A DNA stretch of 64,000 nt from Haliotis cracherodii. Taxonomy: Eukaryota. The notes beneath the pieces were generated by a model that was not told the DNA's origin, did no database searches, and worked only from the letters and a program-made list of their open reading frames with translations. The position numbers and the translations under genes were made by a program. How positions within the stretch are numbered: position 1 is the first letter of the stretch; each line of letters opens with the position of its first letter. Location of the stretch: NCBI RefSeq assembly GCF_022045235.1, contig NW_027266267.1, positions 29,698,001 to 29,762,000 on the forward strand, written 5' to 3'. Shown piece after piece: positions 1-64,000 of the stretch.

Positions 1-1103
1 CGTATCTGACGATGTTCACACGGGAATACTGTAACCTGGATACCCCACAGGGTTTTGTGTACATGTATATGACGATGTTCACATGGGACTACTGTAACCT
101 GGATACCCCACAGGGTTTAGTGTACATGTATATGACGATGTTCACATGGGACTACTGTAACCTGGATACCCCACAGGGTTTAGTGTACATGTATATGACG
201 ATGTTCACATGGGACTACTGTCACCTGGACACCCCACAGGGTTTAGTGTACATGTATATGACGATGTTCACACAGGACTACTGTCACCTGGACACCCCAC
301 AGGGTTTAGTGTACATGTATATGACGATGTTCACATGGGAATACTGTAACCTGGATACCCCACAGGGTTTAGTGTACACGTATATGACGATGTTCACATG
401 GGACTACTGTAACCTGGATACCTCACAGGGTTTAGTGTACATGTATGTGACGATGTTCACAAGGGACTACTGTAACCTGGATACCTCACAGGGTTTAGTG
501 TACATGTATATGACGATGTTCACACGGGACAACTGTAACCTGGATACCCCACAGGGTTTAGTGTACATTTTTATGACGATGTTCACATGGGACTTCTGTA
601 ACCTGGACACCCCACAGGGTTTTGTGTACACGTATATGACGATGTTCACACGGGAATACTGTAACCTGGATACCCCACAGGGTTTAGTGTACATGTATAT
701 GATGATGTTCACACGGGACTACTGTAACCTGGATACCCTACAGGGTTTAGTGTACACGTATATGACGATGTTCACACGGGAATACTGTAACCTGGACACC
801 CCACAGGGTTTAGTGTACATGTATATGACGATGTTCACATGGGACTACTGTAACCTGGATACCCCACAGGGTTTTGTGTACATGTATATGACGATGTTCA
901 CACGGGAATACTGTAACGTGGATACCCCACAGGGTTTAGTGTACACGTATATGACGATGTTCACATGGGACTACTGTAACCTGGACACCCCACAGGGTTT
1001 TGTGTACATGTATATGACGATGTTCACATGGGACTACTGTAACCTGGATACCCCACAGGGTTTAGTGTACACGTATATGACGATGTTCACATGGGACTAC
1101 TAT
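1..1103. repeat. 63-bp minisatellite (~17 copies), starting at the donor of the minus-strand exon 1234-1110
   Basis: Unit GACGATGTTCACATGGGACTACTGTAACCTGGATACCCCACAGGGTTTAGTGTACATGTATAT. Confidence 0.97.
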
Positions 1104-1109
1104 ACCCAC

Positions 1110-4100
1110 CGACGCACTGACTCGGCCATGACTTGACTGAGGGTCATTCTCCTTGTCGTCGTCCATGACCCTGCTGTACACCTGCCCCAGTGCTGCATCG
1201 CTGCCAGTGACCATGCTGTCCGCCACCGCCTGGGCTGAACACAGAAGCAGATCATACAGCCTTCTACTCAGTCAGTTCAGATCAGTCCTGTTGGGAAACA
1301 CCTTGTGTCATACCCCGACTGAGTGTTATGTCCATTGTTTTGGCAGGTAGTTATGCAACAACCTTGCATGTGCAATTTGCCAATAAGAATTTTGTTTGTT
1401 CATATAGTAGTGAATATAAACTATAAAAAATAGTCCTGTAAAGCCTCAAAAAGAGATAGCCACTAATGCTTTGAGTAAATGTGAGATTAATATACACAAA
1501 AGGCCTTTTCTCTGGAAAAATAACTCAAGTTTTGATAAGTATCTTTGGGATAAGCTCACTTCAGTAGTTTCCAGGGGCGCAACTAGGCTAATATTGAGTG
1601 TTAGCAAAACCAATTTTGCACACACACCCAAAATTTTTTAGATGTTCTTAAAAAGCTTGAGACTGTTTATGTAAGATTTTATTAGTAACAAATATTGGTA
1701 ATTTAACTAATATAATGTTATATTAGTAATATATATGTGTTTCACCAACACATTTACCACTTCCACTCAAGAAACATCTATGACAAATGACCTATCATTA
1801 TAATGGAAATAATTGTGAGAGCTTAAGTCACAAAGCATGTTTGTTTCCTAAAGGTTTCGTTAGATCATTACTGATATCTCAATGCAGGATGAACTCAAAA
1901 GGCAACAAATGTTTATTGTATCATAATAAACAGACAAAAGTCACTAGTAGACTACTGATAGGCTATTAGTTTGTCACATCGGCAAGGGGATGTCATGATG
2001 ATCTAAAATAACCTTTCAGTCTTTGTTGACTGTGTATATCGTATCAACAAAGGGACATCATTCTCACAACTTCATAAACCATTTACAACTGAAATCCTAA
2101 AGTGTGTAAACATTCTGATTTTCAAGTAAGACAACAAATATCATGTTTGACGGATAGAGTTTGCATTGATAATACTGCATGGTTGGTAAATTGAGGTTGA
2201 CTTATTTTTAAAACAAGCTTTTGAGGTGTAAGCAGTTGCTTTTCTGCTACAATGGTAGTTCTGCCCTTAGTTTCTGAGAAAACGTGTCCCCAATGCACAT
2301 ACTATGCACCTAGTAAAATAACATGGATCGAGGGCCATAACTCTGTAAACAAATAATTTAGGGGACCAATTTTCGACCTCAGTTGAAACAACAAAAGCAT
2401 TGAAAAAGAAAAAAAATGTTTTGAAAGTATGCAAATTTTCATTTGAGTAACTTCAGCAGTTTCTGAGATAAATCAGACCGATTGCACAAAGTTGAAAAGC
2501 ACTGGCCAGGGGCAATAACTCTGCAAACAAATAATGTACGGCACCAACTTTCAATCTCAGTCTTGACAAGTATCTCTTATATAAGCATGCAAACTTTCAT
2601 TCATGTAATTTCAGTAGTTGCTGAGAAAATTTGTCTGCAATTTCACACACTAAGTTGAAAAGCATGGAGTAAGGGTCATAACTCTATCAAAAACGAATGT
2701 ACAACACTATTTTTTAAAACTTATTTGAGATCGTGACCACTAATATCAGTGTGTAAAATTTCCTATCTCTAACTGGAATAGTTCTGGATAAAATGTGTCC
2801 ACATTCAGATGACGGAAGGATGGACAAACTCTGTTCCTATATCCTATCTTCCTATTTATCTTTGTGTAGTAGACACTAAAACCATAACATGATAACAGGT
2901 GGTGGTGTATACATTCCCACTCAACCTGCTCAATTGCTCTGAATTGTCCATATTTTATACAAGCAACACACTTCAAATTCATAAAGTTACATTTTAAAGT
3001 CTGTGCTGTATTACATACGATACAGCGACTGACTATGGGGGTTATCACGCACACGTGAGATAGGGTCTAATACATGGCACTACAGAGTCTGAGCTGATGC
3101 TGATAGTAATGGAGGCAATGTTGCTGCTATTTTAACTACCTCACTCTGTCCACTGATACTGTCATTATTCCAAACACATCCATGCTACATCTGGCATGCC
3201 AATGTCCAGTTATCCGGCCGACATATTCTCTCACCTAGATCGGGTCCTATAGCTGAGCTCCCGACTGACCTATCCATGCCGGCCTCCATGACGATGACGT
3301 CCCCTGGCGTGTGGAGTGAGGTGTCGAGTGAGGTGCTCATGGCCACCTCGTGCGAGGAGGAGGAGGCCAGGTGGCTGCTGTCCATGGTGGCGTCCATCAC
3401 CACGTGGCTGCTGGAGGTGGTGAGGGAGGAGGGTCCTGGCATGGTGGAGTGCAGGGCCTCCGAGTCCATGGCGGAGGTGGTGGACGTGTAGGAGGTGGAG
3501 GGGTGCAGGTAGCCACGGGACGCTGCAACATCCAGGGAATCAGGTCAAGGTGTGATGTCTGCCAGGATCTCCTGTCAGCAGCCCATATGTTTTGTTGAGG
3601 GAATTACTTCTTTGTACTTAAAGATATTGCTTTAGGGTTTTTTAAAATCCCTGTATTTGTTTTTGGGTGCTGCCATACCAGGATTAAATGTACCTAATTG
3701 TAGCTGTGCTCTGTCCACACTGTGTGTTTGTCTGTACATACTGTGTGTTGTGTGTACTTACTATGTGTGTTGCTATTGTGTTAGTCCTGTGTCGCTGTGG
3801 TCTGTACATACCGTGTGTTGGTCTGTACATACCGTGTGTTGGTCTGTACATACTGTGTGTTGTGTGTACATACTATGTGTTGGTCTGTACATACTGTGCG
3901 TTGGTCTGTACATACTGTGTGTTGGTCTGTACATACTATGTGTTGGTCTGTACATACTGTGCGTTGGTCTGTACATACTGTGTGTTGGTCTGTACATACT
4001 GTGTGTTGGTCTGTACATACTGTGTGTTGTGTGTACTTACTATGTGTTGGTCTGTAAATACTGTGCGTTGGTCTGTACATACTGTGTGTTGGTCTGTACA

Positions 4101-7100
4101 TACTGTGTGTTGGTCTGTACATACTGTGTGTTGTGTGTACTTACTATGTGTGTTGCTATTGTGTTAGTCCTGTGTCGCTGTGGTCTGTACATACCATGTG
4201 TTGGTCTGTACATACTGTGTGTTAGTCTGTACATACTGTGTGTTGTGTGTACTTACTATGTGTGTTGCTATGTGTTAGTCCTGTGTCGCTGTGGTCTGTA
4301 CATACCATGTGCATTGCTGTAGTCATGGACATCCTCTTGCGTAGTGTCTGGCTCCCCACTCAGACTGTCGAGGTCTCGGCCATCCTGCAACACACACACC
4401 TACACATCCTCTACCAGTGCCATTACACTTCCAGTCTACATTACATGTTTGTTTGTTCGTTGTTTAACACTGCACTAAGCAATATTCCAGCTATATGATG
4501 GCGGTCTGTAAATAATCGAGTCTGGACCAGACAATCCAGTGGTTGACATCATGAGCATCGATCCATGCAATTGGGATACGATGACATGCATCAACGAAAT
4601 CAGTGAGTCTGACCACCTGATTCTGATAGATGCCTCTTACGACCAGCAAAGTTGCTTTTTAAAGCAAGCATGGGTTGCTGAAGACCTGTTCTAGCCCGGC
4701 TCTTCATGGGCTACATTAAATGTAGAGCATTTGGCCAGAGCAAGCATACAAAAAGAAATGCGTCAGTGATCATTGCTGTCAGGGTTTGAAAACACCCACC
4801 TCAGCAGCGTTACAAACAAATCTAGTATTTAAATTTAGAATACTCCAATCTGTAATTTTACGAGAAGAGCCCATAATAGACTTTCATGATTGATCATAAC
4901 ACTGCTAAGGGGTCATTCCCCTGCAATTGTCTATTGATCAGCAGTTAGGAATGTAATCAGTTCTTGTGACAGATTGTGACAGATTGTGACAGCTTGTGAC
5001 AGATTGTGACAGCTTGTGACAGCTTGTGACAGCTTGTGACAGAGACAGCTTGTGACAGCTTGTGACAGATCGTGACAGCTTGTGACAGAGACAGCTTGTG
5101 ACAGCTTGTGACAGATTGTGACAGCTGGTAACAGCTTGTGACAGCTTGTGACAGCTTGTGACAGATCGTGACGGCTCGTGACGGATTGTGACAGCTTGTG
5201 ACAGATTGTGACAGCTTGTGACAGCTTGTGACAGATTGTGACAGATGGTGACACCTTGTGACAGATCTTGACAGATTGTGACAGATTGTGATAATGATTG
5301 TGACAGCTTGTGACAGCTTGTGACAGATGGTGACAGCTCGTGACAGATTGTGACAGATTGTGAAAGATGGTGACAGATTGTGACAGATTGTGACAGCTTG
5401 TGACAGATTGTGACAGATGGTGACAGATTGTGACACCTTGTGACAGATCATGACAGATTGTGATTGTGACAGCTTGTGACAGATTGTGACAACTTGTGAC
5501 AGATTGTGACAGCTCGTGACAGATGGTGACAGATGGTGACAGCTCGTGACTGATTGTGACAGATTGTGACAGATGGTGACAGATTGTGACAGCTTGTGAC
5601 AGATGGTGACAGATGGTGACAGATTGTGATTGTGACAGCTTGTGACGGATTGTGACAGATGGTGACAGATTGTGACAGATTGTGACAGATTGTGACGTAC
5701 CGCTCTGTGGGTGTCCCTGTCCTCCAGTGTGGCCGACTGTGACATGAGAGGGGAGTCTCCCGAGGTGCTCACTTCGCCGTGTGACGCAAACTGTGGCATG
5801 GATGTCACATGCACTGTCACATAGGACGGGGCACCACTTGGCTGCGGTTGCTGAAACACCATGACAGCACTTGGATGTCAAAAGTTTTCTTTTGTTGGAG
5901 AAAATCAATCTGATACCCATTAAATCCACATGAATGAAATGTATCTATCAAAATAATTAGATTTAGTCTGTGTTTTGTAACCTTAAGGAAACTGAATCCA
6001 TAGTTTGGCATTTTCACATACATGTGTATATACTCAGCTCATTACATCTCATATGCTTCACTGTCAGTAACCGAGGAAATAAAATTTATGCTAAAGTATT
6101 GATGTTCTAACATTACAAACAAAGGGAGATAACTCTCACAACAGGCAGTAAAGCTGTGTTGGGCTGTGCCTCGGAGCCATCTTGTCTGAGGCTGAGAGAT
6201 GATTGGCTGACGGTACAGTCAGCAGGGGAGATAACTCTCTGTACAGCCACAACACGGTGATCTTGGTCCAGTACCACTTGATGGACTTGATAACCCTGAG
6301 AAACAAGAGCATGTTAATCTAATACACTACTGGAAGTCCACCAGATCCTATGTTCTATGTAGCCTGAAACTGTTACTCATAATTTCACTTCAACCAAAGT
6401 CATTTCTCTCAAACAAATAAAGAGGAAACATCCATACTAATTATTTCTTCGTTAATTCTTTTCCTCTGAAGGGAAACAGGAGTTCTGAAACATCTTTTGG
6501 GAAATGATTTTAGTCAACTGCTTCTCGCAACAGTAATATTGAAAATGTTTGAAAAGAAAACCATGTGAGGGTTTAAGCAATAAGGGATCTTTGTGTAACT
6601 GCAGGTACCTGTTGTTGTAGGGAACTGCTGTCTACAGCCGACATACGTATAACCTGGGCTGTTTCCGCGGGCTGGATCGTGGAGTAGGACGATATCCCAT
6701 CACTCCCTGCAGCTGCTGCCACTTCGCGGTAGTCGTCTACTGGGGATATCCTCTCGTACGTGGAGTGGGCAGCCTGGTACACATCTGACTGGGATCCGCT
6801 GTACTCCCCGGAGAATGTAGCCGCAGGTCTCATAGAATGGTAGTGAGTCTCCTCAAACTCAGCGGCCTGTGGAAATTTTTAAGAACATCACAGATTTTAG
6901 CATGACAACATTATCTCATCTCTTGATAAATCAGAAGGTAAACATTGGATCCCATGCCTACTTGTTTCCCTTCACCAAGACACTTCTCATCACTGACAAT
7001 GCTTGTCACTCAGTAGTACCATACTCTGCATGGGAGAACTACTGGCAGTACCACAACAAGCACCACCATCTTATTACTATACCTGGTTATAAGCCTGCAT

Positions 7101-7778
7101 CAGTGACACAGCACATAGACTAGGCATTACAGATCCTGTACCTGGTTATAAGCCTGCATCAGTGACACACCACATAGACAAGGCATTACAGATCCTGTAC
7201 CTGGTTATAAGCCTGCATCAGTGACACACCACATAGACAAGGCATTACAGATCCTGTACCTGGTTATAAGCCTGCATCAGTGACACACCACATAGACAAG
7301 GCATTACAGATCCCGTACCTGGTTATAAGCCTGCATCAGTGACACACCACATAGACAAGGCATTACAGATCCTGTACCTGGTTATAAGCCTGCATCAGTG
7401 ACACACCACATAGACAAGGCATTACAGATCCTGTACCTGGTTATAAGCCTGCATCAGTGACACACCACATAGACAAGGCATTACAGATCCTGTACCTGGT
7501 TATAAGCCTGCATCAGTGACACACCACATAGACAAGGCATTACAGATCCTGTACCTGGTTATAAGCCTGCATCAGTGACACACCACATAGACAAGGCATT
7601 ACAGATCCCGTACCTGGTTATAAGCCTGCATGGGTTGCGCGTTGTTGGTGTCATACTGCTGTGGCTGTTGTGGTTCCGGCGACGCTGGATTCATTGAGGA
7701 CGAGGATGCTGTGACAAATTGGCTCTGATCTGGCTGTTCCCAGTTATGGTTACTGGCAGGACTTGGGGGGTCCTCCAT
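1110..7778 (-). CDS. Unidentified multi-exon gene, 5' part (low-complexity Ser/Gln/Asp-rich N-terminus, ~407 aa in window); continues beyond position 1
   Basis: Coding exons 7778-7614 (MEDPPSPAS...AYNQ), 6866-6609 (AAEFEETHYH...SLQQQ), 6295-6140 (GYQVHQVV...LLPV), 5850-5701 (QPQPSG...THRA), 4384-4306 (DGRDLD...NAH), 3522-3235 (ASRGYLH...GPDL), 1234-1110 (AQAVAD...VSAS). All are GT-AG with matching phases 0,0,0,0,1,1,0 and no stops. No recognisable domain yet. Confidence 0.82.
2209..2850 (+). mobile_element. Helentron-associated (HINE-like) element remnant
   Basis: AAAACAAG start, three diverged ~170-bp units each with GGG(C/T)CATAACTCT-like cores (2331, 2510, 2671), and a GACGGA/GGAC-type microsatellite tail. 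Confidence 0.45.
3718..4311. repeat. 21-bp minisatellite containing the GTATGT donor of exon 4384-4306
   Basis: Unit GGTCTGTACATACTGTGTGTT with interspersed longer blocks. Confidence 0.95.
4447..4711 (-). mobile_element. SINE-like interspersed repeat
   Basis: Reverse-complement homolog of 33959-34189 (CTTCAGCAACCCATGCTT...CACTGGATT.TCTGGTCCAG...AATATTGCT...AAAC tail). Confidence 0.75.
4963..5697. repeat. 10-bp tandem repeat (~70 copies) abutting the donor at 5700
   Basis: TGTGACAG(A/C)T units. Confidence 0.97.
7080..7631. repeat. 59-bp minisatellite (9 copies plus the real junction) duplicating an exon end and donor
   Basis: Unit TACCTGGTTATAAGCCTGCATCAGTGACACACCACATAGACAAGGCATTACAGATCCTG. 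Confidence 0.97.
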
Positions 7779-8553
7779 CCTCGTTAGTCAGCAGGTATTC
7801 TTGTGGAAATTTGTAGTTTTACCTGGAAGACATGAAATGAAACATTGTGATGCAGTCACATGACCCACTGCCATGATAAATATGAACAGTACGCTCGATT
7901 TCATAGACATCATATTGAGTGTTGTTAGCGCAAATTATTGAGTCTTTGATGTAACATTATTCCTAAGGCATGTAACGCAAATAGTAATAATAAATTTTAT
8001 GTTTCAAATTGTATAGTTATGCCATTGCTCCATGCAAGTCATCCCCAATTACCAAGTATTATATTTCATTCCGGAAGAGACAAATAACATGGACCCATTT
8101 GCTGCCATAGTTCGTTTTGAGTTTGATTGAAATGCTGTGAAGCTACAAACAGATGTCCAATGAAATTATTTTCATGAGCAGAAATCAACATTCTGTGCTA
8201 AAGGTAGTCTGCATAAGAGATTGCAGATATCACATGGTAAATCATCTCAATGAGACTTTATGTATGTCTAATTCATGTTCAGATTGGTTACCTGCATGAT
8301 CATTTTAGTTATTTTTTTCCCATGCAAATTAGGGTTCTAAAATGTCAAGGGTTCTAGTCAACCCCAGAGCAATTATTCCCTGGACCAACCCCTGTAAGTG
8401 TCTAACATTGCAAGTTCCTAAAAGAAATTATCTGATATAGATAATGAAGGCATATAAATATAATTTAATTTACTAAATTTGGTTTTATATGCAACACAAT
8501 TATGCCCATCAATATTAATTTCTCGGTGCTCTGAATAGGCCTATGAGGTCAGT

Positions 8554-8558
8554 ATATA

Positions 8559-8617
<59 letters not shown>
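8554..8617. repeat. (TA)n microsatellite
   Basis: Directly visible. Confidence 0.95.
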
Positions 8618-8619
<2 letters not shown>

Positions 8620-9711
8620 CCACACATGATATTTACTAATTTAGTATGTCTGAAAAAATAATACAACTTATAAACTGGCGAATATTGAAAGTTGCCATCT
8701 TAAGTGAAAAGAAAAACATGTTTTTTTCTTAATTTCCAAAGTTTAATTAACAATGAAAGTATCCTTATATTTGACAACTCCATGCACAGGAAAGCCTTAA
8801 TTAATCAAATACATTTTAAAATTTAAATGCAAGTGTAATGTGATATTGTTTTACTTGTTTAATACATGAACCTTTTGTTTGTTTGTGTGAAACAGATTTC
8901 ACTGAGTAATTAAAGGCTTTCTGACTTTCACCCCATGATATTAAATGGGCACATCCAATAGGGAAGCTGTCTCTGTCATTAAAGACAAGAGGGGGTATGG
9001 GTGGGAAGGTCCCATTGACAAAACATCTGTCAGTGCGGAAAGGTCACGGGCCCTCCACAAACATTTCAGTCGCTGCAACTATTCACTGAGCTAATCTCAC
9101 TATTAATTGGTTACACATTTCTTCTGTGTTTGGGATTAACAAGGAAATAAATATGGGAGTAAATTGTGAAAAATAATTCGAACTTTTGAAAAAGTCTTAT
9201 TATGTGATCGAACGAGATCGAACTTGGAGCGCAATGCCACTTTTGATCCGACGGCTTCCACTGATATGGCCGACATGTCGAGCTTGCGATATAAATTATG
9301 CTAATGGCGACCAAGCCGCATTTTTATACAATATTAGATATATCCCCACAACTATATGATTTAATCGAACTAAGATGGTACTGTCCGTGACATTTGGAAT
9401 CTTCTAAACCCATTAGCGACCCCGCACCCCTTAGGTAGACTGATCCATAAAGGACGGACCCATTTCACGGCAAATAATGCAGTTTAGGAAGGTACCACCA
9501 TCGTCAGCCCGAGTGGGTGGGGGGCAAGTTGACCTCGATTTCCCCTCTCACTTTTACGGACAAAAGACTAACTTAAACGCATCAAACCAAAATAAAATGC
9601 ACAAACGCATATAGTACAGGCTCTTTCGGTTCCTTGTCAACACGTTTTACACTGGTCCACGAAAGAAATAGAAAATTTTCAAGAAATATCATTTAATGAA
9701 AATTGACCTAC

Positions 9712-9780
9712 CTCCCGATTGCCTCAAGTCTCGTTTCCTCCCGTGGTTGTACCACGTGATCACTGACGCCATGTAAATAA
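9712..9780 (-). other. Probable non-coding first exon of the minus-strand gene
   Basis: GGAG|gtaggt donor at 9711; CpG-richer context with ATGGCG (YY1-like) and CACGTG motifs; exon 2 acceptor at 7822 precedes the ATG at 7778. The upstream boundary is approximate. Confidence 0.55.
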
Positions 9781-10836
9781 GTGGGTTCTTCGAAAATGGT
9801 CATTCTGAATCTGACTGAACCAAGAATCAAATAAAAAATGATCACTCTTGTTGTTAAGGAAGATGTATTTTCATTGAATCCTCAGAGATGTTCTAATTTC
9901 GAGTTGTATGGATTTTCTCTGTTAGACTAACCCATTCTTTGTGACTCCTATTTATCTATAGATATTTCGTAATTTCTGGAAATAATTTCAATCAAAGTAA
10001 AGAATTGTTTATAAAGTTTTGTATTTATCATAATACAATGGGGATAAACAACACTGGATAGTCTAGGTTGTGTTGATTTGGGTCATTGTTCGATTGCTTT
10101 AGATTTGGAGGTTTTATGGGTCATTTGTGTGAACCTTATAGGTCCGTGCTTAATAGCTACCAGAAGTCCTCATCTCCTTCGACTCGACTTCCTGTGCAAT
10201 GAACAGACCCCAATGTAGTTTCGTATCGTACATGATCTCACACGTTTCAAAACTGAGAGAAACAGATGCCGAACAAATAATGTCAATTCCATAAGTTTTT
10301 TCAGGATTTTGTCGGATGGAAAGCTTGCAGAGCCATTAACCTCCCTATCCCTATTCTTAGGGAATTAGGATTTTTTATCCGAACTTTTGAATTGGTCCCC
10401 TACTGCTCATTATCAATAAAACTAAGGGGCTAATATTGAGCGAGTTGTGTTATACGCCGCTTTTATTCCGGCAATATGACAGCGGGGGACACCACACATG
10501 CATGGGCATCACACATATTGTCATGATCGTACCATGTATGAGGAATCGAAGGCTAAACACGAAGACATTTAACAAAGTACAAACACTTTTATGTCACTTA
10601 TTCCACACTCATACATCTTTTACATAAATGTTTTCGTGTTGTAGATTGGTAATAAACATGGAAATATTTTGTTAATGTGCTGCTGCTACGATTTCGCTTG
10701 TGCCTTCATGATGAGTTGCATAAACTTCGTTTCGTTGAAACTACTTGGGTTCTTTTAATACAACCGTGTTGTTTAGACATGGCGGCTTGCATGAACAAGT
10801 GCCTTACTTGCTACGGAACGTATTGAAATATTTGCG
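9780..10836. promoter_or_regulatory. Putative bidirectional promoter between the minus-strand gene and CCDC191
   Basis: Head-to-head first exons about 1.1 kb apart; local CpG enrichment. Confidence 0.5.
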
Positions 10837-10905
10837 ATGGATGATGACATTCATAAATCTGGTCTTTATAAATGGAAAAGGCAACCCCCAAAGTCCTCTT
10901 CAAGA
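10837..10905 (+). CDS. CCDC191: CCDC191 exon 1 (MDDDIHKSGLYKWKRQPPKSSSR); alternative in-frame donor after 10923
   Basis: ATG at 10837; GLYKWKR motif; phase-0 donors AGA|gtatat and CAG|gtgcca. Confidence 0.7.
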
Positions 10906-13900
10906 GTATATTCTCGCTCACAGGTGCCATCATGATTACAGTCGCTACACAAAATTTCATTGTTAAACTTGCCAACTTGGCCTTTTGCTAGTGACTTTGA
11001 CAGTTGTACTGATGGTCTAACCACCTGCTAACCGAACCACAACATCAGCGTTGCTTAAACAGCTGCTTGTCGTTTTCGTTATTTGAAAACTGCGATGAAC
11101 TAACATTTGTTTATATTTTCGACATTTTGATGTAGAGATACTGTAAATAAAAATAAAATCTGTATATATCCGTTCACCATTTCTTTTTCAGAACTGCAAA
11201 ACCCAAGATGATATTCAGGATTGGATAAAAGTAAGGCTTGTTTTTGTTTGTTAAATCGTGTAACAGATCCATATCGGACAATCACACTGTTAGCTAACGG
11301 TATTCTACTACTCTTGAGCTAATTGATAAAAAGATCGTCAGAGGCAAATTGTATCAGAAAGATACTATTTTCATCTCCATATTGATAAGGAACACATAAA
11401 TATACTTATTTATATTTTCCCCTATATATTGCTACATTTACAAACATATCACAATACGTTTTGCTGAACATTTGCACCTCAATATACCGCTGTACCTTGG
11501 AGATTTGATTGACCGGAGCACCTTTAGAATACAGTACCACAACAACAATATCTGCCGTAGGTCACACATCTCAAAGACAAGCAACCAGTTTTTGTGAGAA
11601 TCCGTCTGACGCGAAACAAGGTGTAAATTTACCTAGTCATGCCTACGACGTTACGGAACTGAACGAAAAGGGTCGAATAGGTGATGGACACTTACGAAGG
11701 TTATGGGTAGGCATGGTGTCTCGTGACTTTAGTCTACGGACACTTACGAATGATCCCAATGCACACTCGGCCAAGGATAGAGTTTGGGTAATCCAATAGC
11801 CACTTAATGGGTACCTAACCCTAATGATCGTAAAGGGGTGATTGATCGTAAAGGGGATCCAAGGGCTAAGGATAGAGTTTAGGGTAGCCTACCCTAACAC
11901 TGGCGACATTTCGATGTGTTCAGCGCCAATATAATATCCCCAATAAACTGCATTCATGTTCATAATAATGAAAATTAATGAACCGAAAAAATAATATATA
12001 ATAAATTATGTATATAATAAAACTCTCAACACCGCTGGTCTTATTCAATAACATCGTGTGAAGAGATGATAGATCACTGGGAGGAACTTATGCACACTTG
12101 ATGACCCCTGACGTCACACGGCATTATTTCGCCGGTGTGACTGGCAACAAAATACCACAAATTACGTCATAGCGTATTGTCACATGTTTGAAAAGTTTGT
12201 GGTACTGTATTCTAAAGGTAGGTCGATTGATCCATACACAAATTGGTTGATGACAGTTAGATATAAGCATGCTAGGTGCAATTGTTCAATGACTTGTACA
12301 TACGCTAAAGTTACCAATTGGCTTACTTGTACACTGATAATTCTGAGAGCAAATATCATCCAACCAACCCTAATTTGGTGCTAAAACTATTAAAACATTT
12401 TGATGGTAATCACTTTTAGTTACACAGCATATACATTTAACTTTAACCATGTTTTTACAGCAGTTTTCCGAATATTTAATTCTTGATTTGTACACCATGT
12501 ACATTGCTCCGGATACTTGGGGTGGTGGGGTAGTCTGTTCATTAAGGAGTTGGCTTGTTATGCTGAAGACCCAGGATGGATGTCTCACATGGGTACAATT
12601 TGTGACGCTATTCCCTGGCTCCCTCAGGGTGGTCTGGCTGAAATAATTCTAAAAGTGGTGCTGAAAGCTGCTCACTCACTCACTTGTGATAAAATTACTT
12701 CAACCTTCCATTTAGAAAGTGGAACAAGCCTCAGACAAAGCAACAGAGGCTGTCTTTGGGCTGAACCATTACTCTGGAAGGGAGAGAGGGAAGTATGCAG
12801 CCCTGCAAACAAGACAACAAGTGCAAGAGCATGATTCAGCTCTGTCAGAAGGTGGGGTTACCTGTCACTATCCATGTCTGCCTTGATGCCCAAACAATCT
12901 TTTCTGTTCAAATGTGATCAAAGTGATAGATAGTGTCCGGACATGTCTGGTTGTGACTGCAAAATGTCTGCTTTGAAAAAGTGCAAACCAGATATTTTAA
13001 AAATTGCCAAGAGGATGTTTTTGAGAAAATGCTTTCTGGACATTACAACCTGAGACTGAATATCATAAGAAAGGATATAAAATGAAGAGAAGCAAGTCAG
13101 GCTGACAAGTGCTTTTGTTGTTGCTCAGTGTATACACAACTTGCATGGACTACTGTGTACTATCAAAAACATCATATTATAATTCATGGTAAAAAACTAC
13201 ATCCTATCCCTTCAAGGAATTCAGGTGTTAACAAACTTAAATTGGTCAATAAAAATGTGAAATTTGAGATAAAATATCAGCAGACATGATGATTAACCAT
13301 TTAAATTGTATTTACTGTTCTGCTAGGCATTATTTTATATGCAGAAATTAGAATTAAGGTGTCTATTTTCTCGTAGTCTAAGCCGGAAATAGCAATCACA
13401 TGTACACATATTTTCTACCAATCTACCGGTGATTCGATTAATACATACACAATAATACTAACTCAAACAATTTTGATGCAATGATAGGAAGAAATGTATT
13501 TGAAACTATTATTTTATCATACATGATATATTTCAGTATTGTGTTATTTTAGTTGCAGCTTTTACCATATATATTTATAATAATAATAACCATAAGAGTA
13601 GCACTTTGGAACAGCATACACAATAATACTAACTCAGACAATTTTGATGCAATGATAGGAAGAAATGTATTTGAAACTATTATTTTATCATACATGATAT
13701 ATTTCAGTATTGTGTTATTTTAGTTGCAGCTTTTACCATATATATTTATAATAATAATAACCATAAGAGTAGCACTTTGGAACAGCTGATTGCTATTGCC
13801 GGATAGTTTTTATGCATGGAACAATTTAACATGTCACCGGGGAGACTTCCTGCAGACTTGCAAAAACGTTATGTTGGCATATATATATGATAGTCAAACT

Positions 13901-16900
13901 ACAACAAATAAGAATTTTAATGAGTCAAAGTGTGGCGTTTATGATTATTGTATCCTTTCTCTATCAGCTTTAGGTCATGTCAAGGTGTCAATATCGGTAA
14001 TCTGACCGTTGTTCATGTTGTTGCTGTAAATAACAGGAGTTGTGCAGTCTACGATCACTTCACACATGATTTCTCCGAAATTAATGTTAAAGGGGCACTG
14101 ATCTAACGCAATTCCCCGGGACTGGTTGTTGCCTTTGTTATTGTTTTTTCCCAGTGAGTACCCGGATGTAGAGCAGAAATATAGACTAGTTCGCGACCTC
14201 TGCTGCGCCATTCGTAAGCGCATTAGTCACTTTAATGGGTAGTAATAAGGGCGTATGGTCACATTGATCAACAAAATGAAATACAGTTTTCGAGTGACTG
14301 AAAAACATTTCCATCTGTATTATTATGATAACGAATTCCAAACATTTTGATGTTTAATGTCATCACCAAGAGACTGAAAATGTTACGTTGAAAAGTACAT
14401 TTCTATGTTGTTTGGCTTCTAATAATCTGTTGTGATGTTTGTAGGCCCTTTTGATCGTCTTAATCAATCTACACAGACTTTTTAGTCTAAATGACTGAAA
14501 TATTTACACATTTTATAAATTGCCTGAGAGAATCACATTTTACAAATTGACGCTTACAAAGGAAAAGACCTGTGAAAACAATGTCTGTCGCGCATTGAAG
14601 AATTTCCCAACCAAAACGTAGAAAAACAAGAACGAATCGGTTCAAATGAAGGAAAACAAAATGCAAACATCATAATTACAACCCACCAAATTTATGTGTA
14701 TAAATTTTAGGCAGCTTCCTTGTTCGAAGAATGTATCCGTGAATATCCACACAAAGGAACAATATCCCACTCGTCTGCAGCTGTACAAAAAAAACTTATT
14801 CGATGTCACGTGTCTCAGTAACAATCAAATATTTTAAAAGATATATATCGTTTCGGGATATTATAACCCGTGTTCGTTTCTCAACAGATCACTTGGATTG
14901 TTTCAGGTGTTTTACATAGGTGTCAAGTCTAAATGGTCGGCTGAGAAAGCCCACGTGACAACTATTTTCATAACGTCCACGGTTCCTAAAAAATCCATTG
15001 AGTGATAGATAACAATGATCAATCAATCAACGTATTATCAGTTAACCCTTTGAACAAAGTATGTTGTTTTTACATCGGCACTTCACGCCATGATATGAGT
15101 GTATTCCCTTTGTTTTAGTAAACCTAGACATGTAAACACTCACTCTTGACATATCCACTGTGCAAGATAACAGTGATTAATCAATCAACGTATTTTCTGT
15201 TAATCCTTTGATGACTAGGAACGATCCGTTGATTTACAAAATAAAATAAATCAACTGATCATTCATCTCTTGCTGGGCTGCCACGTGCATATTACATAAC
15301 ACACATTCCACCTCACTTCAAACCTGGATTTAGATTGAATAATTACCCCCAGACACAATAAATGCCAAATGGGAACCTTTGTCAGGTAATCTAAGTGGTG
15401 CTGCCACTAATTGTACCTGTAATAAATTCATTAACTGAGCATCAAGTGAATGACGACAAATACACAAGTGTAGGTTATACGAGAACACGTGGATGACAAC
15501 AAGGGAGTAGTAATCGTATTATCGACGCAAGCCGAAAGCTCAGCTCCGCTGTTCTTTTTGCCTGTTGGTTTAGGCTGAAGAAATTAATTAACATGCGCCC
15601 TTTGTCGAAATCTTTATAGATCACAGTTAACCAATCAGTGTTTATGCAAAAGTGCGTAAAACAAATATTGCCTCCAGCCTCCAAGTTTATTGAGCTGTCC
15701 TTACAGACAGTAGACCAGTCTCTGGTCACGCTCAGTTGCGTTGCGTATCATTCGGGTACTCACGGGGGAAAAAACAATAACAAAGGCAACAACCAGTCCG
15801 GGGAATTGCGTTAGATCAGTGCCCCTTTAACAATATTGAATGATATTTTGAATAAATTTAATAAAATAGATTACAAACATTAGTCTGTATATACAATGAA
15901 CACAGATAGCGTAATAACAGGATTAATTGTGTTTTTCAGTACAGATTTGTTGACATGGTATTTCTGGTGTTATATGCTCATGATAATGTCTTTAGTTTGT
16001 GTTGGGGAATAAACACCAAGACTCATTGTGGTGTGTTTTTTGGGGGAAAAGTCTGCAGTGTACTCAAGAAAATATGATATATGTTGTGAAAGTGACCCTT
16101 GACTTCATTCTTTTATTTTTTTATTCATACATGAACGTCCACCAGCAACTGTCAAATATGAGGTGGGCGTGAGCAACACACAAATGTTCATTCACCGGAT
16201 CCCTGGTGAGAACTGACTAGTTACATGTTTCAAATTCTGCATGTGCATAACTTTGTTTTTAGCTCAAGACCTGCTTAGCAACTGGATGCAAGAGAAACTT
16301 CAGGTGGATGATGATGGTGATGAAGATGACCCTTGGCATCAGAGGGCAGTGCAGGCAGAGGTCAAGAGGGAATGGGATCATCTCCTTGACAACAGTGTCA
16401 ATGACTGGCAGCTGGATGTCACACCAAGGTCAAAGATCAAAATACCAAATAGAGGTACAGAAGAGCACCATCAGCAGTGTTTTCCTGTTTTCTGCATTGA
16501 GTTGTCTTTAGGAATACCAGTATAAACACACTGAAACAGTGAGGTGGACTCCATGTTTACATAGCATCTTCCCCATTCAGTTTGTTCAAGTAAGACTGGT
16601 TATTCTGTACAAAAGTATGTTGTTACGTATATATCATCAAGAATAGCAGTTTTGGGAAATGGTTAAAATAAATTACATTTGTCATTGGTTTCAATGAGAT
16701 TTAGAAAGTATTCAGTTAAAGCTTTCTCTCAGTATCTATATATAGAATACTAAATGAGCTCCTGTGTCATACCAGCTTTATGAAACGAATGAAGAGTTCT
16801 GGACTTTGACGAGCAAAAATAGTCATAACATGGCAGGGAGTTTAGTATTCTATTTATTACTTGCTGTTCAAAACTTTTTAGAATTTCACTGTCGTGTGTG

Positions 16901-19900
16901 AATAGGGCAGACATTGACACGATCCACAGCATAGTCCGTTTGTATTGAAGAGAATAATACTTCAAACAAGTCCAAAGTTGATACTTATTAAATTTGATCT
17001 TATCCTGACTCATACTTATGCTTATCTCTCTCTTTTCCGAATAGGTAGTGAAAACTTCCTGAGTTGTGTTCCCAGAGAACAGAGGAAACAGCTCACCCAA
17101 ATGCACCTTTGCTCCACGCATGCGCACCGGAACCATGTGACCAAGACCAGTAACTCATTACTCTCTCATTTTCATGCTATCTGCGTAGATGGAATTTTTT
17201 CCTGTGCTCCATAATCCAAAATTAACCTTTTTTAACAAAATGTTTTGCTTGGATTATCTTCTGCACTATTCTATACATCATATCTGATGATTATTTTGTT
17301 TACACCACACCAGCATTCATGCAGGCTCCTGCCTTCCTGCAGCCACCAGCGTTTACACTACCTAATACATTTGCACAACCTACCTTTTTTACACAAGGTA
17401 CATTGCCAATGCCAGCTATTAATACAGATATTATAGCAAATATAGTGTAATGGCTATGTAACAGCAATACGGAGAAGTAAACAGCAGGCCTATGGTCAGA
17501 AGCAGAAAAGCTCTAACACATCAATTATCTGGAATACGAGGCAGTAATCCATGCAATATTTCACTGGGCCCCACAGTTAAGAAACCAACGTCTGATGATC
17601 AGAACAGACTGTTCAACTGTGGCATACAATATAAATGTTTAAGGCACGATGAAATCAGAGACCCTCCTGAAGTTGACGTTCAACTTTACGAGCTGGTAGA
17701 CAATCTGAACTTAACGATAACGGCAAGACATATACCAAGAGCCTGGTCAATTGATGGTCTGTCAATATCATGGGAGAGCCTAAATGCATATGCGTTACCA
17801 GCTTTGATACCACGGATACTACAAAAAAAATCCAACACAAGAGCCTCCTACAGCTACTTTTGGTAGCACCTTACTGTCAGGCGAGAACTTGTCGGACTAT
17901 CAGGGAATCCAATACTAAAGCTTCCAATCGGGCCAAATCTACTGCTACATTCTCACTCCAATCAGGTCCAGCCAAAACCAGATCTATACGAACATCACGT
18001 ATGAAACTTATCAAGAGCTGTCTCGTAAAAAGAGGATATTCTGTTAGAGCAGCAAAGTCAGTGTCCTTAGCACCTAGGAGATCAACAAGAAATCTCTATG
18101 ACGATAAATGGAAAAGTTTTGACCAGTTTGCGTGATCCAAGGGTTTTCTGCAGCTAAAGCTACTATACCACAAGTAGCAGATTGCCTATGTCACTTAAGA
18201 AGTACAAGGAATCTTAAAGGTTTGACACTGTGCACTTATTTGGCTGCTATCAGTTCTGAACTGACTATGGCTAACAGAATAAAACTTACTAAAGTTCCCG
18301 AACTGAAAAGCTCTACTCAGATCTTTCGGACTTGAGGACTAACAGAAAATATTTAGAGCCCCAGCATGGGACCTGAATATAGTGCTACAACACCTAACCA
18401 GTGATGCATATGAACCTCTCAAGCAGGCTGACTTTGGACGCCTTTGGAAACCCTATTTCTTCAGGCATTAGCTACGGCAGCCAGAATGTCTTTAGATCCA
18501 TGCGATAGACTTCAATCTCATTACATTTGACAGTTCTAACAACACATCAGTGTACTTTGGCTTAAGATGGGACTTTATTGCAAAGAACCAGTTACCAGGC
18601 CAACTAGACATGCTCTTTCCTCCATCCTGGTTGCAAATGATACAAATGATTTATCCCTATGCCCGGTCAGAGCCTTAAGAATATACCTACAAAAGTCTAA
18701 TCTAGAAGACAAGGTTTAAAGAGACCTGTTATTCCTTTGTTAAGGAATACACACACAGAAGTATTCAGAAAAGCTATCTCATTCTGGATGAGAGCTGTTA
18801 TTCTCAGAGCATACAGAGCAGCGGGAATGGACCCCCCTTCAGCCTCCAACCCTCACGAAGTAAGAACCTTAGCCTCAACTTTGGCACTTCTCCATACCAC
18901 AGTTATGGAAGGCTGTTTCTGGAAATCAGCTACAGTTTTTGCCAATCACTAGCTCAGAGACCTTGCCACAGAAGTCTTAGCTGGTATTCACCAATTCGGA
19001 CCATTGTTTGTGGCACAAATCCTACCAGACGACACTAAAAGATCACACTCGCCCAATATCAAGTAGACTTGTTGACGTCAGGTTACTGTTCCATAACCAA
19101 CGACTGAGGGTCCATAACCCCTGTTTTAATATGTAATTTAGCACATGAGTGAGAAACAATTGTGTTAAGATTATTGCTCTTCTCTTAACACCCTAATCGT
19201 TTAAGGGAACAAGATTCTAGAATCTTGGAAACCCTACAAATCCACAAATCTATATGTTTTACTTACATTGTTGCTGCCCACATTAAAGGAAGGTGGTACC
19301 CCCAAAAAAGAAACAACACAGAAGATTAACAACGTTCCTATGGGGTTTTATAGAACAGACCGATGTTAATCACACATACAGGTGGAACCCACCACCTACT
19401 GTGAGATTCAAGCATAAGTATGAGTCAGGAAAAGATAAAATATGTATTTCTTAGAGTAAAAATATCATTTATACTTATCCTGACTCATACAAATGAGTAC
19501 CCTCCCGGCCTTCCCCTCTTTCCACTGATGTGTTATGGACCATTAAGTAGGAAAATAGAGAGAGTGATGAGTTACTGCGTTTGGTCACATGGTTCTGGAG
19601 CCCATGCGCAGAGTAAGGGTGTGTTTGGGTGAGCTGTTTTCTCTGTTCTCTGGGAACACAGCACAGGAAGTTTCCACTACCTATTCGGAAAAGAGAGATA
19701 TAATCATTAGTAGGAGTCAAGATACGTATATATGATATTTGTACCCTAAAAATACATTTCCATACCACACAATGGTCCACCTTTAGCATGTTCAGAATTC
19801 AGGAGTCCATTTCTTAGAAACTTTTGTAGTCCCAAGGTTATCCATAACATTCATATACATGGAGTGTCGTTGTGCTAAGATCGCCTTGTGGCGACATGAT

Positions 19901-22900
19901 TTGTGGAATGTTTTTGCAAGGTCCACTGGCAGAACAATGTCTGAGTCATGTGTAGTGAGCCTCGCAACAGGGTTGATGGTGTCATCTAGTGTGTATAAGG
20001 TCCTCTCAGTGATCTGTCATCTCTACACGCAATGTCGTTGAAAAAGTCCAGCGATGTTGAGAGTTTTCAATTTTTATTGTGAAACTTGTTCCCGAAGGAC
20101 ATAAGCACATGCTTTGGTATTACACAATGTGTAATACAGCTGTATGTTTATTAAACAAGTGATCTCTTCATGGGCAAGTAATAAACGTAGATAAAAAATA
20201 TTTGAAACATCAAAACTAATGTACTAGAAACAACCAAGAATCTTGTACGTGATCAGAATTCTGACTTCACTACTCCAAAAATGCATTGCAGTAAAATGAT
20301 ATAATTACAATCTTTTTTATGTCCAAATTATTTCTACAAGTATATTACTGGTGATGTGTTTAGAACAACTACAATTAAATGGGATGGTTGATAGTCAGTG
20401 AGTTTGGTGCTTACTAGTTACCTACATGGCAGTTGGATAAAATGCATCAGAACCCACTATTTGTGTTTAACTTGTGGTGTTAAATAGCACAGCCCTCACT
20501 GCTATCATGTCACAGAGTGATGCATACTTGTGCTATGGTTATAGACCCCTACTCCACCCTAAACTACTCTGATGACGAGGATGCTGTTGGGATGATACTG
20601 AGCAACATGATGCAGAAGCCAGTGGTGAGGGAGGAGTTCCTCAACGACCTTGGCCTTGGGGAGGAGGAGCAGAGGAAGAAGCACGATCCTCGGATAAAGA
20701 TGGAACTCCGACACAAACAGGTGTGGCAGAAAGACAAAATCCTCTTTCTAGTTTTGAATTGATGGTATTGACTGTAGTGTTTGGGTATTCCACCACGCCA
20801 AGGTGTACCAGTAACAATCCAGGCTCTACCACAATCCATATTGTACAGGCAGTTCATTTGTTGCCACTGACCATCACTGCCCACAACAATACCTGCAGCC
20901 ACATAACAATATAACCTCTAACCATCACTGCCCGCAACAATACCTGCAGCCACATAACAATATAACCTCTAACCATCACTGCCCACAACAATACCTGCAG
21001 CCACATAACAATATAACCTCTAACCATCACAGCCCACAACAATATCTGCAGCCACATAACAATATAACCTCTAACCATCACTACCCACAACAATACCTGC
21101 AGCCACATAACAATATAACCTCTAACCATCACAGCCCACAACAATACCTGCAGCCACATAACAATATAACATCTATCCATCACTACCCACAACAATACCT
21201 GCAGCCACATAACAATATAACATCTAACCATCACTGCCCACAACAATACCTGCAGCCACATAACAATATAACATCTAACCATCACTGCCCACAACAATAC
21301 CTGCAGCCACATAACAATATAACCTCTATCCATCACTACCCACAACAATACCTGCAGCCACATAACAATATAACATCTAACCATCACTGCCCACAACAAT
21401 ACCTGCAGCCACATAACAATATAACATCTATCCATCACTACCCACAACAATACCTGCAGCCACATAACAATATAACCTCTAACCATCACTGCCCACAACA
21501 ATACCTGCAGCCACATAACAATATAACCTCTAACCATCACTGCCCACAACAATACCTGCAGCCACATAACAATATGACCTCTAACCATCACTGCCCACAA
21601 CAATACCTGCAGCCACATAACAATATAACCTCTAACCATCACTGCCCACAACAATACCTGCAGCCACATAACAATATAACCTCTAACCATCACTGCCCAC
21701 AACAATACCTGCAGCCACATAACAATATAACCTCTAACCATCACTGCCCACAACAATGCCTGCAGCCACATAACAATATAACCTCTAACCATCACTACCC
21801 ACAACAATACCTGCAGCCACATAACAATATGACCTCTAACCATCACTGCCCACAACAATACCTGCAGCCACATAACAATATAACCTCTAACCATCACTGC
21901 CCACAACAATACCTGCAGCCACATAACAATATAACCTCTAACCATCACTGCCCACAACAATACCTGCAGCCACATAACAATATAACCTCTAACCATCACT
22001 GCCCACAACAATGCCTGCAGCCACATAACAATATAACCTCTAACCATCACTGCCCACAACAATACCTGCAGCCACATAACAATATAACCTCTAACCATCA
22101 CTGCCCACAACAATACCTGCAGCCACATAACAATATAACCTCTAACCATCACTGCCCACAACAATACCTGCAGCCACATAACAATATAACCTCTAACTAT
22201 CACTGCCCACAACAATACCTGCAGCCACATAACAATATGACCTCTGGACTTGGTCAGTTGAGCTGATGATGTCCATCCACTTATCAATGGTCTGTTGTGA
22301 TGGACAAAGTCTCTGGATTGCCATGCTGTTATACTGCAGAAAAAAGGAAAACCTTACCCTGTGATGGAAGACTTTGTTTGACATGTGTCTGAATGTAAGG
22401 TCTATTCTCTTGCCTTTTTGAGGAGCAGGTATGTCCACAAGAATAACAAGCATATTTGAAAGAAAATATCAACCACTGACAAGACAATGTTGCCATGGTA
22501 TTTTGTAAAAATTTTCAAATTATCCTGCATTACCCTTTAATGCATTTACTGCTGTCTTTTGACAGAGACGACCTGTGTAAGATCCAGCTGCTGAAGAAAA
22601 TGTGTGCCAACCAGTATAGGCAGCACCCTTGCACAGTCGGCACGTGACTCGGAAGTTATGACGTCACCATCAAAACACATAACTGCTTTGTCAACCTCCA
22701 CGGACGGACGTATATTGTATCCATTTAAAGCATTATTTTACAAACTTTGCATTGTTTCTACAACAGAAGGCTGCTATGTTGTTTATTGTTTATGGTTTGT
22801 TACCTTTGGGTTTCTCCCATACATAATTGGTAATGTTTATCGCTCATTTGTGGCTTTAGTCACAGTACTTTACAGGTGTATTGTTGTTTCCGGCCATTTT

Positions 22901-25900
22901 GTTTTTTCCCTCCATTTGTGCAATTCACCACATGTCCACGTACTCGTGTTTTGTGTTTTGTGTTTTGAATTTGTTATTTGTCTCGTGTATTACACTAAAA
23001 TTAGTTGTTATTTTGGCATGTTTAAGGCATTGTTTTTTTCCTACCTTTTAGTGTAATTGTTTTCTCTTATAAACTTTTATAACATGAAACTTTTTGAGTT
23101 ACATTATGCTTCCGGATGTGTGTTTGTACGTCATATTGATTTTATGCCTCGCTGCTCTAACTGCCGTGGGAACAAATCTAGTCTAGACCCCCACCCCTGC
23201 TGCCTTGACTGTACTATGCCTTGTACCCTCACAGCGCAGTGCCGATATTGCAGTCCCTTGTTCCTTATCTATGAGTATCCATGAAATGCCTCACTCAACG
23301 TGTACGTCGACGCCCAGACACAGCTTACAACTTAGAGTCTGCCTCTTTCATCATGATAGATGACTGATGTCTTTTACACCTCCCTTGCCGTCTGGCGCCT
23401 TGGACTTCTGCGGCGCCTCGGACTTCTGCAGCGCCTCTGGCGCATTGGACATCTGTGGTGCCTATCATTTATGGACACTTAACCCAACATGTGCTCCCGT
23501 CTCCCTTCATGGATCCAACCTGGATGCAAGCGTTCATGCAGTTGTTGTTTACTCAAGCAACTCCAGCCACAGCAGCGCCGGCGGTGCCTCCTACGATGCT
23601 GGTGCCACTAACGTCCCTGATTACTGACTCTCTGATGCCTGTTGCTCCGGATGTTCGTCATCCGTCCTCATTCGTCATATGCCTCAGCGCCACTCTTCCA
23701 TGTCCTCTCGATTCTGCCGTCGTTCTAGAAGTAGCTCACCCGTTGTTCCTCTTCATCGGAGGGATCTTTTTGACTTGATTATGATCTCCCGAGATCTCCC
23801 GAGATCTCCCGAGATTGAGACATACGTCCCAGGTAGCTGATTGGCTGGCTGACTATTTGTCCTCTGTCGCTCCCTCCCTGGGCACCGATGTCGACCAAAT
23901 ATTTCTATCTGGTCAAACCCGACCTCGTTCCACCATTCCCACCACTTCGTCGTTCTTTTAAACCACTCTCTACTCTTGCCTCCTCCGCCAGAGCCATAGG
24001 CCAAGATCTAATCCTAATAGGATCGACCACTTACTGACCGTCATGACCTTTCAATTCGAAATCAACTGAGGACCGCTCTAGACTTTTAGGGTACTTGGCA
24101 CTCACGGAATGGGATTCCGAGTTCAAGCGATCTTTACTACGTCAAACCTGGTCGGGACATACCCTCTTTAATACCCTCTACCCACGCTAGGGTCTCCAGT
24201 TTTGCAAGGGACGAAATGACTCTCAGAGCCCTGTTACCCACCAGTCAGCGGCCAAGTCAGAGGCAATTACAAACCTTGCCGCTCCTCCCTCAAGGACGCT
24301 CCCCAAAACACCTCACCCTTTCATGGCCTAGGGCATGGTCATGGAAACTCTTGTGGTTCCTACCAGCCCCAATGTGATTGTCATTCCAGCAAGGGTGCCG
24401 ATTCGAAATCCAAGTGTTGACCCGTTAGACTTCAACGACTGGGACCTCCCACCCCGAGTTGTTCCGGTCACCGACACGTCTATGGGTGGGAGACAAGGGC
24501 AGTTTTGGAGAATTTGGACGATACTAGAGGACCCGTTCGTGACAAACGTCCTCAGTCAGGGGTACCAGCTCCCACTGGCACTACATCCTCTTCTGACGTC
24601 CACTCTGACGGCATATTCACCACACCAATATCATCTCCTTCGCGACAGCGTCGACACCTTGCTTCGGAAGGAGGCCATATAGGTTGTGCACAACCCGATT
24701 CAGAGCCCGTGTTGTGCACAACCTCTATGACTTTTCTCCCCGATATTTTTGGTTTCCAAGAAGAGCACCACCAAAATTTGCATGATTCACTACCTCTCGA
24801 TTTTCAACCTGTGTTAACTGGTACGTCCTCCTTACTTCCAGATGACCATGTTGAGGCTGCTCAGGACAAGAATCAAAGCAGGCGATTCCCTGATCAGCCA
24901 TGACATCCAGGACGCCTATCTTCATGTACCCATCCACCCCAATGACCGGCGCTTCCTCAGGTTTTTTTCAATGGTACCCATTACCATTTGGAATTTCCAC
25001 GGACCTGTGGCTTTTCACACGGATCACAAAGACTGTGGCTGCCTATCTACACCTGAGGAACGTCAACATCGATCCCTACATCCCTAGTGTCTTCTCAACA
25101 ACCCGGGACTCGGAGTTGCTACTTCACCACAGGAATTTTACCCTGTGAATCTTCCATCAGTTTGGGTAGATCATCAATCAGACAAAGTGGGAGCTGACCC
25201 CATCCCTCTGTCTGCAGTTCATCGGTGGCCTGTTTCTCACGAAGCAGGACGTCCTTCAAGTTCCCAGAGACAGGTGGTTGAAAATCCTTGCCCACCTCCG
25301 CCCTGCTCTCAAGGGCCTTCTCACCTCGACTCAAGACCTGACTGCCAGGGGTCGCCTTCAACTCCGTCCCATTCAACGGTTTCTCGCCGCCTTCATTTGG
25401 TGCCAGGATCCAGAGATTCTCATCGACCTCCTGGTTCACCTACACCCATTTCTCCGGTGGTAGACGACGGCGTCTCCTTGACCGTGCTACAGCCTACACT
25501 GCACCTGTCGACGCATCCAAACAGGGTTGGGGGGCTCACTTTGACACGCAAACCGTTGCATGGCTGTCATCCGGAGATGGACTCCACTGGGACAGCAACA
25601 ACTTCGAATTAGAAGCTCTTATCCTGGTCATCTCTCACTCGCAGAGCACCCTCCGTCGCACCCAGTTGACCATCTCCATGGACAACATCACCGAGGTGTG
25701 GTGTCTGAGGAATCAGGGTACTCTCCACTCTCTAAACCAGACCTTCCGATTCTTCGACCTGGTAGACAGATTAGACCTGCAATTCCTTGTTCAACACATT
25801 CCAGGTTGCAAGAATGTTCTGGCAGATGCTCTGTCCAGGCCGAACAAGGTGTCTCCCACCGAAAGGAAGCTCCACCCAGAGCACTTCGCCAGACTTTGTC

Positions 25901-28900
25901 AAGCGATCGACACCCCAAACATTGATCTGTTTGCCACATCTTAGAACTGCCAGCTGTCAACTTACATTTTACCGGTGCTGGATCCGGCTGCTGTGTCAGT
26001 TGACGCCTTCAGTGTTCCCTTGGAAGGATTAAACATGTATGCTTTTCCGCCCCCGGTTTCTTCTTCCCAGGGTTCTTCAAAAGATCCAGGCCACTTGGAA
26101 CCTGACACAGATTTTGTTCGCGCCTATTCAACCTCCGAAACATCGCCAGAGACAACCCCCCGGAACTACCGGCGTGGCCCAACCTTCTGTTCCACCCACA
26201 CAGTCTGTTGCCTTGGTTTCGTCTGCACATGTGCAGAAAGCCCTAGGAGCCAAGGGCTATTCAGTTAGAGCAGCCAAGGCTATTGCATTAGCCCATGGTC
26301 AATCTACACGGGGACTGTATGATGATAAATGGTGCTCGTTCCAGGCATTCTGCTCAGACAAACACCAGGATCCGATGACAGCGTCACCGCAGTTCCTTGC
26401 AGAGTTCCTTCTTTCCTTGCGCAGCACACGTCGGTTGAAAGGCTCAATCTCCACATACTTGGTCGCCATCAACTCCCTTCTTCCAAACCCGGATGATTGG
26501 AGAATGACGAAAATGCCCGAACTCCAGGCCTTGCTGTGCTCGTTCCATCTTGAAGACCAGAAAGCCAAGTTCAGACAGCCTGCGTGGGATCTGTATGTGG
26601 TCTTACAGCCTCTTCGGACAGCTTCTTAGAACCACTCCACTCGTCTTCCTTCTTCGACCTAACAAAGAAGATGGTGTTTCTACTGGCCTTGGCTACTGCC
26701 GCTTGGGTCAGTGAGCTCCACGCCCTCCACGTTTCCCGTGTCCGGTTTGTAATCGGTACTCAGGGCGCCATTCATCTGGGGATGTGCTGGGACTTCATGG
26801 CAAAGAATTAACTCCCAGGACAGCCTCATAGATCATTCACCTCTCTCGTCGACTGTGCGAGGGTGCTGCCTATACTGGTTAAAACAACTTTTTTTTCAGC
26901 AGATGGATCTCACACAGTTCGTCTCTCTGTCAAAAGACAGCAGTAAATACATGAAGGAGTAATGCAGGATAAGTATACAAATGTAAAAAATATTTAGTTT
27001 TTACTAATTCTGCATTCTGAGTGATCCACCAGTGGTATTGATTCCATGTTAGATCATGGTTTAGTTTTTTCAAATTCATTGAAACAATGAAGAACAAATG
27101 AAGTTATGTTATAACCTCATCATAAATCTTGGTCTTCGGTTGCCTCACACTGGGGGACTGTTGTAAATGCAGAATTTAGTGACTTTTAACCAGAGTGCAG
27201 TGTTGATTGTCAGGTGAAGGAAAACCGGGAAAAGAGAGAGCGTGATTTGGAGAAGAAGTGGAGAGAACAGCAGGAAAAGAAGGATTCATTCCATAAGGCC
27301 AAGCAGATGGTTATACAGGTGGGTGGAGCTAAGTAGATGGTTATACAGGTGGGTGAAGCCAAGGATATGGTTATACAGGGAGGCGGAGCCAAGTGGATGG
27401 TAACACATGTGGGTGGAGCCAAGGATATGGTTATACAGGTGGGTGGAGCTGAGCAGATGGTTATACAGGTAGGTGGAGCCAAGCAAATGTTGAGACATAG
27501 AAGTGGGTGGAGCTAGACAGATGATGATGCATGAAGTGGGAGGAGCTAGACAGATGATGATACAGGGCGTGGGTGGCACTAGACAGATGATGATGCGGGA
27601 AGTGGGAGGAGCTAGACAGATGATGATACAGGGAGTGGGAGGAACTAGACAGATGATGATTCGTGAAGTGGGAGGAGCTAGACAGATGATGATAAAGGGA
27701 GTGGGTGGCACTAGACAGATGATGATGCGGGAAGTGGGAGGAGCTAGACAGATGATGATACAGGGAGTGGGAGGAACTAGACAGATGATGATGCATGAAG
27801 TGGGTGGAGCTAGACAGATGATGATACAGGGAGTGGGTGGCACTAGACAGATGATGATGCGGGAAGTGGGAGGAGCTAGACAGATGATGATACAGGCAGT
27901 GGGTGGAGCTAGACAGATGATGATACAGGCAGTGGGTGGAGTTAGACAGATGATGATACAGGCAGTGGGTGGAGCTAGACAGATGATGATACAGGCAGTG
28001 GGTGGTTCTAGACAGATGATGATACAGGCAGTGGGTGGAGCTAGACAGATGATGATACAGGCAGTGGGTGGCACTAGACAGATGATGATGCATGAAGTGG
28101 GAGGAGCTAGACAGATGATGATACAGGCAGTGGGTGGCACTAGACAGATGATGATATGGGGAGTGGGAGAAGCTAGACAGATCATGATACAGGGAGTGGG
28201 TGGCGCTAGACAGATGATGATGCGGGAAGTAGGTGGCACTAAACAAATGATCAAAAGGAGAGTGGGGGAGCTAGTCAGATGATAAGTAGAGGAGATAAGA
28301 TGACAGATGGGGTGGAATATTAAGTTATTGTGGACTGTTGTGCAGGAGGAGCGAGATCGGGACCTGAAAGTGAGGCGAGAGGAGCAGGAACTGAAGAAGG
28401 AGATGGCTCGCATCAGGAAGGAGATGCTGGAGGAGAGACATAAGCAGCAGGAGCAGAGAGACAGGTCACCCATCTTCACAGTCAATCGTAGAACCCAAAC
28501 TGAGAAATGGTCACTTTCCTGTAACTATGTTCTGAAGTTATCATAACACTGCTTTTCAGTCTTTACCAATAGAACCACCAGTCATCACTATGTCCAATAA
28601 GGAAATAGAACTTCGAAGTTTGAAAGTACCTCAAACACCACAATGACAAATTTTTCGAAACAAGGATTGAACTGACTGATATTTGATAGTCAAGGATTTA
28701 TGTGGAATAATATGCGGAGATTTATGAATTTGTGAAAATATCCAAATATCCTAGATTTGAGTACAGCACGGCCACACAAGTCACTGAAAGTGTGTTGTCT
28801 GCTGCAGAGAGCGGCGAGCCCGTGAGGAGCTGGCCCAGGAGGCGAGGGAGGAGCTGGCCAGACAGACGGAGCAGGAGCGATGCCAGCAACAGCAGCATCA

Positions 28901-31900
28901 GCAGGCCAAGGAGGCGCGGCAACGGACGATGTACGACAGACTCCACAAGTTCCAGATTAAACAGTCTAGTAAAAGCCTTAAGGTAACACAGCTCCTATTC
29001 CTAAAATTGTAACGCACTGGGTTTCAGCACACTTGCTCAGTGGGCAGTTTGTCCAATGCAACATAGTTGCAAAAAGTAGTCATTTCTCTTAAAAAAGTAA
29101 TTATAGCTAAAATGGATTGAATTATCATAAAAAATGCCTGCATGTTATTAGTAACCTGCATTTCCCCATCGACTGGCTGCAGTTCTATTGTTATCTGGCT
29201 CACATTTCTTGTCTGTGATGTCATCATACATTATGTTCTATGATGTTTCTAATGTAAATCAATGACCTCCATTGTGAGGTTTTTATACAGCAATGTATGC
29301 TGCTGTTTGTTGTCTTATTCATTTTGGCATTAGCTACAAATTCTGTACATTTCAGCTCTAATAACATTATTTTTGCAGAAGCACTTGGTCTGTTCAACTG
29401 CCATCCTTCATGGGGCAGATATAATGGCAGATCTCAGGCTTCTGCAAATGATAATGCCCTGAAATATAATGTTACCCTTATATTAATCTTCACCTGCATC
29501 AGTTTCTGGGAAACTGTATGTGAAGATCACAGGGAATTTGATAGTTTTGTTTCCTACCTGTAACCACCAGTAATTACGTTTTCTTACCAGTAAAATATAT
29601 CTGGAAAATTTCAGGTTCTGTCAGTCATTTGGATGGGCCAGAATAGTGTTGAAATACGGAACATATTTGGTCATCCTCATAACATGTTGCTAAGTAACAT
29701 AATGACTAATTTCATGATGTTTGTTTTATGTATTCCTCACAAACCCATGGCAATGAGCTATGACTGGTTTATGAGATCTCCACATGTAAGGGCATGGTTT
29801 TGATGTGATTGTGGCTACGTAACCTTCCCGTTTTCCCAGTGCCTGCAGCGCCACTTCTCAGCCTGGTACAAGGTTGTGCTGGACCGCCGCCTGCAGACCG
29901 GGAAGGCAAGGGCGCTGGCAGACTGGAAGCTGCTGCTCCGAGCCTGGAACGCCTGGAGGTCCTACTCCCGTACTCGGCGCCTGGATGTAGAGACGAGGCA
30001 ATTTCAACAGACAGTGCTGGATATGCATAGGTATGCACATCACTGAAAATGACTCCTTGTAAGTTTCCAGTACTAACAGGATGGTGTACACAGTGGCTGC
30101 TGTGTATTGAAGATACAAGTACCAGTACACCATCTACATGCCTTCATGAGTTGACTGTACACTAGAGATGTAGGAACCTCCATGAGTTGACTGTACAGTA
30201 GAGATGTACGTAGCTTCATGAGTTGACTGTACTGTACGATGTAGGTAGCTTCATGAGTTGACTGTATAGTAGAGATGTAGGTAGCTCCATGAGTTGACTG
30301 TGCAGTAGAGATGTAGGAACCTCCATGAGTTGACTGTACAGTAGAAATGTAGGTAGCTTCATGAGTTGACTGTACTGTACGGATGTAGGTAGCTTCATGA
30401 GTTGACTGTACAGTAGAGATATAGGTACCTCCATGAGTTGACTGTACAGTAGAGATATAGGTAGCTCCATGAGTTGACTGTACAGTAGAGATATAGGTAG
30501 CTCCATGAGTTGACTGTACAGTAGAGATGTAGGTACCTCCATGAGTTGACTGTACAGTAGAGATGTAGGTAGCTCCATGAGTTGACTGTACAGTAGAGAT
30601 ATAGGTAGCTCCATGAGTTGACTGTACAGTAGAGATATAGGTACCTCCATGAGTTGACTGTACAGTAGAGATATAGGTAGCTCCATGAGTTGACTGTACA
30701 GTAGAGATATAGGTAGCTCCATGAGTTGACTGTACAGTAGAGATATAGGTAGCTCCATGAGTTGACTGTACAGTAGAGATGTAGGTAGCTCCATGAGTTG
30801 ACTGTACAGTAGAGATGTAGGTACCTCCATGAGTTGACTGTACAGTAGGGATGTAGGTAGCTCCATGAGTTGACTGTACAGTAGAGATATAGGTAGCTCC
30901 ATGAGTTAACTGTACAGTAGAGATGTAGGTACCTCCATGAGTTGACTGTACAGTAGAGATATAGGTAGCTCCATGAGTTGACTGTACAGTAGAGATATAG
31001 GTTGCTCCATGAGGTGACTGTACAGTAGAGATGTATGTAGCTCCATGAGTTGACTGTACAGTAGGGATGTAGGTACCTCCATGAGTTGACTGTACCGTAG
31101 GGATGTAGGTAGCTCCATGAGTTGACTGTACAGTAGAGATATAGGTAGCTCCATGAGTTGACTGTACAGTAGAGATGTAGGTAGCTCCATGAGTTGACTG
31201 TACAGTAGAGATGTAGGTACCTCCATGAGTTGACTGTACAGTAGGGATGTAGGTAGCTTCATGAGTTGACTGTACAGTAGAGATGGAGGTAGCTCCATGA
31301 GTTGACCATACAGTAATTTAGAGTTGTCATGTTTCCAGGAAGCAGCAATTGGCAGAGCAGCATCACCACCTCACCTTGCTGCACCGCTATCTGACAGTGT
31401 GGCAGACCTATGTGCGGGCAGAGCAGGACCGACGCCATCTTCTGGCAGAGCAGAAGAACACACGGAACAAGATGATGGAGCTGCTGGACGCCGCGGCAAC
31501 TGGCAGGTTGTGGAGTGAGAGAGAGGCGGAGGACAGCAGGAGGAATGAAGGGGATACTGGGAGAAAGAAGAAAGGGGACAGAATTCCCAACTCAGAAATG
31601 GTGGTGGAGGATCTGGTTTGTAATATTGTGGAACTGAGCTGTCACATGTGGGTGAATGTTGGTGGAGTGAGTGCGATCTTCATATCCTCAAGTCTGAAAG
31701 AGAAAGACACCATTGGTTGTAGATTAGTTACGTCTTTTCAACTTGTCCGATCTTTTTTTTAAAAAATCCTAGAAGATGACATGCACCTCTCCCCTGTGTA
31801 GTGATAACACAGGAATGTCATCACTGAATGTGTGGCACGCAGCAGTGTGACCTAGAAGATGAAATACACCTAATGGTTGTAATACCATACTTACTCATGT

Positions 31901-34900
31901 TGACAGGAAGACTTCTTCAAGCAACCGACCAGAGACCATCAAGGTCCCACACAATCCGGCCCAGTATCAACCAGGAGTGACTCTTCACTGGCCAGTAACA
32001 AGTCTCGCCCAAACAGGATCCCCACCCAAGCATGGCAGGTAACACGACGTCATGTCAACCTGACAGATGAAGAGATTGCATGTCTTGCTGGTGGAGACAT
32101 GGAACAGAACTCCCAACATAGTGACACAAAAATAAGACGTCGGTTTGGCAAACAGCCATGGATGAATACACATTATGTTGTAAATAATTTTGAACATCGA
32201 TACACATCTCAACAAAAGATGTTGCATAATCAACATAAGCAGATAAAGGAACAACGTCGCATGATTGAAGAGTTGCAGTTCAATCAGAAACAACAGTTGC
32301 ATCAAGAAGAAGTTGCCAGGCAACAACTTATACAACAGCATCTTGCTAAGCAGGGGTTATCTCCCTTGTCTGACCAGCAGCGGGGCACAGAACCACAGTT
32401 AATGAATAATCTGACTCATGTCAGTCAACCACAGACTCAGTTTGTGTCCCAACAGCGGAATAATGTTTCGAAGGAGAAGGATACAAATATTGTCATGGAA
32501 ACTGCCAGAACTGATTCTACAGGACACAGCGCTGTGACTGCCAGGTAGGCTACAGTTTTAGAAGTGCTGGTCTGAGGACGAAGGTGTTGGAATGTGTTCA
32601 TTCAACACTTACCTCATCTGGTTGCCAGGGTTTCAGATCCGTTTATTTTCTAGGACACTGACTGATTATCATCCAAAAATAAGAAGTTTTTGCACATTTG
32701 GCTATAATATTATAAAAATGTCCTCATGCCATTTATCTCTTGCAAAATCACTGACTTCAGTCCAGCAATATATAATAAGTACTCTGAGATTCAGCCTGGG
32801 CTTTGAACATGATGGATACATATGGATTTACCAAGATGCAGGTGAAAAACTGGACTGTTCCCTATGACAGAGGAATCTGTCTAAACAGGAATCTGACTAA
32901 TCCAGTCCTCTGTCAATACCGGACAAAATATGCAGCACCTACTTTACTGCATTGACTGCATTCATTCCAGACTGAATTTTGGGACAGTGGACCAATTTAT
33001 CATGTTGTTGACATTCTCAACTCCGGATTCCAGACTGAATTTTGGGACAGTGGACCAATTTATCATGTAATTGACTTTCTCCACTCCGGATTCCGGACTG
33101 AAATTTTGGGACAGTGGACCAATTTATCATGTAATTGACGTTCTCAACTCCGGATTCCAGACTGAAATTTTGGGACAGTGGACCAATTTTTCATATAACT
33201 GATGTTCTCGGCTTGGGATACAATAGAGTTGTATTGAGTATAGTTGTTTAGAGCGTAATTTGATCCGAAATTCCATTTATAAATCTATCAAACATAGTAA
33301 ACAGTTGATAAGGCTTGAAAGTAAATATAATTATGGAGATAAAGTTTATTGGAACGTAGCATTTGTTTTATCTTCTACTTCTCCTGCTTGTCATGTGACC
33401 TCTTCTTTGAAAGGAATATAATTTCTGTCTGCACTGGACTGCTGTCTAGACCAGTCTTCAAGTTAAGGTTCCACGGAAGTCTGGTGAACACAGATTCCAC
33501 TGCACATTGAGAGATATTGCTGGTCAGAGAAAAATGCTTTCTTTAATCCATCTCTAGTTATGAAGCGTATTTAACCCAAGTGGATGTGAGGTCTGAACAT
33601 AGAGCCAACAGGGTTTCTCAGTGTGGGTGCACAGGCCTTGAAATAGATTGGAATGAGATGTTTGGCTTGAAAAATCTTTAAATTCTGCCTTGAAGAAGCC
33701 TGGAATTTGCTAATACAATTGTCTGAAGGCATGCATATCATATTTTGTCATGTAGATGTGAACATGGAATTGTGTAGAAAACTATCATGTTTCTTTGCAT
33801 CATACTTTGGAGATATTAGTTTAAAGAATTAGAGTTGCCTCCCTTCCTCTCTCAGAACTTGAGGAAATTCAGGATTCACTGTGGTCAGCAACAAACTGCA
33901 TCACTTAGGTGAAGTCTTGCCAGACAAACGTGGCCAATTAATTGTATGATAAAAGATATGACCTGTGAAGATGCGGGGTAGAATAGTTCTTCAGCAACCC
34001 ATGCTTACCGTAAAAAGCAACTATGCTTGTTGTAAAAGGTGACTAACGGGATCGGGTGGTCAGGCTCGCTGACTTGCTTGATGCATGTCATTGTATTCCG
34101 ATGCTCATGATGTTAAGCACTGGATTTTCTGGTCCAGGCTCCTCATATAGCTGTAATATTGCTGAGTGAGGCGTTAATCAACAAACAAAAGAAGAAAAAA
34201 ACCCGATAAAAGATACCCAACATAGTTATTTACAGTTGTAACACTATTACCTGTTATAGTATTTTTTAAACAAAGCAGTTATTTTTATTATGTGGTATTT
34301 CTCTTAACATAACCTGGAAATCACAGTTACATGTATCGTTTTTTATTAATTCCTGCCATCTATCAGTGATTTGGTTGAGAATTTCAGTGTGGTTATCGAG
34401 CATTATGTTTGGTGACTGAAAGTTGTTGTTTCTGAACTTTGTTCTCTGATCTCTGATTGTGGTTTAATTTTGTACCACCTTACGTCCTGTGCAGACACCA
34501 CACAGCAGATGTTGCTGAAGCCTATCATTGCTGTTAGCTGAAGGTGGAGGATGTTGTCTCCAATTTTAAAGTGGGCACAGTGACTACCACGATGTGTTTA
34601 TGCTACTGTTAACTTTGTCCGACATATAACTGCATGTATTCTAGCATGTGTGTGTGATGACAAATTGAAATGTGTATCGCCAGCTGTGAGTAGTAACAGT
34701 TGTGACAAATCATGGACAGTATACGTGTACTCACGAAGGCGTGGCAGGAGTCACTATTTAGTCTGTCGCTTGACAAAAACAAAGTGCCATTCCTGCCCCA
34801 AACTTGTTAATTCACAACCTGGATATTGTGAGTAGTGCCATGCATCTTTATTCTGACTTTAAGTAGCAGTTTTTGATGTAACCAGGATGTGCCGCCATGT

Positions 34901-37900
34901 TTTACTACTACATACTCATGATGTGTTATTTGTCAATAAAGATTTCCATTTCAATTGGGTTTAAAGATAAGTGCATTAATGGTTCAACACTTTGTTTAAC
35001 TTGCAGTGTTTGATGTGTGAGGAAAGGTCCTAGATACACTTGCAGTGTTTGATGTGTGAGGAAAGGTTCTTGATACACTTGCAGTGTTTGATGTGTGAGG
35101 AAAGGTTCTAGATACACTTGCAGTGTTTGATGTGTGAGGAAAGGTTCTAGATACACTTGCAGTGTTTGATGTGTGAGGAAAGGTTCTAGATACACTTGCA
35201 GTGTTTGATGTGTGAGGAAAGGTTCTAGATACACTTGCAGTGTTTGATGTGTGAGGAAAGGTTCTAGATACACTTGCAGTGTTTGATGTGTGAGGAAAGG
35301 TTCTAGATACACTTGCAGTGTTTGATGTGTGAGGAAAGGTTCTAGATACACTTGCACTTCCAAATGTTAATGTGGCATATGCCAACTTCCAGATAAATGT
35401 ACAAAATTCTACAAAAGTCAAAATTCTGTAAAATCAAAGTTGGGACAGAGTCCAAGGTTCGAGATAGCATTATGTATTTTTATGTCAATTTCAAGTGATT
35501 AAGTGGGCAAATTTATATGTATTCATATGTCGGCACCAGAGAATAGGTTCAAGATATCAGTACATTCAAGATAATGAGATTCATCTGTCATAGTGATATG
35601 GAAGCGTACTAGCTCCCCCAAAGCAGGTTGTATTATAATAGTTGCTGTGGTTGTATCTGTGTAGAACTGGTGTGAGCAGCCTCCCCACTGATCGGACGTC
35701 AACCTCTGGCTCAACGGCAAAGTCCAGCACCAAATATCTACAAGTGCTGAAAAGTAGGTACAAGTGGTGTTGTAAAACACAGAGACGCCCTGACCTCATA
35801 AACAGATATTTATATATTTTTTAACCAACCGATCCACACAATGTTAAGCCAAATTTATATTTTTTTAACTTATCCTGCATTACTTCTTAATGCATTAACT
35901 GCTGTTTTCTGACAGAAAGACGAACTGTGTGAGATCCAGCTGCTAAAGAAAAGTTGTTCCAACCAGAACAGCACCCTCGCACAGTCGGCACGTGACCCAG
36001 AAGTTATGACGTCACATCAAAACACATAAATGCTTTGTCAACCTCCACGGACAGACGTACTTTGTATCCCTTATGGAAATTATTGCTAATTGTTTCTTAT
36101 GCTTTCATCGTATGCTGCTACATTGTTACCTGTTTATGGTCTGTTAATGTACGACGCCCTGTACTTTAACAACACAGTGCCAATATTGCAGTCCTTTGTC
36201 CCCTTTGTCACTCAATTAGCTCGTCGACACCCTAACCTGGCTAACAACTCAGAGACTCCCTTCCTCGTCACGACCGACACCCATTTGTGGTCTTCTACGC
36301 TTCCCTTGCCGAAGCCTTTATCAACAACATCGTCCCCTCCTCCGGTGACTACCATTACGGGACTGGCTTTTCCGCCTCCTCTGCCATCTATGTCGACAGC
36401 AGCATCGCAGCCGGCGGTCCTGGTGCTCCTGACGTTACCAGCACTCCCGACAACACCGGCACCCTCGGTTTCAACGGCTCCTTCAGTGCCACCGGTGCCT
36501 GTGTATCTCAGGTTTTGCTTTGCCCCTCCAGCAGCTCCGTAACCCTGTTGTTATAAGCCCCATGCTTTAGGAGAGATGACCTGCAAGTTCACTCCTTTGA
36601 CGTGGCTGAAGGAGCTCACAGTTGAAGCCAGTTCTTCAAAGCCTCCTGAGATATGTGCTACCTTCGTCATAGGCTACCGGGTACCCACTTCTTGGGTTAA
36701 CTGGTCAGAACAAGGTGTCTCTAATATCACAGTGATGATTTTTGCACTACACCAGCCCTGTTATCCGCCGACGACATCTTCTGTCTTTTTCGTCAACAGC
36801 GCCGGCACCAACACTCCTCTATCCTGCCCTAGCGCCAACGTTCCTCAAAGAGGCTCTTCAACCACGCTCCCGTTTTTTCCGCAGCGTTCCCGGTGCTCCT
36901 TTTTCGCAGAACTTGGGTTCACCACTTGTTTGTCTTCCACACAGTTCATTGGGGATTATCTGTATGTGGACATTGCATCTCTTTTCCGGCTGCAATGCGG
37001 TTTTCTCGGCTATTTCACAGGGTGTCACGTGTCAAGAGTGTAAACATCTCCGACCTAAATTAGGGTGACTGACCTAATGAGAGCAGTGTAATGTATTTCT
37101 TCAGATTGCTTTGCATGCTTACTTGTACGCAACCACTGAACCAGACGCCTGTCGTATTCCATCCATGTGCAGAGGATGGAAATGGTAGACCTCCTATACC
37201 AACAAGTCGGTCGCGGGGCAACACATTTCATCAACCCCACTCGCTCTGAGAACGGGAGCGCTTATAATGTGTTCAGGGGATGGAAAAGATTACCTTACTT
37301 CAGCCTGGGCTATCAGATACAGCGTCGATTTGCTAATTCTTCCTACGGCCATTCCATCAACCCCAGTTGACTACATGCCGAGTATTGTGTTGCCTTCCTT
37401 CATCATCACCTCGATATACGAACGGGAACGCTTATACAACCCTCAGGGGATGGAAGCAATCGCATTACTTTGTGCAGTACAATCTTTCTGACCAAAGACT
37501 TATACCTATTTAGATACAGGGTCGATTTTATGACTCTTACCACAACCGTTCCGTCACCCTCTGCTGTCTACATGCGGAGTAATGAGTGCTTATCTAACAC
37601 CCAGGTGATGGAACTGGTCACCTTACGTTGTATGTGCGATCTTCCAGAACCAGTTTTCCAGATATCCACCTTATCTTATGGATATAGCTTCGACTTCTGA
37701 CTAAACAGTTAAGTCGTTGCATCGGCGGTGAATTATGAAACATCTGTTAGTGTGTAAAATTCTAAGAATACTACCTGTAGTACATCAGGAATTAATCCCT
37801 CCCGCCTTCCATAACCTGCATCTGGTTGATGAGGGTCATGTGTTAAAAGAAGTGAAGTTTTCCTGCTTCGTGCATGCGCAGTAGCATTTCCTCTAAAGTA

Positions 37901-40900
37901 TAGGGTTTTCCTCACAGCTATTACATATGTTGGCAGTGAGGAAAGACGTCTGTTTAAATTCTAAACGTTTTTGAGTGTGATTGATGGCCCAAACACATGA
38001 CTGTGATGTAATAGAGGAAGTATTATTTGAATTTTACACAATGATAACAATTGTTTGATATGTAATGCCGCTGAGATATGACCTGAATATTGCTGAATGG
38101 GGCATAAGACCAAACTCATTCACTCACTGAAAATAAAAAGATCACCCCCATCCCACACACTCCCCAATTTTCCCTCCAACCCAGCCAGATTTTATATTCC
38201 CCACCACAGTTTGGTTGGGCATTTTGGAAGGCATCCGTTCTTCCACTTCTCAAAGGCGACCAAAAAAATTCAAAAACTATTTAAATTGCGGAAATCAAAT
38301 TTAAAACACTGATGTTACTACTCACAACTTCAAATGACTTTGAACATTGGTGTCTTAAATTCATTTATAACAGAGTCAAGGCCCTTGCTTCATGTGTTTT
38401 CACTTAGTGCATTGTGTCTGCAATGTGGGGACACATTTTCATAGAAACTATTGAAGTTGCATGAATAAAACTTTGCAGGCTTATGTAAGAGATACTTATT
38501 AAGACTGAGTTAAAAAAGTGGTGCCATCAATTTTTCTTTTCCAGAGGTACATCCCTGTTACATGTATTTGTACAGAGTTAAGGCCCATGCTAACAACATT
38601 AACATCCATATTATTCACTACTTCAAGAACAAACAAACTTCTAATGTGCTCTGTGGCAGGGGATAGTGATAATACTGTTTTCTTGTTTGATGTTACTTCA
38701 CATACATCTTATACACAACAGTACTGAGATGGTGAGTGTGTGTTGTAGACATGGAGGACCGGGCAGAGGAGAGGAAGAGGCTGAAGGCAGACAGAGATGC
38801 CAGGAGGAAGAAGGAGGAAGAGGAGAGACTGGTGAGCAGGGTCACACTCATCATGTGCTGGTGGGGAGTGGATGGACAATCTTCACCTCACAGCTTGTAT
38901 TGGAAGGGTATTTGTGTGGTATCGACTGACTGGGAAGGCACATGTGTTCTCAGGCAGTCAGTACACACTGTACAATGGCAGTGTGGACTCGAGATCCATA
39001 TTCTTTCTGATCATGATTTTTGGTGTGTCAAAACTGTTGATTGGTTTCACCAAAGTGGTAAATGTCTGCATCACTTGCATGATTAGAAAACACATTCCGA
39101 CTGTCACTTTCATGATCTGGTAAGCGACACTTGGTCGGGTGAAAGGTCACCTTGTAATGAAACAAATGCCTTGGAACTAAATTGGATTGTATGGTAACTA
39201 TATTGCAAGCGATTCCATGTCATTTGATTGGCTATACAAGCAAATTTATTTGTTTGTGTTTATGCATTCTTGTGTTGATGTATTTGTACATGATGCTATG
39301 GGTGCTGCTGTGTTGTACATGTTGCTGTGGGTGCTGCTGTGTTGTACATGTTGCTGTAGGTGCTGCGGTGTCCTACATGTTGCTGTAGGTGCTGCTGTGA
39401 TGTACATGTTTCTGTAGGTGCTGCTGTGTTGCACATGATGCTGTGGGTGCCGCTGTGTTGTACATGTTGATGTGGGTACCGCTGTGTTGTACATGTTGCT
39501 GTAGGTATTAGTGTGTTGTACATGTTGCTGTAGGTATTAGTGTGTTGTACATGTTGCTGTAGGTGCTGCTGTGTTGTACATGTTGCTGTAGGTGCTGCTG
39601 TGTTGTACATGTTGCTGTAGGTGCTGCTGTGTTGCACATGATGCTGTGGGTGCCGCTGTGTTGTACATGTTGATGTGGGTACCGCTGTGTTGTACATGTT
39701 GCTGTAGGTATTAGTGTGTTGTACATGTTGCTGTAGGTATTAGTGTGTTGTACATGTTGCTGTAAGTGCTGCTGTGTTGTACATGTTGCTGTAGGTATTA
39801 GTGTGTTGTACATGTTGCTGTAGGTATTAGTGTGTTGTACATGTTGCTGTAGGTGCTGCTGTGTTGTACATGTTGCTGTAGGTATTAGTGTGTTGTACAT
39901 GTTGCTGTAAGTGCTGCTGTGTTGTACATGTTGCTGTAGGTATTAGTGTGTTGTACATGTTGCTGTAGGTATTAGTGTGTTGTACATGATGCTGTAGGTG
40001 CTGCTGTGTTGTACATGTTGCTGTAGGTGCTGCTGTGTTGTACATGTTGCTGTAGGTGCTGTGTTGTACATGTTGCTGTAGGTGCTGCTGTGTTGTACAT
40101 GTTGCTGTAGGTGCTGCGGTGTCCTACATGTTGCTGTAGGTGCTGCTGTGATGTACATGTTTCTGTAGGTGCTGCTGTGTTGCACATGATGCTGTGGGTG
40201 CCGCTGTGTTGTACATGTTGATGTGGGTACCGCTGTGTTGTACATGTTGCTGTAGGTATTAGTGTGTTGTACATGTTGCTGTAGGTATTAGTGTGTTGTA
40301 CATGTTGCTGTAGGTGCTGCTGTGTTGTACATGTTGCTGTAGGTGCTGCTGTGTTGTACATGTTGCTGTAGGTGCTGCTGTGTTGCACATGATGCTGTGG
40401 GTGCCGCTGTGTTGTACATGTTGATGTGGGTACCGCTGTGTTGTACATGTTGCTGTAGGTATTAGTGTGTTGTACATGTTGCTGTAGGTATTAGTGTGTT
40501 GTACATGTTGCTGTAAGTGCTGCTGTGTTGTACATGTTGCTGTAGGTATTAGTGTGTTGTACATGTTGCTGTAGGTATTAGTGTGTTGTACATGTTGCTG
40601 TAGGTGCTGCTGTGTTGTACATGTTGCTGTAGGTATTAGTGTGTTGTACATGTTGCTGTAAGTGCTGCTGTGTTGTACATGTTGCTGTAGGTATTAGTGT
40701 GTTGTACATGTTGCTGTAAGTGCTGCTGTGTTGTACATGTTGCTGTAGGTATTAGTGTGTTGTACATGTTGCTGTAGGTGCAGCTGTGTTGTACATGTTG
40801 CTGTAGGTGCTGCTGTGTTGTACATGTTGCTGTAGGTATTAGTGTGTTGTACCTGTTGCTGTAGGTATTAGTGTGTTGTACATGTTGCTGTAGGTATTAG

Positions 40901-43900
40901 TGTGTTGTACATGTTGCTGTGGGTGCTGCTGTGTTGTACATGTTGCTGTAGGTGCTGCTGTGTTGTACATGATGCTATGGGTGCTGCTGTGTTGTACATG
41001 TTGCTGTGGGTGCTGCTGTGTTGTACATGTTGCTGTAGGTGCTGCGGTGTCCTACATGTTGCTGTAGGTGCTGCTGTGATGTACATGTTTCTGTAGGTGC
41101 TGCTGTGTTGCACATGATGCTGTGGGTGCCGCTGTGTTGTACATGTTGATGTGGGTACCGCTGTGTTGTACATGTTGCTGTAGGTATTAGTGTGTTGTAC
41201 ATGTTGCTGTAGGTATTAGTGTGTTGTACATGTTGCTGTAGGTGCTGCTGTGTTGTACATGTTGCTGTAGGTGCTGCTGTGTTGTACATGTTGCTGTAGG
41301 TGCTGCTGTGTTGCACATGATGCTGTGGGTGCCGCTGTGTTGTACATGTTGATGTGGGTACCGCTGTGTTGTACATGTTGCTGTAGGTATTAGTGTGTTG
41401 TACATGTTGCTGTAGGTATTAGTGTGTTGTACATGTTGCTGTAAGTGCTGCTGTGTTGTACATGTTGCTGTAGGTATTAGTGTGTTGTACATGTTGCTGT
41501 AGGTATTAGTGTGTTGTACATGTTGCTGTAGGTGCTGCTGTGTTGTACATGTTGCTGTAGGTATTAGTGTGTTGTACATGTTGCTGTAAGTGCTGCTGTG
41601 TTGTACATGTTGCTGTAGGTATTAGTGTGTTGTACATGTTGCTGTAGGTATTAGTGTGTTGTACATGATGCTGTAGGTGCTGCTGTGTTGTACATGTTGC
41701 TGTAGGTATAAGTGTGTTGTACATGTTGCTGTAGGTGCTGTGTTGTACATGTTGCTGTAGGTGCTGCTGTGTTGTACATGTTGCTGTAGGTGCTGCGGTG
41801 TCCTACATGTTGCTGTAGGTGCTGCTGTGATGTACATGTTTCTGTAGGTGCTGCTGTGTTGCACATGATGCTGTGGGTGCCGCTGTGTTGTACATGTTGA
41901 TGTGGGTACCGCTGTGTTGTACATGTTGCTGTAGGTATTAGTGTGTTGTACATGTTGCTGTAGGTATTAGTGTGTTGTACATGTTGCTGTAGGTGCTGCT
42001 GTGTTGTACATGTTGCTGTAGGTGCTGCTGTGTTGTACATGTTGCTGTAGGTGCTGCTGTGTTGCACATGATGCTGTGGGTGCCGCTGTGTTGTACATGT
42101 TGATGTGGGTACCGCTGTGTTGTACATGTTGCTGTAGGTATTAGTGTGTTGTACATGTTGCTGTAGGTATTAGTGTGTTGTACATGTTGCTGTAAGTGCT
42201 GCTGTGTTGTACATGTTGCTGTAGGTATTAGTGTGTTGTACATGTTGCTGTAGGTATTAGTGTGTTGTACATGTTGCTGTAGGTGCTGCTGTGTTGTACA
42301 TGTTGCTGTAGGTATTAGTGTGTTGTACATGTTGCTGTAAGTGCTGCTGTGTTGTACATGTTGCTGTAGGTATTAGTGTGTTGTACATGTTGCTGTAAGT
42401 GCTGCTGTGTTGTACATGTTGCTGTAGGTATTAGTGTGTTGTACATGTTGCTGTAGGTGCAGCTGTGTTGTACATGTTGCTGTAGGTGCTGCTGTGTTGT
42501 ACATGTTGCTGTAGGTATTAGTGTGTTGTACCTGTTGCTGTAGGTATTAGTGTGTTGTACATGTTGCTGTAGGTGCTGCTGTGTTGTACATGTTGCTGTA
42601 GGTGCTGCTGTGTTGTACATGTTTCTGTAGGTATTAATGTGTTGTACATGTTGCTGTAGGTGCTGCTGTGTTGTACATGATGCTGTGGGTGCTGCTGTGT
42701 TGTACATGTTGCTGTGGGTGCTGCTGTGTTGTACATGATGCTGTGGGTGCAGCTGTGTTGTACATGTTGCTGTAGGTGCTGCTGTGTTGTACATGTTGTT
42801 GTAGGTGCAGCTGTGTTGTACATGATGCTGTAGGTGCTGCTGTGTTGTACATGTTGCTGTAGGTGCAGCTGTGTTGTACATGATGCTGTGGGTGCTGCTG
42901 TGTTGTACATGTTGCTGTAGGTATTAGTGTGTTGTACATGTTGCTGTAGGTGCAGATGTGTTGTACATGTTGCTGTAGGTGCTGCTGTGTTGTACATGTT
43001 GCTGTAGGTGCTGCTGTGTTGTACAAGATGCTGTGGGTGCTGCTGTGTTGTACATGTTGCTGTAGGTGCTGCTGTGTTGTACATGTTGCTGTAGGTATTA
43101 GTGTGTTGTACATGTTGCTGTAGGTGCAGCTGTGTTGTACATGTTGCTGTAGGTATTAGTGTGTTGTACATGTTGCTGTAGGTATTAGTGTGTTGTACAT
43201 GTTGCTGTAGGTGCTGCTGTGTTGTACATGTTGCTGTAGGTGCTGCTGTTGTTGTTGTAGGTGCTGCTGGAGGCCCAGGAGGAGGAGATGAAGAAGCAGG
43301 CCGAAGAGGAGAAGAAGGCACGTGCTGCAGCCTTCAGGGAGAAGAAGAGGCTGGAGAAGCAGGTAGCACCGTACACTCAGTAAAACAGTATCCAGTGCTT
43401 CTTTACTCAGCAGGAATGCATGTTTTTCTGTGTTGAAGTTCTTTATGCAGCATGTGAAATGAGATATGAACAGCATGTGTATGCTATGCATATCAGTTTT
43501 CTATTTGATACACAACATGATTGTTAAAGTCACAAGGACCAATTGTTTAGCATAGGGCAAACTTCATGTTTGAATGAAATGTCCCATCTAGAATGCTGCT
43601 AAGAGACATGTCTGACTCTAGTCCTGCCCCTGATGAGCCTGCTAAGTATTGTCTCTGTTCCGGCCAGCGTGAGGTGGAGAAGCAGCACCAGACAGGGAGG
43701 ATGAGGGAGCTGACACAGCAGGCAGAGGCTCACTACACTCGGTCCATCATGAAGTACCGCGGCATCAGGCCGCTCCAGAAGTTGGTGCTCATCGCCCAAG
43801 CACACCAGCAGCAGGCCATCTCACACCACAGGGAACACCTCATGAGGTTTGTTACAGTCATTGAATGGACTCACTACACTATTTACCTCCTGGCAACCTA

Positions 43901-46900
43901 CTCTAGAACAGTGATGGTTTGTTGTACACTGACTGAATCGACTCACTACACTATCTACCGCCTGGCAACCTACCCTAGAACAGTGATGGTTTGTTGTACA
44001 CTGACTGAATCGACACACTACACTATCTACCTCCTGGCAACCTACTCTAGAACAGTGATGGTTTGTTGTACACTGACTGAATCGACTCACTACACTATCT
44101 ACTGCCTGGCAACCTACTCTAGAACAGTGATGGTTTGTTGTACACTGACTGAATCGACTCACTACACTATCTACCGCCTGGCAACCTGCTCTAGAACAGT
44201 GATGGTTTGTTGTACACTGACTGAATCGACTCACTACACTATCTACCTCCTGGCAACCTACTCTAGAACAGTGATGGTTTGTTGTACACTGACTGAATCG
44301 ACACACTACACTATCTACCTCCTGGCAACCTGCTCTAGAACAGTGATGGTTTGTTGTACACTGACTGAATCGACACACTACACTATCTACCGCCTGGCAA
44401 CCTACTCTAGAACAGTGATGGTTTGTTGTACACTGACTGAATCGACACACTACACTATCTACCTCCTGGCAACCTACTCTAGAACAGTGATGGTTTGTTG
44501 TACACTGACTGAATCGACACACTACACTATTTACCTCCTGGCAACCTACTCTAGAACAGTGATGGTTTGTTGTACACTGACTGAATCGACACACTACACT
44601 ATCTACCTCCTGGCAACCTACTCTAGAACAGTGATGGTTTGTTGTACACTGCTATGCGCTGACTCTGTTGTCTCCTGTAGGAAGGTGGTGGTGTCATGGT
44701 GGGGACACACAGCGGCAGTGATGGAGGAAAAGAATCAGCTGGCAGATGAGATGAACAGCTTCCTTGCTGTCAAGCGATGCTTCACTCGATGGAAAATGGT
44801 GAGCTTCTTGTTAAGCATCCTCTAGAGAAACACTTGTTCTGTTGTTGAGTGTCTGACAGTACAGCACTGTAACCCCTGTGTCTGTCAGTACAGCACTGTA
44901 ACCCCTGTGTCTGAAAGTACATCACTGTAACCCCTGTGTCTGTCAGTACAGCACTGTAACCCCTGTGTCTGACAGTACAACACTGTTACCCCTTTGTCTG
45001 ACAGTACAACACTGTTACCCATGTGTCTAACAGTACAACACTGTTACTCATGTGTCTAACAGTACAACACTGTTACCTATGTGTCTGACAGTACAGCACT
45101 GTTACCCATGTGTCTGGCAGTACAACACTGTAACCCCTGTGTCTGTCAGTACAGCACTGTAGCCCCTGTGTCTGACAGTACAGCACTGTTACCTATGTGT
45201 CTAACAGTACAACACTGTTACCTATGTGTCTGACAGTACAACACTGTTACCCATGTGTCTGACAGTACAGCACTGTAACCTATGTGTCTGACAGTACAAC
45301 ACTGTTACTCGTGTGTCTGACAGTACAGCACTGTTACCCATGTGTCTCACAGTACAGCACTGTAACCTATGTGTCTGACAGTACAACACTGTTACCCATG
45401 TGTCTGACAGTACAGCACTGTTACCCATGTCTGACAGTACAACACTGTTACCATGTGTCTAACAGTACAACACTGTTACGTATGTATCTGACAGTACAGC
45501 ACTGTTACCCATGTGTCTGACAGTACAACACTGTTTACTATGTGTCTGACAGTACAACACTGTTACCCATGTGTCTGACAGTACAGCACTGTTACCCATG
45601 TGTCTGACAGTACAGCACTGTAACCTATGTGTCTGACAGTACAACACTGTTACCCATGTGTCTGACAGTACAGCACTGTTACCCATGTCTGACAGTACAA
45701 CACTGTTACCATGTGTCTAACAGTACAACACTGTTACGTATGTATCTGACAGTACAGCACTGTTACCCATGTGTCTGACAGTACAACACTGTTTACTATG
45801 TGTCTGACAGTATATCACTGTAACCCCTGTGTCTGACAGTACAACACTGTAACCCCTGTGTCTGACAGTACAACACTGTTACCATGTGTCTAACAGTACA
45901 ACACTGTTACCTATGTGTCTGACAGTACAACACTGTTACCCATGTGTCTGACAACAGTACAGCACTGTTACCCATGTCTGACAGTACAACACTGTTACCT
46001 ATGTGTCTGACAGTACAACACTGTTACCAATGTGTCTGACAGTACAGCACTGTAACCTATGTGTCTGACAGTACAACACTGTTACCCATGTGTCTGACAG
46101 TACAGCACTGTAACCTATGTGTCTGACAGTACAACACTGTTACTCATGTGTCTAACAGTACAACACTGTTACCTATGTGTCTGGCAGTACAGCACTGTTA
46201 CCCATGTGTCTGACAACAGTTCAGCACTGTAACCCCTGTGTCTGAAAGTACATCACTGTAACCCCTGTGTCTGTCAGTACAGCACTGTAACCCCTGTGTC
46301 TGACAGTACAACACTGTTACAATGTGTCTAACAGTACAACACTGTTACCTATGTGTCTGACAACAGTACAGCACTGTTACCCATGTCTGACAGTACAACA
46401 CTGTTACCTATGTGTCTAACAGTACAACACTGTTACCTATGTGTCTGACAACAGTACAGCACTGTTACCCATGTCTGACAGTACAACACTGTTACCTATG
46501 TGTCTGACAGTACAACACTGTCACCCATGTGTCTGACAGTACAGCACTGTAACCTATGTGTCTGACAGTACAACACTGTTACTCATGTGTCTAACAGTAC
46601 AACACTGTTACCTATGTGTCTGACAGTACAGCACTGTTACCCATGTCTCTAACAGTACAACACTGTTACCATGTGTCTAACAGTACAACACTGTTACCTA
46701 TGTGTCTGACAACAGTACAGCACTGTTACCCATGTCTGACAGTACAACACTGTTACCTATGTGTCTAACAGTACAACACTGTTACCTATGTGTCTGACAA
46801 CAGTACAGCACTGTTACCCATGTCTGACAGTACAACACTGTTACCTATGTGTCTAACAGTACAACACTGTTACCTATGTGTCTGACAACAGTACAGCACT

Positions 46901-48158
46901 ATTACCCATGTCTGACAGTACAACACTGTTACCTATGTGTCTAACAGTACAACACTGTTACCTATGTGTCTGACAACAGTACAACACTGTTACCTATGTG
47001 TCTAACAGTACAACACTGTTACCTATGTGTCTAACAGTACAACACTGTTACCTATGTGTCTGACAACAGTACAACACTGTTACCATGTGTCTGACAGTAC
47101 AACACTGTTACCATGTGTTTGACAGTACAACACTGTTACCTATGTGTCTAACAGTACAACACTGTTACCTATGTGTCTGACAACAGTACAACACTGTTAC
47201 CATGTGTCTGACAGTACAACACTGTTACCTATGTGTCTAACAGTACAACACTGTTACCATGTGTTTGACAACAGTACAGCACTGTTACCCATATCTGACA
47301 GTACAACACTGTTACCATGTGTTTGACAACAGTACAGCACTGTTACCCATGTCTGACAGTACAACACTGTTACCATGTGTCTGACAGTACAACACTGTTA
47401 CCATGTGTTTGACAGTACAGCACTGTTACCCATGTCTGACAGTACAACACTGTTACCATGTGTTTGACAGTACAAGCACCGCCTGGTAATAGAGATGGAG
47501 AAGGCCAGGAGGTTCCGGGAGGGGAGGTTGCTGCACACCATCATGGACACCTGGGCTGACTATGCCACGGAGGAGAAGTTTGCCACCTGGGAGAGGGAGC
47601 GAGTAGCTAAAGAACATTACATCTGGTCAGTACCAATCTCAGTTTAGATATTTGCTGTGAGAAAATTATGTTTGTACCACTACCAGGAATAGTCTTTTAT
47701 TACTTAATGAACATATAACATACCTTTCAGGGTTAGAAACTAACAGTTTTCGTCCACTAGTCCTTATAATGATAACATATAGCAAAACCCTTAAAATGGG
47801 CCAATTTCTACTAGTCCTTTGGATACCTTTACTGGGCAGTTTGGTAAGGACTACAGGACTAGTGCCAATTTCTAACGCTGCCTTTTGTAATCTAAAGTTA
47901 ATCATGGTGAATCTCTATAGAAACATACAAGTGAAATTTATCACAAATATAGGCCTTGTGTGTGAGTATTCTGATACATTTTGTGCTTGTCACCACAGGA
48001 ACCTGAAGAAAAGAATGTTTAAGGTGTGGACCAGTCTGCCGGAGGAGCGTCGGAAGGAAGTAGAGAGAGAGAAGAGAAGAAATGAGATGAGGAAGAAAGT
48101 GGCTCATCTTCTTCCTGACTTTGAGGGTCTGTTGAAGGCAAGCAGTGAGCTCCAGTGA
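10837..48158 (+). CDS. CCDC191: Coiled-coil domain-containing protein 191, complete 18-exon gene (~1000 aa)
   Basis: Hand-spliced GT-AG exons with consistent phases: 10837-10905, 11192-11230, 12716-12851, 16263-16454, 20545-20720, 27214-27318, 28346-28464, 28808-28982, 29840-30030, 31339-31615, 31907-32544, 35665-35753, 38749-38831, 43261-43362, 43668-43846, 44681-44798, 47471-47625, 47999-48158 (3003 nt). Motifs GLYKWKR, DWIK|KVEQAS, EAQDLLSNW, DPRIKMELRHKQ|VKENR, CLQRHFSAW and the C-terminal RKKVAHLLPDF match CCDC191 as I recall it. Confidence 0.92.
11192..11230 (+). CDS. CCDC191: CCDC191 exon 2 (NCKTQDDIQDWIK)
   Basis: ttctttttcag| 39 nt |gtaagg, phase 0-0. Confidence 0.85.
12519..12683 (+). 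mobile_element. tRNA-derived SINE, degenerate
   Basis: Homologous to 54790-54928 (GAAGACCC...CACATGGGTACA..TGTGA); (CACT)n tail. Confidence 0.6.
12716..12851 (+). CDS. CCDC191: CCDC191 exon 3 (KVEQASDKATEAVF...HDSALSE)
   Basis: catttag| ... GAAG|gtgggg, phase 0-1. Confidence 0.9.
13444..13786. repeat. 171-bp near-perfect tandem duplication
   Basis: Copies start at 13444 and 13615. Confidence 0.92.
14091..15826. mobile_element. Non-autonomous DNA transposon, Kolobok-like (TTAA TSD, AG termini)
   Basis: ~75-bp TIRs AGGGGCACTGATCTAACGCAATTCCCC... / ...GGGGAATTGCGTTAGATCAGTGCCCCT; TTAA at 14087-14090 and 15827-15830; no transposase ORF. Confidence 0.85.
16263..16454 (+). CDS. CCDC191: CCDC191 exon 4 (AQDLLSNWMQEKL...)
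   Basis: tgtttttag| ... AGAG|gtacag, phase 1-1. Confidence 0.9.
16992..19758 (+). mobile_element. DIRS-type retrotransposon A, internally deleted (no gag/RT), in CCDC191 intron 4
   Basis: Inverted terminal repeats at about 16992-17170 and 19550-19723, plus a right extension; internal complementary region at 19410-19497. Broken RNase H (HINYLEYEAV), methyltransferase-like (NAYA) and tyrosine recombinase (LYDDKW, LCPVRAL, PHEVR, WKSATVFANH) frames. Confidence 0.9.
20545..20720 (+). CDS. CCDC191: CCDC191 exon 5 (DPYSTL...DPRIKMELRHKQ)
   Basis: ggttatag| ... AAACAG|gtgtgg, phase 1-0. Confidence 0.9.
20868..22245. repeat. 51-bp minisatellite (~27 copies)
   Basis: Unit ACCATCACTGCCCACAACAATACCTGCAGCCACATAACAATATAACCTCTA. 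Confidence 0.97.
22520..27010 (+). mobile_element. DIRS-type retrotransposon B, degenerate, in CCDC191 intron 5
   Basis: ITRs at about 22520-22637 and 26850-26973. Gag-like Cys cluster (CSNC..DPHPCCLDC), RT (DIQDAYLHVPIHP, LPFG), RNase H (HIPGCKNVLADALSR), MT (IDLFAT, MYAFPP) and a truncated YR; many frameshifts. Confidence 0.9.
27214..27318 (+). CDS. CCDC191: CCDC191 exon 6 (VKENREKRE...KQMVIQ)
   Basis: ttgtcag| ... ATACAG|gtgggt, phase 0-0. Confidence 0.9.
27299..28255. repeat. 30-bp repeat of the exon-6 end and donor (~6 copies), grading into a derived 33-bp repeat (~22 copies)
   Basis: AAGCAGATGGTTATACAG|GTGGGTGGAGCY, then AGACAGATGATGATACAGGSAGTGGGWGGAGCT. Confidence 0.95.
28346..28464 (+). 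CDS. CCDC191: CCDC191 exon 7 (EERDRDLK...)
   Basis: tgttgtgcag| ... GACAG|gtcacc, phase 0-2. Confidence 0.88.
28808..28982 (+). CDS. CCDC191: CCDC191 exon 8 (ERRAREELAQE...SKSLK)
   Basis: tctgctgcag| ... AAG|gtaaca, phase 2-0. Confidence 0.88.
29840..30030 (+). CDS. CCDC191: CCDC191 exon 9 (CLQRHFSAWYKVVLDRR...)
   Basis: ttttcccag| ... CATAG|gtatgc, phase 0-2. Confidence 0.92.
30143..31312. repeat. 36-bp minisatellite (~32 copies) filling CCDC191 intron 9
   Basis: Unit CCATGAGTTGACTGTACAGTAGAGATRTAGGTASCT. Confidence 0.97.
31339..31615 (+). CDS. CCDC191: CCDC191 exon 10 (KQQLAEQHH...VEDL)
   Basis: gtttccag| ... CTG|gtttgt, phase 2-0. Confidence 0.88.
31907..32544 (+). CDS. CCDC191: CCDC191 exon 11 (EDFFKQ...PTQAWQVTRRHVNLT...AVTAR)
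   Basis: tgttgacag| 638 nt open |gtaggc, phase 0-2. Confidence 0.9.
32868..33502. mobile_element. MITE with internal ~61-bp tandem repeats (x4)
   Basis: Imperfect TIR CAG(A/T)GGAATCTGT; repeats at about 32962-33210. Confidence 0.55.
33959..34189 (+). mobile_element. SINE-like interspersed repeat (same family as 4447-4711)
   Basis: Shared sequence with 4447-4711 in the opposite orientation. Confidence 0.75.
34998..35356. repeat. 39-bp minisatellite (~9 copies)
   Basis: Unit ACACTTGCAGTGTTTGATGTGTGAGGAAAGGTTCTAGAT. Confidence 0.97.
35665..35753 (+). CDS. CCDC191: CCDC191 exon 12 (TGVSSLPTDR...YLQVLK)
   Basis: tctgtgtag| ... AAAA|gtaggt, phase 2-1, bridges exons 11 and 13. Confidence 0.8.
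35860..37730 (+). mobile_element. DIRS family-B truncated copy C (left ITR plus decayed gag-like region), in CCDC191 intron 12
   Basis: 35868-36070 is near-identical to 22520-22725; followed by a C-rich decayed coding-like stretch. The right boundary is approximate. Confidence 0.75.
38749..38831 (+). CDS. CCDC191: CCDC191 exon 13 (NMEDRAEERKRL...)
   Basis: tgttgtag| ... CTG|gtgagc, phase 1-0. Confidence 0.88.
39285..43269. repeat. 29-bp satellite (~135 copies, higher-order structure) duplicating the exon-14 acceptor
   Basis: Unit GTGTTGTACATGTTGCTGTAG|GTGCTGCT or ...TAG|GTATTAGT. Confidence 0.97.
43261..43362 (+). CDS. CCDC191: CCDC191 exon 14 (VLLEAQEEEMKK...RLEKQ)
   Basis: gttgttgtag| ... 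CAG|gtagca, phase 0-0. Confidence 0.88.
43668..43846 (+). CDS. CCDC191: CCDC191 exon 15 (REVEKQ...YRGIRPL...HLMR)
   Basis: ttccggccag| ... ATGAG|gtttgt, phase 0-2. Confidence 0.88.
43843..44650. repeat. 72-bp minisatellite (~11 copies) filling CCDC191 intron 15
   Basis: 24-aa periodicity in the ORF track; the unit includes ATG GTTTGT, homologous to the real donor ATGAG|GTTTGT. Confidence 0.95.
44681..44798 (+). CDS. CCDC191: CCDC191 exon 16 (KVVVSWW...CFTRWKM)
   Basis: tctcctgtag| ... ATG|gtgagc, phase 2-0. Confidence 0.88.
44850..47478. repeat. ~29-bp satellite (~90 copies) duplicating the exon-17 acceptor
   Basis: Unit CTGTTACCCATGTGTCTGACAG|TACARCA; the exon begins TACAAGCAC. Confidence 0.97.
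47471..47625 (+). CDS. CCDC191: CCDC191 exon 17 (YKHRLVIEMEKA...EHYIW)
   Basis: tgtttgacag| ... ATCTG|gtcagt, phase 0-2. Confidence 0.88.
47728..47880. mobile_element. Small hAT-like MITE (related remnant at about 49784-49927)
   Basis: CAGGGTTAGAAA...TTTCTAACGCTG termini with internal ACTAGTCC motifs; no clear TSD. Confidence 0.45.
47999..48158 (+). CDS. CCDC191: CCDC191 last exon (NLKKRMFKVW...LLPDFEGLLKASSELQ*)
   Basis: caccacag| ... TGA at 48156-48158. Confidence 0.9.
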
Positions 48159-48689
48159 TGTGGCCACAGATGTTTCTCTCCTGCAGACAGTGGAGGCAGT
48201 GTGCTGACCTCGAGGGTCTGTTGAAGGCAAGCAGTGAGCTCCAGTGATGTGGCCACAGATGTTTCTCTTCTGCAGACAGTGGAGGACAGTGTGGACACTA
48301 TGCTTCCTTTATAAGTGCGGAATATATCGTGATTTTCCTATTTTTACATATTTTAGACTTTTTTTAATTGTATATTTTTGGTGTTTATTCATTGTTATCC
48401 ATGTTTGCTTCTTTAGGAAAAGTCCCACTGCACCATTGATACTGAGTCTGGATGTAACAGTATTGAGCAGTGGGTCAGACAAGTTTCCTCAGGAGACTCG
48501 TGTCATGCTGTGGTAAAACTGGTCTGAAGGAAGATCAGCTTATGAATAGACTCACTTGAAATCTGTGAAAGGAAATGGTTTTCAAAAGTGGATAAAATCA
48601 TGAAAATAATCTATTACCCTTTGTTGTCTCTTTCAAATGCACTGTTTCTTTAATATTTTGGATGTACTGTATACATATATGCGTCACCT

Positions 48690-49414
48690 CCTTGTAACAG
48701 TCACTGCCTTGTAACCTCCCTACTACTGGCAGTCACTGCCTTGTAACCTCCCTACTACTGGCAGTCACAGCCTTGTAACCTCCCTACTACTGGCAGTCAC
48801 TGCCTTGTAACCTCCCTACTACTGTCAGTCACTGCCTTGTAACCTCCCTACTACTGGCAGTCACAGCCTTGTAACCTCCCTACTACTGTCAGTCACTGCC
48901 TTGTAACCTCCCTACTACTGTCAGTCACTGCCTTGTAACCTCCCTACTACTGGCAGTCACAGCCTTGTAACTCCCTACTACTGTCAGTCACTGCCTTGTA
49001 ACCTCCCTACTACTGTCAGTCACTGCCTTGTAACCCCCCTACTACTGGCAGTCACAGCCTTGTAACCTCCCTACTACTGTCAGTCACTGCCTTGTAACCT
49101 CCCTACTACTGGCAGTCACTGCCTTGTAACCTCCCTACTACTGGCAGTCACTGCCTTGCAACCTCCCTACTACTGTCAGTCACTGCCTTGTAACCCCCCT
49201 ACTACTGTCAGTCACTGCCTTGTAACCTCCCTACTACTGGCAGTCACTGCCTTGCAACCTCCCTACTACTGGCAGTCACTGCCTTGTAACCTCCCTACTA
49301 CTGGCAGTCACTGCCTTGTAACCTCCCTACTACTGTCAGTCACTGCCTTGCAACCTCCCTACTACTGGCAGTCACAGCCTTGTAACCTCCCTACTACTGG
49401 CAGTCACTGCCTTG
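48690..49414. repeat. 32-bp minisatellite (~22 copies) downstream of the CCDC191 stop
   Basis: Unit CAGTCACTGCCTTGTAACCTCCCTACTACTGG. Confidence 0.97.
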
Positions 49415-51978
49415 TTTATTGTTTGTTTGTCCTAAACCAGTTATGTTCTGGTTTGAGGGCAATAATTTCAACGAATATTGATGATTTTCAGCCAAATTTG
49501 CAATCGAGGTCACAAAAGACAAGTCTAATTTCCTAACCAACCAAATCAGTCACTATTTAGTAGGTTCAATGACCAATGCAGATGGCTGGGTACTGGTTCT
49601 CTGAAGAGTATTCATGTTGGTGGAATTTGTCAAAATTAGACATTTAAATAATCTTCATGAAATGTATATCTGTCAAAGGATGTCTGATGGTATGTTTTGC
49701 AATAGTTTACATTTACTGTTTACCACAAGTGGTTTAATAAGTTGAAATTCAAAACATTCTAATGTCAGTGTTGTGATGAGCTACATGGTTAGAACTAAAC
49801 TCAAAAGCCTCACTAGCCCGGGTAAAGATGAAATGCCCTTGTCATGTTAAAACAATGGGGAAATTTGTACTAGCCCACAGGAATTTGTACTAGCCCTGGG
49901 CTAGCAGGCTAGTGTCAAGTACCCTGAGCTAACAATCCATCCATCTCTTTTAAGAGTTATTTTACAGAAAATTAAAACACATTTTGAGGATACTGTCAGT
50001 ATGTGCTTGTTTACCTGCATGTTGTGTTACTGTGTATACAGGGGGCTACCTCCAGGCAGCTGGATCAAAGCTGCTTTATATGTATCACTGCATGTCACAT
50101 CAATGTGAGTGTGGAGGAAAGTGGCACAGGTTCACTTCATTGCTGAAACCCACGATCACAGACACATGCCGGCAAACGATCACGATTTCTTTTTGCATGA
50201 AGATCTGACGACACCTCCAAAGGTCATGACAGGTGAATGTCCTATGCAGTGTAGAAGCTTAGAAATTCTTGGTACGAGTAAGCGAACCATTCAGACAAGC
50301 ATATCTGATTTCTGTATCTTGAAAACAAATATGATCGTGAACTTCTGACTGGCATAAAGAAAGCTATGCCACTCCATTGTGGATATGTTTCTGATTGGCA
50401 TAGCATCTACACCTAAAGAAGTATGATCGAAGGAATATTTGTGTTCTGTGTGGGTTTACATTTGTAACAATCTTAATTTCTGAATTAAGGTGGAAAAGAA
50501 ATGAAGTCAATTTGGTTTAGAAAGCTGACATCTGATTGAAGAACCCACACATCTTTCATTGAGATTAAGCAGTCCAGTTCATTTGGCACGACCTTCTATG
50601 GATGTGACCTCATATGTTTCATATCTCACAAGTTTAAATGTGACGTTTTCCTCCTACCTTATCCTTTGTTTCAAGTGTTAGTCATTGGAGCATTTTGACA
50701 TAAGGTCTTCTGTGTTCTGTTCAACAATGTAACTCATTCCAAAACAAATTAAATAGCAACATAAACAGTAAAACATTTATTAACAACTTGAACATGGCAA
50801 TGACAATTTGGCACTTTTGCTTTGACCATGACACATTGGTAATGAGGAATCAATTGGTAAATAGGGCCTTGTTTCCTGCAGCAATGAGGCCAGCATTGAT
50901 GAAAATAATCACGGGTCCAGTTTGTATCTTTCTTGGGGTTAAAACAGTGGTAGATAATCATGATAACAGCACATATGCCACCTCAAAATCTCTATGTAAA
51001 ATGTTTGATACAAACATCTGCAACTAACATTTGACGTCTCTGTTTGTAAACATGGTGAAGGAGCGACCACACCTTAGATGTACACTTATACTTTTCACAA
51101 GCTTCATTCAATATAGCTATTTTATTCAACTTTTTGGCATGTTAAGATTTTTCCACCATTGTGGTCTACCTAAGGCTAAGGAAAAGTATGACCTGAAAAA
51201 AATAAATAACTGGCAGCGAATTATTACTACTGATATTCAGACAATTTATACATGCCACACTTCAAACTTGTGAACATTAGGGTGGTTTCTAGTCTGTCTC
51301 ACACTCCCTGAATCCTATTATGTCCCTTCTGCCCAGACCTTACTCTAATGCAATAGAACTAAATGAAGCAAGTCTTGGTCTTGGTTTTGCAAGCATGTGT
51401 TGATTTCTCATAAATAGGCACTCTTCATATGAATCATGTTATCCTGATTATTACATCTTACATGAATACTGAATGATTATCTCCACAATTACTGGGTGAA
51501 AGACACATGGTAATATTGATACACCTAAGGATTTACAACAAATACAAGCAACATGATAACTTCATTACACAATACAAAACTGATTGATGTATAAATCACA
51601 TATCACATGGTGATCCACAATCATGATTATGATAAATCATGAAAGCATTTCTCAGTGTACAAGAAAGGAGAATAATAATAACAATATATTATTTAGAGAA
51701 AAAGACAAATTGAAAAAGCATGAATAACTTACTAGCTTAAGCACTGTTGAGGAAATCATATTCAACATGAAAATGATGAAAAGGGCTGAACGTTGACAAA
51801 ATAAATAATAAATTGATAAATGTGAGTTTTTAATAGGAAATATTTGATAAATTATAACTATTGACAGCATTAAATGTATCATATGTGAGAAAAATCAAGA
51901 AATTGAATCTTTATGAAATGTTAAACACAATGAACAAAACAAACTATTTTCAAAAAGAACACATGGTGACAGGATACC

Positions 51979-53205
51979 TCAACAGTCTTTCCCAGTTAGA
52001 TCCACATAGGCACTAACTCCTGACAGTGCCGGGGGTTCATAATCACAGTTACACTTTCCGAGGTTGGGTGTGATCCTGTCATAATGATTGCCGTGAGTGT
52101 GACACAGGGTGATGAAACATGGATGGTAGGATGTGTCTCTGGTGTAGGTGAATCGGGGCTTGAACAGCATCCAGTTGTAAGCATCACCAGAATGATCCGG
52201 AGACAAGACATAAATGTCTCGCTGAAGGAGTGTAGCTGCAGCATATATTTCAGCTGATGAAGCCCAAGTTGATGTCTTTCTCATTTCATTAATATGATCA
52301 AGCATCTGTGTGCCTGCATCCAGAAATTGTTCGAACTCTCGAGGAAACTTTTCCACCAAGTCCACCACAGCTTGACGCACATCTTCATGGAATTCTTCGG
52401 AGTCATAAATTTCTTTGCTAAGAGCTCGGAAAAAGCAGTTGCCATCCCCACGAATGTAATCAATCTGACGTCCGTCTGATGCAAGTTGGGACTTAAGGTA
52501 CCGATACACTGGGTAGCTTGGTGTCGGAGTTACCCTGTTAATTGAATCTTGCTTTCCTTGGGGTTCTGTATGTTTTGTCAGAACGCTGTCACTATGGGAA
52601 GATGCTGGACTTGATTCAGCAAAGAAGGTTCTATTATAACTCTCAGTTATATACACATCTGATGCTGAATCGCATGCCAAGTCCTCATACATACACAAAT
52701 CAATCAATTCATCTGACAGACGTGAATCTGATGGATCAGGCTGCTGGGAGGTGCCTTGAATGGCGTCTGAAAATCTATTTCTCGCTGATGATTGAGCGCC
52801 TTGAGAAACTGAAAAAGTTGATTCAGAATTGTCTTGACTAGATTTGCTTTTTCCATGGCTGGTGCTTTGGCTTGGAGAACTGGCTTGAGCTCTTCGACGG
52901 TTCCGTGACCGACTATTTACTCCATTATTATTGGTGTTTTGACTAGGAATATCGTGGTAATCCTCAGTCAGATCTATCAGTGGTTGTGGGCTGTATGGCG
53001 CGTCTCTCCCCTCAACCTGTATGGGAATAACAAACTCTCGAGACCTGCCACGCCTTCTGGTGACCTCTGGAGATCCAGTAGCAGGAATTCTTTCAGGGAA
53101 AAATCCACTTCCGTGTTCACTCAGTACATGGTGATGATGAGGTTCAACACGAAACATGTCACTGAACGGAATATCCTTAAAAACAGAACAGTCATGAATC
53201 TTCAT
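51979..53205 (-). CDS. Intronless OTU-domain deubiquitinase (OTUD-like cysteine protease), 408 aa
   Basis: First ATG at 53205 (the track starts at a TTG). OTU motifs IRGDGNCFFRALS, WASSAEIYAAA and HTHGNHYD; disordered Ser-rich N-terminal half. Confidence 0.9.
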   Translation of the reverse strand: MKIHDCSVFKDIPFSDMFRVEPHHHHVLSEHGSGFFPERIPATGSPEVTRRRGRSREFVIPIQVEGRDAPYSPQPLIDLTEDYHDIPSQNTNNNGVNSRSRNRRRAQASSPSQSTSHGKSKSSQDNSESTFSVSQGAQSSARNRFSDAIQGTSQQPDPSDSRLSDELIDLCMYEDLACDSASDVYITESYNRTFFAESSPASSHSDSVLTKHTEPQGKQDSINRVTPTPSYPVYRYLKSQLASDGRQIDYIRGDGNCFFRALSKEIYDSEEFHEDVRQAVVDLVEKFPREFEQFLDAGTQMLDHINEMRKTSTWASSAEIYAAATLLQRDIYVLSPDHSGDAYNWMLFKPRFTYTRDTSYHPCFITLCHTHGNHYDRITPNLGKCNCDYEPPALSGVSAYVDLTGKDC

Positions 53206-53544
53206 TTCTTTGAACAAGACAATAACTTGTCACAATATTTACACTATCTGCTGGTAGTTCTTAGTAATAATAACCTGGCAACACTCACACGAAAGGACAC
53301 TTTTAAAATGGCGACAAGGAGACTGAACAGTCACTGTGAGTTGTGTTGTTTCTATCGGTAGATCCTTGTCCTATCGATCGAATCCGGAAATACTAACAGA
53401 AAGTCTCTCTCTATGAACCCAGGTCTATCCACATCGAGGTTTCACTTCAAACTATGTTCCCCTTCTAACTCCTAAAATATTTAACGTGGGAATATATTCT
53501 TAGTCACTTGTAAACATAGCATGAATAATTCACACAAGTGGTTG

Positions 53545-53860
53545 TATTTATAAGGTAAACGCTATCACTGCTGAAAGTTGTTTCTCGCATGACGTAAACA
53601 ATTGGAAGTCATAATGTCCATACAACTAGTTAATATATGGAGCGTAGACGACATAGTTATTTATTAAATCCTTTGTTTTTTATTCAAATGTTTGAATTAC
53701 ATACACTACATTCTGATTAATATATATCCATCTTATTCAAGTCAATATCTACATCAAGCGTGGTGCAAGAGATGTGATGAAAACTGTGTTAATAATAGTA
53801 GTCGTCGTAGAGTAGTATTTATTCTGTCGCATTGCGAGGGAGGATTCTGAAATGACGTCA
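53545..53860 (-). promoter_or_regulatory. Candidate promoter of the OTU gene (TATA box and CRE sites)
   Basis: TATAAATA on - at about 53545-53552; TGACGTAA at about 53590; perfect TGACGTCA at 53853-53860. Confidence 0.4.
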
Positions 53861-54789
53861 TTTTCTATATTTAGCAGACAAGTCCATTCAAGGTGTTTCC
53901 CGAGATCGAGAGGAAGTTCGTGACGGTTCTGGTCAGTTCTGAACAGATAAGAATCGCGGGTGTAAATTTGACTGCGTCTCAAGTGACCCTGTGTCATCAG
54001 ATGATTCATACTCACACGACATTTAGAGGTTTTAATATATAGATCTGTAACCAATAAATCTAATGTTATTTTGTGATTGCTGACTTTTATCAGGTTACGT
54101 CTTCAGTGTGGTGGTGTTTTTCATTATCTGAACGAAACAAGTATTATTTGAGTTGGATAAATGAAGTATAATCAAACTGAAATTTGTATTTCTTGTATCG
54201 TTTGTATCTGTTTCGAAATAAAATATCGACAAATTCGACATATGTATCTTAATTTGTAGATATGTCCTTTAATATATTCCGAACATGTTTATGTGTAGAC
54301 CTATATATGATAATTAAAGTTAACTGGTTTGTGGGATATAATTATTTCAAATACCCTATAAATTCTAAATAAAAAAGTTATATTTAAAACATTTTTCTCT
54401 TTAAGTTTATTCCAGCAATGTCACTCCATTACTGTCAAACAGTCCACAGATTTCTGTGTAAAATGTGATTGATTGCTTCATGGCCTTGTTAGTTTTATGT
54501 GACCATCACGCGTGGCGGATCATGGCAATACGCTCTAAATATAAAGTATATAAAATAAATAATGAGATATATAATTTTCCAAAGAAAGTATTGCAAAATA
54601 CAATCTTCAAATTGTGGGTGTTCCATAACTTGTTTTCAGTAGTATATAATGTTAAAGTGTGTCATACTGTTGTCCGTAAATATTCTTTTTTGACATTTGA
54701 TTTATAATCAACTTGTATTGTGTCTCTTGTCTTGTGCAAATCTACAAGTACATGTACTTGCATATAATAATTTGATGAACACCGCGTCG

Positions 54790-54928
54790 TTTTAAACAAA
54801 CATCAAGCAATATCACGGAGGGGAACACCTGAAATGGGCTTCACACAATGTACCCATGTGGGGAATCGAACTGGGTCTTCGTTGTGACGAGCGACTGCTT
54901 TAACCACTTGGTTACCCCACTGCCCCCC
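54790..54928 (-). mobile_element. tRNA-derived SINE
   Basis: A-box-like GGTAACCAAGTGG and B-box GTTCGATTCC followed by a non-tRNA core; a third remnant at about 10438-10550. Confidence 0.7.
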
Positions 54929-55385
54929 ATTGCTGTGGCGTCACCAAAAGATAAGTGTACTTGTGTAAACTACACATAAGGAGAAACATCCTAATTAGTG
55001 TCGCAACATAGTTAACGTTCATAACAATATGAAGTGCATTATTATGATTATAACATATGTACATTTTCAATCAGCTATCATTCTAATATTGTATGTGTAT
55101 CTTAAGTATAGTTTTGTCAGAATCATGTATGTGTGTGTTTGTTTTGTTCTGTAACGGTCTAAGTGTCAAATCATTTCCATAGCGTTAGACAAAATGCTCC
55201 AATTCTAAATACTAAAATGAATCGAAATATGGCTAATGTAACAATGATGAAAAGCAAACGATGGGTGACCGTGTGCGTAAGCTTGACCCCTGAGTGTTTC
55301 CAGGGTCCCTGGGTCCTGCCCCACACAACACATGTAATCGACACGCTGTATCGCACACAACCCATAAAGAACTGCCACTCCTGTT

Positions 55386-57020
55386 CCACCCAGCCGTACA
55401 CAACCCACACCCTGCACAACCCACACCTAGCCGTACACAACCCACACCCTGTACCACCCACACCCAGCCGTAAACAACCCACACCCTGCACCACCTACAC
55501 CCTGCCGTACACAACCGACACCCAGTGCCACCTACACCCAGCCGCACACAACCCACACCCTGCACCACCTACACCCAGCCGTACACAACCCACACCCTGC
55601 ACCACCTACACCCAGCCGTACACAACCCACACCCAGTGCCACCTACACCCAGCCGCACACAACCCACACCCTGCACCACCTACACCCAGCCGTACACAAC
55701 CCACACCCTGCACCACCTACACCCAGCCGTACACAACCCACACCCAGTGCCATCCACACCTAGCCGTACACAACCCACACCCTGCACCACCTACACCCAG
55801 CCGTACACAACCCACACCCAGTACCACCCACACCCAGCCGTACACAACCCACACCCTGTACCACCCACACCCAGCCGCACACAACTGACACCCTGCACCA
55901 CCTACACCCAGCCGTACACAACCCACACCCTGTACCACCTACACCCAGCGGTACACAACCCACACACTGCACCACCCATACCCAGCGGTACAAAACCCAC
56001 ACCCTGCACCACCCATACCCAGCGGTACACAACCCACACCCAGTACCACCTACACCCAGCCGAACACAACCCACACCCTGCACCACCCATACCCAGCGGT
56101 ACACAACCCACACCCTGCACCACCCACACCCAGCCGTACACAACCCACACCCTGCACCACCCATACCCAGCGGTACACAACCCACACCCTGCACCACCTA
56201 CACCCAGCCGAACACAACCCACACCCTGCACCACCCATACCCAGCGGTACACAACCCACACCCTGTACCACCTACACCCAGCCGAACACAACCCACACCC
56301 TGCACCACCCATACCCAGCGGTACACAACCCACACCCTGAACCACCTACACCCAGCTGTACACAACCGACACCCTGTACCACCTACACCCAGCTGTACAC
56401 AACTGACACCCTGTACCACCTACACCCAGCCGTACCCAGCCGTACACAACTGACACCCTGTACCACCCACACCCAGCTGTACACAACCCACACCCTGTAC
56501 CACCCAGCCATACAAAACCCACACCCTGCACCACCCACACCCAGCCGTACACAACTGACACCCTGTACCACCCACACCCAGCCGCACACAACTGACACCC
56601 TGTACCACCCAGCCGCACTCAACTGACACCCTGTACCACCCATACCCAGCCGCACTCAACTGACACCCTGTACCACCCACACCCAGCCGTACACAACCCA
56701 CACCCTGCACCACCCAGCCGCACACAACTGACACCCTGTACCACCCATACCCAGCCCTACACAACCCACACCCTTTACCACCAAGCCGCACACAACCGAC
56801 ACCCTGTACCACCCACACCCTTCCGTACACAACCCAACACCCTGTACCACCCACACCAGCCGTACACAACCAACACCCTGTACCACCCAGCCATACACAA
56901 CCCACACCCTGTAACACCCACACCCAGCCGTACACAACTAACACCCTGTACCAACCACACCCAGCCGCACTCAACTGACACCCTGTACCACCCATACCCA
57001 GCCCTGCACAACCCACACCC
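55386..57020. repeat. 37-bp C/A-rich minisatellite (~44 copies), cut by the Gypsy LTR
   Basis: Unit ACACAACCCACACCCTGYACCACCYACACCCAGCCGT. Confidence 0.96.
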
Positions 57021-58787
57021 TGTAGTGGCCCGGACCCGAACTTCTGATAAACCTCGAAGTCTGGATGTAACGGAGAGTCAAAACACTTCTTTTCAATGAA
57101 TAATTAGTTTTTATTCATGTGGGTATAACAATGCCTTATATGGACAATACAATTCTTCCAAATAAGTAGATCCCTCTCAGCTTTAAGGTTTATTTGTAAG
57201 GACCAGTGTCAGGGCAAAATAATTATTGCCTGTAACTATAATGGTATTTTACTGCTATAAATATATATAGATGATTTCTTCATCTGAATAACTTTACAGT
57301 TACTAAGAAAGCAATTTGTGTCTGTGTTCAAAAATGCAGTCTATTTATAGAAATGATTACATGAGGACAAGGGGAACTTTTGGGCTGAATTATCTGCCCT
57401 TTGATTGAAACTGACCTTTAGACTGCCAAAGTCAGAATGACCCAGAATGGATCTCATCGTATTTATAGGTGTGAGAAAATGGTCACATGTCTGTTATTGA
57501 CCAATCAAATTACGAGAAATTACGTCTCTTTACGTCCTTATTCCTTTGAGGGATCTACTTTCACAATGTAAAATCACTGAAATAAAGAGGAAGGCAAACC
57601 ATCTCAGGAGGTAATTTGGTATAAAAATGAGTATTTATACCAATCAATGAATTCTGTCTAATTGATTCACTAATTGCCTTCCAATATCACAAGATAAACA
57701 ATTACGTCCTGCTACGTCGAAGCTACGTCCTTGCTGCCTGCCGAGAGGACGTAATAACAACAAGTAACATCGACTGGGAATTATGATGGACAATTCAAAG
57801 AGGAAGATTACAAATGTCAGGAGGCAATTGGAATTTATCTAATGCATAAGACGTTTAATAACACAAATTGGCCACTGGTATGCTTTGACAGAAGCACTGG
57901 ATGTCATATTTATGAGAAACATGTTCATAAACATGTGACGCTAAATACTGCGTATGAATACATCAGCGAAGATTACATAGTTCCTGATGTCAGAATTAAC
58001 AGTAACTTTAATACACGTCTTGACATATCATCAAATACGATTCTGGGTTCCTCTGGACATAGTTCATTAGATTAAATAAACTTTATAATGCAAAATGCTA
58101 AGCATTAGCCAAATTCAGTTACTTCATCGCGACCTAGGCTAGCTGTCACAAAGTTAAAATGGCGGGCGTCGGCGAAACACGTAGCTCAGCCCTGGTCACA
58201 AATTCACACGATTATGGATAAATATCAAGCTGCCAAGTGATTGTGATCTGTTTGTTGAAGAACAAAAGTATGATTAATCTGTATCTGATGGTTAATTTGC
58301 GTAACTGTGTGCTTAGAACGATGAATTCTTCAAAAGTTACGGTCAATGCAAAACTCTTGAAACAAGTAAACAAGATCGTTTTGACAGGCACGTTGTTGAC
58401 ATCGATGCTTATGAGGTACTGGCACATCCTAAACAATATGCGTAACATGATGGCATGGACATATGATTATTTTTACGAGATAACAGTGTGCCATGAAGCT
58501 CTACAAAAGCATGCTATGATCCTCTGATAGATTTCTTACCAAAACGGGATTCAAAACATTGAATTACGTGAAAACGAGGTTGGCAAAAATATACTGATAT
58601 ATACCTGCAAAACTTATTACAGTTTACAGGATAATTATGATATAATTCGTGCACTGTCATACAACCATCAAAAATACAGCAGGGAAATATTTAGGAAATA
58701 TTTCTAATTTTTACAAGCTGTCATAACTTTCATATTTTATAATAAAGACACATTAATATTTATATATTCTTCGTGATGGCCATCACA
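57021..58787 (-). repeat. 3' LTR (~1.77 kb) of the Gypsy element
   Basis: TG...CA termini with an imperfect 10-bp inverted repeat (TGTGATGGCC / TGTAGTGGCC); PPT at about 58788-58803; AATAAA near the distal end (about 57110 and 57190). The partner LTR is outside the window. Confidence 0.8.
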
Positions 58788-58823
58788 TCATCCCCCTCTT
58801 CAAAGATCAGGTCCCCTGATCTG

Positions 58824-60320
58824 CTAGTCCACTTCCAGGCGAAGACCGATCCTTGCTGCATCGATAGAGTTGATGATCCTGTCTGTTTCCGTATTCCTAT
58901 GGCGTTGGGCGGCTTGATGCATGAGGATTATGGCCCTGGCAGTCTGGCCGTTTATCTTGCCCAAGGAGATGTCAACCAAGGTCCGGTAATCGTAAAGACG
59001 GGCCTTCCTTGATGGTGAGTGGTTCTCTGTATGCAGTAGGGTACCAGGGAGGGCAAGCATATTCCATCTGTCATGCAAGTAGCTCCTTTCAATTCGAGGG
59101 ACTCGTCCTTGGAGGCCCTCCTCCAGGGTCATGGCAGCAAATTCCCACTGGAGGAGTCTCTCATCTGCACTGAGGGTCTCCCAGCTCCTAGGAGGCCAGG
59201 TGATGCTCCTTGCACCAGCAGAGAGGCGGATCTGATGGTGTGTCCAGTCCCTTCTGGCTGGGGGAAGCAGTGGCATGCAACCTGTTGTCAAGATCTTCTT
59301 GGCATCCCTCATGGTGTCCACTTCCCTTGGCCTTGGGGGAGAGCTGGGCCTTTGATGGTATCTTTTCTGTTCCTCTCTTCTTGGGATCTTTGATGCGGAA
59401 TCCTTATGGGGAGACATGTTGGAGTTACTCGATCTTTTCTTGGGCCTGGGGGAAGGTTCCCTTGATGAAAAAGGGGATGTCCAATGTGTAACGGAGTCGA
59501 TCAGGTTCATCTCTATCCCCAGAAGTGATGCGAAGGTGGCTTTCCTTGTCTCAAGTTGAGGTCCCTCCATTTTCTGCCCTGATCCACTTGGCCTGGAGTT
59601 GGGTTCGGCCCTGCCAAGAGTCCTCATCCGCCTTGTGAGGTTGTCGAATGACTTCGGACTCTGCATGGCTTCTTCTGAAATGCCCGCCTCGTACACAAAC
59701 CCACCCCCAGGCGTATAGAACAGGACAGTAGCACCATTCCTCTGGAGGAGGATGTCTTTAATCTCTAGTTGAGTAGAGGCGCCACACTTGCTTTCTGAAG
59801 GGTCGTATTCTGGTGGTGTGTTAACTTCCGGTTCAAGACTTATGATTCCATCTGTAAATATGGACAGAGCATCATCTTGTACATCCTGCACCTCCACTGG
59901 TAGGGTCTTTGTGACCTTTTTAATCGTCTGCCATCCCTCCTCCCATTCTTCCTCTGTTCTTGGCATGCTGCCCTGTGTTGAGACCCAAAGAAGGACCATT
60001 TCCCTTGTCTTCGCTGAAAGTGCCGCATTCCAACCTGGAGCTGGTACCACACTCACATACGATTCTGGATTAAGTGAAAACCATGTGGCGTTGCTTTCTG
60101 ATGTAAAGTCTGCATCAAGTTCCTGCAGCTGTAGCTTGTGCCTGGCATCACAGTGCCTCTTCCACTCTGAAACTCTTGAAAAGGACTGGAATGAAGGACA
60201 CAGGATACAGGCTACCTTGAGTTTACGATGTGGTGCTGCTGCCAAATGATTCTTCAATTCTTTCTTCGTTGCAAAAGAATTGTCACATGTTCCCAGTCCA
60301 CAGACATACTTGTGAGCCAT
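58824..60320 (-). CDS. Gypsy-encoded extra ORF (498 aa) with two N-terminal C2H2-type zinc fingers; function unknown
   Basis: Intact ORF from the ATG at 60320, ending about 20 nt before the PPT; CGLGTC..F..L..HLAAAPH and CILC...F....W..HCDARH; preceded by a tttgtgttacag acceptor at 60341. Confidence 0.8.
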   Translation of the reverse strand: MAHKYVCGLGTCDNSFATKKELKNHLAAAPHRKLKVACILCPSFQSFSRVSEWKRHCDARHKLQLQELDADFTSESNATWFSLNPESYVSVVPAPGWNAALSAKTREMVLLWVSTQGSMPRTEEEWEEGWQTIKKVTKTLPVEVQDVQDDALSIFTDGIISLEPEVNTPPEYDPSESKCGASTQLEIKDILLQRNGATVLFYTPGGGFVYEAGISEEAMQSPKSFDNLTRRMRTLGRAEPNSRPSGSGQKMEGPQLETRKATFASLLGIEMNLIDSVTHWTSPFSSREPSPRPKKRSSNSNMSPHKDSASKIPRREEQKRYHQRPSSPPRPREVDTMRDAKKILTTGCMPLLPPARRDWTHHQIRLSAGARSITWPPRSWETLSADERLLQWEFAAMTLEEGLQGRVPRIERSYLHDRWNMLALPGTLLHTENHSPSRKARLYDYRTLVDISLGKINGQTARAIILMHQAAQRHRNTETDRIINSIDAARIGLRLEVD

Positions 60321-60992
60321 CTTCAATGATTATGTGTATTCTGTAACACAAATGTTTTCTTTTAGACTCGCCTAAACATCCAACAATGCAGCATATTATT
60401 CCAACTTAAATGCCATCATGTGTAATTATACTATTGATTATGTCTTAAGGTCAATACTCTACAACCCTGACACTGGTTTGCATGGATCTCTGATAAATAT
60501 CTTAGCCTCACAGGACAATCATAGCTTCTATCTTTACACGGGTCACCTCCATCGGTTCTGTGTACTCCGTTCTCACACGATGCCCAGATCAAATGCCACA
60601 GAAAGAATGTAAACAACATCAAGTCAGCAGGTTCCAGGGTGATCAGGCCTAGTCTTACTGCGTTACATGATGGATCCATCATCGTTCGCTGCAGCACTTC
60701 CATCAACATGTTCTTTCTGTTTGCAGATATCTGGCGCTGTATGAAGACACAAGTTGAGGTTCCACCCAACAAAGCTTCAAGTCCTTGTACAGCTCCCTAA
60801 GATTTACCAGAGCAACCCATGCAAGCAATAGCTTCAGCACTGAAGCTCAAGATCCTTCTTCGGGACATAGATTATCCCATCCAACTATTTACATCATAAT
60901 AAAACTCCAACATTGTTAACAATAAACACAAACTTCTGAAGTTCAACTTTTCTTTAAGATATTGTTAAGACAGGTTCTCCAGGCCTAATCTT

Positions 60993-63900
60993 CTAGTTCC
61001 TTGAAGTTGACTGCTGACATCTTTTGATCCATGAGGGAAGGTTCTTCCTTCTGTAGAGTAGCAGCCGATCCACATGAAACACCTTAGAGGGTTGCTTAAG
61101 GGACCTTTTCACAAGGTAGGTGACATCATCTATCCTTTTCTCAATGAGATAGGGTCCTTTCCAACTTGAAGTGAGCTTCTGACAGACCCCACGTTTCCGT
61201 ACAGGGTTGTGGAGCCATGCAGCTTGTCCCTCTTTCAGACATCTTCCCTTGGTCTTGAGATCATAATTCTTCTTCCGATATTCTGCTGTCTGTTTCAGGG
61301 ATCTCCTGCCAGCTTCGTGAGCTCGTTTCAGCCTATCTTCCAATGTTAAGAGATATGTTTCAACATCAGCCTGATTCCGAAGCTCTTCTGGCCTCCCAAT
61401 GACTGCTTGCATGGGCAGAACTATCTCCTTTCCGAAGACCATTTTGTTGGGTGTGCACCCAGTACTGGAATGCATTGAAGCTCTGTACGCCATCATTACT
61501 TGAGGCAAGTACTCGTCCCACCGCTTCTGATCCTTCTCACAATACATTGTGAGCATCTGTGCAAGGGTTTTGTTGAACCTTTCCACAGCTCCATTTGATT
61601 GTGGCCTGTAGCTAGTTGTCCTGGTCTTGTGGATCTGTAAGAAGTCGCAGATGTCTTTGAAAAGCTTTGACTCGAATGTAGAGCCTTGGTCAGTGTGTAT
61701 CTGCATAGGCACACCAAACCTACTGATGAACACATCCACAAAAGCTTTAGCAACTGTGACAGCTTCCTGGTTTGGGATAGCAACAGCTTCAGTCCACTAA
61801 GTGAAACAATCACTTATAACAAGGATGAAGCGATGTCCTGACTTTGTCAGCGGGAGAGGTCCTAAGATGTCCATAGCAACTCGCTCCATAGGCTCTCCAA
61901 CTGTGTATTCCCCTAGAGGGGCCTTAAGGGGTCCCTTAGGTTGTTTCTTTGCTGTGCAATGGTCACAGGTTTGACAGTAATTCTCCACCTCACCCTTGAG
62001 ACCTGGCCAGTAGAAAGAGAACTTGACTTTCTCCAGAGTCTTTTCTCTGCCCAAGTGTGCACTGGATGGAATGTCATGATAGTACTTCAAAACGTCATCT
62101 TTCAGGCTCTGAGGAACAATCATCTGCTGTCGGGATTCATCATCTTCCATCCATAAGCGATAAAGCACTCCAGAGTAAACATTCAGCCGATCCCAGTGTC
62201 TCCAGAGAGTCTTGATAGTGGATGACATATGAGAGATTTCCTTCCACTCTGGTTTTTTTCCTTCTTCTTTGGCAGCAAGCAAAATCCCCACGTTTGCATC
62301 AGCCAACTGCTTCTGCCTGATTTCCGGGAGTGTCCAGCCTTCAAGAGAAACCAACGGCTCACTGGGTTGGTTCATATGGCTCCTAGTAACTGCTCGGTTG
62401 AATTCTGTGAAGATATCTGCTTGTGGGCTGCTGCCCTCTGAGACCATCTGATTTCCCTCTTCATCTGACGAGTCTCCCAGCTCCTGCTCTACTTCCTGTC
62501 TGAGACATGCTTTACAAGGGTTTAGTGACAGAGCGTCAGCATTTAGATGTTTTCTGCCCTGCCTATGGATGACCATGAGGTTGTAAGTTCCGAGTTCTTC
62601 AAGTCACCTGGCAACCTGTCCTGTTGGCTTCTTCAGGCTGCGCATCCAGCTGAAAGCTGCATTATCTGTTCTGAGTAAAACCTCCTGTCCATATAAGTAG
62701 GAATGAAAGTGCTTAAGAGCATTCACCACAGCAAGAAGTTCCTTACGAGTGACACAATACTTTCTTTCATGACAGTTCAGGGACTTGCTCATGTAAGCAG
62801 TGACCCTCTCTGTACCATCTTGCTCCTGAGAAAGTACAGCTCCTGTTGCTTTGTCACTTGCATGCATGTCCAAAATAAATTTGGTTCCAGGAATAGGGTA
62901 CGACAAAATTGGTGCTGAAGTCAGTGCTTCCTTGAGGTGTTGGAAAGCATTCGAGCACTCTGCTGTCCAGGAAAATGTCACCCTCTTTTCTACCAGCTGG
63001 TATAACGGCTTGGCTATTTCGGCAAACTTCTCTACAAATTTCCTGTAATAGGAACATAATCCAAGGAAACTCCTCATCTGCTTGGCTGTTTTTGGCACTG
63101 GCCAGTTCTGCACAGCAGATGTCTTTTCTGGATCTGTTTCAATGCCTTTCTCGGACACAATGTGACCTAGAAACCTCACTCGTTTCTGGAAGAAGATGCA
63201 CTTTGATGGTTTCAGCTTCAGACCAGCCCCTAGTAGTCTTTCAAAGACATGTTCCAACCTTTGCAAAGCTTGTGGCACTTCTATTGCTCCAACTATAATG
63301 TCGTCTATGAAAAGTAGACATTCCTCCCATTGCAGTCCCCGGAGCACTTCTTCCATTAGTCTTTCAAAAGTTGATGGTGCATTCGCGAGACCGAATGGCA
63401 TCACTGTAAAGTGATAGAGTCCGAGTCCAGTCGTGAATGCTGTTTTCTCCTTGTCTTCGTCCACCACACCTATCTGCCAGAACCCTGAGTTTAAGTCCAT
63501 TGTGCTGAACCATTTTGAATTCGCCAAGGCATCAAGGCAATCATCAGTTCTTGGTAGAGGGTATGCATCCTTTAATGTGACATCATTCAGTCGGCGATAA
63601 TCTACGCAAAAGCGCATAGATCCATCTTTCTTTCGTACTAGGACCACAGGGGATGCCCAGGCACTGGTTGAAGGTTCAATTACTCCCCGTTTAAGCATCT
63701 TCTGGATCTCTTCTTTTTCAATTTCCCTTTTTCCAAAAGGTTGCCGTCTTGGAGGTTGTCTAATGGGACAGGCTGTTCCGGTGTTAATGCGATGTTCCAC
63801 CTTTGAAGTTCTGCCAAGGTCAGCCGATGAAGTTGCAAAGACTTGTTGGTATCTTGCAAGAAGAACTGCAAAATCTTCACTCTCATCCATAGAGAGATGT

Positions 63901-64000
63901 TGGGAGCTTCTTTGCCAAAGGTCTTTGAGGTGCTCAGGAAGAGGTGTACATTGTAAGCTTGAAATATCAGCATTGGCGTTACAATGGACTAAGGCACATC
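60993..64000 (-). pseudogene. pol: Gypsy pol (RT, RNase H, integrase) with two in-frame nonsense codons
   Basis: Three ORFs in the same frame, split by TGA (62604) and TAG (61797). Motifs: RFCVDYRRLN, MPFGLANAP, FIDD, RNase H DMHAS (degenerate DxDAS), HHCC zinc finger, DILGP/HTDQG/ERFN DDE core, GPY; no chromodomain. Confidence 0.92.

What the first reader, a model, noticed from the sequence alone, without database searches (positions are those of the whole stretch)
58824..60345. Gypsy retrotransposon with an intact non-env zinc-finger gene in the env slot
Seen: between the integrase and the PPT/3' LTR lies a sense 498-aa ORF with no stops, whereas pol has two nonsense codons and altered catalytic motifs (FIDD, DMHAS). 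It has two C2H2-like fingers, a Trp-rich segment, a basic NLS-like stretch (PRPKKR) and a compact C-terminal region (GCMPLLPPARRDW...WPPRSW...WNMLALPGT). I see no signal peptide or transmembrane anchor. A tttgtgttacag acceptor about 20 nt upstream of the ATG suggests a spliced subgenomic RNA. Established: errantivirus env occupies this position and is expressed by splicing; extra ORFs of most other Gypsy clades are uncharacterised. Inference: a nuclear accessory factor (LTR trans-activator, anti-silencing protein or targeting factor) of a little-described Gypsy lineage.
Basis: partly seen in the sequence, partly recalled or inferred. Interest (0 to 1): 0.8.

Follow-up and report, generated by a model that had tools for sequence, protein, structure and literature searches.

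The report
Zinc-finger accessory gene of mollusc retrotransposons
A group of jumping genes, with named relatives only in shellfish, carries a conserved extra gene where retroviruses keep their envelope gene; its protein has two zinc fingers and a predicted domain matching no solved structure, and it likely binds the element's own promoter to keep it switched on.

Summary
The ORF is real: 498 codons, sense, between integrase and the PPT/3' LTR of a young full-length Ty3/Gypsy element. It is an old family gene, not a chance frame. Two divergent intact elements show the same gag-pol-ORF3 layout, the RT tree groups them (95/92), pN/pS among copies is 0.22-0.34, and 552 library clusters match; all 8 species-named look-ups are bivalves. 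A splice acceptor lies 1-20 nt before the ATG in four families, but no junction was seen. It is not env. AlphaFold gives three domains: a tandem C2H2 pair with a helical bundle, a small beta/alpha domain, and a C-terminal domain with no solved-structure match (best Z 3.4). Best mechanism (0.45): a nuclear DNA-binding activator or anti-silencer of the cognate LTR. Rivals: Rev/CERV-like RNA export, integration tether. Other Gypsy lineages of this genome carry other zinc-finger or zinc-finger-TatD genes in this slot. Function is untested.

The parts
58824..60320 (-). ORF3, 498 aa, third gene of the element
   Evidence: family; selection
60138..60302 (-). tandem C2H2 zinc fingers (C7, C12, H25, H31; C38, C41, H56, H61)
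   Evidence: ligands kept in 95-100% of rows with a residue; Pfam zf-C2H2 only below cut-off, E 0.005-0.009
59901..60137 (-). Trp-rich helical bundle following the fingers (residues 62-140)
   Evidence: pLDDT 88-97; P85, Y88, G129, W130 at 91-99%
59466..59780 (-). middle domain, three strands, two long helices, one strand (residues 181-285)
   Evidence: detected in 57 of 79 long relatives
58827..59324 (-). C-terminal domain (residues 333-498), most conserved part, no solved-structure match
   Evidence: pLDDT 96.2, pTM 0.89; best Z 3.4 of 48,161 chains, best Foldseek E 0.6
60341..60352 (-). predicted splice acceptor; exon would start at 60340, 20 nt before the ATG
   Evidence: same signal 1-4 nt before the ATG in three other families; junction not observed
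60321..60992 (-). non-coding spacer between pol and ORF3
   Evidence: 675 nt with the pol stop; 758 and 630 nt in L026, L027
60993..64000 (-). pol (RT, RNase H, integrase), two in-frame stops; continues outside the window
58788..58801 (-). polypurine tract
57021..58787 (-). 3' LTR, TG...CA, 7 mismatches and one 17-nt gap to the 5' LTR
57521..57753 (.). cluster of six GACGTA sites in U3, upstream of the TATA box; candidate ORF3 target
   Evidence: 6 observed, 0.43 expected, 0 of 300 shuffles; positions
57456..57469 (-). TATA box, 14 of 14 bases shared with the LTR of a second ORF3 family
57410..57418 (-). donor-like site in R (the 5' LTR copy would be the one used)
   Evidence: only site with 7 or more of 9 consensus matches between TATA and gag ATG; not seen in the second family
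57017..57020 (-). 4-bp target-site duplication; the element sits in a tandem-repeat array

Best explanation
ORF3 is a conserved third gene of a Gypsy retrotransposon clade, likely made from a spliced RNA, whose zinc-finger protein likely binds short repeated sites in the element's own LTR to keep it transcribed. Shown: element-borne, clade-wide, under purifying selection, soluble, with a conserved acceptor at the ATG. Predicted: three folded domains on flexible linkers. Inferred: the 5' LTR transcript is spliced from a donor just after the start site to the acceptor at 60340; the protein enters the nucleus; the finger pair reads a short motif repeated in U3; the middle and C-terminal domains recruit or block host chromatin or transcription factors. 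This would be a trans-activator or VANC-like anti-silencer; the data cannot separate those two.
For: Linkage: pol lies upstream in the same sense at 7 of 12 loci with an ORF3 match, 3 more have only the element's LTR or spacer; 4 of 4 integrase places of this family have ORF3 or a remnant behind them. Clade: careful RT tree 95/92 for 3 of 23 rows; quick integrase tree 96 for 4 of 44 rows. Selection: pN/pS 0.22, 0.34, 0.34, 0.32 (Fisher p 5e-4 to 5e-9), against pol 0.44, 0.40. Acceptor: 4 of 4 families, and R or Q before the start Met in 8 of 10 upstream-extended gene models, p 3e-6. DNA binding: finger 2 keeps R/K at helix position -1 in 89% and D/E at +3 in 95% of rows, both base-contact positions in classical fingers (recalled code); finger region median charge +5; nearest structural matches of the finger pair are DNA-bound fingers (Kaiso 5vmz, prob 0.90, E 0.73, rmsd 3.3 over 60 columns). 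Target: GGAC[AG] is enriched in U3 of both ORF3 families of this genome (7 vs 2.5, 3 of 200 shuffles; 17 vs 3.0, 0 of 200), while 1 of 20 control stretches reached 2 of 100. LTR CpG o/e 0.76 against 0.32 in gag-pol.
Against: The motif was chosen after seeing both LTRs, and the 3' region of L027 shows no enrichment (3 vs 2.6, 238 of 500; its LTR limits are unknown). Host factors could explain the U3 repeats equally well. Only two fingers, a non-canonical hydrophobic linker, variable position +6 and variable finger-1 positions; such fingers can be structural or bind RNA or protein. The structural match to DNA-bound fingers is not significant. No conserved NLS (19 of 92). The donor candidate is absent from the second family. 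2 of 12 loci show no element context (a tandem array of fragments; a 1.8-kb contig). Nei-Gojobori counts fall below 1 under transition bias: a decayed copy gave 0.58-0.62 for gag and pol.
Confidence: 0.45

Rival explanations
1. Rev/CERV-like post-transcriptional regulator: the product of the spliced RNA binds the unspliced genomic RNA and licenses its nuclear export or stability.
For: The predicted splice would make nearly all of the genomic RNA an intron. CERV of Cer1 is 517 aa, spliced, with three predicted domains on flexible linkers and a Cys-rich loop, and is needed for export (PMC10309623, sections 9 and 15 read). ORF3 has a similar size and three-domain plan. The C domain is basic (median +4) with conserved Arg residues.
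Against: No conserved NES-like motif (best bin 38 of 106 rows). CERV's finger is described as C4-type and one domain as G-protein-like; no such fold was listed for ORF3. No direct sequence comparison with CERV was run.
Confidence: 0.2
2. Integration tether or nuclear-import factor: the fingers bind host DNA or chromatin and another domain binds integrase or Gag.
For: Modular build with a DNA-binding-type end and a conserved domain of unknown fold; base-contact residues conserved across divergent families would fit a fixed host target.
Against: A separately spliced gene need not be packaged (inference). Insertion-site bias was not analysed.
Confidence: 0.15
3. Host-directed effector or enzyme, for example a suppressor of piRNA or innate sensing, with the C domain as the active part.
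For: The C domain is the best conserved part, with near-invariant R357, W359, W375, P376, P377 and conserved E393, D417, N420, R441. It occurs without the fingers, fused to kinase-like domains, in two scallop gene models. Other Gypsy lineages of this genome carry a TatD nuclease in this slot, and rotifer elements carry DEDDy and GDSL enzymes there (PMC5408684, passages).
Against: No enzyme fold or family matched. Most invariant residues are W, P, G, L, which points to structure.
Confidence: 0.13
4. An env-like or membrane protein for cell-to-cell spread.
For: Position and predicted splicing match env (PMC12992720, passages).
Against: No signal peptide or membrane segment by hydropathy (0.84 vs 2.84 for env); 10 of 106 relatives reach 1.6; no Baculo_F hit, while the control L091 scores 5e-19.
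Confidence: 0.02
5. A captured host-gene fragment or chance ORF without function for the element.
For: Bivalve homologs are annotated as host genes. ORF3 is broken in the other copies of this genome.
Against: Open in two divergent intact elements; pN/pS 0.22-0.34; annotated homologs are multi-copy and often fragmentary (clusters of 16 and 15 members); two gene models join it to integrase or protease.
Confidence: 0.02

Closest known systems
Errantivirus env (ORF3 of insect Ty3/Gypsy elements)
   Same: Sense third ORF behind pol; env is translated from a spliced subgenomic RNA (PMC12992720, passages).
   Different: No signal peptide, membrane anchor or F-protein match here; zinc fingers instead.
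CERV of C. elegans Cer1
   Same: Accessory protein of an animal LTR retrotransposon, about 500 aa, three predicted domains on linkers, spliced (PMC10309623, abstract and sections 9, 15).
   Different: CERV shares exons with gag and has a C4-like loop and a G-protein-like domain; ORF3 is a separate gene behind pol with tandem C2H2 fingers. Homology not shown.
VANC anti-silencing proteins of Arabidopsis VANDAL transposons
   Same: Element-encoded; targets are short motifs in tandem repeats that differ between related elements (PMC5735166, abstract only). The two ORF3 families here have related but different U3 repeats.
   Different: Plant elements, DNA transposons (recalled); binding and demethylation are shown for VANC and untested here; no sequence link tested.
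Non-env ORF3s of bdelloid rotifer LTR elements and plant additional ORFs
   Same: Family-specific non-env genes between pol and the 3' LTR (PMC5408684, passages; PMC7264820, part 1 of 3).
   Different: Those are DEDDy, GDSL, coiled-coil or membrane proteins; 'zinc' does not occur in the rotifer paper's main text.
Foamy virus Tas/Bel1 (recalled, no call)
   Same: DNA-binding trans-activator encoded next to the 3' LTR.
   Different: True retrovirus with env; internal promoter; no C2H2 fingers as recalled; not compared here.

Membership tests
Ty3/Gypsy LTR retrotransposon | gag, then PR-RT-RH-IN order | tested here: met
Ty3/Gypsy LTR retrotransposon | paired TG...CA LTRs, TSD, PBS, PPT | tested here: met
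   LTRs 98.6%, 4-bp TSD, PBS matching tRNA-Leu(CAG) genes of this genome, PPT
Named mollusc Gypsy clades (MolGy1-16, Mag, CsRn1, Gmr1) | RT/RNase H placement with reference elements | not testable with these tools
   no reference sequences found in the supplements searched
Errantivirus env | signal peptide and membrane anchor | tested here: not met
   hydropathy scan with env control
Errantivirus env | F-type or gB-type glycoprotein homology | tested here: inconclusive
   no Pfam hit (control hits); no such fold listed with significance, which does not exclude it
Errantivirus env | spliced subgenomic RNA | tested here: inconclusive
   acceptor conserved; junction not observed
Classical C2H2 zinc fingers | C-x2-4-C...H-x3-5-H ligands and beta-beta-alpha fold | tested here: met
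   Pfam scores below cut-off
Classical C2H2 DNA-binding arrays | canonical TGEKP-type linker (recalled) | tested here: not met
   linker is variable-R-L-x-V-I type
Classical C2H2 DNA-binding arrays | sequence-specific DNA binding | not testable with these tools
   needs EMSA or DAP-seq
CERV/Rev-type export factors | leucine-rich export signal | tested here: inconclusive
   loose pattern in at most 38 of 106 rows at one place
CERV/Rev-type export factors | homology to CERV | not tested
VANC anti-silencers | repeated short target motifs in the element's non-coding DNA | tested here: inconclusive
   2 of 3 families enriched, motif chosen post hoc

The most novel reading that the evidence does not exclude
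Mollusc Gypsy elements use the env slot as an exchangeable cassette for spliced nuclear regulators. This clade encodes a sequence-specific zinc-finger activator or anti-silencer of its own LTR, a Tas- or VANC-like system in an animal LTR retrotransposon, acting through a domain of new fold that scallops have also fused to kinase-like genes. Other lineages in the same genome carry short tandem fingers or finger-plus-TatD nucleases in the same slot.
Probability: 0.3. Interest if true: 0.85.

Novelty: new variant of a known kind. Interest (0 to 1): 0.62.

Why it matters
Few accessory proteins of animal LTR retrotransposons have a known job (env, CERV). This is a large conserved family (552 clusters at 50% identity) with a confident model, an unmatched C-terminal fold, a predicted splice and candidate DNA targets, so the question of how animal retrotransposons counter silencing becomes testable. 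It also shows that multi-copy 'C2H2-type domain-containing' bivalve gene models of this family are likely retrotransposon genes. None of the ten paper searches returned a description of this family; subscription papers and Repbase entries were not searchable and may already annotate the ORF.

Tried and rejected
RNA evidence: no RNA holder listed (runs only guessed to be RNA, all contigs). In 8 of 24 listed runs laid on the element, 0 of 8 showed a joint at the acceptor; contigs of 6 of the 8 ran through it unspliced; one X2 contig ends exactly at the acceptor AG. The predicted first exon of about 25 nt is shorter than the 31-letter words, so these data are uninformative. Depth steps inside integrase in X3 and X4 (one study) were not taken as an internal promoter. 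Fold searches: full-length model, no Foldseek match at E <= 0.001 in PDB or BFVD, best Z 4.2; C domain best Z 3.4; the N-terminal bundle and middle domain were not folded alone. HMG-box and WPP resemblances (recalled) were not among the listed hits. ESM Atlas: only generic zinc-finger leads under 0.9, nothing for the C domain. PDB sequence search: only C2H2 and low-complexity hits. No relatives in viral or prokaryote contigs. A profile search by words returned only two known proteins. ORF3 versus the finger-TatD type: no similarity (prob 0.4); versus the short-finger type: fingers only (prob 76.6, 55 columns). The careful integrase tree did not finish (quick tree used). No earlier scan findings. 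Clade naming failed; 3 supplements of PMC8556966 were not searched (one later) and those of PMC6238403 were only listed. Paper searches gave no listing that describes this family; TatD + gypsy + LTR retrotransposon gave 0 papers.

Full report
Observation. The frame 60320-58824 on the minus strand gives 498 residues without a stop. Pfam places RT, RNase H and integrase upstream in the same sense and gives ORF3 only sub-threshold C2H2 hits. With the neighbouring stretch the whole element is 10.6 kb: 5' LTR, primer site, gag, pol, 675-nt spacer, ORF3, PPT, 3' LTR, 4-bp target duplication. The LTRs differ by 7 substitutions and one gap, so the insertion is young. The primer site matches tRNA-Leu(CAG) genes of the genome. 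This copy is dead: gag has a frameshift, pol two stops and a private RNase H change. FIDD is common to the three full-length copies.

The contrast 'intact ORF3, broken pol' carries no weight. ORF3 is frameshifted in the four other copies aligned over 300 or more codons, and three random lesions would spare it with P 0.44. The case rests on comparison instead.

Linkage. Twelve loci matched ORF3 and could be read: nine in this genome, counting the C31 array once, and three metagenome contigs. Seven have pol upstream in the same sense, three have only the element's LTR or spacer, two show no context. L026 and L027 are intact gag-pol-ORF3 elements with RT 77% and 63% and ORF3 domains 24-52% identical to the window. 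The C12 family has ORF3 about 550 nt behind an integrase end, then a PPT and LTR. Conversely all 4 integrase places of the window's family have ORF3 or a remnant behind them. ORF3 bearers form one branch: RT 95/92 (3 of 23 rows, careful tree), integrase 96 (4 of 44 rows, quick tree), integrase C-terminus 91 with the long-branched C12 copy. Of 40 other integrase loci, which I chose from 150 listed, 0 matched the ORF3 profile in six frames.

Family and selection. A profile of five sequences matched 552 clusters at E <= 0.001, 139 at 1e-30. Of 24 proteins looked up, 8 carried a species name, all bivalves; two clusters hold 16 and 15 members, many fragmentary. The host of the window was not determined; mollusc is an inference. 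Among 79 hits of 430 aa or more, 51 have all three domains and 16 have N and C (profiles built from the same set). pN/pS against four copies is 0.22-0.34 (p 5e-4 to 5e-9), as low as gag (0.24) and below pol (0.40-0.44); a decayed copy gave 0.58-0.62 for gag and pol, a rough neutral yardstick.

Expression signal. A pyrimidine-rich YAG lies 20, 4, 1 and 2 nt before the ATG in the four families; the exact hexamer of the window recurs in L026 and L027, each with chance about 0.006. In 8 of 10 database models extended upstream, the residue before the start Met is R or Q, as an AG would give (p 3e-6). One copy (C34) has lost the AG. One strong donor-like site lies 54 nt after the TATA box, upstream of the primer site; the second family lacks a comparable one. 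Splicing is therefore likely but unobserved; see Tried and rejected for the contig data.

Protein. The model (106 sequences, mean pLDDT 85.8, pTM 0.49) has three confident domains on disordered linkers. All eight zinc ligands are 95-100% conserved. The linker around PRPKKR varies from 29 to 406 residues and a basic cluster there is found in 19 of 92 rows. There is no membrane segment or signal peptide by hydropathy. The C domain alone models at pLDDT 96.2, pTM 0.89, and its best match among 48,161 chains is Z 3.4, rmsd 3.0 over 55 residues, below the 7-8 typical of models without a clear match. That suggests but does not prove a new fold.

Mechanism. I commit to an LTR-binding regulator at 0.45. 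Finger 2 keeps R/K at -1 (89%) and D/E at +3 (95%) while overall identity is about 25%. The U3 of the window holds six GACGTA sites (0.43 expected), that of the C12 family 17 GGACA-type sites (3.0 expected), and the two otherwise unalignable LTRs share a 14-base TATA box. Against: the shared motif was picked post hoc, L027's 3' region lacks it, two fingers with an odd linker give little specificity, and host factors could use the repeats. Export of unspliced RNA as by CERV (0.2), integration tethering (0.15) and a host-directed effector (0.13) stay open. Env and a passive captured gene are rejected.

Context. The slot is used widely in this genome: of the 40 other loci, 9 carry a short tandem-finger ORF, 12 a finger-like-plus-TatD ORF, 2 an env, and 17 none that I saw (most typed by eye, five TatD and one env confirmed by Pfam). 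The types fall on separate branches, and only the finger pair resembles ORF3.

Literature seen. PMC10309623: abstract, sections 9 and 15. PMC7264820: part 1 of 3. PMC5735166: abstract. PMC13524379, PMC5408684, PMC12992720, PMC6238403, PMC8556966, PMC8220671, PMC12440569, PMC6431247: passages around search terms. Non-env third ORFs are a known kind; no listing or passage described this family or a TatD-bearing Gypsy (ten searches, listed under Tried and rejected). Repbase, subscription journals and several supplements were out of reach. The zinc-finger recognition code, the canonical linker and Tas are recalled.

Verdict. Real, conserved, apparently undescribed accessory gene: a new variant of a known kind. 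Interest 0.62, held back because the function is inferred.

Noticed in passing
L059-L065, L069-L071, L073, L076 (G000): A Gypsy clade (integrase support 100) whose third ORF, 600-720 aa where unbroken, has an Arg/Ser-rich region, a zinc-finger-like motif and a TatD DNase domain. Pfam TatD E 1e-23 to 4e-41 in 5 of 5 elements tested; the other 7 were typed by eye. No paper held TatD + gypsy + LTR retrotransposon. Worth its own study.
   Followed up: partly
L055-L058, L072, L067, L074, L075, L078 and an element in L019/L020: Two further Gypsy lineages with a short (170-300 aa) tandem-C2H2 third ORF sharing an N-x-x-F-x-x-P motif; acceptor-like signal 0-8 nt before the ATG in 3 of 4 checked.
   Followed up: partly
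L091:5371-7812, L094: Gypsy elements with F-type env in the same genome (Baculo_F 5e-19 for L091).
   Followed up: partly
P0156, P0157: Pecten maximus gene models with several isoforms that fuse a kinase-like domain to the ORF3 C domain: possible host co-option, or chimeric models.
   Followed up: no
L023-L025 (G000:C31:1453584-1464703): At least five tandem fragments of the ORF3 C domain (68-77% identity) with no pol or LTR seen.
   Followed up: no
G000-wide: The LTR matches at 48 places (40 of 76 candidates scored) against 4 integrase places, so most copies are likely solo LTRs. The second family's LTR matches at 71 places.
   Followed up: partly
L052:3832-7103: Contigs of runs X6 and X10 join an LTR end to a point inside pol, and X5 stops there: an internally deleted or nested variant that keeps integrase and ORF3.
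   Followed up: no
window 51979-53229 (-): 416-aa open frame with an OTU deubiquitinase domain (Pfam 8e-13), apparently one long exon.
   Followed up: no
window about 55400-57020 and about 39150 onward: The element sits in a tandem-repeat array of about 37 bp present on both sides; a 29-bp array of about 136 overlapping matches lies near 39-40 kb.
   Followed up: no
G000:C23:74407194-74511757: Array of 75 matches to a tRNA-Leu 3' pattern; the one locus scanned holds tRNA-Leu(CAG) between tRNA-Cys genes.
   Followed up: no
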